A stretch of 63,212 nt of DNA, filler included, from Folioceros fuciformis (lineage: Eukaryota): NCBI GenBank assembly GCA_049999805.1. It is 5 parts of 5 records of this genome, joined end to end, with 100 filler letters (N's around TTAATTAATTAA, not from the genome) between each part and the next. Parts side by side here need not be neighbours in the genome. Positions count along the whole stretch, not along the records: positions 21,935 to 39,855 come from JBNGIO010005398.1; 4 more parts are not named here. One strand, written 5' to 3'. Below are positions 1 through 63,212 of the stretch, piece by piece. The notes beneath the pieces were generated by a model. The model was not told the origin of the DNA and searched no databases. It was given only the letters and a program-made list of their open reading frames with translations. The first letter of the stretch is position 1; every line of letters begins with the position of its first letter. Both the position numbers and the translations under genes were made by a program.

Positions 1-1269
1 CGTTATAGATCTTTCTATTTTTTTATCATAAAATTATTTATAAATATAAATTTTAGATCAAAGATAATTTTCATCTATGAAATGAGCAACTCATTATTTT
101 ATCCTCTAAATTAAAAAATTTATATCTTATATTATGAAAAAACATATTTAATTTCTAAAATTATGAGTATAGGGGTTGAACACAAGACTTCTTCTCTCTA
201 TTCTACCTAGTTGTAAAAATAAAAAATAAATTTAACTAAAAGCAGTGCATAGCAGATTCTAATAAAAAACTTGTTAAGTTCAAGTGATCCATAGAAGACT
301 CGAACACAAATCTTGTTCGCAGGCTCCCAAGCATATCACTTCAATTAATCAATCCAAAAAACTAATATGAGATTAAAAAAAATTGTATAGAATAGAAAGA
401 AGTGTCATTGTGTTGAACACATACGTACATTTGAACTAGAGAGACTAAATTTAAAGAATTTATGAGAAAGGCAAGGCCAAAATGAGAAAGAATGTCAAAG
501 GCTTATGAAGAATCCAACTAAGATTGTCAATAGTCAAGGAGTTCAAAGAGGCATATGTTAGACTAAGTGAGCTTAGGGGCATGAAAGGAGAAAAGAATGG
601 TGCAGAGAAAAACTAGCATACTCAAAGAGAAGAGCGTGATGGGCATGGATGTGCACATAAACATGCTAAAAAAAAGGAATTGGGAATCGGATTCAATATG
701 AAGGGAACAAAGCTTGTAGAGACGAGCCTCCCAAGGAGGTGCAAGATGAAGCTATGGTCAGTCTCAATATAAAGATGATGAGAGCTAACTTCTGCAGCTC
801 TTGATTTAGGATCAACTATGCAAGATCAACTTTTGATCAGGTGTTTTGAATCGCACCAGCAACTTTTGTGACTAGAATTAAATTCCTCCTGGGCTTGGTC
901 CATCATTTTTCTCCCTTTATACGTAGTCACAGGGTTGCCATTGACAAATCCAATTCTTATCTAGCTCGTTTCCCCATAAGCAAGGGTAGTGCATGACCAC
1001 ATAGAATGTTATTCATAGTATCATGTTCTGGATGTCAATCAAGTGTGATTCATAATATATGTTCTTGATGTCAATCAAGTGTGATTTTTTTCCATGTAGG
1101 ATTGCAAAGTGATGAACACTAACGCATTGTTAAGAAAAAGGTTACCACTGAGTGTAGGTTTCTCTTTCCGGGTGCAATGCCGTTTTGAGGACAACAACAA
1201 GTGTGGATCTAGCAACTTCTTTGGTCCTAGTAGTACATAGACCTTTGTTATTTCACATTAGGACATCCT

Positions 1270-2740
1270 AGAGGTGGTAGATAGTTATGGGAGTGATATT
1301 CCAAAGGGCTAGTTCCTCTTTTGGCCTTCGGCCTCTCTTAGTATTGCTCCTTCTCATCTTTGGGGTAGATGGGATTGCCCACTTTTTTTTTTTTTAATAA
1401 AATATATCACTTTTAATATTTGATACGTAAATTATAATGTATGCAAGTTTTAAATATCAAGTTAATGATCTATAGAGAGAAAAAATGCCAAGGGGCTTTT
1501 TGTCTCTCTACATATAGTTATGGGGTTGCCATTGTCAACACATGATCATATTTAAAATATCGTTCCATGGGAGCATTGTAACTCATGATATAGTTTGGGA
1601 TGTTATGTTCTCAATGGCTAGAAAATGTGAGTAGAAAATGTGAGTTTTAGTGAGTGTCCGTATGTTTTGTGCAACAAGGTTTTACTTAGACTCAACCTTT
1701 TTTTTACAAGGAGGCAACTACAAGAGGGCAACATATTTGTGTCATTAATATGGTTGTCACAGATCCCATTAGAAATTCGATTTGTGAGCACATCATTGTC
1801 AACCCCCCTTAATGGGCGGCCGAGGATTGTGTAAGTAGTAAAGTGTGCAAGTATTCTCCCCCGCAAGACGATCTTGTTTTCATCCCCTTGCTCTTGAGAC
1901 CCATGGAGCCATGAGGGCGGTCTTTTCAATGTTCAGCAAAGAGTGCGTAATGGTGTATTATAGTCATAGCAATGGGGTTCTTCTCTTTCCTCAATGGTGG
2001 TCTTCTATTCCTTAATGGTGGCCTTAGTGTATCCATTGTTTTGCAAAGAGCATTGGCCAATGTGGTCTTTGGAATAGCAACAAGTGAAGGTTAAGTGGCT
2101 TATTCGGCACCAGGGGTTGGTACACAATGATATTTTGGTAGTAGTAGGTAGATTTTAGAATGACATTCTAAGGGGCTAGTGCCCTTTTGGTCTTTGGACC
2201 TGTTCGAGTTGTTCTCCTCAACTTTGGAGGAGATGGGAGTTCCCATCTCTTTTTCAATATTAGAAAATAACTACTTTCAATTCACGATCCCCTCTAGAAG
2301 CATCTAGAGTACTTCTTCAAGTATAAATCACATGAAGTGTTTATTATTTTATTAGTCTGATAATAATTCTAGAAAGAGATGAAGATTTTTATTGAAAACA
2401 AGCTTCTAAGCCAAGGTGACTAGTTTACCCTATTATTATCTACCAAATCTTTTCCATTGTATTATAATGGGTGTTAGCTAATGCCATCCATGTATACAAT
2501 GATGATAATGGCAAGGGAGCTAGCATTGGCTAGTCTTGTGGTAGGTAGAGCCTTCCTTGTGGACCATGATATCCTAGATGTTTCGAGTAGCCTTAAGGGG
2601 CTAGCTTCGGTGGCCCAATTTGGTTTGTCTCACATCTTCCAAGGTAGATGGGTTTCCCATGTGGCTTTCCTCCTCTAAAGTAAACGAGGATTATTTGCCA
2701 TAAACATCTTTTAGGGTAGATGCATTTCCCATTTTGTTTT
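1270..2740 (+). repeat. Several diverged copies of a dispersed non-coding repeat in an AT-rich region (copies ~1270-1395, ~2145-2262, ~2575-2740; related copy ~21740-21810)
   Basis: Recurring motifs 'AAGGG(G)CTAG...TTGG' and 'GGTAGATGGG(A)TT.CCCA' at each copy; no credible ORF. Boundaries approximate. Confidence 0.5.
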
Positions 2741-3228
2741 TCTCAAATAAAAGAGTATTGTCTTAAACTACCATAAAGTTACCCACAATCCCAAAATGTC
2801 ATAAGGAAAGACATACTTGTTCTCCTAAAGCTAAGTTCTTCTCCTAGGAACTAAGCTATGCGAAGTTCTCGTGTCTAAAAACTAAGCTAAGATTGGCTGG
2901 TGGGCTTATAGTTTTGTCTATAAAAAGAGAGCAATGGAGACTTTATTAAAAAAAAAAAACAAGATGGAAAAACGCATCCACTCACAAAAAGGAAAAACAA
3001 TCCCAAAACAACCGAACTAAAGAGACCAGCCCCAAAGACACCTTGTATAATAAAGCTACCAAAGTCACTCAACATATGATCATTCGTAGTGTCCATGCTT
3101 GAGGCTGCTTCATCACGGCAGAGATGCTTGTCGACCTTGCGGCAAGGGAAAGGGAAGCGTTGCAAGGATGGGCAGCGACGGAAGAACTCAATCATTCCCA
3201 CAACATGCGATATATTTAATTTATCTGA

Positions 3229-4587
3229 TTATAACAAAGTTTTCACAACATTCCCGGCTCCATCGACTCGTTGTTTCTTCTTAGGCCTCTCCACCAAGAG
3301 CTGAAACCCAATATCGGTCTCCTTCAAAATCCGATTGACGTATTGTTCATTTTCATCATCTTGACAGCGCTGAAGCATTCCCGAAATTTTGCTTGCCATG
3401 GCCACGTTCTCTGCTACCAATTTGGCAAAAGACGCAGAATCGAGAAGTCTCGATTGGTCTTGAGATCTGCTAAGCCCAGCTAGCAACGCTGCCTTGACAA
3501 AGGGGAGATTCCGCTGCTCGGCTTCTTTGAACAAGAAGATCGCCGCCTGACATGCCACTTCGCTATCATGTGCGCTGTAGGAAGGGAATACTAGCGGCCA
3601 CGGCGGATCCTTGGCCCAGTATATGTGCTTCATGCACAGGGGCTTCAGCTCGAGCACGCCATACTTGATAGCAGCCTCAAGCAACAGGTGCGGCGACCTG
3701 TGCAGCACATCCTCCTCCTTCACCTCCGCAGTATGAAGAAAGTGGATGAAATTTTGCATGACATCCCCTGGGAGCGGACCGAAGTCCAACTCCTCTACAT
3801 CCTCTCCTTGGAAAGCTAGGAGCTCCCTATACACAGATGATCTGCTCTCCTGCAGCACATGCACACGATCGGGAAGGGCCTCAACGGAACCTACTCCAAC
3901 ACTAGCTCAAGAGCAAATCCCCACTAAACAGATCAATTTATCAAAAGCCATCAATTTTCATACCAGAACAAATCTATTAATCCAGCCCACGGTCTCATCC
4001 CCGGCTCTCAACAACACATATCCCGCCGAAGCCGAAGGAACCCGATCCGTCTCCCATTTCCGCAGAAAACCGAGCTGAACCTTGAACTCCTGCATCCGTA
4101 TCTCCGCATCCCGCTTGAACTTCTGCAATTCGGAAATCTGGAGCTCCGCTTCGCGCACCCTCATCTGGCTCAGAAACAACTGGTTTTCTAAATCAGTAAC
4201 CTGCTTGTCATGCTGCTGCCTCTGCCTCTTGAGGAGCACCTTCTCGACAGTTGGGGACTTCCCTCGGCACTCGTTGCAGGAGATGGCGCCTTTGCCATCG
4301 GCCAGGCTCACCGTCTTCCCGCACCCTTCGCACGCGAACAATGATACACACTGCGTAGAGGCTCCTGGAGCCTGCCCCTCCGATTCGCGTGCTTCCCACC
4401 CCGCCCGCGCGAAAGGCGTGTCCATGGAACGTAACTGGCATCCCAAACTGGAAGCGTGACCCGGGGCGATCGCTGCCTCCCTCTCCTCCATACCCGATTC
4501 TACGACCGACTGGCTCGAAAAAGGCTTGCCGCCAAGGTAGCCGCTGTCCTGCATCATTACTTTACAGAATAACTTCCCCTGACACAT
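3229..4587 (-). CDS. BTB/POZ domain protein, At4g08455-like (N-terminal CxxC..CxxC, coiled coil, BTB); 2 exons 4587-3964 and 3849-3229
   Basis: Splicing a GT-AG intron at 3963-3850 joins 'YVLLRAGDETVGWINRFVL' to 'ESRSSVYRELL', matching the BTB consensus (AHRAVL-ASRSPVF). Also 'FIHFLHTAE', 'LLEAAIKYGVLELKPLC', N-terminal CEGC...CNEC and 'KVQLGFLR'. Start codon uncertain. Confidence 0.8.
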
Positions 4588-6677
4588 GCGCCGCCTAACG
4601 TAAAAATGTGTCGCGAATTAAGTTAGACCTGTCACCTACCCGCTAGCGTTTAATACCCGTTGCTCTTCTTTTTTCTGAACATTTCCCACGACACGCGGTG
4701 CCTCCAAATTCGGAATTGCAACCGCCTTGCATATAAGTGGATGTCCTGGCCCGCGCCTCCCCTCGCCCTATTGAGCAACCCCACCCCACACCGCCTGGGC
4801 AATCAAACTTTTGATTTTCGAAATATATTTTTCTAAGTCACAAGCCATGCCAAATGCGAGCATCGTCGTCGTCTTCGGAAGACTTGACAACCAAGAAACC
4901 CACACAACTTGGGAAGGATTCTCCCCAAAGGTACAGCCAGGCCAGACCGGCCCGGCCCGGCCCCGCCCGTCCGCATCCTTATCACGACCTACTCTATGCA
5001 ATGCTACAATATCACATCTCAGAAGTGACATCGCAGGCTTGCATGACCTGGTCAGATTCGTGTGAGCCTGATTGCGAGACTGCTGCCGCCTACTACTACA
5101 AACATACGTACTTCAAAACAAATGCAGTATGTACAGTATGCAAACAGCCCCAAGGGGGGTTTCGGGTGGCGGTAATCTCGGCCCCCAACTCTCCAGGGGT
5201 CTGCCTCCGGGAGACACAAAAACACGGTGACAGCACGAGAAAACAGAAACATGATGAATGACAACGGGAAGAAGCGGAAACACACACACACACAACCCTA
5301 TGCCGATGCCGTACCTATCGAGAAAAGGCGGGATATCGCGTTCTGTCTCGAGGGAGACGAGATATGAAAGGTAGCAGGGTTAGCAAATACATGTATTGAC
5401 AGGAACACACAATATCCTTCGTGGGCTACCTCCGGCGGGAATGTGAACTAATAACCATGGGCTTCTAGAAGCTGCTACTAGATGCTGCTAGCAGAGAACG
5501 TTGTCCATGCCAACCATTTAAGGAACCTGGTGGGCAGTGGCCAACTGATACAGGTCCACGAAGTGCAAGCTAAAAATCCTGGTATACAAATACCCAGCAT
5601 TAAAAATTGGTGGCGGGGATACCCTTCTCCATCGTGTCCAACCAACTTGAGCAACTTGAACATTAGTTAAAAGCATCGGAGTCTCTTCTGATCTTCACAC
5701 CCAGTATCCCCTCAGAAGTCAATACATTGTAAAGTAGTCTGGCAACTTCCATAGCTGATAAGGAGGGGGCATCTAAATCACTTACACTTAGCCTTCGATC
5801 CCCATAGCTCAGCTCATCTCAGACTCATTACTCGGTCCTGGTCTCTCAGGTTAACAAAGTGCTCCATTAATAAGAGGGATTCCACCTACAACTCTACGCT
5901 GATAGTACACGACAACAATCTAGAGGTTGAAAAGAAAATTTGTTTCCCTGAGAATAAACCATAAGAAGGCCAGAAAGCCAAAAGACACGTCCTCCGACCC
6001 TCGAAAGAGGGACAGAGAGAGAGGAAATGCTTAGGACTTTAAAGGACACGGCAGCCACTGGGTTTGTCGGAACCAAAGTCACAAGGGCATGAACCTGGAC
6101 TTGGCTGTCCCTTCGTACCTAACAAAAGCCCTTGCATATCCTTACCTGTTTCAAACCGTCAGCAGCTCCTCAAGCAGCAATAGGTATGATCGAAATTGAG
6201 CTTCGTAGAAAAGCATTGGTTGACGTCTCTCTTCCTTCAGCTCAACGGTCCGGGAAGAACAGGAGCGCCATCCAGAAGACAAGCACAGCAACGCTCTACA
6301 CAGCTTGCCACTTATTGTATAGCAGAAGTTATGCATCTCTCCTCCCTCACACATTACCGATGATGGCCTGCAACTTCGATATATTTGGGACATGGGCGTG
6401 TGATAACTCTGTCTAAAAAGAGTATAGACCAATCCTCCACAGTCCTGTAGCATTGTGTGTGCTTGGCACCTTCTCGTACTCAGCGAGCTCCCTCCTGACA
6501 AAGGCTCAAAGTAGCCCATCTCACCTGGTCTGTACATGCACCCTTAAAAAAAAGAAAAAAAGAAAAAGCTTACTCCTGCACCGGACAAGCAACCCCAGCA
6601 AGCGAATCAGAGCCTGAACGAAGTCTCAAACAATGAGAGAGTGAGCAAACACGATGCATTCATTACCTGTTGTATAA

Positions 6678-7840
6678 CTACCGTCGAGGTGACTGCTCCG
6701 CATACGTGGCTAACTGAGACCCGCCATTGGCAGCCCTGCCAGCGCTATTCCTCATGGGGGAGTGGTGACTAGTGTGGTAACGATAGTGGTGATGGGTGCC
6801 ACCTCCGTTCAGTTGATGTTGATTCCCAACCCCGTTATGATGATGTCCTCCAACCCCATTCACATGGTGGTGCACGAACCCGTTTCCATTGACAGCAGGC
6901 CCGGGAGACTGGCGGTGGCGGTGCTGATGCTGATGCTCAGACGAGCCACTGGACGACGCCTGTTGGTGTCCATGGTGGATGGCCAAATCATGCTTCATCT
7001 CCTGGATGGGCTTCAACATCTCCACAACCTCGTTCATGGTGGGCCTGGCCTTGGGGTCTAGACTGAGACATCGCTGGGCCAAAGCTGCAGCCTTCTGGGC
7101 CCCCTTCACCGAGTACTGCCCCTCCAACCGAGGATCCACCAGTTTGATGAGCTTCCGCTTCTCCGTCTTCAGGTAAGGCCTGGCCCACTCCACCAGGTTG
7201 TGCTCCCCCGTGGGTCTGTTCCGGTCGATGGACAGCCGGCCGGTGATCATCTCCAGCAGCACCACCCCGAAGGAGTAGACATCGCTCATGGGCGTCAGGT
7301 GCCCCGTCATGACATACTCGGGAGCAGCATAGCCGTGGGTGCCCATAACCCTGGTGGAGACATGCGTCCTGTCCCCATCCGGCCCGTCCTTAGCCAACCC
7401 AAAGTCCGAAAGCTTGCTGGTGTAGTCGGAGTCGAGGAGGATGTTGGAGGTCTTGAAGTCCCGGTATATGACCTGCTTCCTCTCGGGCGTGCTGGTGTGC
7501 AGGAATGCGACCCCCTGGGCCGCCCCGAGCGCAATTTTCATCCTGGTGAGCCATGGCAAGGGGGGCGTGGAGCCCTTCTTCCGGAACAGATGGTTCTCCA
7601 AGCTCCCCCGGGGCATGAATTCGTACACCAGCAGCCTGTGGTCCTGCTCCGAGCAGTAGCCGATGAGCTTCACGAGGTTGGGATGGTGCAGCTGCCCCAG
7701 AATGTCCACCTCCGCCAGCCACTCGCTGTGGCCCTGGAGCCCGTCCTGATTGAGCTGCTTCACGGCCACGGTGAGGCCCGTGCCCGGCCGCACGGCCATG
7801 GTGCCATGCTCGTCAATCCAGCCCTTGAACACGCCTCCGA
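6678..7840 (-). CDS. Receptor-like cytoplasmic kinase, RLCK-VII/PBL family; 5' end lost in the N gap 7841-7940
   Basis: [78 protein letters not shown], followed by a His/Gly/Asn-rich tail. Confidence 0.95.
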
Positions 7841-9742
7841 NNNNNNNNNNNNNNNNNNNNNNNNNNNNNNNNNNNNNNNNNNNNNNNNNNNNNNNNNNNN
7901 NNNNNNNNNNNNNNNNNNNNNNNNNNNNNNNNNNNNNNNNTCTTCTACCTCCGGCTCCTCCCACCACTGCCCAACAAGCTCACCCACAATAGGCGGCCCA
8001 ACCCACCAAGAAAGAAGGGTGCTAGCAATTGGGCGAGCTGAGCGAGGCGGATCAAGAGATCGCTGCCATGGTTCCCACACCCCCGAGCAGGAGCAGGACC
8101 TGGAGCTGGGGCCGGAGAAGAAGCTGCCCACCTTCCTACTACTTGCTTACCACGACTGTCACTCCACTCGCTCAGCAAGCAACAGCACACGGAGCCAAGG
8201 AAGGCCAGGCAAGCACGAGGAAACCTAAAGCCGAGCCTTGCCTTGCCTTTATCAAAACTCTTATCCTGCCTACCTTAACCTTCCTTCCCGACAACCTCAA
8301 TAGCATCAATTACCTCGCAGCTTTGCTCGTCTCCCTCTAAGTCCACATTTCCTCCGACAATCTACACCTAAATCGATCCATCCTCCATCCAACATCGTCT
8401 CTAAAATGTATGACCGCGTGGCATAGGACTCCAAAAATTCCGCCGTATACACCGAACATTCTCTGCTTTTTCGTTCTGTGATGTGGCACTACCAAAGAGG
8501 CACATACATACTTGGTTCATGTGTGGTACACGGTAATCGGGACCAATCAAAGCTTTCAACATCGCCATAAAACGTGTCTGGACGGCTCTCATGCGACCAG
8601 AGACCAGATAGCATGTGCCTAAAAAAAGTTGTGATAGGTTCTCATACCTTAATCCCATACATACAGCACACACACTACTTCTTCGTACGGGAAGAACATC
8701 CCGCACACAATGGGTGTCCGGAAGAGCTTGCTCATGGAAGTAATATATGGGTGGCTTGGTTTTCGTCCAACTTGGATCATGGAGCAATGTAAGATATAGG
8801 TAGGTTGGTTTTGGATTGAGACTTTCATCACTTATCTTTGATCACCTTTCTATCCTTTCCTACAACACATTATAAATTCTCTCTACTTTCACTCTTTCAA
8901 AGGAACAAGATGTGCAGGAGCATCTTGACTAACCACCAATTTTAAGTCCTACAAGTTATGGTGAGTGAAGACCACCTTAGTGATTAGAGTGGTTGATTCC
9001 GAGACTAACAATGAAGGATGGGGAGAGCATATTTACAATTGAAGTAAACAATACTAATGCATGGAGGAGTGAAGAAGATTGAATTTGCTGATTGTAAGCT
9101 CTAAAAAGGTGTTGTGGGGGAAGACCACCTCAGTAATTGAAGTAGTAGATGGTTAGGCCCATGCATTTCATGATTTGCATGTATGTTATGTGATGTGGCC
9201 AAGAAGATGTTTGTTCGCAGAGACCCACCTTTTTCATTGTCTTTATGTTTATATATATATAAATTAAATTCGATCATATGACATCTATGCTGCTGTTCAC
9301 ACGCGACAGGCCAAACATAGCTTGTGGATGAGATAGATCCCAAATTTAACTCCAGATCAAAGTTATTGAACTGCAATACAGTGAAGTTTCATCCCCAATC
9401 CAGTGGCCATACATAGACTTCTTCATACATATATATAGCAAGATTAGAAAGTCCCATACACAACACGGGTGGGGAACATTTCAATGGAGGGCCCCAGGCA
9501 AAGGAGATTAGACCTGTGATTGTCCAGGTTGAATCAATTTATTTATATACAAGACTGAATATAAAATTCCTAGGTCGTGAGGGAGGAAGTCGGTCCACGG
9601 GCTACTGTTACCGACTAGATTCTTATGCACTGGTCTTCGGCTACGAGGACAGCTTGTATTGTTGCAGGTGGCAGCGCGATCACAGAAGAAAATGTTTGGT
9701 AAGAAGGGTTTCCAAATTCCAATAGAATGGCCAGTCCTGCTC

Positions 9743-10699
9743 TTACGCCGGAGGAGTCCAATCCTCAAGAAGTTTGTCCACGGATTTCCTCACAGGCATG
9801 CTCCGCAAAGTTCCTTTCACCCGCACGCACAGCGACGCCGTAGCTGCAGCAAACTTGAGAGCCTCCGCAACGGACTGGCCTTCCACCAGAGCCACAGCAT
9901 AAGCGGCAGTGAAGGCGTCCCCGGCGCCGGTGGTATCCACCACTTCTGGAGCCACAATTGCCGGCTGCGCGAAGAACTGTCCGTCCTTAGTGACCAGCAC
10001 TGACCCTCGCTCCCCTCGCTTAACCAAAACCTGCTTCACTCCCATCTCCTGTACCTTGGCCGCGGCAAGCAGCACCTCCTCCAGGGTTTCACAGGGCAGA
10101 TCTGTAATCCGGCTTAGCTCCGTCTCGTTCGGGCTCAGAACGGTGACCGCCTTGAGCAGCTCCTGCGGCAGCGCGTCCTCCATCCCTCCCGCGTCCAAAA
10201 CCACCGGCACGTTGGCGCTTCTGGCAATCTTGGCAGCCTCCAGGTTCACACTGTCGGGAACCTCCCGCTGCAGCAACAAGGCCCCAGCCCGCCGGATGAG
10301 CTGCTGCGCCGCTGCTGGCAGCCGCGACCACGCCATGTTTGCTCCTCCCACGATGATGATAGAATTCCTCCCTCCCGGCTGCAACAAGACAACTGCATGC
10401 CCGGTCGGGCCGGTGACTGTGGCCAGATGCTCCAGCTGCACTCCCGCGTCCGTCAGCGCTTCCTTCACCAGCTCTGCATGGCTGTCCTTGCCGACCTGGC
10501 CAACGAAGAAGGTCGGGTGCGCCAGCCGCGCTCCGCAGGCCGCTTGATTGGCTCCCTTGCCTCCTGCCACCGTCTGCCCGCTCTTTGCTGCTATCGTCTC
10601 GCCTTTGGCTGGAAGCCGCTCGATCTCCACATAAATGTCAGCATTCACGGATCCTACAACGACCAGCGGCGCCTGAATTGATCGCGGAGACTCCGCCAT
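9743..10699 (-). CDS. RBSK: Ribokinase (PfkB family), single exon
   Basis: VVVGSVNAD, GGKGANQA, SIIIVGGAN, LLQREVP, PNETE, VDTTGAGDAF. First ATG at 10699. Confidence 0.93.
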   Translation of the reverse strand: MAESPRSIQAPLVVVGSVNADIYVEIERLPAKGETIAAKSGQTVAGGKGANQAACGARLAHPTFFVGQVGKDSHAELVKEALTDAGVQLEHLATVTGPTGHAVVLLQPGGRNSIIIVGGANMAWSRLPAAAQQLIRRAGALLLQREVPDSVNLEAAKIARSANVPVVLDAGGMEDALPQELLKAVTVLSPNETELSRITDLPCETLEEVLLAAAKVQEMGVKQVLVKRGERGSVLVTKDGQFFAQPAIVAPEVVDTTGAGDAFTAAYAVALVEGQSVAEALKFAAATASLCVRVKGTLRSMPVRKSVDKLLEDWTPPA

Positions 10700-10907
10700 A
10701 TCCACGCGCCCTCGAGCTCACACCTAAATCTGTCCTCTAGAAGATGAGGAAGACGTCTCGCGACGAGCTAAAATTCCACCAATTTCGATTCGGGATTCAC
10801 CAATTTTGATTCGCAATTCGTGACTCACTTTTAGCCGGTACGGGGACTGCAGCTTTGGGAGATACGCGTCATGGTTTCCTCATCTACCTACACGAAGGCT
10901 GTCCAGC

Positions 10908-10936
10908 TTCCCGCCAAACTAACCCAGTTTTCCCGC
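10908..10936. promoter_or_regulatory. Two E2F-binding sites upstream of ORC2, in the divergent RBSK/ORC2 promoter
   Basis: TTCCCGCCAAA at 10908-10918 (TTTGGCGG on -) and TTTCCCGC at 10929-10936 match the E2F consensus TTTSSCGS, ~190 bp before the ORC2 ATG. Confidence 0.7.
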
Positions 10937-11117
10937 CATCTCGCTCGAAGCACCGTTCAGCGTAAGATGTGGTCCGAGTTGCAGCATTTTGCGGTGTGCG
11001 ACGACGGCTTGAAGGGATGGAATGTGCTGGAAGCTGTTGCGCAGTAGCAGCACAGGGTTGTTGTTTGAATTTGGATTCGTTATGACCCTGGGAGCCTGAT
11101 GCGTCGGCACCGAGTGG

Positions 11118-12617
11118 ATGATGGAATTGGATGAGCTAGAAAACGTCGAGGATCCAAGCAGTTACTTCAAGGCCCGGAACGGCAAGCGCAAGTCCGACAA
11201 GAAGATTACGGACATTGACATAGTGGATGAGCGGGTAAGTGCTGGATTTTGAGGAGAAATGGATATGCTGGGGAGCTGTACATTCAACATTGTCTGCTGT
11301 GTTTGCGTAGGAGCTTCGGGAAGCTCTTAAGGCACTTCCTCCGAGTCATGAGAAGGAGGTTGCAGCTCTGTTGGCTAGCTACAAGGCTGAATACCAGGAT
11401 TGGCGTTTCCGATTGAGGTCGGGCATCCGAGCAAAGCTACTGTGAAAGCATTTTTCCTCTGCTTGTGGCACACTGTTTGAAGGCTTCTGAAAATGTGTCA
11501 TTCCCACTTCAGCTGCGGATTCGGGCTTCTGATGTATGGCTTCGGATCAAAGAGAGCACTTCTGGAGAGCTTCGCCTCATCTGCGCTTACGGATGGCGCA
11601 GTTATCGTGGTGAACGGATATCTTCCTGCAGTCAACTTGAAACAAGTACGTGTCTTCAGATGTGCAATTGTAAGCAGTGGTGTGGAAACATAGCGACCCC
11701 GGCAGGTGCCTCCAGTATGATTGCTCTCATTTTCCAATGTCAGGTCATTTGCAAAGTGGCAGATATCTTGTGGGAGCAGGAGGGCAGCAAGTGTCCTCAG
11801 CCACTTAGTTCTCAGAGCGTGGATGAGCTGTGTGAGTTCATCCGCTCAGAGACGTCCTCCTTCGTGTACGTTGTCATTCACAATATCGATGGGCCTGCCT
11901 TGAGAGACACTGATATCCAGCGGAATCTAGCAACCCTGTCTGCTTGCCCTCAAGTGCGACTCGTAGCTTCTATCGACCATGTGAATGCTCCACTATGTAA
12001 GTGTCCATTTGTGTGTACCGCAGATTGGTCGGCAGGTTCGTCCCTTGTGATGTCATTTGCTAACCACTGCTCCGATTACAGTGTGGGACAAACAAATGGC
12101 TAGTACACAGTTCAACTGGTGGTGGCACCATACTCCTACTTACGCATCCTACAGCGTTGAGAACACTTTTGCTCCTCTTCTGCTTGCAACCGACGGCCCA
12201 AGCAAAAGCGCGCGCGCGGCTGTCATTGTGCTCAAAAGCTTAACACCTAATGCGCAAAGCGTGTTTCGAACACTTGCTGACTTCCAAGTTGCCCATCCGG
12301 ATGATCAAGGTGAACATTGTCCACAACTTCAATTATTGAATGCCTTCAGTTATTCAATGCGAGTAACTTGTTTCACCCGCTAACATAAGTTTTCACGGCC
12401 CTCACGCAACATCGTAGGTATCACGCAACATCGTCTTTACACAGCATGTCGGGAAAAGTTCCTGGTGAGCAGCGAGTTGACTCTGAAGGCAATCCTTGGT
12501 GAATATCGGGATCACCAACTGGTAAAGTCTAGGAGAGGGCCAGATGGGCAAGATTACTTGTACATCCCTCTACCAGAAGAAGCCATTGTAAAACTTCTTC
12601 ACGACATCGACAACTGA
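11118..12617 (+). CDS. ORC2: Origin recognition complex subunit 2; exons 11118-11234, 11311-11417, 11513-11645, 11744-11996, 12082-12309, 12418-12617
   Basis: [79 protein letters not shown]; all GT-AG introns restore the frame. Confidence 0.95.
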
Positions 12618-12760
12618 AAAAAAGATCCCAATTCGTGCTTGACAATTGACGGGAGTCTCTGTACAATTTTGATCCGTCCTCAGTGGCCTCTAATAGAATT
12701 TTTATTCTTCATACGACCCCTCTCAATTAGAAGGAACAGACAGTGCCTTTGTCAAGGTTG

Positions 12761-15700
12761 TCATTGAAAAAATATTCTGGCCCCACTGAACGTGAACTCC
12801 ATTAACTCAAACTCCGCTAAATATGTCTCCAGCCGTTTTATTATCTGCGTAAATGTGAACAGGACGCAATTGTAAATAGCGCTTGTGAACACAAAGAATG
12901 ACAGACAGCAAGAAACTGCCAAAGGGAGTGACGACAAAAACAGTCGACGGCAAGTATATACCAGTTGCATATTCTGAGCTTGCTCAACAGATATAGATGC
13001 TAGCTTTTGGCTCCACACTTCCAGTGCACTCATGCCGCCCCTTGTACTGTTCATGTCCAACCCATCTTCCAAGCTACTCTTCTCAGCAATCAGATGTTGC
13101 CTTGAAGAGTCAAACCAGTGAAGGGAATCGAACTGTTTGTCTTGCCCAAGCACCTGCGATCCTAGGTTAGCTAACACACTAAAGAAAATTGCTGCAGACT
13201 GTGATTCAGAGTGCACAGATTTATGCGGACCTTGAGCACATAAGCCAGACCGAGAGCAAAGCCATCATCTGTGAACATTGCATCGATAGCTTCTCGTCCT
13301 CTCTTGTAAAGTTTGTCTTTAGCTTGGAGCATGGCTTCCACAGAATTAATGATAAGAGCCGGAACAATCAAGAAGAACTCGCGCAGATGCATGTTGTCTT
13401 CACTTCGTAACTCCTGGCCACGAAAAACTAGGTTTGAATCAAGAATTTGCTCGCAAGATAATGGCCACAAACAGGTTCTTCGTCTTACTCAGCATGCAAC
13501 GAACCTTTGAGAAAACATTGGCCAGAATGTTCAGGTAATTGGTGCGCTCCAAAGATAAGTCTTGGCTTTCCAGAGCCCTGTCCAGCAGCCTCCCAGCTTC
13601 AATGGTCTCCTCGGACAACCCATAGTCCCTTGAGGACTCCTCGAAGCTCATACTGTGGTTTACACCTTGTACAAACCTTTGACATGCAAAACATCATTAC
13701 ATTTCTGGAAGAATGATGACAAGTTTGAAGCCACTGCAAGAGCAGGAAAAAGAACTATTCGAAGCATTGAGGAGATACTGACCCAGAGGATATACTACAA
13801 TAATGCAGCCCTCCATGCCTCACCATTCGCACGAATCCCAAAGCATTTCCCATTTCTGCAATAAGCTGCCGGAACTGATCCAAGTAACTGAGTCGATCTT
13901 CGGTCATACCCAGTTTCCGGATATCCTTGTTCAGCTTTTCTGCTCTTGTGAACGGGTACTGTTTTGAATGTTTCTCACCAGTTTCCTGAAACAGTTCTAG
14001 ACAACCTTGCTAAGCCAACAACCACACTGACGACAGAATTCAAAACAATGCTAAAGCCTGATACACACTCGACGTACCTTGTAAAAGCGGCGTTCCTTGC
14101 CAAGAGATGATTTAATGTGATCATCATAGAGGAATTGAGAAAATACTACAAATTTCTGGGCCAGGTACTGATAAGCAATATTAACAGTGGTGCTCATAAT
14201 CCCCGTCCCATGCGTGCGAATGGAGTTTGCAACATGTCTCACACTAACAGTGTTAACGTGTTTTCGATGGAGTGCGTTGGATGGCCTCTCAAAGAACACC
14301 TACACCACATAGGATCCCTCTCATTCTATCGGGAACTACATGACTTAGGCTCTATTTTCATTTGCTTAAATCAGATACAGCCAACAGAACTCCCAACCTG
14401 CAAGGCCTACCTGAGTGTTGAGATTGTACGTAAAGCATGCAACAAACAGGTGAATGTTACGCATAATATCCAATAAGTCCACGCCTTGTTCGAGTGTTTG
14501 ACTGGGAAGATGAATGTCATTGAGCTCAAGTTTGTATTTCTGTTCAGAGAGCTGGCGCATTTCTCCATAGGTCTGGGTCAAAATAGCCTTCCCGTCAGTA
14601 GGACGCAATGGTATCATGACAAACTTGCCAGGTATTTGCACAGAAAAGTAACTCCCAATGAGTAGCATAGCACAGAGTTGTTACTCACTTTCCAATCGTG
14701 GAGAGCAACTGCAGCATGGTCATAAAACGCAGAATTGAGATAGCTCTCCACTCTCGCCTTGATGTGGATGTACTTCGAGCTGAACCGTAGAGGCTTCAAC
14801 TCCAGGAACCAGGATAGATCCCGAACACCTGTCTATGGAAGGGAGCACAGAAATGTAGATGAGGATCAAACGTCCCTACTAATAACCAATACCTTCAGGT
14901 AGCTAGTAATCTCAAAGCATAATGAAGTTGGCAGGAGTACAGTGTGGGAATACCTTTGTCGGATTAACAGCCACAGTACCCTTCAAATGCGCTGAATGGA
15001 CATGCAACCGGAGATCAGTTTCAATGTCCCTACACAGTGGGGAGATAATTTCCTGCAAGCGTGGATTCATAGTGAGCATGAAAGTGAAGAGCACTTCCTC
15101 CAGTATACAAGACATCCGTCTGCATGGCCTCCGAAGTTTCATATAGTACAAGAAACTTGCAGCAGCAACTTACGTCTGTCACAGACTCTTCAATTTCTTT
15201 CTCAAAGGCTTTAATCACTTTTTCATCCACCTTTCCACGCTTCAGCAGCTTCACTCCGTCCATAAAAGAACTGATAAGGAATCTGAAAAACAAGAGGTAA
15301 CAAACCAATAATTCACACCAGCTTGGACAGCAGCAACTCCAACCACAGGAATGGATTCCTCCAGTCTACCAACAAATCAAAATGAGCAAAGGGTTTCATA
15401 TTTACTGAAGGTGACGGGCTTCCTCTGCCTGACCATATACCGTACTGAAGCAGGTGGACATCATCTCCCTGCTCCAGTACAAAAAACTGCAATCTGTGAC
15501 AGTTCTTACGACCTGATCTAGCTCAGCAGCAATTTCTATAAGCAGAAAAAGATCTGAGAGCTCCTTGTACAAGTTATCTGGGAGCCTGTTCTGTTGCAAC
15601 AACAAAGCATGAGATGTCACCAAAGGGGCATGCCCTAGCTACATCACTAACCACAAGTCCATAACAGTAACAGAAAGGCCAAACAACACGCATCCACTCG

Positions 15701-18700
15701 ACTAGATTCATAGGATGTTTTGTCACCCGCATACTTACATGGCTGCTTAGTACATCCAAGCATATTCGAAACAAGATCCTTCTTTGCGCACTACAACACC
15801 CTTGCAGAATATTGATTGCCAAGCCAACCTGCAGTCGAAATGATGTCTAACCAAAGTCCTCTTTCTCATGCAACTTGATGTCCACAACATTAAATGGAGA
15901 AAAAGACAAGGTCCATTCAAAAGTAGAAATCGTACAGCTGCTAATGCATCGACGAGTTTTGCATCGATCTCCTTTGCACCTGTAAGAAAGTTGAAGAAAG
16001 CCATCACTTGCAGAAAAGGAAGCAGGAGACAAGTTTTGGGCCAAAAAACCGTCAATGAGAACCCTTTTGGACCCTTCTCAGCAAAGTACACTTACTCCGT
16101 GTCATGGAACGAGTGAACAGGTTCAGACCACTGCTCCTTGCTTTTGACATGGTATCCGCTTCCAGTTGTGCCTGCTGAAACAGCATCAGAGAAATGTTGC
16201 ACCGAAGTGTAACAAGATTATGTGTAACTAGACCCAGGAATGGAAAGTAGATTGGTCAGCTGTAGATACCTTCACACTAATAAGGTGCCCTAGCATTTGA
16301 GCCTGTGTGAGCTGGATCATATGACCAATGCTCTGCACAGTTTCACTATTTTTCCTGTAGTACATATCCTCCACAGCCTGATACCAAACAGGAAATGGCT
16401 CTCAAATCTACCTTGAATCATTCGAAGATAAACAGACCTGACGCCAGCTGTACAGGCACTACTGCCATCTTTACCCCTAGGACCAACACCAATTGGAATA
16501 GAAGCACCAGAGAGACACCACCAGGTCTGAAGGAAATTTTTGGTCCCACACAAGACTGGAGTACATACCTTAAGAAGTTCAGCCGCATGATGCAAAACAC
16601 GTATCTGGTCCTTCCGTATCGGCACCTACAACAGGGACAACATTGAGGATGTCAAGATGAAACATCATACTCTTACAAATTACCATTCAGGACAAGAACG
16701 TACCTCCAAAATGACATGAAGGTCCACACAAGCACGCAACATATTACGTAGTCGGTTGGCGAGAAATATACCCTGTCACAAAGACAGCCAGGGTATCACA
16801 CACCTGCCTCATCAAATACATTGATCCTAGCATGAAGATGAATGAGATGATCACCTGTGCCAGTTGCTTTAACCTCATTTTCAAAACTGCTTGCACTGCC
16901 ACCTGCAAAACCTGCAAAAATGAGACATTTAAGCAACACTTGCTGGTTCCTCTGCTTGGAGATGTGGAATAAAAGAAGGAGCATTTGGTTCCAATTGCTC
17001 AGCATGGGCCCAATCAGCAGAAGGATCAGTTCTACATAACCTATCTCTAGGCAATTCCCTAAACATGAAATGAAAACAGTGGACACTGCTTGCCTTCGTA
17101 GAGACAGCTGAGTCAAATGAAACTAGCCAATTTGTGATTGAACTGCGTGACGCCTGCACATCTCTGGACGACATTGAGACAACTCTTAGGTATCAAGATT
17201 CTGGAGGGGACCACTGGTGGTTTGTTCTGCCTGTCAGTTGTGATAAGCTACCTGAGTAACATGTCATCCAGACTGAGAAGGTAACGGGTGTTGAGCAAGC
17301 CAGCTTCTTTCCTCAGCTCCCTCAGTATGGAGGAAGAGAAGGCCCCAGGAGGCAGCTGCGTCACTAGGAAATCTGGTGGTACCATTCTGATGTTGCAAAA
17401 CAAATGCAGTACTGGTATAGTCCGTTGCACCTCGAAGATCAGCTTACACAGTTTCTTGTCGGGAGCCTCTACTGACTTGTCACGCAATTGGAAAAAGATG
17501 TCAAGATCGATACAGAGGCAGCACGTTACACCATCAACACAAGACATATATGTGCACGCAATTAAGCCTCAGGAGATCAAACAGAAGCGGCAAGAATCTC
17601 GAGTGGGCGTCAGGCATACCAGTGCTCCATGCGTGGAACACGAAGAGTGCCAACAACCAGCCTAAATGCTCCCTATCACAGGGACGCTCTCTCGGAGTAT
17701 CTGCCGGGCACGAACGATCTTCAGAGACGAAAGAGAAGATGGAGATCTCTCTCATGAGAGAAAAGAATGGGGGAGGGGGAGGGAGGAGGTAAGTTTACAC
17801 GCATGATCCTTTCAAGCGAAGCAAAGCATGTTTTGGCAAAACCATCTCACCAAGTCGAGGAAGGACTTGAAGGACAACCTCCTTAAGACACAGGGACACC
17901 TCTTCAAGAAATTGTCGATTAGATTTGACCTTAATCAGATCTCCAGAGTTGAAGTCCTCTTGCACGCATCTCTGGAGAAGGGGAGCACGGGGCTTGGTCA
18001 ATCGTGGGGGAACAAGACCATGACGAGGCAAAAATACTCGGAGAAAGTGGTCGAGAGATGAATATGCGATGCTAGCTAGCGAGAGAGGCCCCGTACATGA
18101 AAGGAGCCGGTGGTTAGAGTGTCATCAATCCTTAAGACAGCACGATCCAGGAGTTCCACGTTCTCAGGTTCCATTTCAAATTTGGACGGATCGCTCCTGA
18201 TTTCATGTAGCATTCTGCCAGACACCATGCGAAAATTGACATGGTCATTCTTACGGTTACACATCCTGTCACCAGCAGGTAGCATTTCTAACAGTGCCGT
18301 GAACCCAAATACACACCTGGTGAAAAGAGACAGAGAATGTCCCAGAGCACCATTTTGTGCCACAATGTGATCAACAGTGACCAAAACCCCAAACCCTTCC
18401 GCCAGCGCAACCACGGCCGTGAGCAAATGAACTGTACCAAACGACGGATACGGTCTGCCCCTATCTCCCCCATAAATCCCATCCAGCTGCAAAACCAAGT
18501 TCCTCAGCACCGCCCTCAACCTAGAGAGGAAAGCCAGCAACTCATGGAAGAAGAGAAAAGATTTGGCGAAGGAGATCTGCAACTCCCCCTCCAGCGGCAG
18601 CTCCTCCAGACTGGCCCCGAGACCGAATCCTACCAATCGGGGATAGATGCTCTCAACAGCATGTTTCCTGAGAGACTGGATCTCCAGACAATCAAAGGCC

Positions 18701-18960
18701 AGCACAGCCACTAGTTTGCTGAACGGCACGTTGTCAGTAACCACCAGATCCAGCACCGAGGCTCCCTCTTGCGGCTGCGCCGTCAAGTGCACCGGATCCC
18801 GATTCACGTCGCCCACATCAGACGCCGCCGCTCTGAGAAAATTGTCATCGTGCAGTTCCAGCTTGAGCAGCACACTCCCCCGCCACTCGTCCACAAACCT
18901 GCGCAGTTTTTCATGCTGCTGCTCCACCGCAACGGCTCCCACGGACGCCATAGCCGCCAT
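12761..18960 (-). CDS. WASHC4: WASH complex subunit 4 (SWIP/KIAA1033), many exons
   Basis: Exon peptides '[15 protein letters not shown]', '[18 protein letters not shown]', '[19 protein letters not shown]', '[15 protein letters not shown]', 'QFDSLHWF', and C-terminal '[11 protein letters not shown]'. Exon boundaries not all resolved. Confidence 0.9.
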
Positions 18961-21834
18961 CCGCTGCAGGCCACGGGGGCGGGGGGGCGGCTGCCGGAAT
19001 TAGGTCAAGCCCGTCTCCCCCACCGCCATCTCCAGGCTCCAGCTGCAGCGCATCCGGGCTCCGTATGCCGTTACCCTGCCACATCCATATTCAAATCCTC
19101 CGCAGTTTCGCGAGCTACACAGGATCCGAGCTCCAGACCCCCGGGGCTCCGGCAGCAAGGCAGCAGGAGAGCAGGGCGTATCAGACAAGGCGATGCACAG
19201 AACCCTAAACCCAACGCACAGAATGCGACAAGGAAGTGTCAGCAGACGGAGGGAGGGGCGGTAGGACCAGGTGTCGCAGCTCCGAGGAATGTATTTGTTT
19301 TGTGTGAAGCGGAGCAGGGAGACGGGATGTGGAGGAGAGGCGGAGGGTTGTTTGAGGGCCCCGATGCAGGGCAGCAAGGCAGGTGAATCCGAGGTTTGTG
19401 CAATCTGCTATGTATATCTGTCAAGCATGCTATAAACAGCAAACTTGCATCTTCGACTCCATCTCCTCCTCCGATTGATACCGTGGATGCCCAGCGGCTC
19501 TCAGGACACACATCCATCGCAACGACGCAAAGCAGAGGTTACAGGATTGATGGGAAGATGCCGGCTCCATCCTGGGCACATGTGCAGGTGGACGGGCCGG
19601 ACCGGGGGGCAGCCTGGCGTCAGGCAACAGCCAACGGGGGCATGCCAACCCACAGGAGTTCCTTCTCACTGCCAGATTCCAGTCATTTCATGGCACTACA
19701 TCCTGCAGGCGTGGGCGAGCAGGCAATCACAAGGTGGGGCCTCGGAAGCCGGACCAATCTCAATCCATCGCCTTAAAGGGGAGTGAGCAACGCCAGCTTC
19801 TTGCTTGCTTCTGCAGCAACAGTACTGTGTTGGCGTGTCTGCTGGGCTCTCCTCCAGACAGCAACTACATCTCGATCCTGTCCCGACGGTCGTTCACACT
19901 GCCGATTTTACCATGTTTCACCTCACGGGGGGGTGGGGGGGTGTGTGAGTGGTGGGGGGGACAGGGCTGGGCAGAATATGCAGGTGACGTCACCAACCCC
20001 TCAGCACCCTCTCGGCAGCAGCCGTGAGTGCTGGGCGGGGCCGGGCCGGGGAGCGGAATGACCAGGGTCCAGGGTGCTGGAGCCTGGAAATCCTGATCAC
20101 GGGAGCCCTTCAGAGGGTTTGATTTTCAAGTCACCCCGGTCTTCCAAACCGCAGTCAAACAGGTAGTTGCTGGGTCACTGGACCTGACCTCATTTGTGGG
20201 CTGCCAGTGCGGGGGTCCGGGAAGATGATGGGTCAAGAGATACATCAGCTGATTCCAACACCCAACCACACATGAGTCGCAGATGCGGTGAGCCCACATT
20301 GCATCATCGCATGGGCAGTGTGTTCCGCGGTTCCTCCCGGTCCACAATGTTTCTCCCTTTTCAAGTCAATCTGCTTCCGTTTCCGCGTTCATGAAATTCT
20401 AGACCGTCATTTGTTCCCGCAATCACTCCGGGCAGCACGATCACTTGCAGTGCGAGACTCTGGTGTTGGTGTGATGCAGGCTTTTCCCAGAGAGCATGCA
20501 CATGTTGCAAGAGTGACGACAAAAAAAAGGACACCGTGTGGCTGGTCTTCACTCACATCATCCCCACTCGCCTTTGCCTCCATGGATGCATCCATAGTAC
20601 GTTCAAATCCACTCACATCCTGTAACAAGTTAGGCTGGATATATCCATACGCTTTCTCCACAAAGCTCACACATGGTCCTTTATCTTCTCGAGATCTCAT
20701 ACAGACCAAGACAGCCCAACCGAAAAAGCAGTGCTTCTCTTCTTCTTCCGACCAGATGCATTCCATTACCTATTATTGAGGTTTTTCCACAACGCAAAGT
20801 CTTAGAAGGGGACTACGTATACGGGCATTTGATGACCGACCTGTGGAAAGCAAGTCTACTATTCTCCACGCTTCCACTGTTCTTCTACTTCATGTTTCTG
20901 ATGTATGTACTTTATCTCCATCCACAAACTCATTTTCACTCAGCTTTATCATAAGAAGAAGACTAGCAAAGCTAAGCTTCCTAACTCCAGATTCCTACAC
21001 CCATTCATATCCACTCTCATGCTGCTACTAATCAAGTCTCTCTCTAGCTTTGCCTAAATTATGCTGAAGGTACACAGAGTATTTTGCTGGATTCAAAAAT
21101 TCAAAAACAGATCCCAATAAAAAGTCAGGTCTGACTAATATCCGTGTAATAAGCGAAACGGGACGGGGACGGGGATGGGGATGGTGACGAAGTGAAGGTG
21201 AGGCGCCCCGTGTCAGGCCAGCGCCAGCATGGACTGGGACCTGGACACATCTTTGACCGGTCACAGGTGGATGCGATGGCAAGCACTTCCGGACACCGGA
21301 AGCCGCCGGTCGCAATCACTCACCGGCTCCAGCCAGTGGCGCACGCGCGCACCGGACATGGCCGGTAAGTCAATACCTTGATTGACTTCATGTTGTGGCG
21401 TGCGCGCCCCAATTCCCCCAGCCAATTATTGCGCTCCTGCGCTCTCTGCCAACAAACACTAACAGATCTCCGCATTCCACTTCAAACAGTTTTTTGTCCG
21501 CTTTCTCTTGTATTTACTGCTTATATGGGTATAACGCTTTTTCTTCCTACTAAAATAACTATCAATTTAAATCTTCGTAAATGATTACTTATAGGATAAG
21601 TGAATGACACTTATTTGAGGGTAAACATGAGACTTTATTGTAAAGTGATGAGAAAAATTATCTAATAAAAATATGGGATTTCAGGAGCAATAGTAGTTTT
21701 TGAGAATGAAGTTTGAAATGGCTAGTTTTTTTTTTTTTTTTTTTCCCTGTTCGGGTTGCTCCTTTTATCTTTGGAGTAGATGGGATTTTCCCATCTCTTT
21801 TTCAATAATATATATATATATATATATATTTGAG

Positions 21835-21934
21835 NNNNNNNNNNNNNNNNNNNNNNNNNNNNNNNNNNNNNNNNNNNNTTAATTAATTAANNNNNNNNNN
21901 NNNNNNNNNNNNNNNNNNNNNNNNNNNNNNNNNN
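21835..21934. other. Artificial contig linker N44-TTAATTAATTAA-N44
   Basis: Identical 100-bp construct occurs four times; the 12-mer gives stops in all six frames. Confidence 0.97.
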
Positions 21935-23773
21935 CCAATCTAGTGTCCAATTATGTGTCGGGCTAATTATTTGTTCAGAAAGCTAGTCGACAAGTTTAGC
22001 AACAAATGTGAAAACAACTTGAGAAACATATAACGAGGAGTAGTAAATCAACCCTAACTCTCGTAGCCAAATCTAGGCTGCATTGCAAAGTTGAGTCTCT
22101 TCTTAAAAACCTACTTGCATACTAAGGGTTTCTCCCAGCAGATAAGGGCATTAGCTTCCAAGTATTATTCTATATTAAAGATTGACATTCAAACTCTATA
22201 GCTTTCTTCCACCATTAGAAAGATCTAGGACCATCAACAACTTCTCTATAAGTGGCTAGTTCTCCTACACAAGGAATTGTACTAACTGCTGTGTCCAGAG
22301 AGGAAGAAGCTTCAAACTCATAATCCTTTCCATTTCCACTTATTATTAGGTTTTCTTAACATGTCAAATCGACATTGAGAAAGCGCTTCTATGGGATCAC
22401 GTGTTGGTGTTGTAGGTTGTTGGGGAGGCTAAACAAGATCATCAAACTTAGCTATATCAACTGCAAGCTGGTTGGCAATTTTAGCAACAAATTTGGCAAC
22501 ACCTTCAAAAACAAATAACTAAGATGACTGATGTTGGGCCTCCATCGTCCATGTAAAAGGCTTTGTATCACACCCCAAGAGTCAACACTGTTTAAAGGCA
22601 TTATGTAAGAAGCAACCTTGACTTCGTGGGCTTGCATTTGGACAAAGATGTATAGAAAGTGAGGGTCTTAATCATTTCCTTGTTCCCTTCCAGCCAAGAT
22701 TTCGGTTAGTGTGGTTGAACGAAAGTGGTGAGTAAAGAATGCTTGACTCAATGTTGTATGCATTTTGGCATATTATCTACAAAAGTTCCAATTAGTTGAT
22801 GTAGTTTGCCTATTCGATGGAAATCTAAATGCCCATGGGACCCAATGAAGCGGGTCATTGACAAGGTCAATAATGATAATAGCTCATGAAGTAAGCATTA
22901 ATGAACATCACTCCTTGTGGTAAGTCTTGGAGAATGAGGAAAATTGGAGTATTGGGTAGTGCCAACTGTTTAGTCTATGCTGGGCTTTTCTCGAAAAGAA
23001 CCAAATATAAGTCTTGGATGAAGTGATTGCTTTTATGGACGCACACATTGATGCTTTGATTCAGAAGACGTGCAAGCTGAGTTTTGTGGCTGTACAGTAA
23101 TCAACATAGCACAGAACAATGACAAAATCAACGTAGCACATAACAATACAAATTGTTCCTGCTCCATGCAGGTGCTTCATCATGCTCAATCAGGATGTAG
23201 TTCTCTCTCAGATGTGGTGTGTCTAGAACCCTACTATGGGATTGTCTAGAACATTTCTTTTGATTGGAGAACGTTTCTTCGCTTACTAAGCTTAGTTGAA
23301 GAGGACACCAAAAAGGGCTCAGTGCATTGGGGCTGTGGCGTCATGCTAGTTCAAGCAAGCGCTGACGTGGCCTAGTTCACCCCGGTATACCAGGTAGTGC
23401 TCCACCGAGAGAGTCGTGGTGGAAGACCGAGAGAATCACCCAAGAATTTTCAATGCTGTGAGGCCTCCTCCACTTTCGAAGGCAAAGTCCTGGGTTCGAT
23501 CCAGACAAAGCTGAGACATTACTGTCCGGGAAGCATGGACAGTCATGCCTGGATATCTTTTCACATGAACAAGTTCACAGTAGTATACATCACCAGATTC
23601 AATCATCAATCGGCCACAGAAATATCTGCATGTGAAGCAGCTTGCATGTAGGCTACCTGGCAAGTCATGCATTGGAGTTATCGCCTCATCTTGAAGACAA
23701 CAGGAACCATCACCGCGGATGTCGCAAGGCTACTACCTCTGGAACAATTGCTCTCGGAGGATCCATCGTGCAT

Positions 23774-24997
23774 CTATACTTCAGCAACGAAACTTGGTTC
23801 GTACGGGAAGCAAAGAGGTTGAATTGGCTGCCCCATCTTCAGGCCAAGACGCAAGCGGCGACCGTCTGGACTAGGCCATCTGTGCCACGAACTGGCCCGA
23901 AGGTTGTACACAACAACAATAAGGCTGTTCATAGTGGTTATACATAATATGTTGCCATGCCTTACAGCACGAACGCCTTCCTTAACACATGCATCCAAGA
24001 CATCCTCCATGTAAGGAGGCATGAATGTTACAATTGTCCATTCTTGAGATGTTGGCATGAAAACATAGATGACCAGGTACCTGGCAAGTTCCACATTCCA
24101 TCCCACCAGTAGCACTTGCCCCTCGAACTGTACGAGGTTTGCCATTTTCTCAGTAACAGCTCCCGGGAGTCTGTGGTTTGTCCACTGTCTCGTCTCCAAG
24201 TCAAAACATGCCATCCAGAACTTATGATCATGGTAGTTGCAGACGATTAGAAAAAACGTGCCCTCATGGTATGCGGCATGGGTGGAAGCAAAGACAGCCT
24301 TGTCAAAGGTCGGGCCCGTGGTGAGTAAACTCCACAACCTAGTTCTTGAATCATACACCTGCACTCTGGCGAATCCGTTGTCAAAATAGCTTGAAGCCAT
24401 TGGGAGTGTAGCTCGACTCCACTTACCTTCCAATGGCTGATCCATGAACCTGAATATACGATACCGCTTTCCCCCGGGATCCACTTGGACAGACACCGCA
24501 CCTGAGAAGAAGGTCAATCCACCTCCATACACACTAGGCAGCTGTGTGCAAGCTTCCGTCAGCGGATTAATGACAAAGTAGAACTCCCTGTTCTTGACAA
24601 AGAAGAGGCCCTTGTGTCCTCCCAGCACTTGGTAGTCATCAAGGGCGGGTGATATCCGGGGCATAAAGGAAAACGATGGCAACTCCCGCCACGCTTTGGA
24701 CAATGGATCTGCTGCGCAACATCTGATGAAGCTCCCTCGCGTGGCAACCAGCGGGAAGTAGGCTTCAGAAGCAGACGCTTGCGCATGCGCAGTGAGAAAA
24801 TTGCCGCTTGAGAGCAGTGACAAGCACCAATTCTTGCAAGCAACGCGGGCTTGGAACAGACTGTGCAAAGGCAAACGAGCCAGGAAGTTGGCAATCAAAT
24901 CCTCTGGAAGATTCGCCCACTCTGGTCGACACAATGTACAGGAGTCATTCAAGCAGCCTGTTGCCGGATGATTCATTTCCGACCCCGTCCCTCGCAT
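23774..24997 (-). CDS. F-box protein with C-terminal kelch-like/F-box-associated beta-propeller, single exon
   Basis: F-box 'WANLPEDLIANFLARLPLHSLFQARVACKNW', then 'GHKGLFF..FVINPLT..LP', 'QVYDSRTRLW', 'CFDLETRQW'. First ATG at 24997. Confidence 0.9.
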   Translation of the reverse strand: MRGTGSEMNHPATGCLNDSCTLCRPEWANLPEDLIANFLARLPLHSLFQARVACKNWCLSLLSSGNFLTAHAQASASEAYFPLVATRGSFIRCCAADPLSKAWRELPSFSFMPRISPALDDYQVLGGHKGLFFVKNREFYFVINPLTEACTQLPSVYGGGLTFFSGAVSVQVDPGGKRYRIFRFMDQPLEGKWSRATLPMASSYFDNGFARVQVYDSRTRLWSLLTTGPTFDKAVFASTHAAYHEGTFFLIVCNYHDHKFWMACFDLETRQWTNHRLPGAVTEKMANLVQFEGQVLLVGWNVELARYLVIYVFMPTSQEWTIVTFMPPYMEDVLDACVKEGVRAVRHGNILCITTMNSLIVVVYNLRASSWHRWPSPDGRRLRLGLKMGQPIQPLCFPYEPSFVAEV

Positions 24998-26433
24998 CAA
25001 GATCCAGCACCGAGGAGGGGAGTACGATGAGTTCTGGGGCAGAGTGAGCAAGGGCGAGCCCGGAACAGGAAGTGGCGAGAGGCGTAGAGGTGCTATTGAC
25101 GGTCGTCCTCAATTGCCGGAACTGGTGCGTTGTCGTCATCGTCCCGCTTGGCCAAAGCATGTGGGGGACGATTCAAGTCCGCCAGGGTCTACCTGGTGAC
25201 CTCATTAGTACCCAGCAGATTCCTCTCGCTGGCGATCCCGACAACTCTTTTCCAACAGCCTTACGAAGTGTGGTTATTACACTAAGGCCTTCCTCCCCAG
25301 CAAAGATTTCCTTCGGTATTTCTCTCCTCTGGTGTTGCCCGTAGAGGATTATCAGTCACGGGTGCCGATCAGCACGTCCATTTTCAGGAGGCTCTGATAA
25401 GCGTAGTAGTCCCTGCTCTCTGAGATTTGATGCGGCCGAGGGTGGCGACGGAAAGCGCGACAATGTGAGCACAAGCCTATTTGTTTTTGCTTGTTAGGCT
25501 CTGCCCTACGCTTTGATGCATTTGATGGAGATGGTGCAACGAGCTGCACCACGGGGCAACAGACGTACTTGTTTATGCCTATTAGGCTCTGCCCTATGTT
25601 TTGATGCAGCTGAGTTTGCTGGAGGACAGAGAAACAATCACGTGGGCCTTGACTGCTTTGCAAGGCTAGTTGGCATGTATGGCCGTTTGCGATCTGCTCA
25701 GTAAACTGGAACATTGCTGGGTCTGCGATAATTGTTAACCATCACCTGCCTGGAAGATTCTTTTGCTATTTCATCCAAGCCAGTTCTGATCAATCACAGC
25801 ACTTTCGACCTGCATCCACTCCTTGGCTTCTCATGGTTGAGCACGGGTGAAATGGTGCGCTGGGTATCTCGTGGCTTGTGTGCATAGTTGAGTTGGGCGC
25901 TTTACTCCTCTCTGCGGAGAGATATTTCGCGGAAGTTCGATTCCCGTACCTGTTCGCGTACCCTGTTACAGATAGTATGGTACCCCCATTACAGATAGAG
26001 TGCATAAGATCTTGAATACGTCGTCACTTCTGATCATGATTGATCACAGCGTGTCAGAACTGCAAAACTGTATCTTCTTGAAGAGGCAGCAGAGCCAACT
26101 GTTGATCCTTCAACTCAGGAAGGAGGAGGAACGGCCACTCGACTTACTCCAAGGATGTTTTCAGTTGAACAACTTGGGTGGATATAAGCATGATTTGGTA
26201 CATGTGCAGCTGTTGTTGTTGTTGTGCTTGCATCAGAAACCAGCCGGATGTGATCCTCCCATTTCAGTCTTGGAAGTGAGCCTTTGCGGCCATAGCATGA
26301 GGGCCACCTAAGTCTCATATGAGGATGCGGAAGATTTGAGAAGTTCTGATGTGTATTTCCCTCCCTTGTTTGACTCTCATGCGCAGCTATGGTCACGAAG
26401 GAACTTCTCCTGGGTAGCCCCCTCCACGCTTAT

Positions 26434-28545
26434 TTAGTGACAAGGGTGATACATGGGAGTTTCATAATCCTGGGAAGACGGGTGTTTCAGCCGTGCATGC
26501 ATGATCTTCACTCTCGGCATGAATTTTACTCCAACGACAAAAGTATGAACCAATCCTTCCGTGTCTGTCCACCAGCTCTGACCTGGCTGCTTCCATGCTT
26601 CAACTTCTTTTCTCCTTGCCTGTACCCCTTGAGCCTCCTCCCACATCTGGGCACTAGCAAAAATGCTAGACATCAAGACATACGCGGCAGCATCTTTTTC
26701 ATTTAGCTTCACTGCTTCAGTGAAAGCCTGGAGTCCCACCGGCAAGTTGGTCCATTTTCGACAAGAACCCAAGAGAGTGTGCCAAAGTGAAGGATGGGGC
26801 TCGGTAGGCATTGTCTTCACCACCGCCAGTGCCTCATCAAGCAGCCCTGCGCGGCCAAGGAGATCCACCAGGCATTTGTAGTGCCCTGTTCTGGGTGTAA
26901 CATCGTGGTGTCTGCTCATAGCCTCAAAGTACTCGCGCCCCTTGTTCACCAGCCCAGCATGACTGCAAACTGTCAGCACATTGAGAAACGTGATGCCGTC
27001 AGGCTCAGAGCCAGCCTCTCTCATTCTGTGAAGCAAATAGAAGACCAGTTCAGTGTCCCCTTGACGGGTATATCCTGCAATAAGCGCATTCCAGGCTACC
27101 ACGTCTCTCTCAGGCAGTGTATCAAACACCTGCTGCGCATCAACCATGCTCCCAGACTTTCCGTACATGTATAATAAGCTGATGGCTATGACGCAATCAG
27201 CTTGAAGCCCTTGTTCAACAATCTGCGCATGAAGCTGCCTTCCTGCATGCAAAGCTGCTGCACTTGCACAAGCCCGAAGGAGGCACACAAATGTAACGGA
27301 ATTCGCGGGGGCGATGCCTTCTTCCTGCATGGCAACATACAGGCGAAGGGCTTCCTCACCCTTCTCCTGTTGGGAATACCCAGCTATCAAAGCAGTCCAG
27401 GTCACCACATCTTTGTGGCGAATTCCAGAAAATACTGTCTGAGCATCCTCCAGGCTGCCACACTTTGCATACATATTTATCAAATTGTTACCTACAGTTA
27501 CATCTGCTTGAAGTCCTCGTTCTTCAATCTGTGCATGAAGTTGCTTTCCGTGAGCTAAAGCCGTGACACCTACACTTGCACAAGCCTGCAAGAGGGACAC
27601 GAATGTCACAGAATTAGGTGCAGCAAAACCTTGGTGTTGCATTGCACTGTAAAGACGAAGGCCTTCCTGACCCATGCCCTGCTGGGAATATCCCGCTATC
27701 ATGGTGGTCCACGTCACCACATTGTGTCGAGGGATTGCGTCAAACGCTCTCTGAGCCTCCTCCAAGTTGCCACACTTGGCATACATGTCAACCAAACCAC
27801 TACAAACAAAGGGATCAGGCTCAATTCCACTTGCCCACACGTCAGCATGCACCTGCTGTCCACTCTCCAAGTCTGCTTCCCTTGCACAAGCCTGCAGGAC
27901 GGCTACAAACACATGACCATCTGGCTTCACGCCTGACTTGCGCATCTGCTGATAGAGCTGTATGGCCCGCTTAGCCTGCCCGTGTCGAACATGCGCAGAA
28001 ATTATACAAGACCACATGAAAGCGTCTGGTTGGGCAACCAAGGTGAACACATCCGTCGCTTCCTGCAACCTAGCATGAGCCGCATACATTCGCATGATGT
28101 GGTTGCACAAAAACCTGTCTGACGAATATCCCCTTTTCACCGTGAGACCATGCACAAGGCGACCCAGAATCAGACCCTCCTTCCCAACACACTTCTTCAA
28201 CACAGTGTAAAAGAGAGAATTGGAAACACGAAAGCCCATCCGCACCACAGCTCCCAAAGCCTCAACGGCCTCACTGAGTTGATCCTGCCCACACAGCTTG
28301 CTCACTGCTGCAACCATTTCTCCCCTTCGATATCGTAAGTCAGATGTACAAGCACCACCCACGTCCAGATCAGCCACCCAGAATGGCTCGGAAACTATGT
28401 TCACAACTTGTTGTGCGGGAACCGAAGGCCGAGCTCCTCGTGGAATTTCTGTTAGCCCTCCCATCCGTGAGCCAGCATGAATCTGGACCCCGATGGGACC
28501 CTGTCGGGATGTGCATGCATCGAGTGCAGCCCTCCAGGCAGCCAT
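26434..28545 (-). CDS. PLS-class PPR protein with E1/E2 and PG box (PGQSWW); DYW deaminase truncated
   Basis: Repeated P-L-S triplets (VVTWTxxIAGY / PNSVTFVxLLxAC / LIxMYAKCGSLEDA), 'HYKCLVDLLGRAG', 'WHTLLGSC', 'AAAYVLMSSIFA', 'KQPGQSWWTDTEGLVHTFVVG'. No intact HxE/CxxC. Confidence 0.95.
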   Translation of the reverse strand: MAAWRAALDACTSRQGPIGVQIHAGSRMGGLTEIPRGARPSVPAQQVVNIVSEPFWVADLDVGGACTSDLRYRRGEMVAAVSKLCGQDQLSEAVEALGAVVRMGFRVSNSLFYTVLKKCVGKEGLILGRLVHGLTVKRGYSSDRFLCNHIMRMYAAHARLQEATDVFTLVAQPDAFMWSCIISAHVRHGQAKRAIQLYQQMRKSGVKPDGHVFVAVLQACAREADLESGQQVHADVWASGIEPDPFVCSGLVDMYAKCGNLEEAQRAFDAIPRHNVVTWTTMIAGYSQQGMGQEGLRLYSAMQHQGFAAPNSVTFVSLLQACASVGVTALAHGKQLHAQIEERGLQADVTVGNNLINMYAKCGSLEDAQTVFSGIRHKDVVTWTALIAGYSQQEKGEEALRLYVAMQEEGIAPANSVTFVCLLRACASAAALHAGRQLHAQIVEQGLQADCVIAISLLYMYGKSGSMVDAQQVFDTLPERDVVAWNALIAGYTRQGDTELVFYLLHRMREAGSEPDGITFLNVLTVCSHAGLVNKGREYFEAMSRHHDVTPRTGHYKCLVDLLGRAGLLDEALAVVKTMPTEPHPSLWHTLLGSCRKWTNLPVGLQAFTEAVKLNEKDAAAYVLMSSIFASAQMWEEAQGVQARRKEVEAWKQPGQSWWTDTEGLVHTFVVGVKFMPRVKIMHARLKHPSSQDYETPMYHPCH

Positions 28546-28780
28546 GATTCGCACTCATCCGCTGATCGCCCACAACCCCCCTTTTCCACCACCTCCAAAT
28601 CTGATTCAGACTGAAAAGTCTCTGAACGAAATATTCAACAGCCAGAATTCAGGTAAGCAAGACCTCCGTCTCCTCTTCAAATTCATCCAAGACAGCGCGA
28701 ATGCATACTTTGACTCCGGTGTAAACTATGGCGTGCCGTTCTCGTCAGCGCACCAGTTCTGCTCACATAGCACAACTGTG

Positions 28781-28933
28781 CAGCGTGATGTTACCGCCAT
28801 CACCGTGATGTCAGTGCCATCAGCGTGATGTTACTGACATCAGCGTGATGTTACTGACATCAGCGTGATGTTACTGACATCAGCGTGATACTACTGACAT
28901 CAGCGTAATGCTACTCACATTAGCGTGATGCTA
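28781..28933. repeat. 20-bp minisatellite, about 7.5 units of CAGCGTGATGTTACTGACAT
   Basis: Units start at 28781, 28801, ... 28921; the central three are identical and the flanking ones diverged. Confidence 0.95.
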
Positions 28934-29548
28934 GATACTACGAACCACTCCTGCTCCGATAGAGGGCAGCATTTTTCTCCCACAGTCGACCTCAGTTGAA
29001 GATTTCGCTCCTCCAATTCCTTATGCTGGGTATAGCCCATAAAGGTGTATTATATTGTTGTTGGCTTTATCAGCTGTTTGAGTCCATACAGCATAGCTTT
29101 GGCCCAAGAACTATGGGCTTAAGCATCCTGCTCAGCTCAGATCGATACTTAGATGGGGTGCTTAAAGGAAGGATGGCATTTGGAACTGTAATGGAACTAC
29201 TTCATCTCTCGGTACAGACTTACCGAGGCCCTTGGAATTCAGAAAGGAAACTAATATGACTACATGTGTAAGTCGAGCCCAGTTGCAGACCTCTTCGCAC
29301 CTGATCCAGAACATTTAATTCAAACCCCACATACATCTGGACTGTACATATTTTCAAGGGACCTACGCCTCGTGGGTTACTCCAGGTTGGCGTAGGCCAC
29401 GTGTGCGAGCCTACCGCTTCACACAGATACGCGGAGTGTAAGTCGTGATCGCGGATTTGTGAGTCGTGAAGCAGCCGAGGCTCGGAAGACGAGCAGACCA
29501 TTCTGCGGCAAGCAGTTGCGGTGGTGGTTGCGACCGAGGGAAGCTGCC

Positions 29549-31878
29549 ATGAGCGGGCTGGTTCAGGCGGTGTCCAGGTCCTCCCGCAACAGCTTGAGAT
29601 CATGGAAGGCGTGGCAGAGCCTCGCTGCCAGAAATGCGCAGGCTATGGGTTTCAGCTCGGAAGTGACGGCAGGGGAGAAGCGAGAGGCTGCACAGCCGGA
29701 ACTGAGGAAGATGAACTTGGTTTCAGCTGTGAATCAGGCTCTGCGAATCGCGCTTGAAACGGACCCCAGGTCAGCTTGATTGCGTTGGAGGAAGGCTGGC
29801 TTCCGTGAATTGAGTTGAATTCGGGTCTCGTGACTGTCGGTTGCGTCTGAAGTGATCAAATTCTCGTGTCTCCGGGCGTGCAGGTCCTATATTTTTGGCG
29901 AGGATGTCAGTTTCGGAGGAGTGTTTCGGTGCACCAGTGGCTTAGCCGACGATTTTGGGAAGCATCGGGTCTTCAATACGCCCCTCTGTGAGCAGGTTGG
30001 AAGGCAGAATCCCCGTGTCAGTAAAATCACGCTGCACTTGTCGCCCCTGACGTGACGGACTTTACGCTGCAACTTGTGTGCAGGGAATCGTCGGATTCGG
30101 AATTGGTCTTGCGTCAATGGTAACACCTTGTCTTAAGATACCACTGGTTAACAGCCTTGGCATAAACCTTGAGTAACTGTCAATGACGAGGGGTGTCTGG
30201 CTCCTTTTCAGGGGAACACAGCCATCGCGGAAATTCAGTTTGCGGATTACATATACCCTGCCTTTGATCAGGTTAAATTCCTTGACTTTGCTCGGAACGT
30301 CTCGTCTTCTTTCCGACATTGTTCTGCAGAAGCCAATGAAGGAAGAATCTGATTTATTGTAAATTATGATTTGTGGGCAGATTGTGAATGAAGCGTCCAA
30401 GTTCCGCTACAGGAGTGGAAACTTATTTAACTGCGGAGGTCAGAGGTCCCACCTTGGTTTTCTCAACTCGTGGTGTCTGTGTCAAGAAAGTACCTTCTTT
30501 CACTTGTTGGTTCCTTTTTCTCTGCTGAGGCGATGAGCCGAAACTGTTCTTTCCTAGGGCTGACAGTAAGGGCACCATACGGAGCAGTAGGCCATGGTGG
30601 ACATTATCACTCTCAGTCACCAGAAGCGTTTTTTTGTCATATTCCAGGCATTAAGGTGAAGTTTCAAAACGGGATTCATTCTCGGATTAGTGGGGTGTTC
30701 ATCGGTTCCCTTTAAGAAACGCTTTTGCTGTGCAGGTTGTCATACCAAGGAGCCCCAAGGAAGCTAAAGGTTTACTTCTTGCTTCGATTCGAGATCCAAA
30801 TCCCGTTGTCTTCTTTGAGCCCAAGGTGTGCAGACGTCGGTTGCCAGTTATTGGGAATCCCGACTTCCTTGCACTGCACAGCGGCATTTGTTTGTATTTC
30901 GTGTTTTGGCTTGGAAGCTGGAATCAGTCTCTTGTTTGAACCTCGATCTTGTTTCTGCAGTGGTTGTATAGACTGTCCTCAGAAGAAGTTCCTCAGGACG
31001 ACTACACAGTACCCCTCTCTCAGGCTGAGGTAAAGGCCAAGAATTTAATGGGGACGCCGGTTGTGCTTGCCTTGCCCTGGCTGAAGTATGCAATTGATTT
31101 ACATTGAAGCCGTGAACTCTGCTATAGGTAATGCGGGAAGGTGGTGATATCACCCTCGTGGGTTGGGGTGCGCAATTGGCGGTGATGCAGGAAGCCTGTG
31201 ACGATGCTAGCGAAGTATGTATGCTGCTCTCATACTTGACATCTTGAGATGGAGTAAACGAGAGTCCTAACAACTTCATAATAACTGACTTGCTATGCTA
31301 CGATGGAAAACTTCTTGCCCACTGTTTGTAGGAGGGCATATCGTGCGAGCTAATTGACTTGAAAACGTTGATTCCTTGGGATAAGGAGACAGTAGAAGCA
31401 TCTGTCAATAAGACGGGCAGACTTCTGGTAAGTCCCTAATACGTTTTGTACTTAATGAACTCAAAGACCTTGTATATCTTACGAGCCACAAATATGTTGC
31501 TTTCGGGGTTCCCAGATTAGCCACGAGGCTCCAGTAACAGGTGGCTTTGGTGGGGAGCTTGCGGCATCAATCGCTGAGCGCTGTTTCCTAAGAGTAAGGG
31601 CAACAGTTTTGCGGCATGCATTGTATTTCAAAAGTCTGTAGCCTGTCTAACAGCTTTCACCTTGTTACAGTTAGAAGCCCCCATAGCAAGGGTCTGTGGA
31701 CTGGACACACCATTTCCCCTGATCTTCGAACCTTTCTACATGCCAACAAAGAACAAGGTAACTATAGAGTTCAAGTTTTGGAATTGATTTGAGCATCTTT
31801 GACCAGGATGTATTATGAAGAGGTACCAATTTCGTATTGCAGATATTGGATGCAATTAAGAAGGCTGTGAAGTTTTAA
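29549..31878 (+). CDS. BCKDHB: Branched-chain 2-oxoacid dehydrogenase E1 beta subunit (mitochondrial, DIN4-like), multi-exon
   Basis: [95 protein letters not shown]; presequence-like N-terminus. Confidence 0.95.
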
Positions 31879-32102
31879 AGGCAAAATCTCACGGTTTCCG
31901 AAATGTTTGATGGTGGTTGTGTATATAATATTATGCTCTTTGTCGACTTGCAATAATGAGCTGGATGTACGATACAGTATTTTTCACACAAGGTCCTTAG
32001 TTGGAATTCATGTCCCCATGTACACTACGTTACAATCAATTTTAGACCACATTACGGGTCATTATTTTCTGCATTGTGTCTTTTTGTTCAAGCATCTAAA
32101 AG

Positions 32103-33515
32103 TTAATAGCTCAGACCAAGTTGCAAGCCCAATGCGAAGTGCACCAGGAACAAGGTCATAATGCTGCTCCCAAACCAGGCGTGCAGACCTCGGAGGTCAG
32201 GGTTTTTCTGCACGCATCAGCGGCAGAAAAAGCATCAGATTCGTTGGACGTGCGCTACCTTCAGAGCAAAACGTGTGCAATTATCACACTACCTACCTCA
32301 AAAAATGCAGGCAAAGTCGTCTGAACTGCAAGCAGAGCTAAGCCAGTAATCCCTGTCACAGCGTGTGGGCTGGCCGAAGAACGAGGTTAAGGAACGCCTA
32401 AAGCAAGGAAGCCCGAAAGTTTGCACAGTCGAACATGCCTCCTTACCTCTCAAAAATTGGCTTCCCTGAGGTGACAAGCGAGGTGATCCCACCAAGAGCA
32501 CCGGCAGCGAAGAAGAAGAAGAGGCCTGCCAGGAGCTTCGGATGAAGGTCCTTTGCTTTGGCCTTCACTGCCTGGCGATCAGAAATGTCGTGTCACAAGA
32601 GGCTTCAGAAGACTAGCACTTCCCACAAAGTATGGGAAGAGTGCTTACCACATCATCACTCAACCGGATCTGCCATCCTAACCACGATCCGTAGCCCCCC
32701 ATTGCCAACAGAACCACCGCCTGAAGTACGGCAGGAATTAGAACCCATTTTCTGGCAGCAATCGAACAGAACAGCGTNNNNNNNNNNNNNNNNNNNNNNN
32801 NNNNNNNNNNNNNNNNNNNNNNNNNNNNNNNNNNNNNNNNNNNNNNNNNNNNNNNNNNNNNNNNNNNNNNNNNNNNNCCCCAGTGAACAAGCCAATCCGG
32901 AAGGTCGAGCCCCCTAACCAACTCGCCATAAGGTTCAAAGATGGCAGTGACTTGCTCAGCTGTGGGAGCACCAAAGTTAAGGAGCATGACTTCGAGAGAG
33001 ATGGATCGATCCCCATACCATCGGCATTGTAAAACTTAAACCGCAATGGAGCATTCACTCACTCAAGGATACCACCAGGGACAAGCGCGGCCAGAGTTAG
33101 GACGGACAGTGGCGAAGCTTGGAGGCGGAACAACGAGTCGCTGGATGACTTTTCTGCTTCAATAAGGAGGGCCTCTGCCGGCTGTCCATCTCGTGCAGTC
33201 GTCTTCTCTGAGGGCAAGTCTGCTGAGGAACCAGCTACCCGGACCTGAGTTACAACTTCGAGAGGCAAACGTTCTACAGAGTGCGCAACACCTGGAGCGT
33301 GACGATGTAGAGATGTAAGTCCGTGGGGCAAAATTTTACGCTCACTGTAAAGACACGAGGGAGCCAAGTCACTCACAGTAGATTGGAATGCGGCTGAAGC
33401 GAACAGAACATTTTCCACTTGCTGGGAAAAGGTGGGCACCATGCCAGTGACGCGGAAGGCTGGAATTGGCCGACGACATCGCTCCTCCAGATGAGAGAGC
33501 CGATGAGATCGCCAT
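32103..33515 (-). CDS. DUF4079-family plastid membrane protein (At3g61870-like), multi-exon, with an N gap at 32778-32877
   Basis: 'LPDWLVHW', 'AVVLLAMGGYGSWLGWQIR', 'AKDLHPKLLAGLFFFFAAGALGG', C-terminal 'LFLVHFALGLQLGLSY*'; Ser-rich N-terminus. Confidence 0.85.
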
Positions 33516-33896
33516 TTCCAACTCGCAACTGGTTAAGCCTGCTCCTTCTTTACATACAAGCCACAGAGGGGCGTGGTAGGCGTGTGTCCGGCAAAGTCGA
33601 TGAGTCTCGAAAGTGCCAACTATCGCCTCAGGCTGGCGAGGCGGCCACGTGTTCACCACAGGCCCTTATACTAATGATCCGACAGAGTGGATAATGGGTA
33701 GAGTCGTCAACAGAGGCGGCCATGTACAGTTGATGAAGAGTTTACATAGATCCAGTGGGCGGCAGGAGTCCGAAATGGAAGAGAGCATTGCAGTCCAACC
33801 AACTATTTATAAGGTGGTTTTGCGGAATGTAGACATTCAAGAGATTCTACGACCTCACACGTTGGCGTGCGGTGATTTGGAAGATAGTGTGCGGAC

Positions 33897-35482
33897 TTAA
33901 GCAATCTTGAAGGAAGCAACGGCCTGCAGAAAATGGTGTGCACGGTTGAGAACAATGCAAGACTTGTGCATGACAAGACGGTGGGGGTCAACAAGGGGCA
34001 AGTCTGCTGACAGTCCTCTACCTTCTCGACTTGAGACTTGTATTTTGCAGAGTCATCTTCCCAGTACTGCAAGCCAGTTCATCAAGGCATGAGAGACGGA
34101 ATGGGTGACGAGGGATGGGCACGTGCAAGACGGTCTTACTCACCTGGCCCGTCAACGTGAACAGGCGATTGTACCACCCGTTGAAGCCAATTCCTACTGC
34201 AGAGAGCAGATGACGTTTGCGTTCACCGGGCTTTTGGAATGTGTACTCCACATAATACATTCCTACGTTCACCAACATGATTAGATCGGCTTAAGAGGAG
34301 AGAGTGCCTACCCAGCGGTCTGTTATCCAGATGTGACTGACCGTTCTTCGCGGAGGCATTTATCAGCTTGGCTGCTTGTCCGGGTGGCTTTGTCCAACTC
34401 CTGTCCAGACTGTTCACCTGAGAAAATGACAAAAAATTTAACATCCAGTCTTTTCTCTCCTCCTAGCATTCACGCTTTCCGATTCAAATCATGTCACCAG
34501 GTTCTCCGCGAAGCTGTCAGCAGTTCCAAAAGAGCCCAGCTTGGTGTAGTCTGCACCAAGGGCTGTGATAACAACATTCACTGCCATTCCAGACCGACCA
34601 TTCCAAGTGTCAGTCAGGCAGACCTCGACTGTGAAACCATCAGCTGGAAGTTGTACCCTTGAAGTGTTCGGCAGGTACCGTTAGCAGATGGATCGTCCAC
34701 TGGAAAGAACGCAGTAACATTCCTCACACCGGCCTTCCCCTCGCCCTTCGTCCAGTCTGCGACAACACATGAATTGTGACACCAGCTATCCATTTCATTC
34801 CTCAAGGCAAACGAAGAGACTGCAACGGAAGTGTACCTTGGGGCACGAGAAGGGAGTACTTGTCTTTTTCGTCCTCATAGAGTTTCAAACCATCGTCTGT
34901 TGTGTTACTGCTAGTTTGCTCCGCAAAAGCAGGCAGAGATACTGTGGGTAGTGCCAAGAGCAGTAAGGCTGAAGCCAAGGCCTGTCTTCTTTGGACTGAG
35001 AATGAATCTGGAACAGACCTGTGAATCAAGCACACTAGATGTTTCTGCCTTTAGGAAGTTGGCCTCACCAAAGTTTTTGTACCGTCCTGCTGCTAGTAAG
35101 GACTTTGCTCCATCATTACCCCGACATCCTTACTCTGGAGTTCTCTGGCACTCTGAATGCTTCTGGCTGCATCCCGTCAGCTCAATTCTAGCGTCCGGAT
35201 AACCTGTCACGAGAACAGCATGTGTAATGAAGGACAGCAGCGGGCAGCACTTGGATGGTTGCAAAGCAGGACAGAGGAAATGATGTAACCTTGCGACTCG
35301 AGGGCCAGCTCCACCGCGCCACTATGGCGCCCCCCGATGCTCGCCGATCGCTGCCCACATTCTATCCTCCTCCCCTGATGTTGCCTAGCAGGTGGGTGCC
35401 CGAACTCGCCGTGTTGTAGCCTGGTGACACAAGGTATAGACACTGGCAGATGAGCGAACTGCTGGCGCAGACTGTGTGCCAT
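33897..35482 (-). CDS. PPD3: PsbP domain-containing protein 3 (thylakoid lumen), multi-exon
   Basis: Twin-Arg signal 'RRQALASALLLLALPTVSLPAFA', 'SLDRSWTKPPGQAAKLI', 'YYVEYTFQKPGERKRHL', 'NGWYNRLFTLTGQ', end 'AVASFKIA*'. Confidence 0.88.
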
Positions 35483-35759
35483 TGCTAACCAGCTGTCCTG
35501 CGAACTGGACCGGGATTTGCACTTCAACCAATAACCGCTGTTCCCATGGACGACAAGGCTATCTTTGTGTGGAACGTAGCGTCGGGACTGGTACGAGTCA
35601 AGTAACAGAAAGCTGGATGATATCGTTTCGCCTTTGAGGAATTCACGCCGTTACCCAAGCATTGTTGTCGGCTGCTACTGGAACAGATGCCAAAATCAGG
35701 AGGCGACCGCTGGTTGTGGAATTGCAGACGCATTGTGGACATCTAACTTGGTGGCAGGG

Positions 35760-37589
35760 ATGCCACAGTGCATGGCATCCATAACCAGTACGAACTTCCT
35801 GCCTCCTGGCAGGCTGTGTGGCAGATTTTGCAGAGATTTATGCAAGACCATTGAGCCTGGAAGGGGAGGGCTCCGTGTTCTAGGGAGTGCTTCACCAACG
35901 TGCAACTGGAGAACAGAAGTGGGAGGAAGCGATTTCGGTTCACCGAGGAGGAAATGTTGGCCACATGTTATTAGACGAAGGCTGCAATATCAATCAACGT
36001 CTTCCAATGGGTGTACACTGGACATGGATCCCGATTTGAAAGTGGTGAGCGATGCACCTTTGCTAGGGACTCTACGAGAATGTGGAGAACAGGATACCGC
36101 GACTTTCCACTTCCCAGGTCATGGAAGGGGGAAAGCTGCCCCTCCTGATTTGCTTGAGATCTTGGGCCACGGCCCCTTTCGGCATGACCTACCAGAGCTT
36201 CCTGAGCTTGACAACCTTTTTGCTCCGGAGGGAGCTATTAGAGATGCACAAGCAAAGGCAGCAAATTTGTTTGGAGCTGATTACACCTTTTTCCTGGTGA
36301 ATGGCTCAACTTGTGGTATTCACGCAGCAGTGATGGCAACCTGTGGCACTGGCCACTACCTTGTCCTACCCAGGAGCTGCCACATGTCTGCAGTGTCTGG
36401 CATGGTCCTTTCAGGAGCTCTGCCCAAGTACGTCATGCCTGTCTATGATCCACTCTGGGGTATTGCTCATGGCGTCTCGCCCATTGCAGTAGATCAAGCA
36501 ATCTGTGAGGTGAAGAAAACCGGCGGACGAGTTGGCGCAGTGCTTGTTGTTTCTCCAACCTACTTCGGGGTTTGCAGTGATGTGGCTTCTATAGCCAGAG
36601 TATGCCACCGTCATGGTGTCCCTCTCATTCTGGATGAAGCCCACGGAGCCCATTTCAAGTTCCATCAGGACTTCCCTCCCACAGGACTTGAGCTGGGCGC
36701 CGACTTAGCCGTCCAGTCCACCCACAAAGTATTAGGCTCATTGACCCAGTCTGCTATGCTGCATCTCAGGGGACCAAGGGTGAGCCAAGAGCGGGTGAGA
36801 CGGTGCCTACAGGTCCTGCAGAGTTCTAGCCCCAGCTATCTTCTCCTTTCTTCCTTGGATGCAGCACGGGCTCACATGTCCGAAGCAGGCCCCACAGCTT
36901 TTGCTGACGCAATTGCCCTTGCTCAATATGCAAGAGATGCGTTGGAGGCCATTCCAGGAATTGATGTTCTGGATGAAGAGCGGATAAACTACACTCAAGT
37001 AGGGGAAGGAATGGCCAGCGTAGACCCTCTTCGCATCACAGTAGGTTTGTGGGAACTGGGGATGACAGGCTTCGAAGCGGATGACATCCTTAGGCTGGAA
37101 CATGGTGTCATTGCTGAGCTGCCGTTGCTCCGGTCCATCACTTTCGCTCTTCATGCAGGCACAAGCAGACATGACGTCCAGAGACTGGTCCATTCTGTCA
37201 AAGTCCTTTCCTCCAGGTCACAGCAACCGCGCATCGAGGGACAGGGGCAGGGCTTGCAGCTTGGTGCATCAGCCCAGTCACATCTGGGTCTCGTGTCCGC
37301 TTTCGAGATGGAATTTGAATCCGGTTCCGGAAGGTGCTCGGGATCTGCTCCGACAATGAGCCCCAGAGAGGCATTTTTCGCTGAGACACAGATAGTGAGT
37401 GTTGAAAAGTCATTGGGACGAGTTTCTGCTGAGTTTTTATGTCCCTACCCCCCTGGCATCCCCCTGATCGCACCTGGAGAGGTGATCACTTCAAAAGCTC
37501 TTGGGCAACTGAGAGCTGTGCTACAAGCCGGGGGCTCTGTGACTGGAGCCACTGACTCTTCCCTAACCACCATGTCTGTGCTCCGATAG
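35760..37589 (+). CDS. Prokaryote-type (fold I, AAT-fold) Orn/Lys/Arg decarboxylase, single exon, with N-terminal extension
   Basis: FHFPGHGRG, DLPELPELDNL, FLVNGSTCGI, SPTYFG, DEAHGAH, QSTHK (PLP Lys), SSSPSYLLLSSLD, DPLRI, PYPPGIPLIAPGE. First in-frame ATGs at 35760 and 35772. Confidence 0.92.
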   Translation: MPQCMASITSTNFLPPGRLCGRFCRDLCKTIEPGRGGLRVLGSASPTCNWRTEVGGSDFGSPRRKCWPHVIRRRLQYQSTSSNGCTLDMDPDLKVVSDAPLLGTLRECGEQDTATFHFPGHGRGKAAPPDLLEILGHGPFRHDLPELPELDNLFAPEGAIRDAQAKAANLFGADYTFFLVNGSTCGIHAAVMATCGTGHYLVLPRSCHMSAVSGMVLSGALPKYVMPVYDPLWGIAHGVSPIAVDQAICEVKKTGGRVGAVLVVSPTYFGVCSDVASIARVCHRHGVPLILDEAHGAHFKFHQDFPPTGLELGADLAVQSTHKVLGSLTQSAMLHLRGPRVSQERVRRCLQVLQSSSPSYLLLSSLDAARAHMSEAGPTAFADAIALAQYARDALEAIPGIDVLDEERINYTQVGEGMASVDPLRITVGLWELGMTGFEADDILRLEHGVIAELPLLRSITFALHAGTSRHDVQRLVHSVKVLSSRSQQPRIEGQGQGLQLGASAQSHLGLVSAFEMEFESGSGRCSGSAPTMSPREAFFAETQIVSVEKSLGRVSAEFLCPYPPGIPLIAPGEVITSKALGQLRAVLQAGGSVTGATDSSLTTMSVLR

Positions 37590-37691
37590 TAATTGAGTAA
37601 ATTTTAATATAGATCCCTGAGTCGGTTGGCTTATTTATCAGCACATCAGAGATTCTGACTGAAACCGTCAGCCCTAGCCTCCCCGTCGCCC

Positions 37692-37726
37692 AAACCCTAA
37701 CCACACGTGCACGTACTGTATAAATA
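37692..37726 (+). promoter_or_regulatory. Telo-box plus TATA promoter of the ncRNA cluster
   Basis: AAACCCTAA at 37692-37700, CACGTG at 37704-37709 and TATAAATA at 37719-37726; telo-box/TATA pairing is typical of plant snoRNA-cluster promoters. Confidence 0.65.
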
Positions 37727-37786
37727 TCCCCCTTCGACCTCGTGGTAGTGAGAGTCAAGTTTACTCCGCCTTCGTCTGTTGTTTGC

Positions 37787-37914
37787 GTAGTCGTCGTGAA
37801 GGATTCGGAATCGGGGCCGGTTCGCTGCCATCGTTGAAGAGGGCTTTTACGTCTGTTAGCTGGTGCCTGCGAGCTACACGGTCTGTGTCGTGTCCCTTTC
37901 CAGCTGAGGGCTAC
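37787..37914 (+). ncRNA. Candidate atypical C/D box snoRNA (~128 nt)
   Basis: Terminal stem GTAGTC/GGCTAC, box C variant GTGAAGG at 37796, box D CTGA at 37904. Guide GTGTCCCTTTCCAG is complementary (2 G-U) to recalled plant 25[15 protein letters not shown]. Confidence 0.5.
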
Positions 37915-37966
37915 AGTCGTCAGTCTGTCTGTATGTTCGTGAGCTCCTAGTTCGGGACGATGGGAT

Positions 37967-38056
37967 GGGCCACCGAGATGACGAATCTATGATTCCCTAT
38001 TGGTTTGATGGCCGGAATGATGGCCTTATTGATTCAAACTTGCTGATCAGTGGCCC
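37967..38056 (+). ncRNA. C/D box snoRNA predicted to guide 2'-O-methylation of 25S rRNA A2934 (yeast numbering)
   Basis: Perfect 7-bp terminal stem GGGCCAC/GTGGCCC; C box ATGACGA at 37978, D' TTGA at 38005, C' ATGATGG at 38017, D CTGA at 38043. The 12-nt guide TTCCCTATTGGT is the exact complement of 25S ACCAAUAGGGAA. Confidence 0.8.
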
Positions 38057-38250
38057 TCTCTCCATTGAGTTGGTCACAACCTGGACCCAACTGGCTTCCT
38101 TGGTCGTAGCGTCCTCCACGAAAGACGGGTGTAGTGGGTTTGATTGTGGTCTACACACGGCACGCAACACGGGTCCACGCCGGCTCCATTGAAGTCGCAG
38201 CTTTCTCTCGAATCTACGACTTGGTATCTTCACTACCCCTGAGCTTAGAA
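38057..38250 (+). ncRNA. Possible third structured ncRNA of the cluster, class unknown
   Basis: Dense inverted repeats (TGGACCC/GGGTCCA, GTGTAG/CTACAC, AAGTCG/CGACTT, GGTCGTAG/CTACGACT) and no credible ORF. Confidence 0.3.
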
Positions 38251-38889
38251 TATTGTTCATGAATGACGAGCGTAAAACCCAAACTTTGTTGAAGTGGCTA
38301 TGGATGAAATTAAAGAGTTACACAGACTCGTCGATGGAAGCACAATATTGCAAATCAGAATCACAGTTTGGATCAATTCTTTTTGGACAGATCCTGCACG
38401 TTCACATGCAGAAACTTGCTCATGCTATTTGCAAGAACTGCCCTCATTCGGCTCGTCTCAAACGTTCCCACGTCTTTTCCGAAGAGAAAAACACTGGAAT
38501 TACCGTGCGCTCACACATGTTCCGTCCACAATCATGCACAGTGTTTTCTATTCCATGAAAACGTGCATTGAATCGGACGTACCAACTTTCACCCACGTTG
38601 CAACGATTTGGGTCAAAAAATATTTAAGTAGGAAGAGAGTTTATGTACAATTCGGAAGTAGTACCTAAACCATAGGCCCTCAGCTCAAACCGAGGCCCAA
38701 TTGTATCCTATATCTGTCATGCACCTCTTCTGTACCCAGTGATGGCAGCTCCGGAGGTTGGCAACACAAGGTACAAGGTTGACGGACAGAGTTCAGGATG
38801 ACCTGAACATCTAGCCCCAGGTGACCCAGATCGCGAAGACTTTAACAGCAGGGACGCACATTCGACTGTGGTCCTTCGAATTCCTGCGA

Positions 38890-39855
38890 TCAAGCGTAAG
38901 AAGGCTTGATAAGCCCCAGGTTGTAGAAGAGCTGGGACTTCAAGAGGTTGCCGAAAGAAAACTTGGGCTTCACGACTTCTCTGGGAGGAGACTTGACAGA
39001 CCGGGGTGGAATCTCCACAGCCACTTTCAACATGGTCTGCCCGATCTGTTTCCTGACTGCCTCCACTACTTTCATGTCCACAGGGCACCCGCTGGCGTCG
39101 ACCACGTAGAACACGTTGACAGCTTGATCATCATGAGTGGCCACATCTGCCCTAGTCACGGAAATATTGTTCGTTGAGAAGGTACGAGTGATCTCTGACA
39201 GCAGCCCTACTCTGTCACTCGCACACAACTCTAGCCGCAGGCCCTGAAATTAACGACAAAGCCACAGATCAGTTGCGTTATCTCAAGTGGCTTACGGTAG
39301 CTAAAATCTGAATCAAGGCACTGTCGGGGGCTTACAGCTGGGGACCGTCTCTCGATCGCTGCTTTCAAGCATTTGACCAACTTCCTTCCGGCATCAGCGT
39401 CTAAAATTTCACCGTTTTTTCGACGAATAAAGTAATCCTGACGAACAAAAACACACATCCCATGAGACCTCCACAGAAAAAAAATGCAAGGCATTTTACC
39501 CTCCAAGGCCAAAGATACTGCAAATCCGTCGAGAGGGGCTGCGATCTCACCTGCACGGCTTCTCCGTTCTCCGAGTCGATGGTAGCATGGACAACAACGT
39601 AATCCATGTCTGTCAATGTGCAAACTGTGTCAAACAGAAGCTTAGGTCGGTCCTTGCACGTGATATTCACGACTGAGTAACCCTTCTCGTCTCTCACTTG
39701 CACAACAGGTTCATTCCTGTTGTCCGCAGAGGAGGTCTCCGCCGGTTCGTAGTCCCTGTCGGCGTACATGAGCTGGTGGAGTCTCCGTTCAGAATGAGTT
39801 TCCTCCAAAGCGAAATCAGTCCTAGACGACCTGTCCCCATCGTCTTTCATCACCT
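38890..39855 (-). CDS. ACR: ACT domain repeat (ACR) protein, last three exons; 5' part cut by the contig end
   Basis: '[17 protein letters not shown]', '[30 protein letters not shown]', 'CLKAAIERR', '[17 protein letters not shown]'. Confidence 0.92.
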
Positions 39856-39955
39856 NNNNNNNNNNNNNNNNNNNNNNNNNNNNNNNNNNNNNNNNNNNNT
39901 TAATTAATTAANNNNNNNNNNNNNNNNNNNNNNNNNNNNNNNNNNNNNNNNNNNN
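39856..39955. other. Artificial contig linker
   Basis: N44-TTAATTAATTAA-N44. Confidence 0.97.
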
Positions 39956-41280
39956 GACTTGACCGTCCCGCGCAGGCTGAACATCGTGATGTGCAGGAAC
40001 AAGTTCCTCCACTTGTAGACGAGGGGAGAGTGCAACCAGCTCCGGTCGAGGCGCCAGTGCTTCGTAGGTCAGGAAGGATCTCACGTCCTCCTGACAGGTA
40101 TGTTGCATCTCTTGATTATGTCATGCTGACGGATTGTGGGGAGCCCTCTTGTTACCAAGAGGCCATGTCAGTGACTGACAAAAACAAGTGGGAGAAGGCG
40201 ATGCAGTCGCAGATGGATTCGCTCCATAAGAACCAAACTTGGGAGTTGGTTCGGTTGCCTAAGGGCAAGAAGGCGTTGCCATGCAAATGGGTGTATAAGA
40301 TGAAGGACATACCCCATTATGGCAAACCCAAGTACAAGGCACGATTGGTTGCTAAAGGTTTTAAGCAACAGCAAGGTATTGACTTTGATGAGATTTTCTC
40401 ACCAGTTGTCAAAATGACTACCTTGAGATGTGTTCTTGGTCTGGTTGCGAGGAACGACATGGAACTTGTCCAGATGGTAGTGAAGATGCATCTATAGTGG
40501 GATATACGGATGTTGATTATGCACGGGATATGGACAAAAGGAGGTCCACATCAGGTTATGTCTTCATGTGCACTGGAGGGGCAGTCTCATGGCGATCTCG
40601 TTTGCAATCGTGCATAACGCTATCTACCACAGAGGCCGAGTATGTTGCAGCGACTGAGGCTTGCAAGGAAGCCATGTGGCTTGCTCGTTTAGTGGGAGAT
40701 TTGGGGATCAAGGGTGAGCTGCCAGTGTTGCATTGTGATAGCCAGAGTGCTATCCAGTTGGCGAAGAATCCAGTGTTTCATGCGAAGACCAAACATGTGG
40801 AAGTGAAGTATCACTTCATTCGAGCGGTGTTGGAAGACAAGAGGGTACAGCTTGTCAAAGTTCACACCAGTTAGAACCCTGCAGATGTTCTTACCAAGAA
40901 GCTCTCTACGGAGCAATTCGCACAAGCTCGGACACTCATGGGCATGAGCTAGACCACTCTCTTATGAAGGTAAATTGGCCTTTAAGTGGGAGGTTGTAGG
41001 GTTATTAAAGCCCAATGTGCTTAGGCTAATGTGTTTAGTCTAAGATTAGTGTCTAGTTAATGTGCTTAGACTNNNNNNNNNNCTAATGTGTTTAGTCTAA
41101 GATTAGTGTCTAGTTAATGTGCTTAGACTAATGTGTTTAGTCTAAGATTAGTGTCTAGTTAAGTATCATTAGTTTAGATTAGCTTAAGCTAATCTGTAGG
41201 AAGCTTCTTGCGCAACTTCCTGTGAGCTTCTTGTGAAGCTTCCTAGGGAGCTCTTCTAGAGGGTATAAATACCCCCTTGA
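39956..41280 (+). mobile_element. Ty1/Copia 3' remnant: internally deleted RT, RNase H, PPT and start of the 3' LTR
   Basis: 'CKWVYK..YKARLVAKGF' jumps directly to 'GYTDVDY..LSTTEAEY..CDSQSAI..KTKHVEVKYHFIR'. PPT AAGTGGGAGG at 40984-40993, LTR start TGTAGG at 40995, TATAAATA near 41265. Confidence 0.9.
41026..41162. repeat. 45-bp tandem repeat inside the LTR, collapsed around a 10-N gap
   Basis: Unit CTAATGTGTTTAGTCTAAGATTAGTGTCTAGTTAATGTGCTTAGA, about 3 visible copies. Confidence 0.85.
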
Positions 41281-41299
41281 CCTCCCTTGCCAACTACTC

Positions 41300-42603
41300 T
41301 CAATGTGACCTCTTTTTCTCCTCTCCTCTCTGCCTCCTCTTCTCCTCTCCTCCACCATGCTCCTCTAGTGGTTCTACATCCTGCACCCCTCCAGTGCCCA
41401 TTCCTCTCGCCGTGATTTGTCTGCCCAGGAGTTCTCGCAACTTGTCCAGGTCCCCCACCTGCAACCTGTCTCTCTGAGGCCTGCACCTGAAAATGTCCTC
41501 CCACCCTGAAAAACCCTCCTGTGTTGTAACGCGCCCTAACTTATCCTCCTGTCTGGAGGAAACTGTGTCGGCTGCCATCACCTGATCCCGTGGCTCCTCG
41601 GGTCTTGTCTCACCCTGACCTTGTTCCTCCAACCTTCGGTCCTCGATTCCCTGGACAGCTGGTTCTGGTTCTCCCGCGGCTCCTCGGGTCTTGTCTCACC
41701 CTGACCTTGTTCCTCCAACCTTCGGTCCTCGATTCCCTGGACAGCTGGTTCTGGTTCTCCCTCCTGCTGGCCTGTCTGCTCCAGGGCTGTCCCCCCTTCC
41801 TCCTGATCAGCCCCCATGCTCACACTTGGTCCTCTGATCCTTTTCCTCCTGGTGGGAGCCTTCTTTTGTGGGGCCATCCTCTTCCTGGGCTTGGCTGGGG
41901 TTTCCTCCTGCGAGCTATCCCCACTGTCAGCTTCCCAACTGCTAGAGGCAGCCCTTACTGGCTCAGCGGGCTTCCACTTCACATCACGAACTGGCTTCCA
42001 CAGGTGCAGCGAGGTCAGCCTTTCTAGCTCAGTGACCACGTTAGCGTAACTGTACACGTGGATTAGAAACGGGGAAATCATAGAAGGTTCAGGGGTGGGT
42101 CGGATCAGGTTCTGCCTCTCCTCATCCATCCGGGTGTATAGAATCCTTCCCTAGTCGATCTTGGTGCCCTTCACTACTTCATGCACAAACAGGAGCATCT
42201 GATCGGACAGATAATCCTGTTTGCATACCCGGAAGAAGCTCAGGAACCACCTGGCCAATCCCAACAGCTGGGGACTTGCCATGTCGCGCACCAGCCACCC
42301 GTTCGCTTCCTTTCTTGTGCCTGCCTTGAGCAATGTTTCCGCCGCTCCCGTTCCGCCACGCCTCTTCAGGGACTCCAGCACCAGCCCCCCTTCCTCCTGT
42401 TGGTCGCGCCCGTAGACCCTCCTGACCAACTCCAAGTTCCATTCCTGGGGTCTGCCTCTGATCCCCTCCTCGCGTACGGGCTCTATCAGCCTCAGGGCGC
42501 ACTCCCTGACCAGCTGAGGTGCTGCATGGTTCCACTTCTGGGTCATAAAAGTCAGACCCAGCTCTGCCACCAATTTTCCTGCCCTCACTCTCCAATGCTC
42601 CAT
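41300..42603 (-). pseudogene. Interrupted retrotransposon accessory ORF (plant-transposon-protein-like) with an 86-bp tandem duplication at 41592-41761
   Basis: ORFs 42151-42603 and 41578-42129 are separated by a stop ('KID*GRIL', expected W), with 'ISPFLIHVY' and a charged low-complexity tail. Family assignment is inference. Confidence 0.45.
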
Positions 42604-44287
42604 GTTGGGCCACAGAAGTAGGTCGATTTGGGGGACAGGAGGTCCCCTCTCCTATCTAGAGGCTGCTGCTCCAGGGATCAGTTCAGGCCGCGACCTCATC
42701 CTGCCTGTCCCCCTCCTCTCGCGCTCGGACTCAGAACTCTTCTGTCCTGGTCGCGCTCTGGCCCTTCCTGTGTTCGCCCAGATCTCTCCACCGCTCGCGC
42801 CTTGGAGGTCTTCCACTCCCCTGCGCCTGCTCGACCCTTACGCCCTGCGCCGTCTGTCCCGTCGTCCTGGCGCTTTCGCCTTCCTCAACCACTTTATGCT
42901 TCAAGTTACTCCCGCTCCCCACGCTTCCGGATACTGGACAAAGCTCCCCTTTCTCTAGGGTTTTTATACCCTGCTTGCTTTCTCTTCTTACCGCCCATCG
43001 GACTACCACCAGTCGTTCCTCCGGCGACGGTTGCCCTGCCGGCTACCGTCGCCCCGTCGTCTCGGCCCTTACTTTGGCCTACCTTAATGTTCTCAAGGAC
43101 TCGAGGGTCAGGGAGGCACTCGCTGCTTCCTCCTTCCTCCTTGTCCCGATCTCCGGTACACCCCAAACCCCGAAGCCCAAGGTGGACTTTGGGTATAAAC
43201 ACCCTAGTCTTACTCGCTTACTAAGCCGATTCGCCTGTCCCTTCACAAAAAGAATCACAACCTGCTTATTCCGTCGCTCAAAATGGGGATTCCGAAAGTT
43301 TTTTTTCGTTCACACAACACCTAAATGGTATTCCAACTGCTTGGGCACTAACATGGGAGGCTGCTACTATTTCGCTAGTGTCATGCTTGAAGCCGCTTCA
43401 ACAAGTAGTTCTTACCATATGTGCAATATGGGGTCCTAGTTGTTTTCTAGTAGATGATTGTCTGGTAGAGATAGGTGCATTCAAACAAGCATGGGGGACA
43501 ATTATACATGTTGTGTTGTACTTATGGCATATTAAGAAGGCATAGCAACGGAACCTTTTAAGGAAGGTGAAATGTAGTATTGCAAGGAAGAAGATTGGGC
43601 TATTGTTGCAAAGATCATGTATGTGAAAGGCCATGGTACATATGAGGATACTGTTGCATGGGGTAGCGCATTATTAGAGTTCTTTATAAGGAGTGGCATG
43701 GAAACAAACCAATATTTATTGAGTACTTCAAGAAACATTGGGGTGAATCTACATGTATCTTTCTCCCATGTTGCACTATTGTTTTGGTAGCGTGAGGGTT
43801 GCATTCTTGGATGTACGTCTTGGAGTATAATGTCAAGCCACATTGATTAATTAGGGTACCTGATTAATCAAATAGATATAATTAGTCTAATTAGGTAGAT
43901 AAGGGATAGCCTAATTAGATCAGGGACAGATAGGTAGGGAACGCGTGACCCGTTTAGGGTTCGGAACTATCATTGTGCGAAATGGTGGAGAGGTTTTGAG
44001 AGTGGGCGGCATGGCAACGGTGGAGAAGAGGAGGACTGGGAGTGACGGCCAGGAGCAGCGTGAGAGATAAGTGCTGAACTTCTAGGCTCAGTCCCCCAAT
44101 TGTTAGAAGTTCTCTCGTTGAGCCTAAGCCTGCATTCAAGGTAGCTGGCCAAGGAACTACTTGTCAATCTAGTGCTCAGAATTAGAGTGAAAATCGTTGA
44201 TGGGCTGCATTGCAGTGTGAGCATGAGTGACTGGTCGTCTTAGCATGCCGCATCGGGGCTAGGTGGAGAACTTACTACGACTCGCAA

Positions 44288-44489
44288 ACCCAGCTGTTGT
44301 GCTTGCATGATTGAGGCCTGGCTCACAAAACCCAGCTGTTGTGCTTGCATGATTGAGGCCTGGCTCACAAAACCCATCGCTTAGGCAGGCAAGTTCACAA
44401 GTGCTAAGGTGCTCCATCGCGGGCATCAGCACGACGTCGGTGGACGCCAGCCTCCATCGCGGGCATCAGCACGACGTCGGTGGACGCCA
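44288..44489. repeat. Two local tandem duplications (~43 bp and ~40 bp units) in a retroelement leader/LTR-like region
   Basis: AAACCCAGCTGTTGTGCTTGCATGATTGAGGCCTGGCTCACA x2 and CTCCATCGCGGGCATCAGCACGACGTCGGTGGACGCCA x2. Confidence 0.85.
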
Positions 44490-46099
44490 TGGCTGGACAG
44501 TAAGTTGAGGCGCTCAGCTCAAGTGTCAAGGGGGATTCTAGCAAGCTGTGGTGTCCCGTCGCGAGCATAGGGTATTGTAAGTGCTGGACAGTGAGCGGGG
44601 GCAACCGACTCAAGCGGCAGAGGGATCCCAGCAAGCTGTGTGTCCCGTCGCGGGCACCAGGGTAGCGTTGGTGTATGGAGGTGCTGAGCAGCGGGTTGAT
44701 GGGCAACGACGAACGTGTGTGTGTGAGAGTGTCAAGAGCCGAGAGGAGGGGACTCAGTGAATGCAAGCTAAGCCTGCCCATGAACCCAAACCAACCCAAA
44801 TGTGTGGAAGGCCCGCTCACGGAGCTGGGGGGCGACTATACAGTCTGTGATCTGCAGGAAGGGGGGAGGACACTTAGGTGAAGCTGAATCCATCCAGTCG
44901 TGAGCTGGAGCCGAGGAAGGACAGATCGTGTGTGTGGGAGCAACGCCTGTGTGCACGCAAGGCCACCAACGCCGCTCTCAGGACTGAGAAGCCGAGGATC
45001 ACGACACTATGCTTGGGGTTTCGACGGGATGCTTGGATTGAGGCGCTGTGACTGACCCGTGGCGTGGTGTCTGGATTGCCAAGTTGTGCCTGAATTGTGA
45101 CACTGTGCCTGGCTCGTGACGTGGTGCGATTGAATTACAAAGCTGTACCTGGACCTCAACTCTGCAGCTGGATTGTGCAACTGAGCCTGGATCATAGCGC
45201 TGACCCGGCCTGGGCAGGCTGTGAGCAAGAGAGGAGACTTGGGTCACGGACAGTGCTGTGAGGGCGGGGACGAGCTTTGCCAACGTTGTTGGTGGAAGAC
45301 ATCACTAGGATCAGCATCAGCACTCGTGAAGTTTTCGTGGGGACATCGATACATGCAGCAATGTTCGTTGGTGGTAGTGAGTGTCAGTTAGTTGATGCAG
45401 ACAATTGCCCTTGCTGGACACCACTGGAAAATGTCGTGAAGCTGTATGATTACGTTTTTGTATGCGAAGACACTTCTAACAACTGTCCTAAACTTTGTGG
45501 CCATCGATTTGGTGTGCTGCGAGTTTTTGTCCATAATCGTTTATGGTTCTGGCTGTGTGCACAGAGAGACGCTCACCTTTCCTTGTTAGGATCAAGGTGT
45601 GGACTCACCGTGCTGAAGTTTTGGTGAGCTATGAGAAGGACAGGATATTCACCTTGCTGGATGTCTTGTTGAGGGTGGTACGCCGACTACTAAGCTGTAA
45701 GTATTGGTTTGGTCTAGACCTTGAGTGAACGGCACTTCAGGCTAGTGGACACTTGGCTGTCAATAGCGTAGGCCTGATGATGGTCTAGCAGAGAGTCAGA
45801 GTCAGTCAGTAGGCACAGGTTGCTATGCGCCCTTACATTTCTATATTTCTCTTAAATCACTGCTAATCACCGACCTTGTTTGGTTTCTGCATGGACTATA
45901 CATGCAATTTGATGGGAGTGACGATGAGCCAGCCTACCATATGAGGAGTAGGACTGTTCCACGGTGATCTTGGGTACCTCGGCAGAGGGCACGTCGTCAA
46001 TGGGCTGCCAAGCCTAGTTCACCTGAATAGAGACTAGCCGAGGAGTCAAGTGATCAACACCCTAGCCAGTGTGTCACAAACCGGAGTAGCATTGGGGAA

Positions 46100-48552
46100 G
46101 TGTTTGGACCTGCTAGGGCAATAGGAGCGAGCTGCTCGCCTCTGTCGAACATTGTTCAGACTGTCAGTGGAGACACTAGTTCGGAGGAAAAGGAGTTTGA
46201 GGAGTCTGATACTAGGGAGGGATCAGGGGCACCTGTTCACAAGTCTGAAAAGTTTTCTGGCATGCTAGGGACGCAAACCCTCAGGGATTTCAAGTTGTTC
46301 TATGGCTTCTTAACCAGTCGCGTTAAGTTTAATCATGGAGCTGCATACACTCATAGGTATATGTTTGAACAGCTGCTTGGGTATCTAGCTGATGAAGCCT
46401 TGGACCTGTTTGAGATTCATGCACTAGAAATGTTGGCAGTGGTGGAAAAACTTAACCCTACTTACACAGCAGCCCTTCAAGTGGCATACAACAGTATGTT
46501 GGCCGCTGCGGTGGCCACTCACCAAGCAGGGATTGCAGCTGGTACTACTGCCACATCAGTCCCACCACTTATGGTGGTAAACATGACTCAGCAGGAAATG
46601 GCCACTGCTACAGCTGGCATCTCGGACAAGTTGGACGTGCCCAAGCACGACAACCCCGTGGAGGATTTCTTTGCGATTCTGGACAGAGCCTTTCCAACCA
46701 AGACTCCGGAGAAGATTGCGGAGCTTTCAGCCTTTGCGCGCAAGAAGGGTGAGACTGTCCAGATGGCCTTTAGATGATTGCAGAAGCTAAGAGATGGTAC
46801 GGGCATGCTGACCGACCAAGAGGCGGCTCAAAAGTTTTTGGTTGCCTTGGAGACTGATCCATTTTTTCACTATCGGCTGTTTACCATGTTGGTTGATAAG
46901 TATGGTGACAACTACACGCTGGATCAGGTCTACCAAGAAGCAGAGAGAAAGGAACTAGCCTTCTTAGCATATGCTTCGTAGCATACAAAAGCCTTTCACC
47001 ACTACCAACAGATGTTTTCAGGGAGGGGCAGTTCGTCAATCACCCAAGGCGTTGCCAGCAAGGGCAGGGAGGCTAAGCCCACCAAGGCCGGGGCACCAGC
47101 TACTGTCACCACACTTTGGAACAGGTGTGGCAGTGCTGACCATCTTCTGCCTGCACATAAGGTGGTTGCTGACTCCTTGCGTTGCACCCACTGCCAGAAA
47201 ACTGGCCATGTGGAAGTAGTCTGTTTTTCAAAATATTCGGAGCGACGACCATGGAAGACAGGGACAGGTTCCAGTGTTACCACCACCGCTGCCACTAAGC
47301 CGAACTGTGCTATAGGGGCAAGTGGTTCAGGAAGTACTTTAGCAGGAGCAGCTTCAAGGGGGAGCCCCATCAGCAAGAGCCAAGTCAAGCGTGACAAGGC
47401 TCAGCAGAAGACCGCTGCCCAAGTTGACAAATTGATAGCATTGGAGACAGCCATGGCAGCGTTGACCACTCAGGTCAGCACATTGGCAGCCAGCTTGAAT
47501 GCTGCTAAGTCTGTCAGTGTGGTGGAATTGGTGACTACCAAAACAACATCTGACCCTGATGAAGATTATGGTCCCGTCATGGAAGCTTTCGCTACACACA
47601 CAAAGCAGTCAGACTTGTCCAGGATGGGTGAACAACTACCACAAACGTGGTTAGGACATGCTTTGGGGACAATTGCTGTCACTACATGGCAGCATGGTGC
47701 TAGAACTGCTATGCCTAGGTCATTCCAGCAGCTTCCACCAGGGTCCAATGCACCAATAAGAAGGGCATACCATTTGCCTAAGGGAGATAAGGTGGAACAA
47801 GGAGCTGACCAAGTTTCCAGCCAGTGCCACAGGCCGGAAACGTTTAAGTCTGATCAAGCTGTCCAATTATTGACTATGGTGTTAACACACAAGGAGCTAT
47901 TGAAGAGGGTACACAAAGCACCATTACTTAGCTTGCAAGATGTGGGGCTTGAAGAAGACACCGTGGGTATCATGTTGCAGCCTTCACAGGCTGAGATGCC
48001 ACTGTCTTGCTCCAATCAGTCGGGGCTGAATTCACTTGTTGCAGGCAAGAGGGTGCAAGCTGCACAATTGGATTGAGAAAGTCAGGTTTGCCAGTCGTAC
48101 AGCCCACAAATCGGCGCAAGGCCACAATTGGCAATGTGCTGGTGGACAACCGTGGCAGCCACGTGCTGGTGAATGGGTTTGCGCCTAGAGCAGTGTTGTT
48201 GGACACAGGAGCACAACCAGTTATCATAAGAAAGGTTCTAGCTGCCAGACTGCGACTGGAAGGCAGTGCTTTGCAGCCGTCCCCCTGGAATATTCGCACA
48301 GCATCAGGAGCGGTTGAGCCTATCAAAGGGGAAACCACCCAACCAGTCAAGATCACTTTGAAGCCCAACACGGCGGATGAAGTGAGCTTGACGGTGTGCT
48401 GCCTGGTCACAGGAGCCACCAATTATGGCATTCTATTGGGACAGGAATTTTTGTTCCCTCTAGCAGTTTCTATTGACAACTGGACAGAACAGGCCTTTTA
48501 CAGGCCAAATTGGCAGCAAGGGGGAAAGCGCATTGCTTACCTGCCGCTAGAA
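46100..48552 (+). mobile_element. Degenerate Ty3/Gypsy-like gag and aspartic protease
   Basis: Successive ORFs split by stops; zinc knuckle 'CTHCQKTGHVEVVC'; protease 'VLLDTGAQPVII' and 'GILLG'. Confidence 0.75.
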
Positions 48553-50115
48553 CACGGTCTGCGCCTAATGATCGTTTTCCGCCAAATCAGGCTTTAGGTC
48601 ATTTTCTGTGTCATTTTCCGTAGCACATATCTAGAAATCATGCTATTTGGTGTGGATTACCCCCAAATCTATAGAAAAACGGTCACGCCAAACTTTCTAT
48701 TTGTCAGGTTTTCCCAAAAACTAGCCGAAATTGCGGGTTACCAATAGTAAACTTTTTTATCTTATCCAGTTCCACGGTTGGTCTAACACTACCACCTGCA
48801 AGTAGACGGAATAATATTTTTTGAAATCGGAATTACTTGAAACTGTCAAATGTCAAAGATCCGATTTCTTGAAACTGTCAAATGTCAAAGATTTTTCAAT
48901 AACGCTCATTTAACCCTGGCCGGTAGGAGTGCGTCGGTCTACCGGCGCACTCCTTGCTTAAGTGCGCCGGTAGACCGGCGCACTCCTTCCGGTCAAACGA
49001 TGAGTAGCTGGTGAATACCCAGATCGGGTCTGGGGAAAGTGCACCACAACTATTCAAAATGAGTTAGGGTTAGGCCAGCGCACAGTTAGGCCGAGGTAGC
49101 CGCTCTCTATGAGCACCCCCACAAGGTTGCTTATGAATCGCCAACCACAGCTCTTTGCAAACAATGTTCATATATATGAAGTGTGGTATACATGAAAGTA
49201 CTTAACCGGTATAGTCTAAGTTTCTGCGTCATCAAGTTCATCTGCACGGTTTTCTTCATCTCGCCTAAGCACGTACAAGTTCTTTCTGATAAGGTTTCGA
49301 GTGCAAGCGTGCAACTATTTTTGACGAGTCAACTCAAATCCATATGCTAAAATAAAAGTGTTCGCGATAGATATTGTGCTAATATGCTTCCAAAGTCTTC
49401 TGCTTGGCTGTCGCTTACGTCCTCGTCTAAAACCCATGGCAAGGTCTTCATTCGGCAATATCATCTCCTCTTGATATCGGCCTTCAAATGCATCTGAACA
49501 TTTCGTGACCCACCAATGGACTGTGATATTTTGAGTGTCATTTTCCTTCTGCGTGTCGAGGACTTTGGCGATCCAAAAAGGCCTGTTGTCTACGTCTGTC
49601 TCGCATGGGACATCAATCATGTGCTCTGCTTCAATCTCTTATACATCTCCACTAAAGCTGTCAACATCATTCCGAATGTGTGCGTCTCTTCTATGCGGCC
49701 CCACATACATATCTCTTCTAGGAACTTCTCGTATCCGTGGGTTTTCCAATACCAAAGCATTTGGCACGAGTAACGGGGTGCTTAACAACTCTGCCTCATC
49801 GCGATTATACCATCGCCATGGCAAATCAAGGTCTTGCTCTACACCTGATTTAATAATTTGAACGATGGCCCCTTGCTTAGCCCAAAATGAATCCCACCAG
49901 ATGTCTTCGCCCAGACCTAAGTGTTGGCGTAATTTGAGCTCCAATCTTGATCGAATCTGCGACAAATTATATCTTGGCACATCGTCCGTAATACTCTTTT
50001 GTTTCCTACTTCTCACCTGCAGATGCATCAGTGGAGCGGCTTTCATATTCCTCTCCGGAACTACTTTGAGGAGTTCTATCCCTTCATCAGGCGACCAGTA
50101 TTGATCAGTGGAATA
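48553..50115 (-). mobile_element. Probable DNA-transposon end with a decayed transposase-like C-terminus
   Basis: Abrupt change of sequence character at 48553 (CACGGTC...) truncates the protease. Subterminal 25-bp direct repeat near 48836-48891, 32-bp inverted repeat at 48920-48992, and minus-strand ORF pieces 'STDQYWSPDEGIELL' and 'PFWIAKVL..VHWW'. Confidence 0.45.
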
Positions 50116-50215
50116 NNNNNNNNNNNNNNNNNNNNNNNNNNNNNNNNNNNNNNNNNNNNTTAATTAATTAANNNNNNNNNNNNNNNNNNNNNNNNNNNNN
50201 NNNNNNNNNNNNNNN
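50116..50215. other. Artificial contig linker
   Basis: N44-TTAATTAATTAA-N44. Confidence 0.97.
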
Positions 50216-50573
50216 TCATCAAGTTTGCTGGGTGGGACGGTAGATGGTCAACATAAGTTGCTATAGCCGGGGTCAGGCGCATCGAAGAAATCCTCAATCA
50301 ACCTGGAAACACCAGTGTCAAATATGTCTGTGAGCTGTTGAAGATGGCCGCCAGGGTGTCGGTGCCGTTGGAGTATTCGCCTGAGGAAGGTGAAGGGAAT
50401 CCAGTGGCTTCTGCTGCAGTGTGATTTGATCAGGTCTGTCAAGCTTCATCCACCTCCAGGTCAGAAAGATTGTGTGGTGTAATTGTGAGAAGGGGACTGA
50501 CGTGACTGGCTGCTTGTAGGAAGCCCTTATCTGGAGAAGGGAGGCGCAAATTAAATTATCAGGGAACTAAGGT

Positions 50574-51385
50574 TCCCCACCCCCCCTGAATCCAGATAAG
50601 TGCCCAAGCTCATGATGTTGTGTGCTCAAAGTAGGCGGCATAGTCGTGTAGTCCAAGTCCTGCCATATGAGCATAGTGTTTGAATTTGGGCAGAGGCTTA
50701 GTGAGGATATCAGAGATGTTGAGGTCTGTTTCAACATAATCAACTTTGACTACTCCTCGTGCAGCCACATCTCGTATATAATGGTGCTGGATTTCGATAT
50801 GCTTTGTTCTGGCGTGATATTTGGGTTGGGCAACAAGATCAAGAACTCTTGTATTGTCAGAGAGGATGAGTGTAGGCTCAGGCTGTGGGTGGCCAAGGTC
50901 CTTTAAAAACTGGCGCTCCCACTCTGCTTGTTTGGATGCCTCTGTAAGTGATTTGTATTCAGCTTCAGTTGAAGACATGGCAATCGATGTTTGTTTCTTG
51001 CAGCTCCAGCTCACAGACGCATTGGCTAGGAGAAAACAGTAAGTAGACAGGCTGCGGCGTCCATCACTATCAGAACCCTAGTCAGCATATGTGAAGCCAG
51101 ATAGGTGAAAATCTCCCGTTCCACTCCTTTTGTAAAATAATCCATATGTGTGGGTACCTTGCAGGTACTTCTTGAAGATGCGCTTCACAGCTACCCAGTG
51201 GGGGTGTCCAGGGTTCTCCATGAACTGGGAAATAGTGGTAACAGAGTATTGAATATTTGGACGAGTCCAATTGGAGACAAACATGAGGCTACCAACAGCA
51301 TGTCTGCATGGTACCTCTGCCATGTCCGTTTTATCCTCAATGGAGGTAGGACATTGTGAAACTATCAGTTTGATACCTGCAGCTG
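50574..51385 (-). mobile_element. Ty1/Copia RT-end/RNase H remnant with PPT
   Basis: 'AVGSLMFVSNWTRPNI', 'SSTEAEY', 'HARTKHIEIQHHYIRD', 'DILTKPL'; G-rich PPT on - at ~50574-50588. Confidence 0.88.
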
Positions 51386-53658
51386 TAGCACTACAGAATT
51401 CACGGAAATGCCGGCTGCCTAGGAGCTCCAGAGCCGGGAGCACACTCGCCGCCTCCTGGCCCGAGAGGAGGTCGAGAATCGGTTGCGGAGGTCGAACCCC
51501 AAACCAGACGCTCCAGGAATTCTTGCTCACTACGCCTCAAAGCCGGTAAGCCGGCGACGCGAACGCCTGAGGAAGCACAGCATTCTAGCGGAATCATGCC
51601 ACCCGCCTGCACAGAACATAGTTGGTGAGCCAACCGAGAGTGAAGCGAATCAGACAAACACCTTGCGAAGAATGGAGGAAAGGACAGCCGCGTCGAACAT
51701 ACCTACGACGAATTGCGCTCATCCTTGTCGAAACAAGATCAACATCTGGCTAAGGTAGAGCGGGTTGTCGATCAGATCGAAGTCCAAGTGGGGGAGGGCC
51801 AAGCCCAACTGGAGAGGTAGTTGAAGGGTGTGCTCCAGACGCTGGAGCAACCAACACCCCCAGGCGCTCACCAGTTCCCATCATCGGACGCTGAGATGCC
51901 CAAACCCGTGCCATCGGTAGACGGGACACAACTCTCCACACCTGTGGATGGAAGACTATCAGGAGCAACATGTCTTGACATGGGAAGGGGAGAAGAAGGG
52001 AGGTACACCATCGTACCTTGTGTTGAGAAGGAATCCCACCTGGAGGATGGGGAGCTAAAGAAGAAACTCATCGTAGAACTCCAACCTTGGCGAGGAAGAG
52101 AACAAAGACATCAAAGCAATGGTGAGGCATCTGCAGATGATGAGATATGAGCATTGGGAGCGCCAACAAGGTTGATTGAGTGGAGAAGCGCAAGGGGGAG
52201 AAGAATACCCGTTCAAACCAAAGCCCTAGCTCGACAAGGAGTTACACCGGAAAATCAAGACCACAACGTTCGACGGAAGTGCCAAAGATGCTCAAAGTGT
52301 GCATGACTGGTTGGACAAACTCGACAAGTACCTTGCAGCCTCCGACAAAGACGATTTGTAGAAGATCTAGTTCTACGTGATGTCGCTTGAAGGATATGCC
52401 TACCGTTGGTGGCGCCAAAGAGAAAAACAGGTGGACCTCGGCATGGAACCGCCTATGTACTCCTAGCTAGTCCTCAAGCAGCTCTTCTTGGAACAGGTCC
52501 TACCAGTGAATCATCGCAAAGACTTGTATCAGCAATTCCAAAAGATATTCCAACAAGGTAGTGTACAAGAGTACTATGATTAGTTTCTCCAACTTACACT
52601 TGACATGCTCAGGCTAGATGAGGAGCAAAAGATCAAGAAATTCATCGACAGATTGAAATTTGAAATGAGAGCGGATGTGAACTAAACAAACCCAGCAACT
52701 TTGGTCGAAGCGATGCAAGCAGCCATCAATTATGGTACGAACAAATACAAACACTTCTCTTTCGCAGGTCCCTCCAAGCCTAAGTGGAACAAGACAGCTA
52801 ACGCATCACACAAGAAGCCAACTTTCAAAATACTGACGGAGGAAGAGAAGAAGGAATACAGTGAGAAGAGGAAATGTTTCACTTGCATGGCACAAGACCA
52901 CGGTTCAAAGAACTGCCCTTTCCGCAAGGACTTCATCAATTGGTTGAGAGAAATCGGAAAGACCACCAGAGTGAGCCAACCAACCCCAAACCCTCCCAAG
53001 AGCGAACATGCCATCAACACAACGAGGTCAGTACCCCTGCCTTAGCAGCAGCGATCTCAGGGAAGTCAAATGTCCAAGAGGGTACCAGACCCACCTGCCC
53101 ATCAAACTAGAGGTTGATCTAGAAGGTGCCCGAGCCACAGCCCTGCTAGACTCTGGTGCCAGTCATCACTATGTGTCTAGATCCGCTGCAGAAAAGGTGG
53201 GCCTGCAGATTCGTACCTTTGGACATGTGTCCACAGTAGTAACAGCGTTGGGCAAGCATGAAACTAGCAAGGAAGAGTGGACTGATGCACTAATCACCTC
53301 CCCAGGTGGTTTTGCAGAAGTCTTCAAGCTGACTGTAATGCCGTCCGTGTGTCATGACATCATTATTGGTAAGCCCTGGCTGGCCAAGCATACCCACACA
53401 TTACACATAGACTGGTTGTCTAACGTAGTGAGTCTCACAAAGGGGGACAAGACATGCGCCATGCAGGGTGAACAGTATACTCTCGACAAACAATTGTTTG
53501 CAGTATCTATGTTCAATAAAGCCACGGCCTCTGGCAGGTTCATGTATGTAGCTAAGCTGAAACAAGTCTTACCCCTAGAAGGAACCCCAGAGTCCAAAGC
53601 TGCAAAAGCCAAGGCTCATGAGGAACTCCTACCACCCACCATGAAGTCACTAGAAAAG
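51386..53658 (+). mobile_element. Degenerate Ty3/Gypsy leader, gag and protease inserted into the Copia
   Basis: Gag 'LEGYAYRWW', 'QQGSVQEY', knuckle 'CFTCMAQDHGSKNC', protease 'ALLDSGASHHYVS' and 'DIIIGKPWL'; several stops. Confidence 0.8.
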
Positions 53659-56280
53659 TGTGATATTTGTAGCCTAGCTACAGCATAGTATAGACAAATG
53701 AATTAGGAAAGTGAATATCTAGAATTAATAACAATGAGATTTATAAAGGTTTCATAAAATAAAACCTAAACTGTAAATAACTATCGGGTGCATTGAAAAG
53801 GTGCCCGACCATGAAATAACCACCTTTTTGTTTTTCTATGGTATCAAAGCGGGACCCTAGGTGGTGGCGTCTGCAGGTATTCAGACTGAGCACGACATGA
53901 GATGGAATCACTACCTGATGCTTGCGGCTAGATTCTCCAGGGTGTTGTGATTACGCGCCTGCAAAATTCGTGCCATGGCTTCGGCGGTTTTGTGCGCACA
54001 GACTCCTGCGATTTCTAATATGCAGCATCGGCAGGTTTCGATTTCTTCTTGTCTGCGGTTTCTATCCACATGAATTGCAGGCACCATGCCGCGCAGCGGC
54101 TGCGATAGAGGGCGCTCTGTTGGTTGGTAGAGCAAAGATTTCTCGCCAAGTTTTCTATCCAGCATAGGAGAGGCATTTTCTCGAACTCTTAGGCACATAG
54201 ATTGCCGCAATTCGCATTTCGTCAAAATCACGAGATTGGTTTTCGGGCAGCCTGCCAACTTGTCTCACATAGTCAGTTGCTCATCAACGGAGAATTCAAC
54301 CAAACATGACGACTTTAATGAAGCTTGATTTTAAGGACAAGGACCAATTCTCAGGGTCCAATTATGATGTCTGGGCACATAGGGTTAAGACCCTTCTGAT
54401 GATAGAAGACCTGTGGGAGGTGGTGGATGGCTCTGCTCCTCACTCGGGACAAAATGCAGCGGCAGTAGATATTACAGCATGGAATAAGAAGGATTTGAAG
54501 GCTGGGGTCATCCTGGAACTAATCATTGATAACAGCATGATGCACCATATCAAAGATGTTGTTTCAGTACATCTGGGCTGGACAGCTCTGTCGCAAATGT
54601 TTGCCACAACCTATCAATCATCACTTGTTCATGCCACCCACTCCTTTTGGAACTACAAGATGAAGGATTCAGAGATAGTCGAAGAGCATGCGTTTTAGGC
54701 ATTTGAGGCGGAAGCTTGCTGCTGCTGGCACGAAGGTCACTGAACTTTAGGCTTATGTTGCACTCTTGATGTCGCTGCCAGACAAGTACAGAGTTTTTGT
54801 AAGTACTCAAAACAGCAGCCTTCGTATGACTACCGCATCTATGCTTTCGTTGTCCACCACCATCGGGGCTCTGCCTGAGGAAGAGGCTTCGATGGGTTCG
54901 AACAGAGGACAAGGTCATTCTTCACACGGTCACATTCTCTACACTGGCATAGGAGGTAGAGGTGGTCGAGGAGGAAGATTCATAAACCATTCAATCTGGC
55001 AAGGGAGGCTTGTGACTGTGGGTCAACAAACTCCACCCAATCTGAATCACAGAAAGCTTACCTGTAATTGGTGTCAAAATATGGGCCATGTAGAGGCTGA
55101 CTGCTATAAGAAGAGAGCAGACAATCCACGAAAAACTGGATCACCTGAAGCCAACATGATCTCCAAAATGAAGGCGTTAAGTTCAAGCTCCAACGGCATA
55201 CTGACTGTGTTTCTGGCGCACACTAAGTCAGATGAACAATCTTGGTTTATGGACTTAGGTGCATCGGCTCATATTTGCTATGATTGAGATAGCTTCGATG
55301 ATTATCAACAATACTCACCCAAATAGTTTGTTTTGCTAGGAGATGAGAGTGGACTGAACATAGCTGGTGTGGGGACAGTAAAAATTCGTTTGTATGATGG
55401 CTCTGTGAGAAGGCTACAGAAGGTTCTTCACGTTCCTCAAATGGTGAAGAACCTTATGTTTGTTAGACATGTGTGCCAAGAGTGGAGTGTTAAAGTGAGC
55501 TTTGATGAAAATCAGTGCAGACTTATTGATAGCAAGACTAATAACGAGTTGGCCATAGGAGTTTTGGATTCAGACCTGTATAGGCTCAATTGCTGCACCC
55601 ATGTTGGGATAAGTGCTAGTAGCTCACATACTTGAGCACACTTAGCTAAGCATATGGATGAAGACAATAATCAGCTGCTTTGGCATTGCCGTTGGGGACA
55701 CCCAAACTATAATAAAATGAAGAACATGGTTGGTGAACACCTGTATCAAGAGAAGTTGTTGTTGGACAGTCCAGGAAGTAGAGGTACTTTGCGATGCCTG
55801 TATTCATGCAAAGCTTCCAAAACAAAATGCTGAGAAACCTAATGAGAAAAATAGGACCACAGAAACTCTTGCTGTTGTACATACCAACTTATGCAGACCT
55901 ATGTTTGTCAAATCTCTTGGAGGAGCCTCCTACTTTATGGTGCTGGTAGATGATTACAGCCGTTTTACTATGACATATTTCCTATGTCAAAAATCAGAGG
56001 CACTTGATCGATTTGTAGATTATGTGAATTATTCACAAAGATAGACTAGGAATAAGGTTAAAGTTCTTCGAAGTGATGGAGGAGGAGAGTTCAATAGTGG
56101 TGATTTCCAAGATTTTTTGCAAACACTTGGCATAGGAAGACAGATCACTGTCCCATACACATCCAGCCAAAATCTACTTGCAGAATCTAATAATCGCTAT
56201 CTGCAAGAAGCTGCAAAAGCTATGCTGTACAAGTCAACACTATCAAGGAGGTACTGGGCACAAGCAGTTCACACTGCTAC
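53659..56280 (+). mobile_element. Ty1/Copia 5' part: LTR, PBS, gag, protease and integrase (pseudogenised)
   Basis: PBS TGGTATCAAAGC at 53839-53850; gag 'FSGSNYDVWAHRVK'; 'CNWCQNMGHVEADC'; 'WFMDLGASAHIC'; integrase 'VLVDDYSRF' and 'RSDGGGEF'. LTR start approximate. Confidence 0.9.
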
Positions 56281-57283
56281 TGTTTGGGGATCGTTCGATA
56301 AGAATACAAAACTTGGACAACAAACTTGCCAAATGAACGAACGATTAATTGATGATAAGTTTCTCCTTATATACAAAATTGTAAAGTCATGTTCTTTCGT
56401 AATTAGGTTAAACTAAGTCACTTTGATATACATAGCCCTAATCTAACTGGGTATGTTTATATAACGTGTAACCCTAACGGCACGGTTACTCTCAACACAC
56501 CCCCGTAAACAGGAGCCACTGTTAGATCCAAGCCGTAATCCGTCGTAAGAGACCATGGCAGGAAGCCTGTCGCAGTGTCTGTCACTTTGTGCCTTCGTGA
56601 TTGCCATCTACCTACTGTATCAACATCATGATGACCATGACCATGGCAGAGGCAGGTGATTAGGTATGTCTCTGATGCTTCATCCACCTCCAGCTGCCTT
56701 CATAGTGTTGTGTTCCTTTTTATCCCTGCAGAACTGACCAGTTCTCATGTTCTGCTACAACGTGCTGACAGCTCTGCCTACACTACTGTTGCAAGGAAGG
56801 GCAAGGTCTTAGTCCCATGGACTCCATGTGGAAATAGTGCTTAGGCTTCGGTAGGTTCTTTGTAAGCAAGTCAGCTGTGTTTTCATCAGTTGAGATGTAT
56901 TCAATTTTGACCACTTTCCTTTCCTGTGAATGCCTAACAAAGTGGTGGTGGACCTCGATGTGCTTCGTGCGTGCATGAAATTGAGGGTTCCCAACCAGGG
57001 CTATTGTGGACATATTGTCACAGTGGACGACAGTGGGCATTGCTGGCTTGTAACCTAACCCTTGTAGAAAACTCCTTTCCCATTCAGCCTCCTTGGCTGA
57101 ATCTGTCAGAGCCTTGTACTCTGCCTCAGTAGATGATAGCGCCATTGACGTTTGCTTTTTCGAGCTCCAGCCATCACAAAGCAATAAGCCAACATGCTTC
57201 ATCTGGTTTCAGGGTCAGTTGCCCAATCGGCATCTGCATACCCTACAGGTGCAATGCTGCCAGTCTGTCCTGAGAAGCATAGC
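56281..57283 (-). mobile_element. Ty1/Copia RNase H, PPT and 3' LTR (56497-56281), nested antisense in the preceding integrase
   Basis: 'SSTEAEYKAL', 'CDNMSTI', 'HARTKHIEVHHHFVR'; PPT ..GGGGGTG followed by LTR TGTTGAG...CCCAAACA on -. Confidence 0.88.
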
Positions 57284-57383
57284 NNNNNNNNNNNNNNNNN
57301 NNNNNNNNNNNNNNNNNNNNNNNNNNNTTAATTAATTAANNNNNNNNNNNNNNNNNNNNNNNNNNNNNNNNNNNNNNNNNNNN
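57284..57383. other. Artificial contig linker
   Basis: N44-TTAATTAATTAA-N44. Confidence 0.97.
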
Positions 57384-58221
57384 TTGATCCATCGACGATG
57401 CCCCAAAGGTCTCTTTGTCGCAAAGCTCCTCGCATTCTCAATGCCCAGATGTCATAATCCTTCCCATTGAATCTGTCTTTCTCTTTGAAGCTATCACTAT
57501 AATGGTAATGCAATGAAGTGTTAGCATTATCATTGCCCAATTGAGAATTAGGAGCAGCTTGTTCTACATCATTAATCACTCCAGCCATTGTAGGTGGATT
57601 TAGAGGACTAGGCCTCGCTGGTACAACCTCTGATCTTCTCTATTGCACGCGCGAAACTCTTCTCTTGCATCATAATCTGATTCGGAGGATGATAGCATGC
57701 TCTCGAATCTCTGCGCATTATCAACCTTAGAGAGAATAGACAATTTTGTCTTTACTTCAGATAATTCTCCCTTAAGATCAAAAGATTGGATTCTAAGTGT
57801 TACTAATTGATGACCAATTTCTTGAAATTTAAGAGTTTCTATGCTATTTTTGCCTTGCAAATTAGAAGATAAAGGAGTACTAATACCAGCATTCAAGTTT
57901 GGGATATGTTGGAGAGCTAATTCTAATGCCTTGACGTGAATTGGGCTAAAAACTTCTAGCAAATCATGTCTAGCTAGCTTAATAAACTTCCCTTGATTTG
58001 GTTTAGAAATTAAAATAGATGCAATGAAATTTGCTATACAAGAGGAGGTGTCTTCTATCTCTCCCTTTATAGCTTGTTGTCTTCTATTGCTTCTATTTGT
58101 TGGACTCCTAATTTGTTCTTTTTGTCTTGCAGGGCTATCTCTCTTCTTAACTCTATGCCCTCTTCTTCTAAGGGAACACAAATCCATGGAAGAAGGACAA
58201 AGAATTAGTGCATAAAAGCAT
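57384..58221 (-). mobile_element. Ty1/Copia gag start (57588) preceded by a 195-aa sense ORF (58187-57600)
   Basis: 'KDRFNGKDYDIWALRMRGALRQRDLWGIVDGS' is the Copia gag N-terminal motif. Confidence 0.8.
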
Positions 58222-61200
58222 TGTTAGAAGAGAAATGTTAGCATAAAAGAAATGCATGCAAAGATAGCAATTCTAGGATAAACACAATCCATCTAGGCAA
58301 ATGCTATAAATATAATGGAGTTAGGGTTAGGGTCGCATAATTATATAAATAGCCAGTGTTTATTAATTAAGTCCAAACGATGGATAGCTATAGACTCGTC
58401 TAAGGGTCGTGTCCTAAATATTAAACGCCACGCTCACGGGTCACTACGAACAGGTGCCCGCATGCCTTTTAAGGCCACACGGCCCTCAATCAAGCATTCT
58501 TTCTTTTCTTCTCTTCTTGTTTCCATCTCCTCCTCGTTCGATCTTGCCATCCGCTTCATGGTATCAGAGCAGGATGGACTCAGCCTCCCCTAGCGTTTGC
58601 GCGATCTACAGAAGCACAAACTGCATCAAAAACCTACCTCACTTACATTTCAGGGCAGTGATCGCCGCACTCAAGAAATCGCTAAGCCGCTTAGGGGAGA
58701 TGGCTGACTCCTTTCTTGCAAGCGCCGTTGAGCACTACTATAGCTAGTGCGCGTCGCTATGCCGAGATTTAGAGGAAAAGACAAACAGCAGTTGGTCGAT
58801 CCATTCGCGGGTGCGCCAGGAGACTCCGTCGAACTCTTGTGTCGAAGACTCACCCATTTCTTCAATTCACACTGCAAGAACCTGCACCAGCATAGACGCA
58901 CTGTCAATCAGTCCGTTCGTCACAAACCTGATCCACTACATTCTTTACACACACAAATCCGGCAAGAAATTGCACAGGCGCGTGAAATCTCTGCTCACTC
59001 TGCACGCAGGTTGGCAAGTAATCGCACCTTACTTTGTCAAGATTGCACAAATGTTATAAATTCCTATCCCTCACTTGCAACACAGCTCCTGGTCGAGGTG
59101 TATGAATTAGTAGTAATCTTGCGCAATCACATTGCAGAGTTAACCTCTAGATTCAGCAACACCAACCTCAAATTAGACACTCTAATCTCACAAGTATCTG
59201 CCCTGTCAATACCTAAAACAATACAACCTGCTAGTGTGCACTGTGGGTCAAGTATCTTACGAGAATCAATCCCACCAATGGTCAGGAACATGCTAAGTAT
59301 GGAGAAAGTCTTCGAGAACGAATTGCAAAGGAAGGAAGCAATTGAATCTTCACTGGTTCACCTACAGTAAAAGGGTACATGTCATATGGAGGTCGTGGTG
59401 GTCGAGGCAGCAGACCACATAGAAACCCTCGAAGACCTGGCAGAGGTAGAGGAATTGAACGAAGTAGAAGAACTAAAGACACAGATATTTCAAATTTAAC
59501 CGAAGACTACTTCGACCCCCTCTCCTTTTTCACACAATACTGCAGGGTAGACTAGCACACGTCCAGCCTTGTCTACAGCACAACTCGCACAGGTTGCTCA
59601 GTTAGCACAAGTAGAACAAGCCACAAGGGCTGCACTAGCTGCTAGGATAGTGTACAACATGGCAAATCCAGGCGGGGCTGTAACAAACAACACAATAGTC
59701 CACAACTTGAAAATTGACTTTAAATAAAAAGACAGGTTTTCAGGTTCTCACTTTGATATCTGGGCAATGAGGGTCAAAACAATCCTGCGGGAGAACGGTC
59801 TTTGGGAGGTTGTAAGCGGGCAAGCTCCCAAACCTCCACAAACTGCCAGCCAAGCTGACCAGGATGCATGGGCTAAGCGTGACCTACAGGTACTAGTGGT
59901 TATTCAGTCTACACTTGACATGTCAATGATGTTGCATACTCAAGATGCAGAATCCACGAAGGCAGTTTGGGACTCATTAACCCAGATGTACCAAGTAACG
60001 AACGGCAGCTCCATTGTTCAATCCACAAGAGCTTTCTACAACTGCCAAATGAAAGAACATGAGACAGTGGAGCAGCACTTTGCAAAATTCAGGGCACTCA
60101 GGGCGAGGCTTACTTCAAGTGGCACGAAAATTGATGAGCTGCAAGCATCGGTTGCCCTCCTTCTCTCTTTGCCAGAAAGCTAACGTACTTTTGTAAGCAA
60201 TCACAGCTCGAACCTTCGAGCAGCAGCAACTGCAACAACTGCAGGTTAGCCACCAAGAATCTCCCTGTCTGACCTAATCGAAGCTTTTCTGGAAGAAGAG
60301 TCCACGCATAAGGCAAGCAGGAGTGGTTCCTCCCATCGGGGAGAGGCCTCAAATAGGGTGCTCTATGTTAACAGAGGCCCTAGGAAGCCGCCACCACGTC
60401 AGCCTTGGCCATCAACCAGCAACACTGCTTACAAAAGACGACCTGCAGCTCCTAGCTCAAAGAAAAAAGGCCCATGTAACTGGTGCATGATACCATGCCA
60501 CTTTGAAGCTGAGTGTAGAAAGAAAAAAGCTGGGGAGCCTCGGAGGACTGCCCCACCTGTAGAGATGAACATCGCACAACGTAAGTCCAACACTTGCTAG
60601 TTGTGTGTTTAGTGTCATCAGAATTAGATAGAGATGCATGGTTCCTAGATTCAGGAGCCTCCGCACACTGCTGTCACACTAAGGAAGCCTTCAGTGAATA
60701 CACAAAACTACCACCTGGTCAGACTGTGCTTATGGGAGATGAGAGAGCATGCCCCATAGTTGGGATGGGAACAGTACTAGTGCTGCTGCAAGATAAAACT
60801 ACTATACAGCTTCGAGACGTCCTTCATGTCCAAGAAAAGAACCAGTAAAGAACTTAGTGGCTCTTCTCAGATTTTCCAAACACACACAGCTGAATACCTT
60901 CTTCAATACCTTCTGCGACACCTGCATCATTACAGACCCTAAGTCAAACAACAAGGTCAAAGCTGTAGGAACACCCGTTAATGACATCTATAAGCTAGAC
61001 TTTGCCTCTAAGCTGTGTCAGCCACACGTCAATGTCAGTCAAGCTGACCTCTGAAAACAAGATGCCATGCTTTGGCACTGCCAACTTGGTCATGTAAATT
61101 TTGACAAGCTGAAGGACATGGTGAATGCCAACAACTTGTACCGAGAAAAGTTTGTGCTGCGGTGTGCCAACAAACAGTTCTGTGAGGCTTGCATTTTTGG

Positions 61201-63212
61201 CAAACATCACAGGCAGCCATTCACAGATGCTAATCCTACAAGAGCTAACAAGATACTGGAGCTCGTGCACTCGGACATATGTGGCACGACCACATACCTA
61301 CTCCAGTCGTCAATAAATGTAAGAATGTATTTAGCCCCGCCGAAGGTGTTTGTGGACATGGGAGCTGAAGAGCCAAACTTTGGGCTGCTTTCAAGAGTAC
61401 GTGAGCTTTGCCCAACGCCAGACTGGGGAGCTCATAAAAACCCTGCACAACGACAATGGAGGGGAGTACTGTTCAAAGGCATTTATAATATACTGCAAAG
61501 AGCTGGGGATATTAAGGCAACTTACCGTACCTTACACATCTTCATAGAATCCAATTGATGAACTGACCAATCAACGCCTGCAGGAGACTGCAAAGTCCAT
61601 GCTGAAATTGTCAGGACTGTCACGTGGTTACTAGGGAGAGGCAGTCTCTATAGTAGTCTATGTGATCAACAGACTGCCCACAAGTGTGTTCAAGGTATCC
61701 ACCCCATTTGAGAGATGGACATCACATAAACCAAGAATGAATCACCTTAGAATCTTTGGGTGCCCAGCATATGCACATCTCCCGGAAGATCAAAGGGTTA
61801 AACTAGACTACAAAGCCCACAAGTTTGTCTTCATTGGGTACACTGAAGGTATAAAAGGCTACAAGTTGTTTGACCCAAACACTAGATTCATCACACATGC
61901 TCGTAGTGTCGTCTTCAATGAGCACATCCTTCTTCATCCCACTAACAAGTTAGTAGAAGAGACGTCCTCCAGTGAGACCTACAGTCAACCATTTGTAGAA
62001 GAACTTGGGTCATAGCCATACCTACCTGTAGCTTCTCAGCCAGCTGTCCCTGTCACACCACCTCCACCGCCTGATGAGCTCAGCACTTTCCCAGGAGATG
62101 ACCTGGATGGACAGCTAGCTGGGTCAGCAGAAACAACTGAACAAATGCAAGAGGATCTAGACCGTGGTGACTCACCTGGTCCCTCTGATGTTTCACCACA
62201 AGAAGATGTTGCAGCTCCTTCAGAAACCCTTTGACCAGGGACAGACCTTGGCACAAGGAGGCGGACGTCATCACGGTCGGAATGGCTGTAGCCACCACTC
62301 TCACCTGCCACCTTCATGGTTCAGGATGGGAGCACACCACTTGACATGAGCGAGCCTCTATCTTACCAAGAAGCAATCAGTCATCCAACAGAAGGCAAGC
62401 AGTGGATGGAAGGAATAAATTCAGAGTACAAGTCATTAGTTGACAACAAGACTTGGGTCCTCGAAGACCTACCTCTTGAAAGGAAAGCAATAATGTGCAA
62501 GTGGGTCTTCAAGAAAAAGTTGAACCCAAATGGATCAGTAGCACGCTATAAAGCCGGATTGGTGGCAAAAGGCTACAGCCAAGTCGAAGGGCTGGACTAC
62601 ACGGAGACATTCTCCCCAGTAGTCCGAGCTACCTTCATCTGCACCTTGCTTGCTTTAGCTGCCCAGTATGACTACAACCTGCAGCACATGGACGTCAAGA
62701 CGGCGTTTCTTAATGGCAAGCTTGAGGAAACTATCTACATGAGACAGCCTGAGGCCTACATCGACACAAAACACCCCAACAAGGTTTGCAGATTGGTAAA
62801 AACCATTTACGGTCTCAAACAATCACCACGTCAGTGGTATAAACGCATAGACAACTATTTGAGAAGCTGTGGCTTTGTTCAAAGTGAAGCTGATAGCAAT
62901 GTCTATATGCTACATGATAAAAGTGGGGTCGTTTACTTAGCTTTGTAAATGGACGATGGCGTCATAGTCGCTAGTAGCCCTCAGCTCATGGCTAGAGTCA
63001 AAGGTTTCCTGACTGCCGAGTTTGACATGTCCGATCTTGGACAGCTGACACTCTTCCTAGGCATACAGATTGTCCAGAATCTATCAAGACACAGCATTTT
63101 CCTGCACCAAGCTCAGTTTGTCAGGCAAGTGCTAGCAAGGTTTAGACTGGAAAATGCAAAACCTGCTGCAACTCCTATGGTAGTGGGAGACAAGCTATCC
63201 CTTGAGCAGTGT
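58222..63212 (+). mobile_element. Ty1/Copia element: LTR 58222-58558, PBS 58559-58570, upstream ORF, gag (ATG 59659), protease, integrase and RT; decayed and cut by the window end
   Basis: LTR TG...CA; PBS TGGTATCAGAGC (tRNA-iMet); 'CNWCMIPCHFEAEC'; 'WFLDSGASAH'; 'LELVHSDICG'; 'HLRIFGCPAY'; 'QHMDVKTAFLNG'; 'YGLKQSPRQW'. Multiple stops and frameshifts. Confidence 0.95.

Follow-up and report, generated by a model that had tools for sequence, protein, structure and literature searches.

A snoZ102_R77 box C/D snoRNA gene and its plausible telo-box/TATA promoter in an unannotated interval between two genes of Folioceros fuciformis

The intergenic interval between a decarboxylase gene and an ACT-domain (ACR) gene in a genomic sequence of Folioceros fuciformis probably contains just one box C/D snoRNA gene, which belongs to a known family and is preceded by a plausible telo-box/TATA promoter, while the segments on either side of it, termed modules 1 and 3 below, are likely to represent no further RNA genes. 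The interval was analyzed within a stretch of 63,212 bases, referred to here as the window. An earlier note on this DNA had read the interval as an unannotated ribosome-biogenesis RNA unit, i.e. a polycistron of three RNAs. One C/D snoRNA gene behind a telo-box and a TATA box is the part of this reading that stands. The polycistron is not supported: modules 1 and 3 match no family, show no structure above chance, have no conserved boxes or guides, and resemble none of the loci of relatives. A cluster would comprise at least two co-oriented snoRNA genes at most a few hundred bases apart; one was identified by Rfam and by a scan for C/D motifs, methods that can miss lineage-specific snoRNAs.

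The interval lies in plant-like nuclear DNA, and its two neighbors are transcribed towards each other: the Orn/Lys/Arg decarboxylase gene is on the plus strand and the ACR gene on the minus strand (Table 1). The open reading frame of the decarboxylase ends with a stop codon at 37587–37589. The ACR gene contains an intron on the minus strand, which is seen as the omission of 39243–39334, with CT..AC ends, from a contig of run X2. Farther along, past the ACR exon, a fragment of a copia-type reverse transcriptase (RVT_2) is found. The X5 contigs gave one short match, located in the ACR exon, and the X6 contigs gave no match. The absence of a protein signal between the two genes, claimed in the earlier note, was confirmed, as none of the five intergenic open reading frames has a match in Pfam. 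A search for tRNAs and tmRNAs found none. A scan for bacterial-type promoters and terminators was irrelevant; the sole “terminator” that it called is the C′/D′ hairpin of the snoRNA. The literature searched on Z102/snoR77 and on bryophyte snoRNA clusters yielded nothing specific to bryophyte snoRNA loci.

Table 1. Positions of the neighboring genes, the putative promoter elements, the snoRNA with its boxes and guides, and the two flanking modules (numbering of the window)
Feature	Position	Strand	Basis
Orn/Lys/Arg decarboxylase open frame, intron-less, upstream neighbor	35580..37589	+	Pfam OKR_DC_1 E 4.9e-62, OKR_DC_1_C E 2.2e-09
Telo-box AAACCCTAA, putative promoter element	37692..37700	+	Read in the sequence; function inferred
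CACGTG palindrome (G-box-like), between telo-box and TATA	37704..37709	.	Read directly
TATAAATA, putative TATA box	37719..37726	+	Read in the sequence
Module 1, most likely belonging to the 5′ leader (~210 nt) of the precursor of the snoRNA	37787..37914	+	Failed RNA-gene tests
Box C/D snoRNA, snoZ102_R77 (= Arabidopsis SnoR18/SnoR77.1)	37967..38056	+	Rfam RF00359, blastn limits, paralogue edges
C box AUGACGA, one deviation from RUGAUGA	37978..37984	+	C/D motif scan
D′ guide UUCCCUAUUGGU, 12 nt	37993..38004	+	Pairs with 25S A2931–A2942 (Arabidopsis numbering)
D′ box UUGA	38005..38008	+	Invariant columns, alignment A1
C′ box AUGAUGG, within small hairpin GGCC(38010–13)/GGCC(38022–25)	38017..38023	+	Near-invariant or invariant in A1
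D guide	38026..38042	+	Pairs with 18S A1416–G1424 (Arabidopsis numbering)
D box CUGA	38043..38046	+	Rfam alignment, C/D motif scan
Module 3, most likely 3′ trailer or intergenic spacer	38057..38250	+	Failed RNA-gene tests
ACT-domain (ACR-like) gene, last exon, downstream neighbor	38890..39249	−	Pfam ACT E 6e-11

The earlier note had described the middle module as a textbook C/D snoRNA and had proposed an Rfam search as a check. Run over the whole window, this search gave exactly one match at the gathering level, i.e. to snoZ102_R77 (RF00359) at 37971–38052 on the plus strand, with 48.4 bits compared with a gathering score of 40 and with positions 1–88 of the 88 positions of the model covered. 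The coordinates of the note proved to be exact, and both the terminal stem, which is formed by 37967–37975 and 38048–38056 and has eight pairs and one mismatch, and the boxes are present. In alignment A1, the boxes and the D′ guide show little or no variation, and the C-box variant of the window also occurs in the copies at loci L048 and L066. A C/D motif scan of 37590–38890 on both strands, allowing at most one mismatch in the C box, found this snoRNA only, in two C-box registers that overlap and use the same D box.

The limits of the conserved unit are visible in two comparisons. A paralogous copy was found in DNA run X1, which carries the same organism label, and its resemblance to the window extends exactly from 37967 to 38055, the flanks being unlike. 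The joint in X1 goes back by 88, from 38054 to 37967, which suggests that tandem copies exist elsewhere in that genome. When 37400–38900 was compared by blastn with 126 metagenome loci (see below), the similarity was limited to 37966–38052.

The part of Table S4 of PMC8053127 that was consulted gives “SnoR77.1;AtsnoR18;SnoR18a;SnoR18b” as the guides of 25S A2935 in Arabidopsis and lists 18S A162 as a 2′-O-methylated position (Nm) with identical guides. Because of these assignments, the “R77” of the Rfam family name is equated here with SnoR77.1 and thus with SnoR18. SnoR77Y was rejected as the identity of the RNA, as it guides 18S U582 and the target sequence does not fit. On the evidence of its sequence, 37967–38056 is orthologous to rice Z102 and to Arabidopsis SnoR18 (SnoR77.1). 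According to the available part of PMC5122169, snoR18 belongs to a set of seven C/D families with conservation across land plants, and the presence of the family in the window is therefore expected. The likeness to RF00359 and SnoR18 extends to the full-length match, the order of the boxes, the C′/D′ hairpin, the D′ guide with the D′ box, and the predicted 25S A2935 target. In contrast, the window copy reaches a lower score (48.4 bits, compared with 75–98 bits for angiosperm copies), has the deviating C box, and is a single copy rather than a member of an array. A further difference concerns the D guide, which is directed to 18S A162 in 42 of 49 distinct copies and in the window fits 18S around U1419.

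The two guides of the window copy are best considered separately. Box C/D RNPs methylate the target nucleotide at the fifth pair upstream of the D or D′ box. For the D′ guide, 25S A2935 lies opposite U38000, i.e. the fifth nucleotide upstream of D′. The target bases were taken from rows of the Arabidopsis Table S4 (PMC8053127), in which 11 of the 12 positions were read, all but 2941 (A2931, C2932, C2933, A2934, A2935, U2936, A2937, G2938, G2939, G2940, and A2942), and the guide is their exact complement. The same rows show that A2935 is 2′-O-methylated in Arabidopsis, with a score of about 0.96. The alternative D′ target 25S A2912 was dismissed on the basis of rows 2904–2925 for Arabidopsis.

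Homologous loci were collected by an exact-match scan of metagenome contigs with a 17-mer composed of the D′ guide and the D′ box, which yielded 152 matches at 126 loci. At 47 of the loci, the 17-mer is part of a snoRNA that has C and D boxes; the remaining 79 carry it by chance, without boxes, and served as controls, not as homologues. The 17-mer is present in the 49 distinct homologous copies, all of which were collected by exact match to it. Of 48 homologous copies, 47 have a terminal stem of 5 bp or more, and the sequences of the stems differ. Many of the fetched loci contain Z102/R77 as arrays or as Z101–Z102 clusters, and relatives carry 2–5 tandem copies. The snoRNA of the relatives is usually found in arrays, and the singleton of the window represents the less common layout, which counts against the single-gene reading.

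The D guides of the 49 distinct copies fall into three classes: 42 have the Rfam/angiosperm guide for 18S A162, three have a third guide, and four have the guide of the window. Z102/R77 copies of the window type that were confirmed by Rfam number six (two at L031, one at L095, and three at L098); four of them belong to the exact 17-mer set, and the other two were missed by the exact 17-mer. These copies resemble the window copy in the D guide (UAUUGNUUCAAACUUG before CUGA), in the D′ guide, and in 82–85% identity within the snoRNA. They differ from it in that all six have a C where the window has A38032, resulting in an uninterrupted duplex with 18S rRNA, in that they occur as 2–3 tandem copies, and in that their flanks share nothing with the flanks of the window. 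The two copies of L031, the closest homologous locus that comes with surrounding sequence, lie within an intron of a Ribosomal_L10/P0-like gene.

In the window copy, the D guide would form nine pairs with 18S A1416–G1424, including one G·U pair at G1424; A38032 is mismatched with G1425, and pairing would resume at C1426 and A1427. U1419 is opposite A38038, which is the fifth position upstream of D. The target bases were taken from rows 1416–1427 and 1430 of the Arabidopsis Table S4 (PMC8053127), and the bases paired with a D guide of the window type are A1416, A1417, G1418, U1419, U1420, U1421, G1422, A1423, and G1424, followed by G1425, C1426, and A1427, with G1425 paired in the metagenome copies but not in the window. 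In these rows, U1419 of Arabidopsis is unmethylated, with a score of about −1.3, which fits because the angiosperm copies do not have the D guide of the window type. The literature searched held no experimental precedent for U1419 as a target. The U61 site, 18S U1384, was considered as another target of the D guide and dismissed on Arabidopsis rows 1374–1396. A guide for 18S A162, the second target of SnoR18, is missing from the window; the model score is nevertheless above the threshold.

The three classes of D guides, set against the unchanged D′ guide, suggest that the D′ half of the snoRNA is fixed and that the D half has been re-aimed in some lineages. Leaving the polycistron aside, a D guide re-aimed at a new 18S site (U1419 in Arabidopsis numbering) is an attractive but tentative reading, to which we would give slightly less than an even chance. 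The mismatch at 38032 leaves nine contiguous pairs next to box D, which may be too few, and to judge from this duplex the predicted D guide may be weak or dead in the window copy. The earlier note had also held that at least two members of the unit were not ordinary methylation guides. This view was not borne out: the only real RNA of the unit, Z102/R77 (SnoR18), is a C/D snoRNA of the usual double-guide type.

Module 1 had been described as a stem-flanked C/D-like RNA, and its elements do exist. The stem is formed by GUAGUC at 37787–37792 and GGCUAC at 37909–37914, a C-like GUGAAGG starts at 37796 and has two mismatches to RUGAUGA, and CUGA is found at 37904–37907. However, elements of this quality are at chance level: shuffled versions of the 1.3-kb region contain 5.6 ± 3.4 such candidates at the stringency applied to module 1. 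Moreover, the C′-like element precedes the D′-like element, which is the wrong order. The folding z-score of module 1 is −1.21, a value that 24 of 200 shuffles equal or better, and that of a slightly wider piece is −0.30. No homologue was found, i.e. there is no Rfam match at E ≤ 10 and no blastn similarity to the 126 fetched loci, the captured relatives, at about 82–85% identity within the snoRNA, being too distant to reveal conservation of a fast-evolving partner or to exclude a young one.

Among the differences between haplotypes that were listed, the densest stretch is 37789–37889, with 14 differences; the coding stretch 36500–37312 has nine in 813 nt. One of the 14, A37789T, disrupts the proposed stem of module 1 without a matching change at its partner 37912, as read from the X1 contig covering that position. 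The 37886–37915 segment, with the 14 nt upstream of CUGA, is free of differences in the X1 variant contig. Local alignment of the upstream flank with the snoRNA gave a score below the shuffle mean, and 469 of 500 shuffles scored as well.

Module 3 had been called a densely self-complementary block of about 190 nt, and this characterization has to be given up. On the plus strand, its minimum free energy is −50.7, compared with a shuffle mean of −56.3 (z = +1.17), and on the minus strand z is −0.29. Windows of 120 nt starting at 38050–38140 have z-scores from −0.42 to +1.52 on both strands, and a separate folding calculation gave a matching result. As module 3 does not fold better than chance, a miRNA-type hairpin, i.e. 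the partner in a snoRNA–miRNA dicistron, is unsupported. No credible Rfam match to module 3 was obtained, the best being “sar” with 22.7 bits compared with a gathering score of 43. The weak Rfam matches sar, CRISPR-DR4, SNORD43, and snR75 were dismissed, as were snoZ163 and snoU61 at 38290–38363 (14.8 and 14.7 bits, E of 7–8); in the variant haplotype, about 28 bases are inserted in the middle of the latter stretch. A crude scan of our own for H/ACA RNAs, which would cover modules 1 and 3, required a hairpin, an ANANNA hinge, a second hairpin, and an ACA 3 nt from the end; it found no candidate in 37700–38760 on either strand (shuffle mean 0.47). Module 3 has no similarity to the 126 fetched loci, and none was detected between modules 1 and 3. 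The downstream flank has a marginal match to the snoRNA, the best part of which lies at about 38279–38298, outside module 3, and 32 of 500 shuffles score as well.

The telo-box that the earlier note had placed about 100 bp past the decarboxylase stop is indeed found there, 103 bp after the stop, and the TATA-like sequence downstream of it is present as well (Table 1). The number of telo-boxes in the whole window is at chance level (two compared with 1.67 expected; 49 of 100 shuffles have at least two). At the homologous loci, a telo-box occurs within 480 nt upstream of the snoRNA in 4 of the 11 distinct loci with enough flank and downstream in none of the 11. The corresponding values for the control loci are 0 of 41 upstream and 0 of 41 downstream. 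Two of the four telo-box loci, L026 and L027, look like near-identical alleles, so that at least three of the four are independent. No haplotype difference among those listed falls in 37621–37709, which is flanked on both sides by differences every 10–20 nt. Promoters with telo-box, site II, and TATA elements are described for Arabidopsis snoRNA genes in the part of PMC4660826 that was available. The arrangement in the window resembles these genes in having a telo-box, a TATA box, and then a snoRNA, and it differs from the telo-box snoRNA clusters described there in that only one snoRNA is demonstrable downstream. Taken together, the Arabidopsis promoters, the telo-boxes at homologous loci, and the stretch without listed haplotype differences make it plausible that the telo-box is a promoter element. 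The usual spacing between TATA box and start would place the start of transcription at about 37750–37760.

Three alternatives to a single snoRNA gene with its own promoter were weighed. A telo-box/TATA-driven polycistron in which the Z102/R77 snoRNA is joined by a non-canonical C/D-like RNA (37787–37914) upstream and a structured, roughly 190-nt RNA downstream would be in line with the frequent clustering of plant snoRNAs, with the arrays and Z101–Z102 clusters at many of the fetched loci, and with the existence of dicistronic snoRNA–miRNA genes in Arabidopsis, as described in the available part of PMC4660826. Module 1 would contribute its 6-bp stem, its CUGA, a box matching the C consensus at U2, G3, A4, and G6, and the 37886–37915 segment that is unchanged in the X1 variant contig. 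Against this stand the failure of both modules to match Rfam at E ≤ 10, the frequency of equally good candidates in shuffled sequence together with the wrong order of the C′/D′-like elements, the 14 differences listed in 101 nt of module 1 with the uncompensated change in its stem, the folding of module 3, which is worse than that of shuffles, the absence of H/ACA candidates, and the fact that the modules are unlike the 126 loci, unlike the snoRNA, and unlike each other. We therefore regard the three-RNA polycistron as very improbable. The same low probability is assigned to its variant in which a fast-evolving, lineage-specific C/D-like module 1 (GUGAAGG) is co-transcribed with a re-aimed Z102/R77; if it were true, this lineage would have rRNA modifications that are absent from Arabidopsis. 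A derivation of one or both modules by decay from former members of a snoRNA array (pseudo-snoRNAs) appears extremely unlikely. Relatives do carry 2–5 tandem copies, module 1 retains box-like remnants, and one copy of L098 (L098b) has the degenerate D box CUUA in alignment A1, showing that array members do decay. However, the upstream flank resembles the snoRNA less than the average shuffle does, the downstream match is marginal and lies outside module 3, and no remnant of Z101 or of another family was found at E ≤ 10.

The third alternative accepts the snoRNA and assigns it to a longer transcript, either a read-through or long 3′ UTR of the decarboxylase gene or the intron of a spliced non-coding host. 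The intronic position of the two L031 copies of the same type in the Ribosomal_L10/P0-like gene makes this a live rival, albeit an unlikely one. A contig of X2, a run guessed to be RNA, follows the window without a break from the decarboxylase across the entire intergenic region as far as 38789, and sequences resembling 5′ splice sites are located just upstream of the snoRNA (GTATGT at 37931 and GTGAGC at 37939). Yet a contig across two genes does not demonstrate a single transcript, X2 may include DNA, no run recorded as RNA covers the stretch, and no contig has a splice joint across the snoRNA. In addition, the decarboxylase stop is followed, ahead of the telo-box, by A/T-rich sequence of the kind typical at plant 3′ ends, the telo-box and TATA pair lies between the stop and the snoRNA, and the interval yielded no coding exon.

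For the preferred reading, a single snoRNA gene with its own promoter, the following course of events can be proposed. RNA polymerase II would transcribe the gene from the telo-box and TATA promoter, starting near 37755. The resulting precursor would have a leader of about 210 nt, including module 1, and module 3 would be its trailer or a spacer; the ends would be trimmed back to the terminal stem. The mature snoRNA, bound by fibrillarin, Nop56, Nop58, and a 15.5K-type protein, would direct methylation at the equivalent of 25S A2935. The D guide would have been exchanged in this lineage, with a guide for the U1419 region of 18S rRNA replacing the angiosperm guide for 18S A162.

For annotation, the analysis places an orthologue of SnoR18/Z102/R77 and its likely promoter in an unannotated interval between genes of a non-model plant and removes two false RNA candidates, modules 1 and 3. 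One aspect reaches beyond annotation, namely the exchange of the D guide: the 49 distinct copies all share a fixed D′ guide, and their D guides fall into three classes. If the D guide is active, the family would offer a clear case of a double-guide snoRNA of which one half was re-aimed during land-plant evolution, and a lineage-specific rRNA methylation would be predicted at the equivalent of 18S U1419.

Upstream of the snoRNA, towards the 3′ end of the decarboxylase reading frame, an alternative form exists in which 12 other bases take the place of 108 (window 37312-37421); it occurs both in DNA sequencing data and in a run that is only guessed to be RNA. Both lengths are divisible by three; haplotypes or strains differ in length here with the reading frame preserved. 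Apart from the window covering the snoRNA, the most structured intergenic 120-nt window is 38380-38499 on the minus strand, with a z value of -2.94 (60 shuffles) that is not significant given the ~80 windows tested. The sequence TGCACGTT (~38395-38402) recurs as its reverse complement AACGTGCA at ~38561-38568, and the segment could be a small inverted-repeat element. Within or beside the ACR gene region lies a copia-type retrotransposon fragment, directly adjoined by an N run (assembly gap, near 39850-39960).

Comparison with X1, a DNA sequencing run with the same organism label, showed that the organism has at least one other locus of the snoRNA 37967-38055. The flanks of the X1 copy are unrelated to those of the window. 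A joint in X1 goes back 88 bases, and therefore this locus probably consists of tandem copies.

Among the metagenome contigs, L031 carries intronic copies with the D guide of the window. A very short element sits between the two copies, at ~1700-1745. It contains GUGAUGA as well as CUGA, has GGGG/CCCC on its two sides, and may represent either a mini C/D RNA or a remnant.

Coordinates of the retrotransposon fragment and the intronic snoRNA copies
Feature	Location	Strand	Remarks
Copia-type retrotransposon fragment	window 39904-40874	+	Pfam RVT_2, E 2.9e-22 (39958-40494)
Ribosomal_L10/P0-like gene region with intronic snoRNA copies	L031 1106-2180		exon 1106-1363 matches PF00466 (Pfam), E 7.5e-12
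Window-type Z102/R77 copies (two)	L031 1479-1563 and 1822-1906		intron of the Ribosomal_L10/P0-like gene

On three further contigs (L012, L124, and L125), snoZ101 (RF00358) and Z102/R77 alternate in clusters. One L012 copy (L012b) has the 18S A162 guide and lacks the 25S D′ guide; the adjoining L012a has the D′ guide together with a D guide of a third type. It appears that the two guide functions are divided between paralogues.
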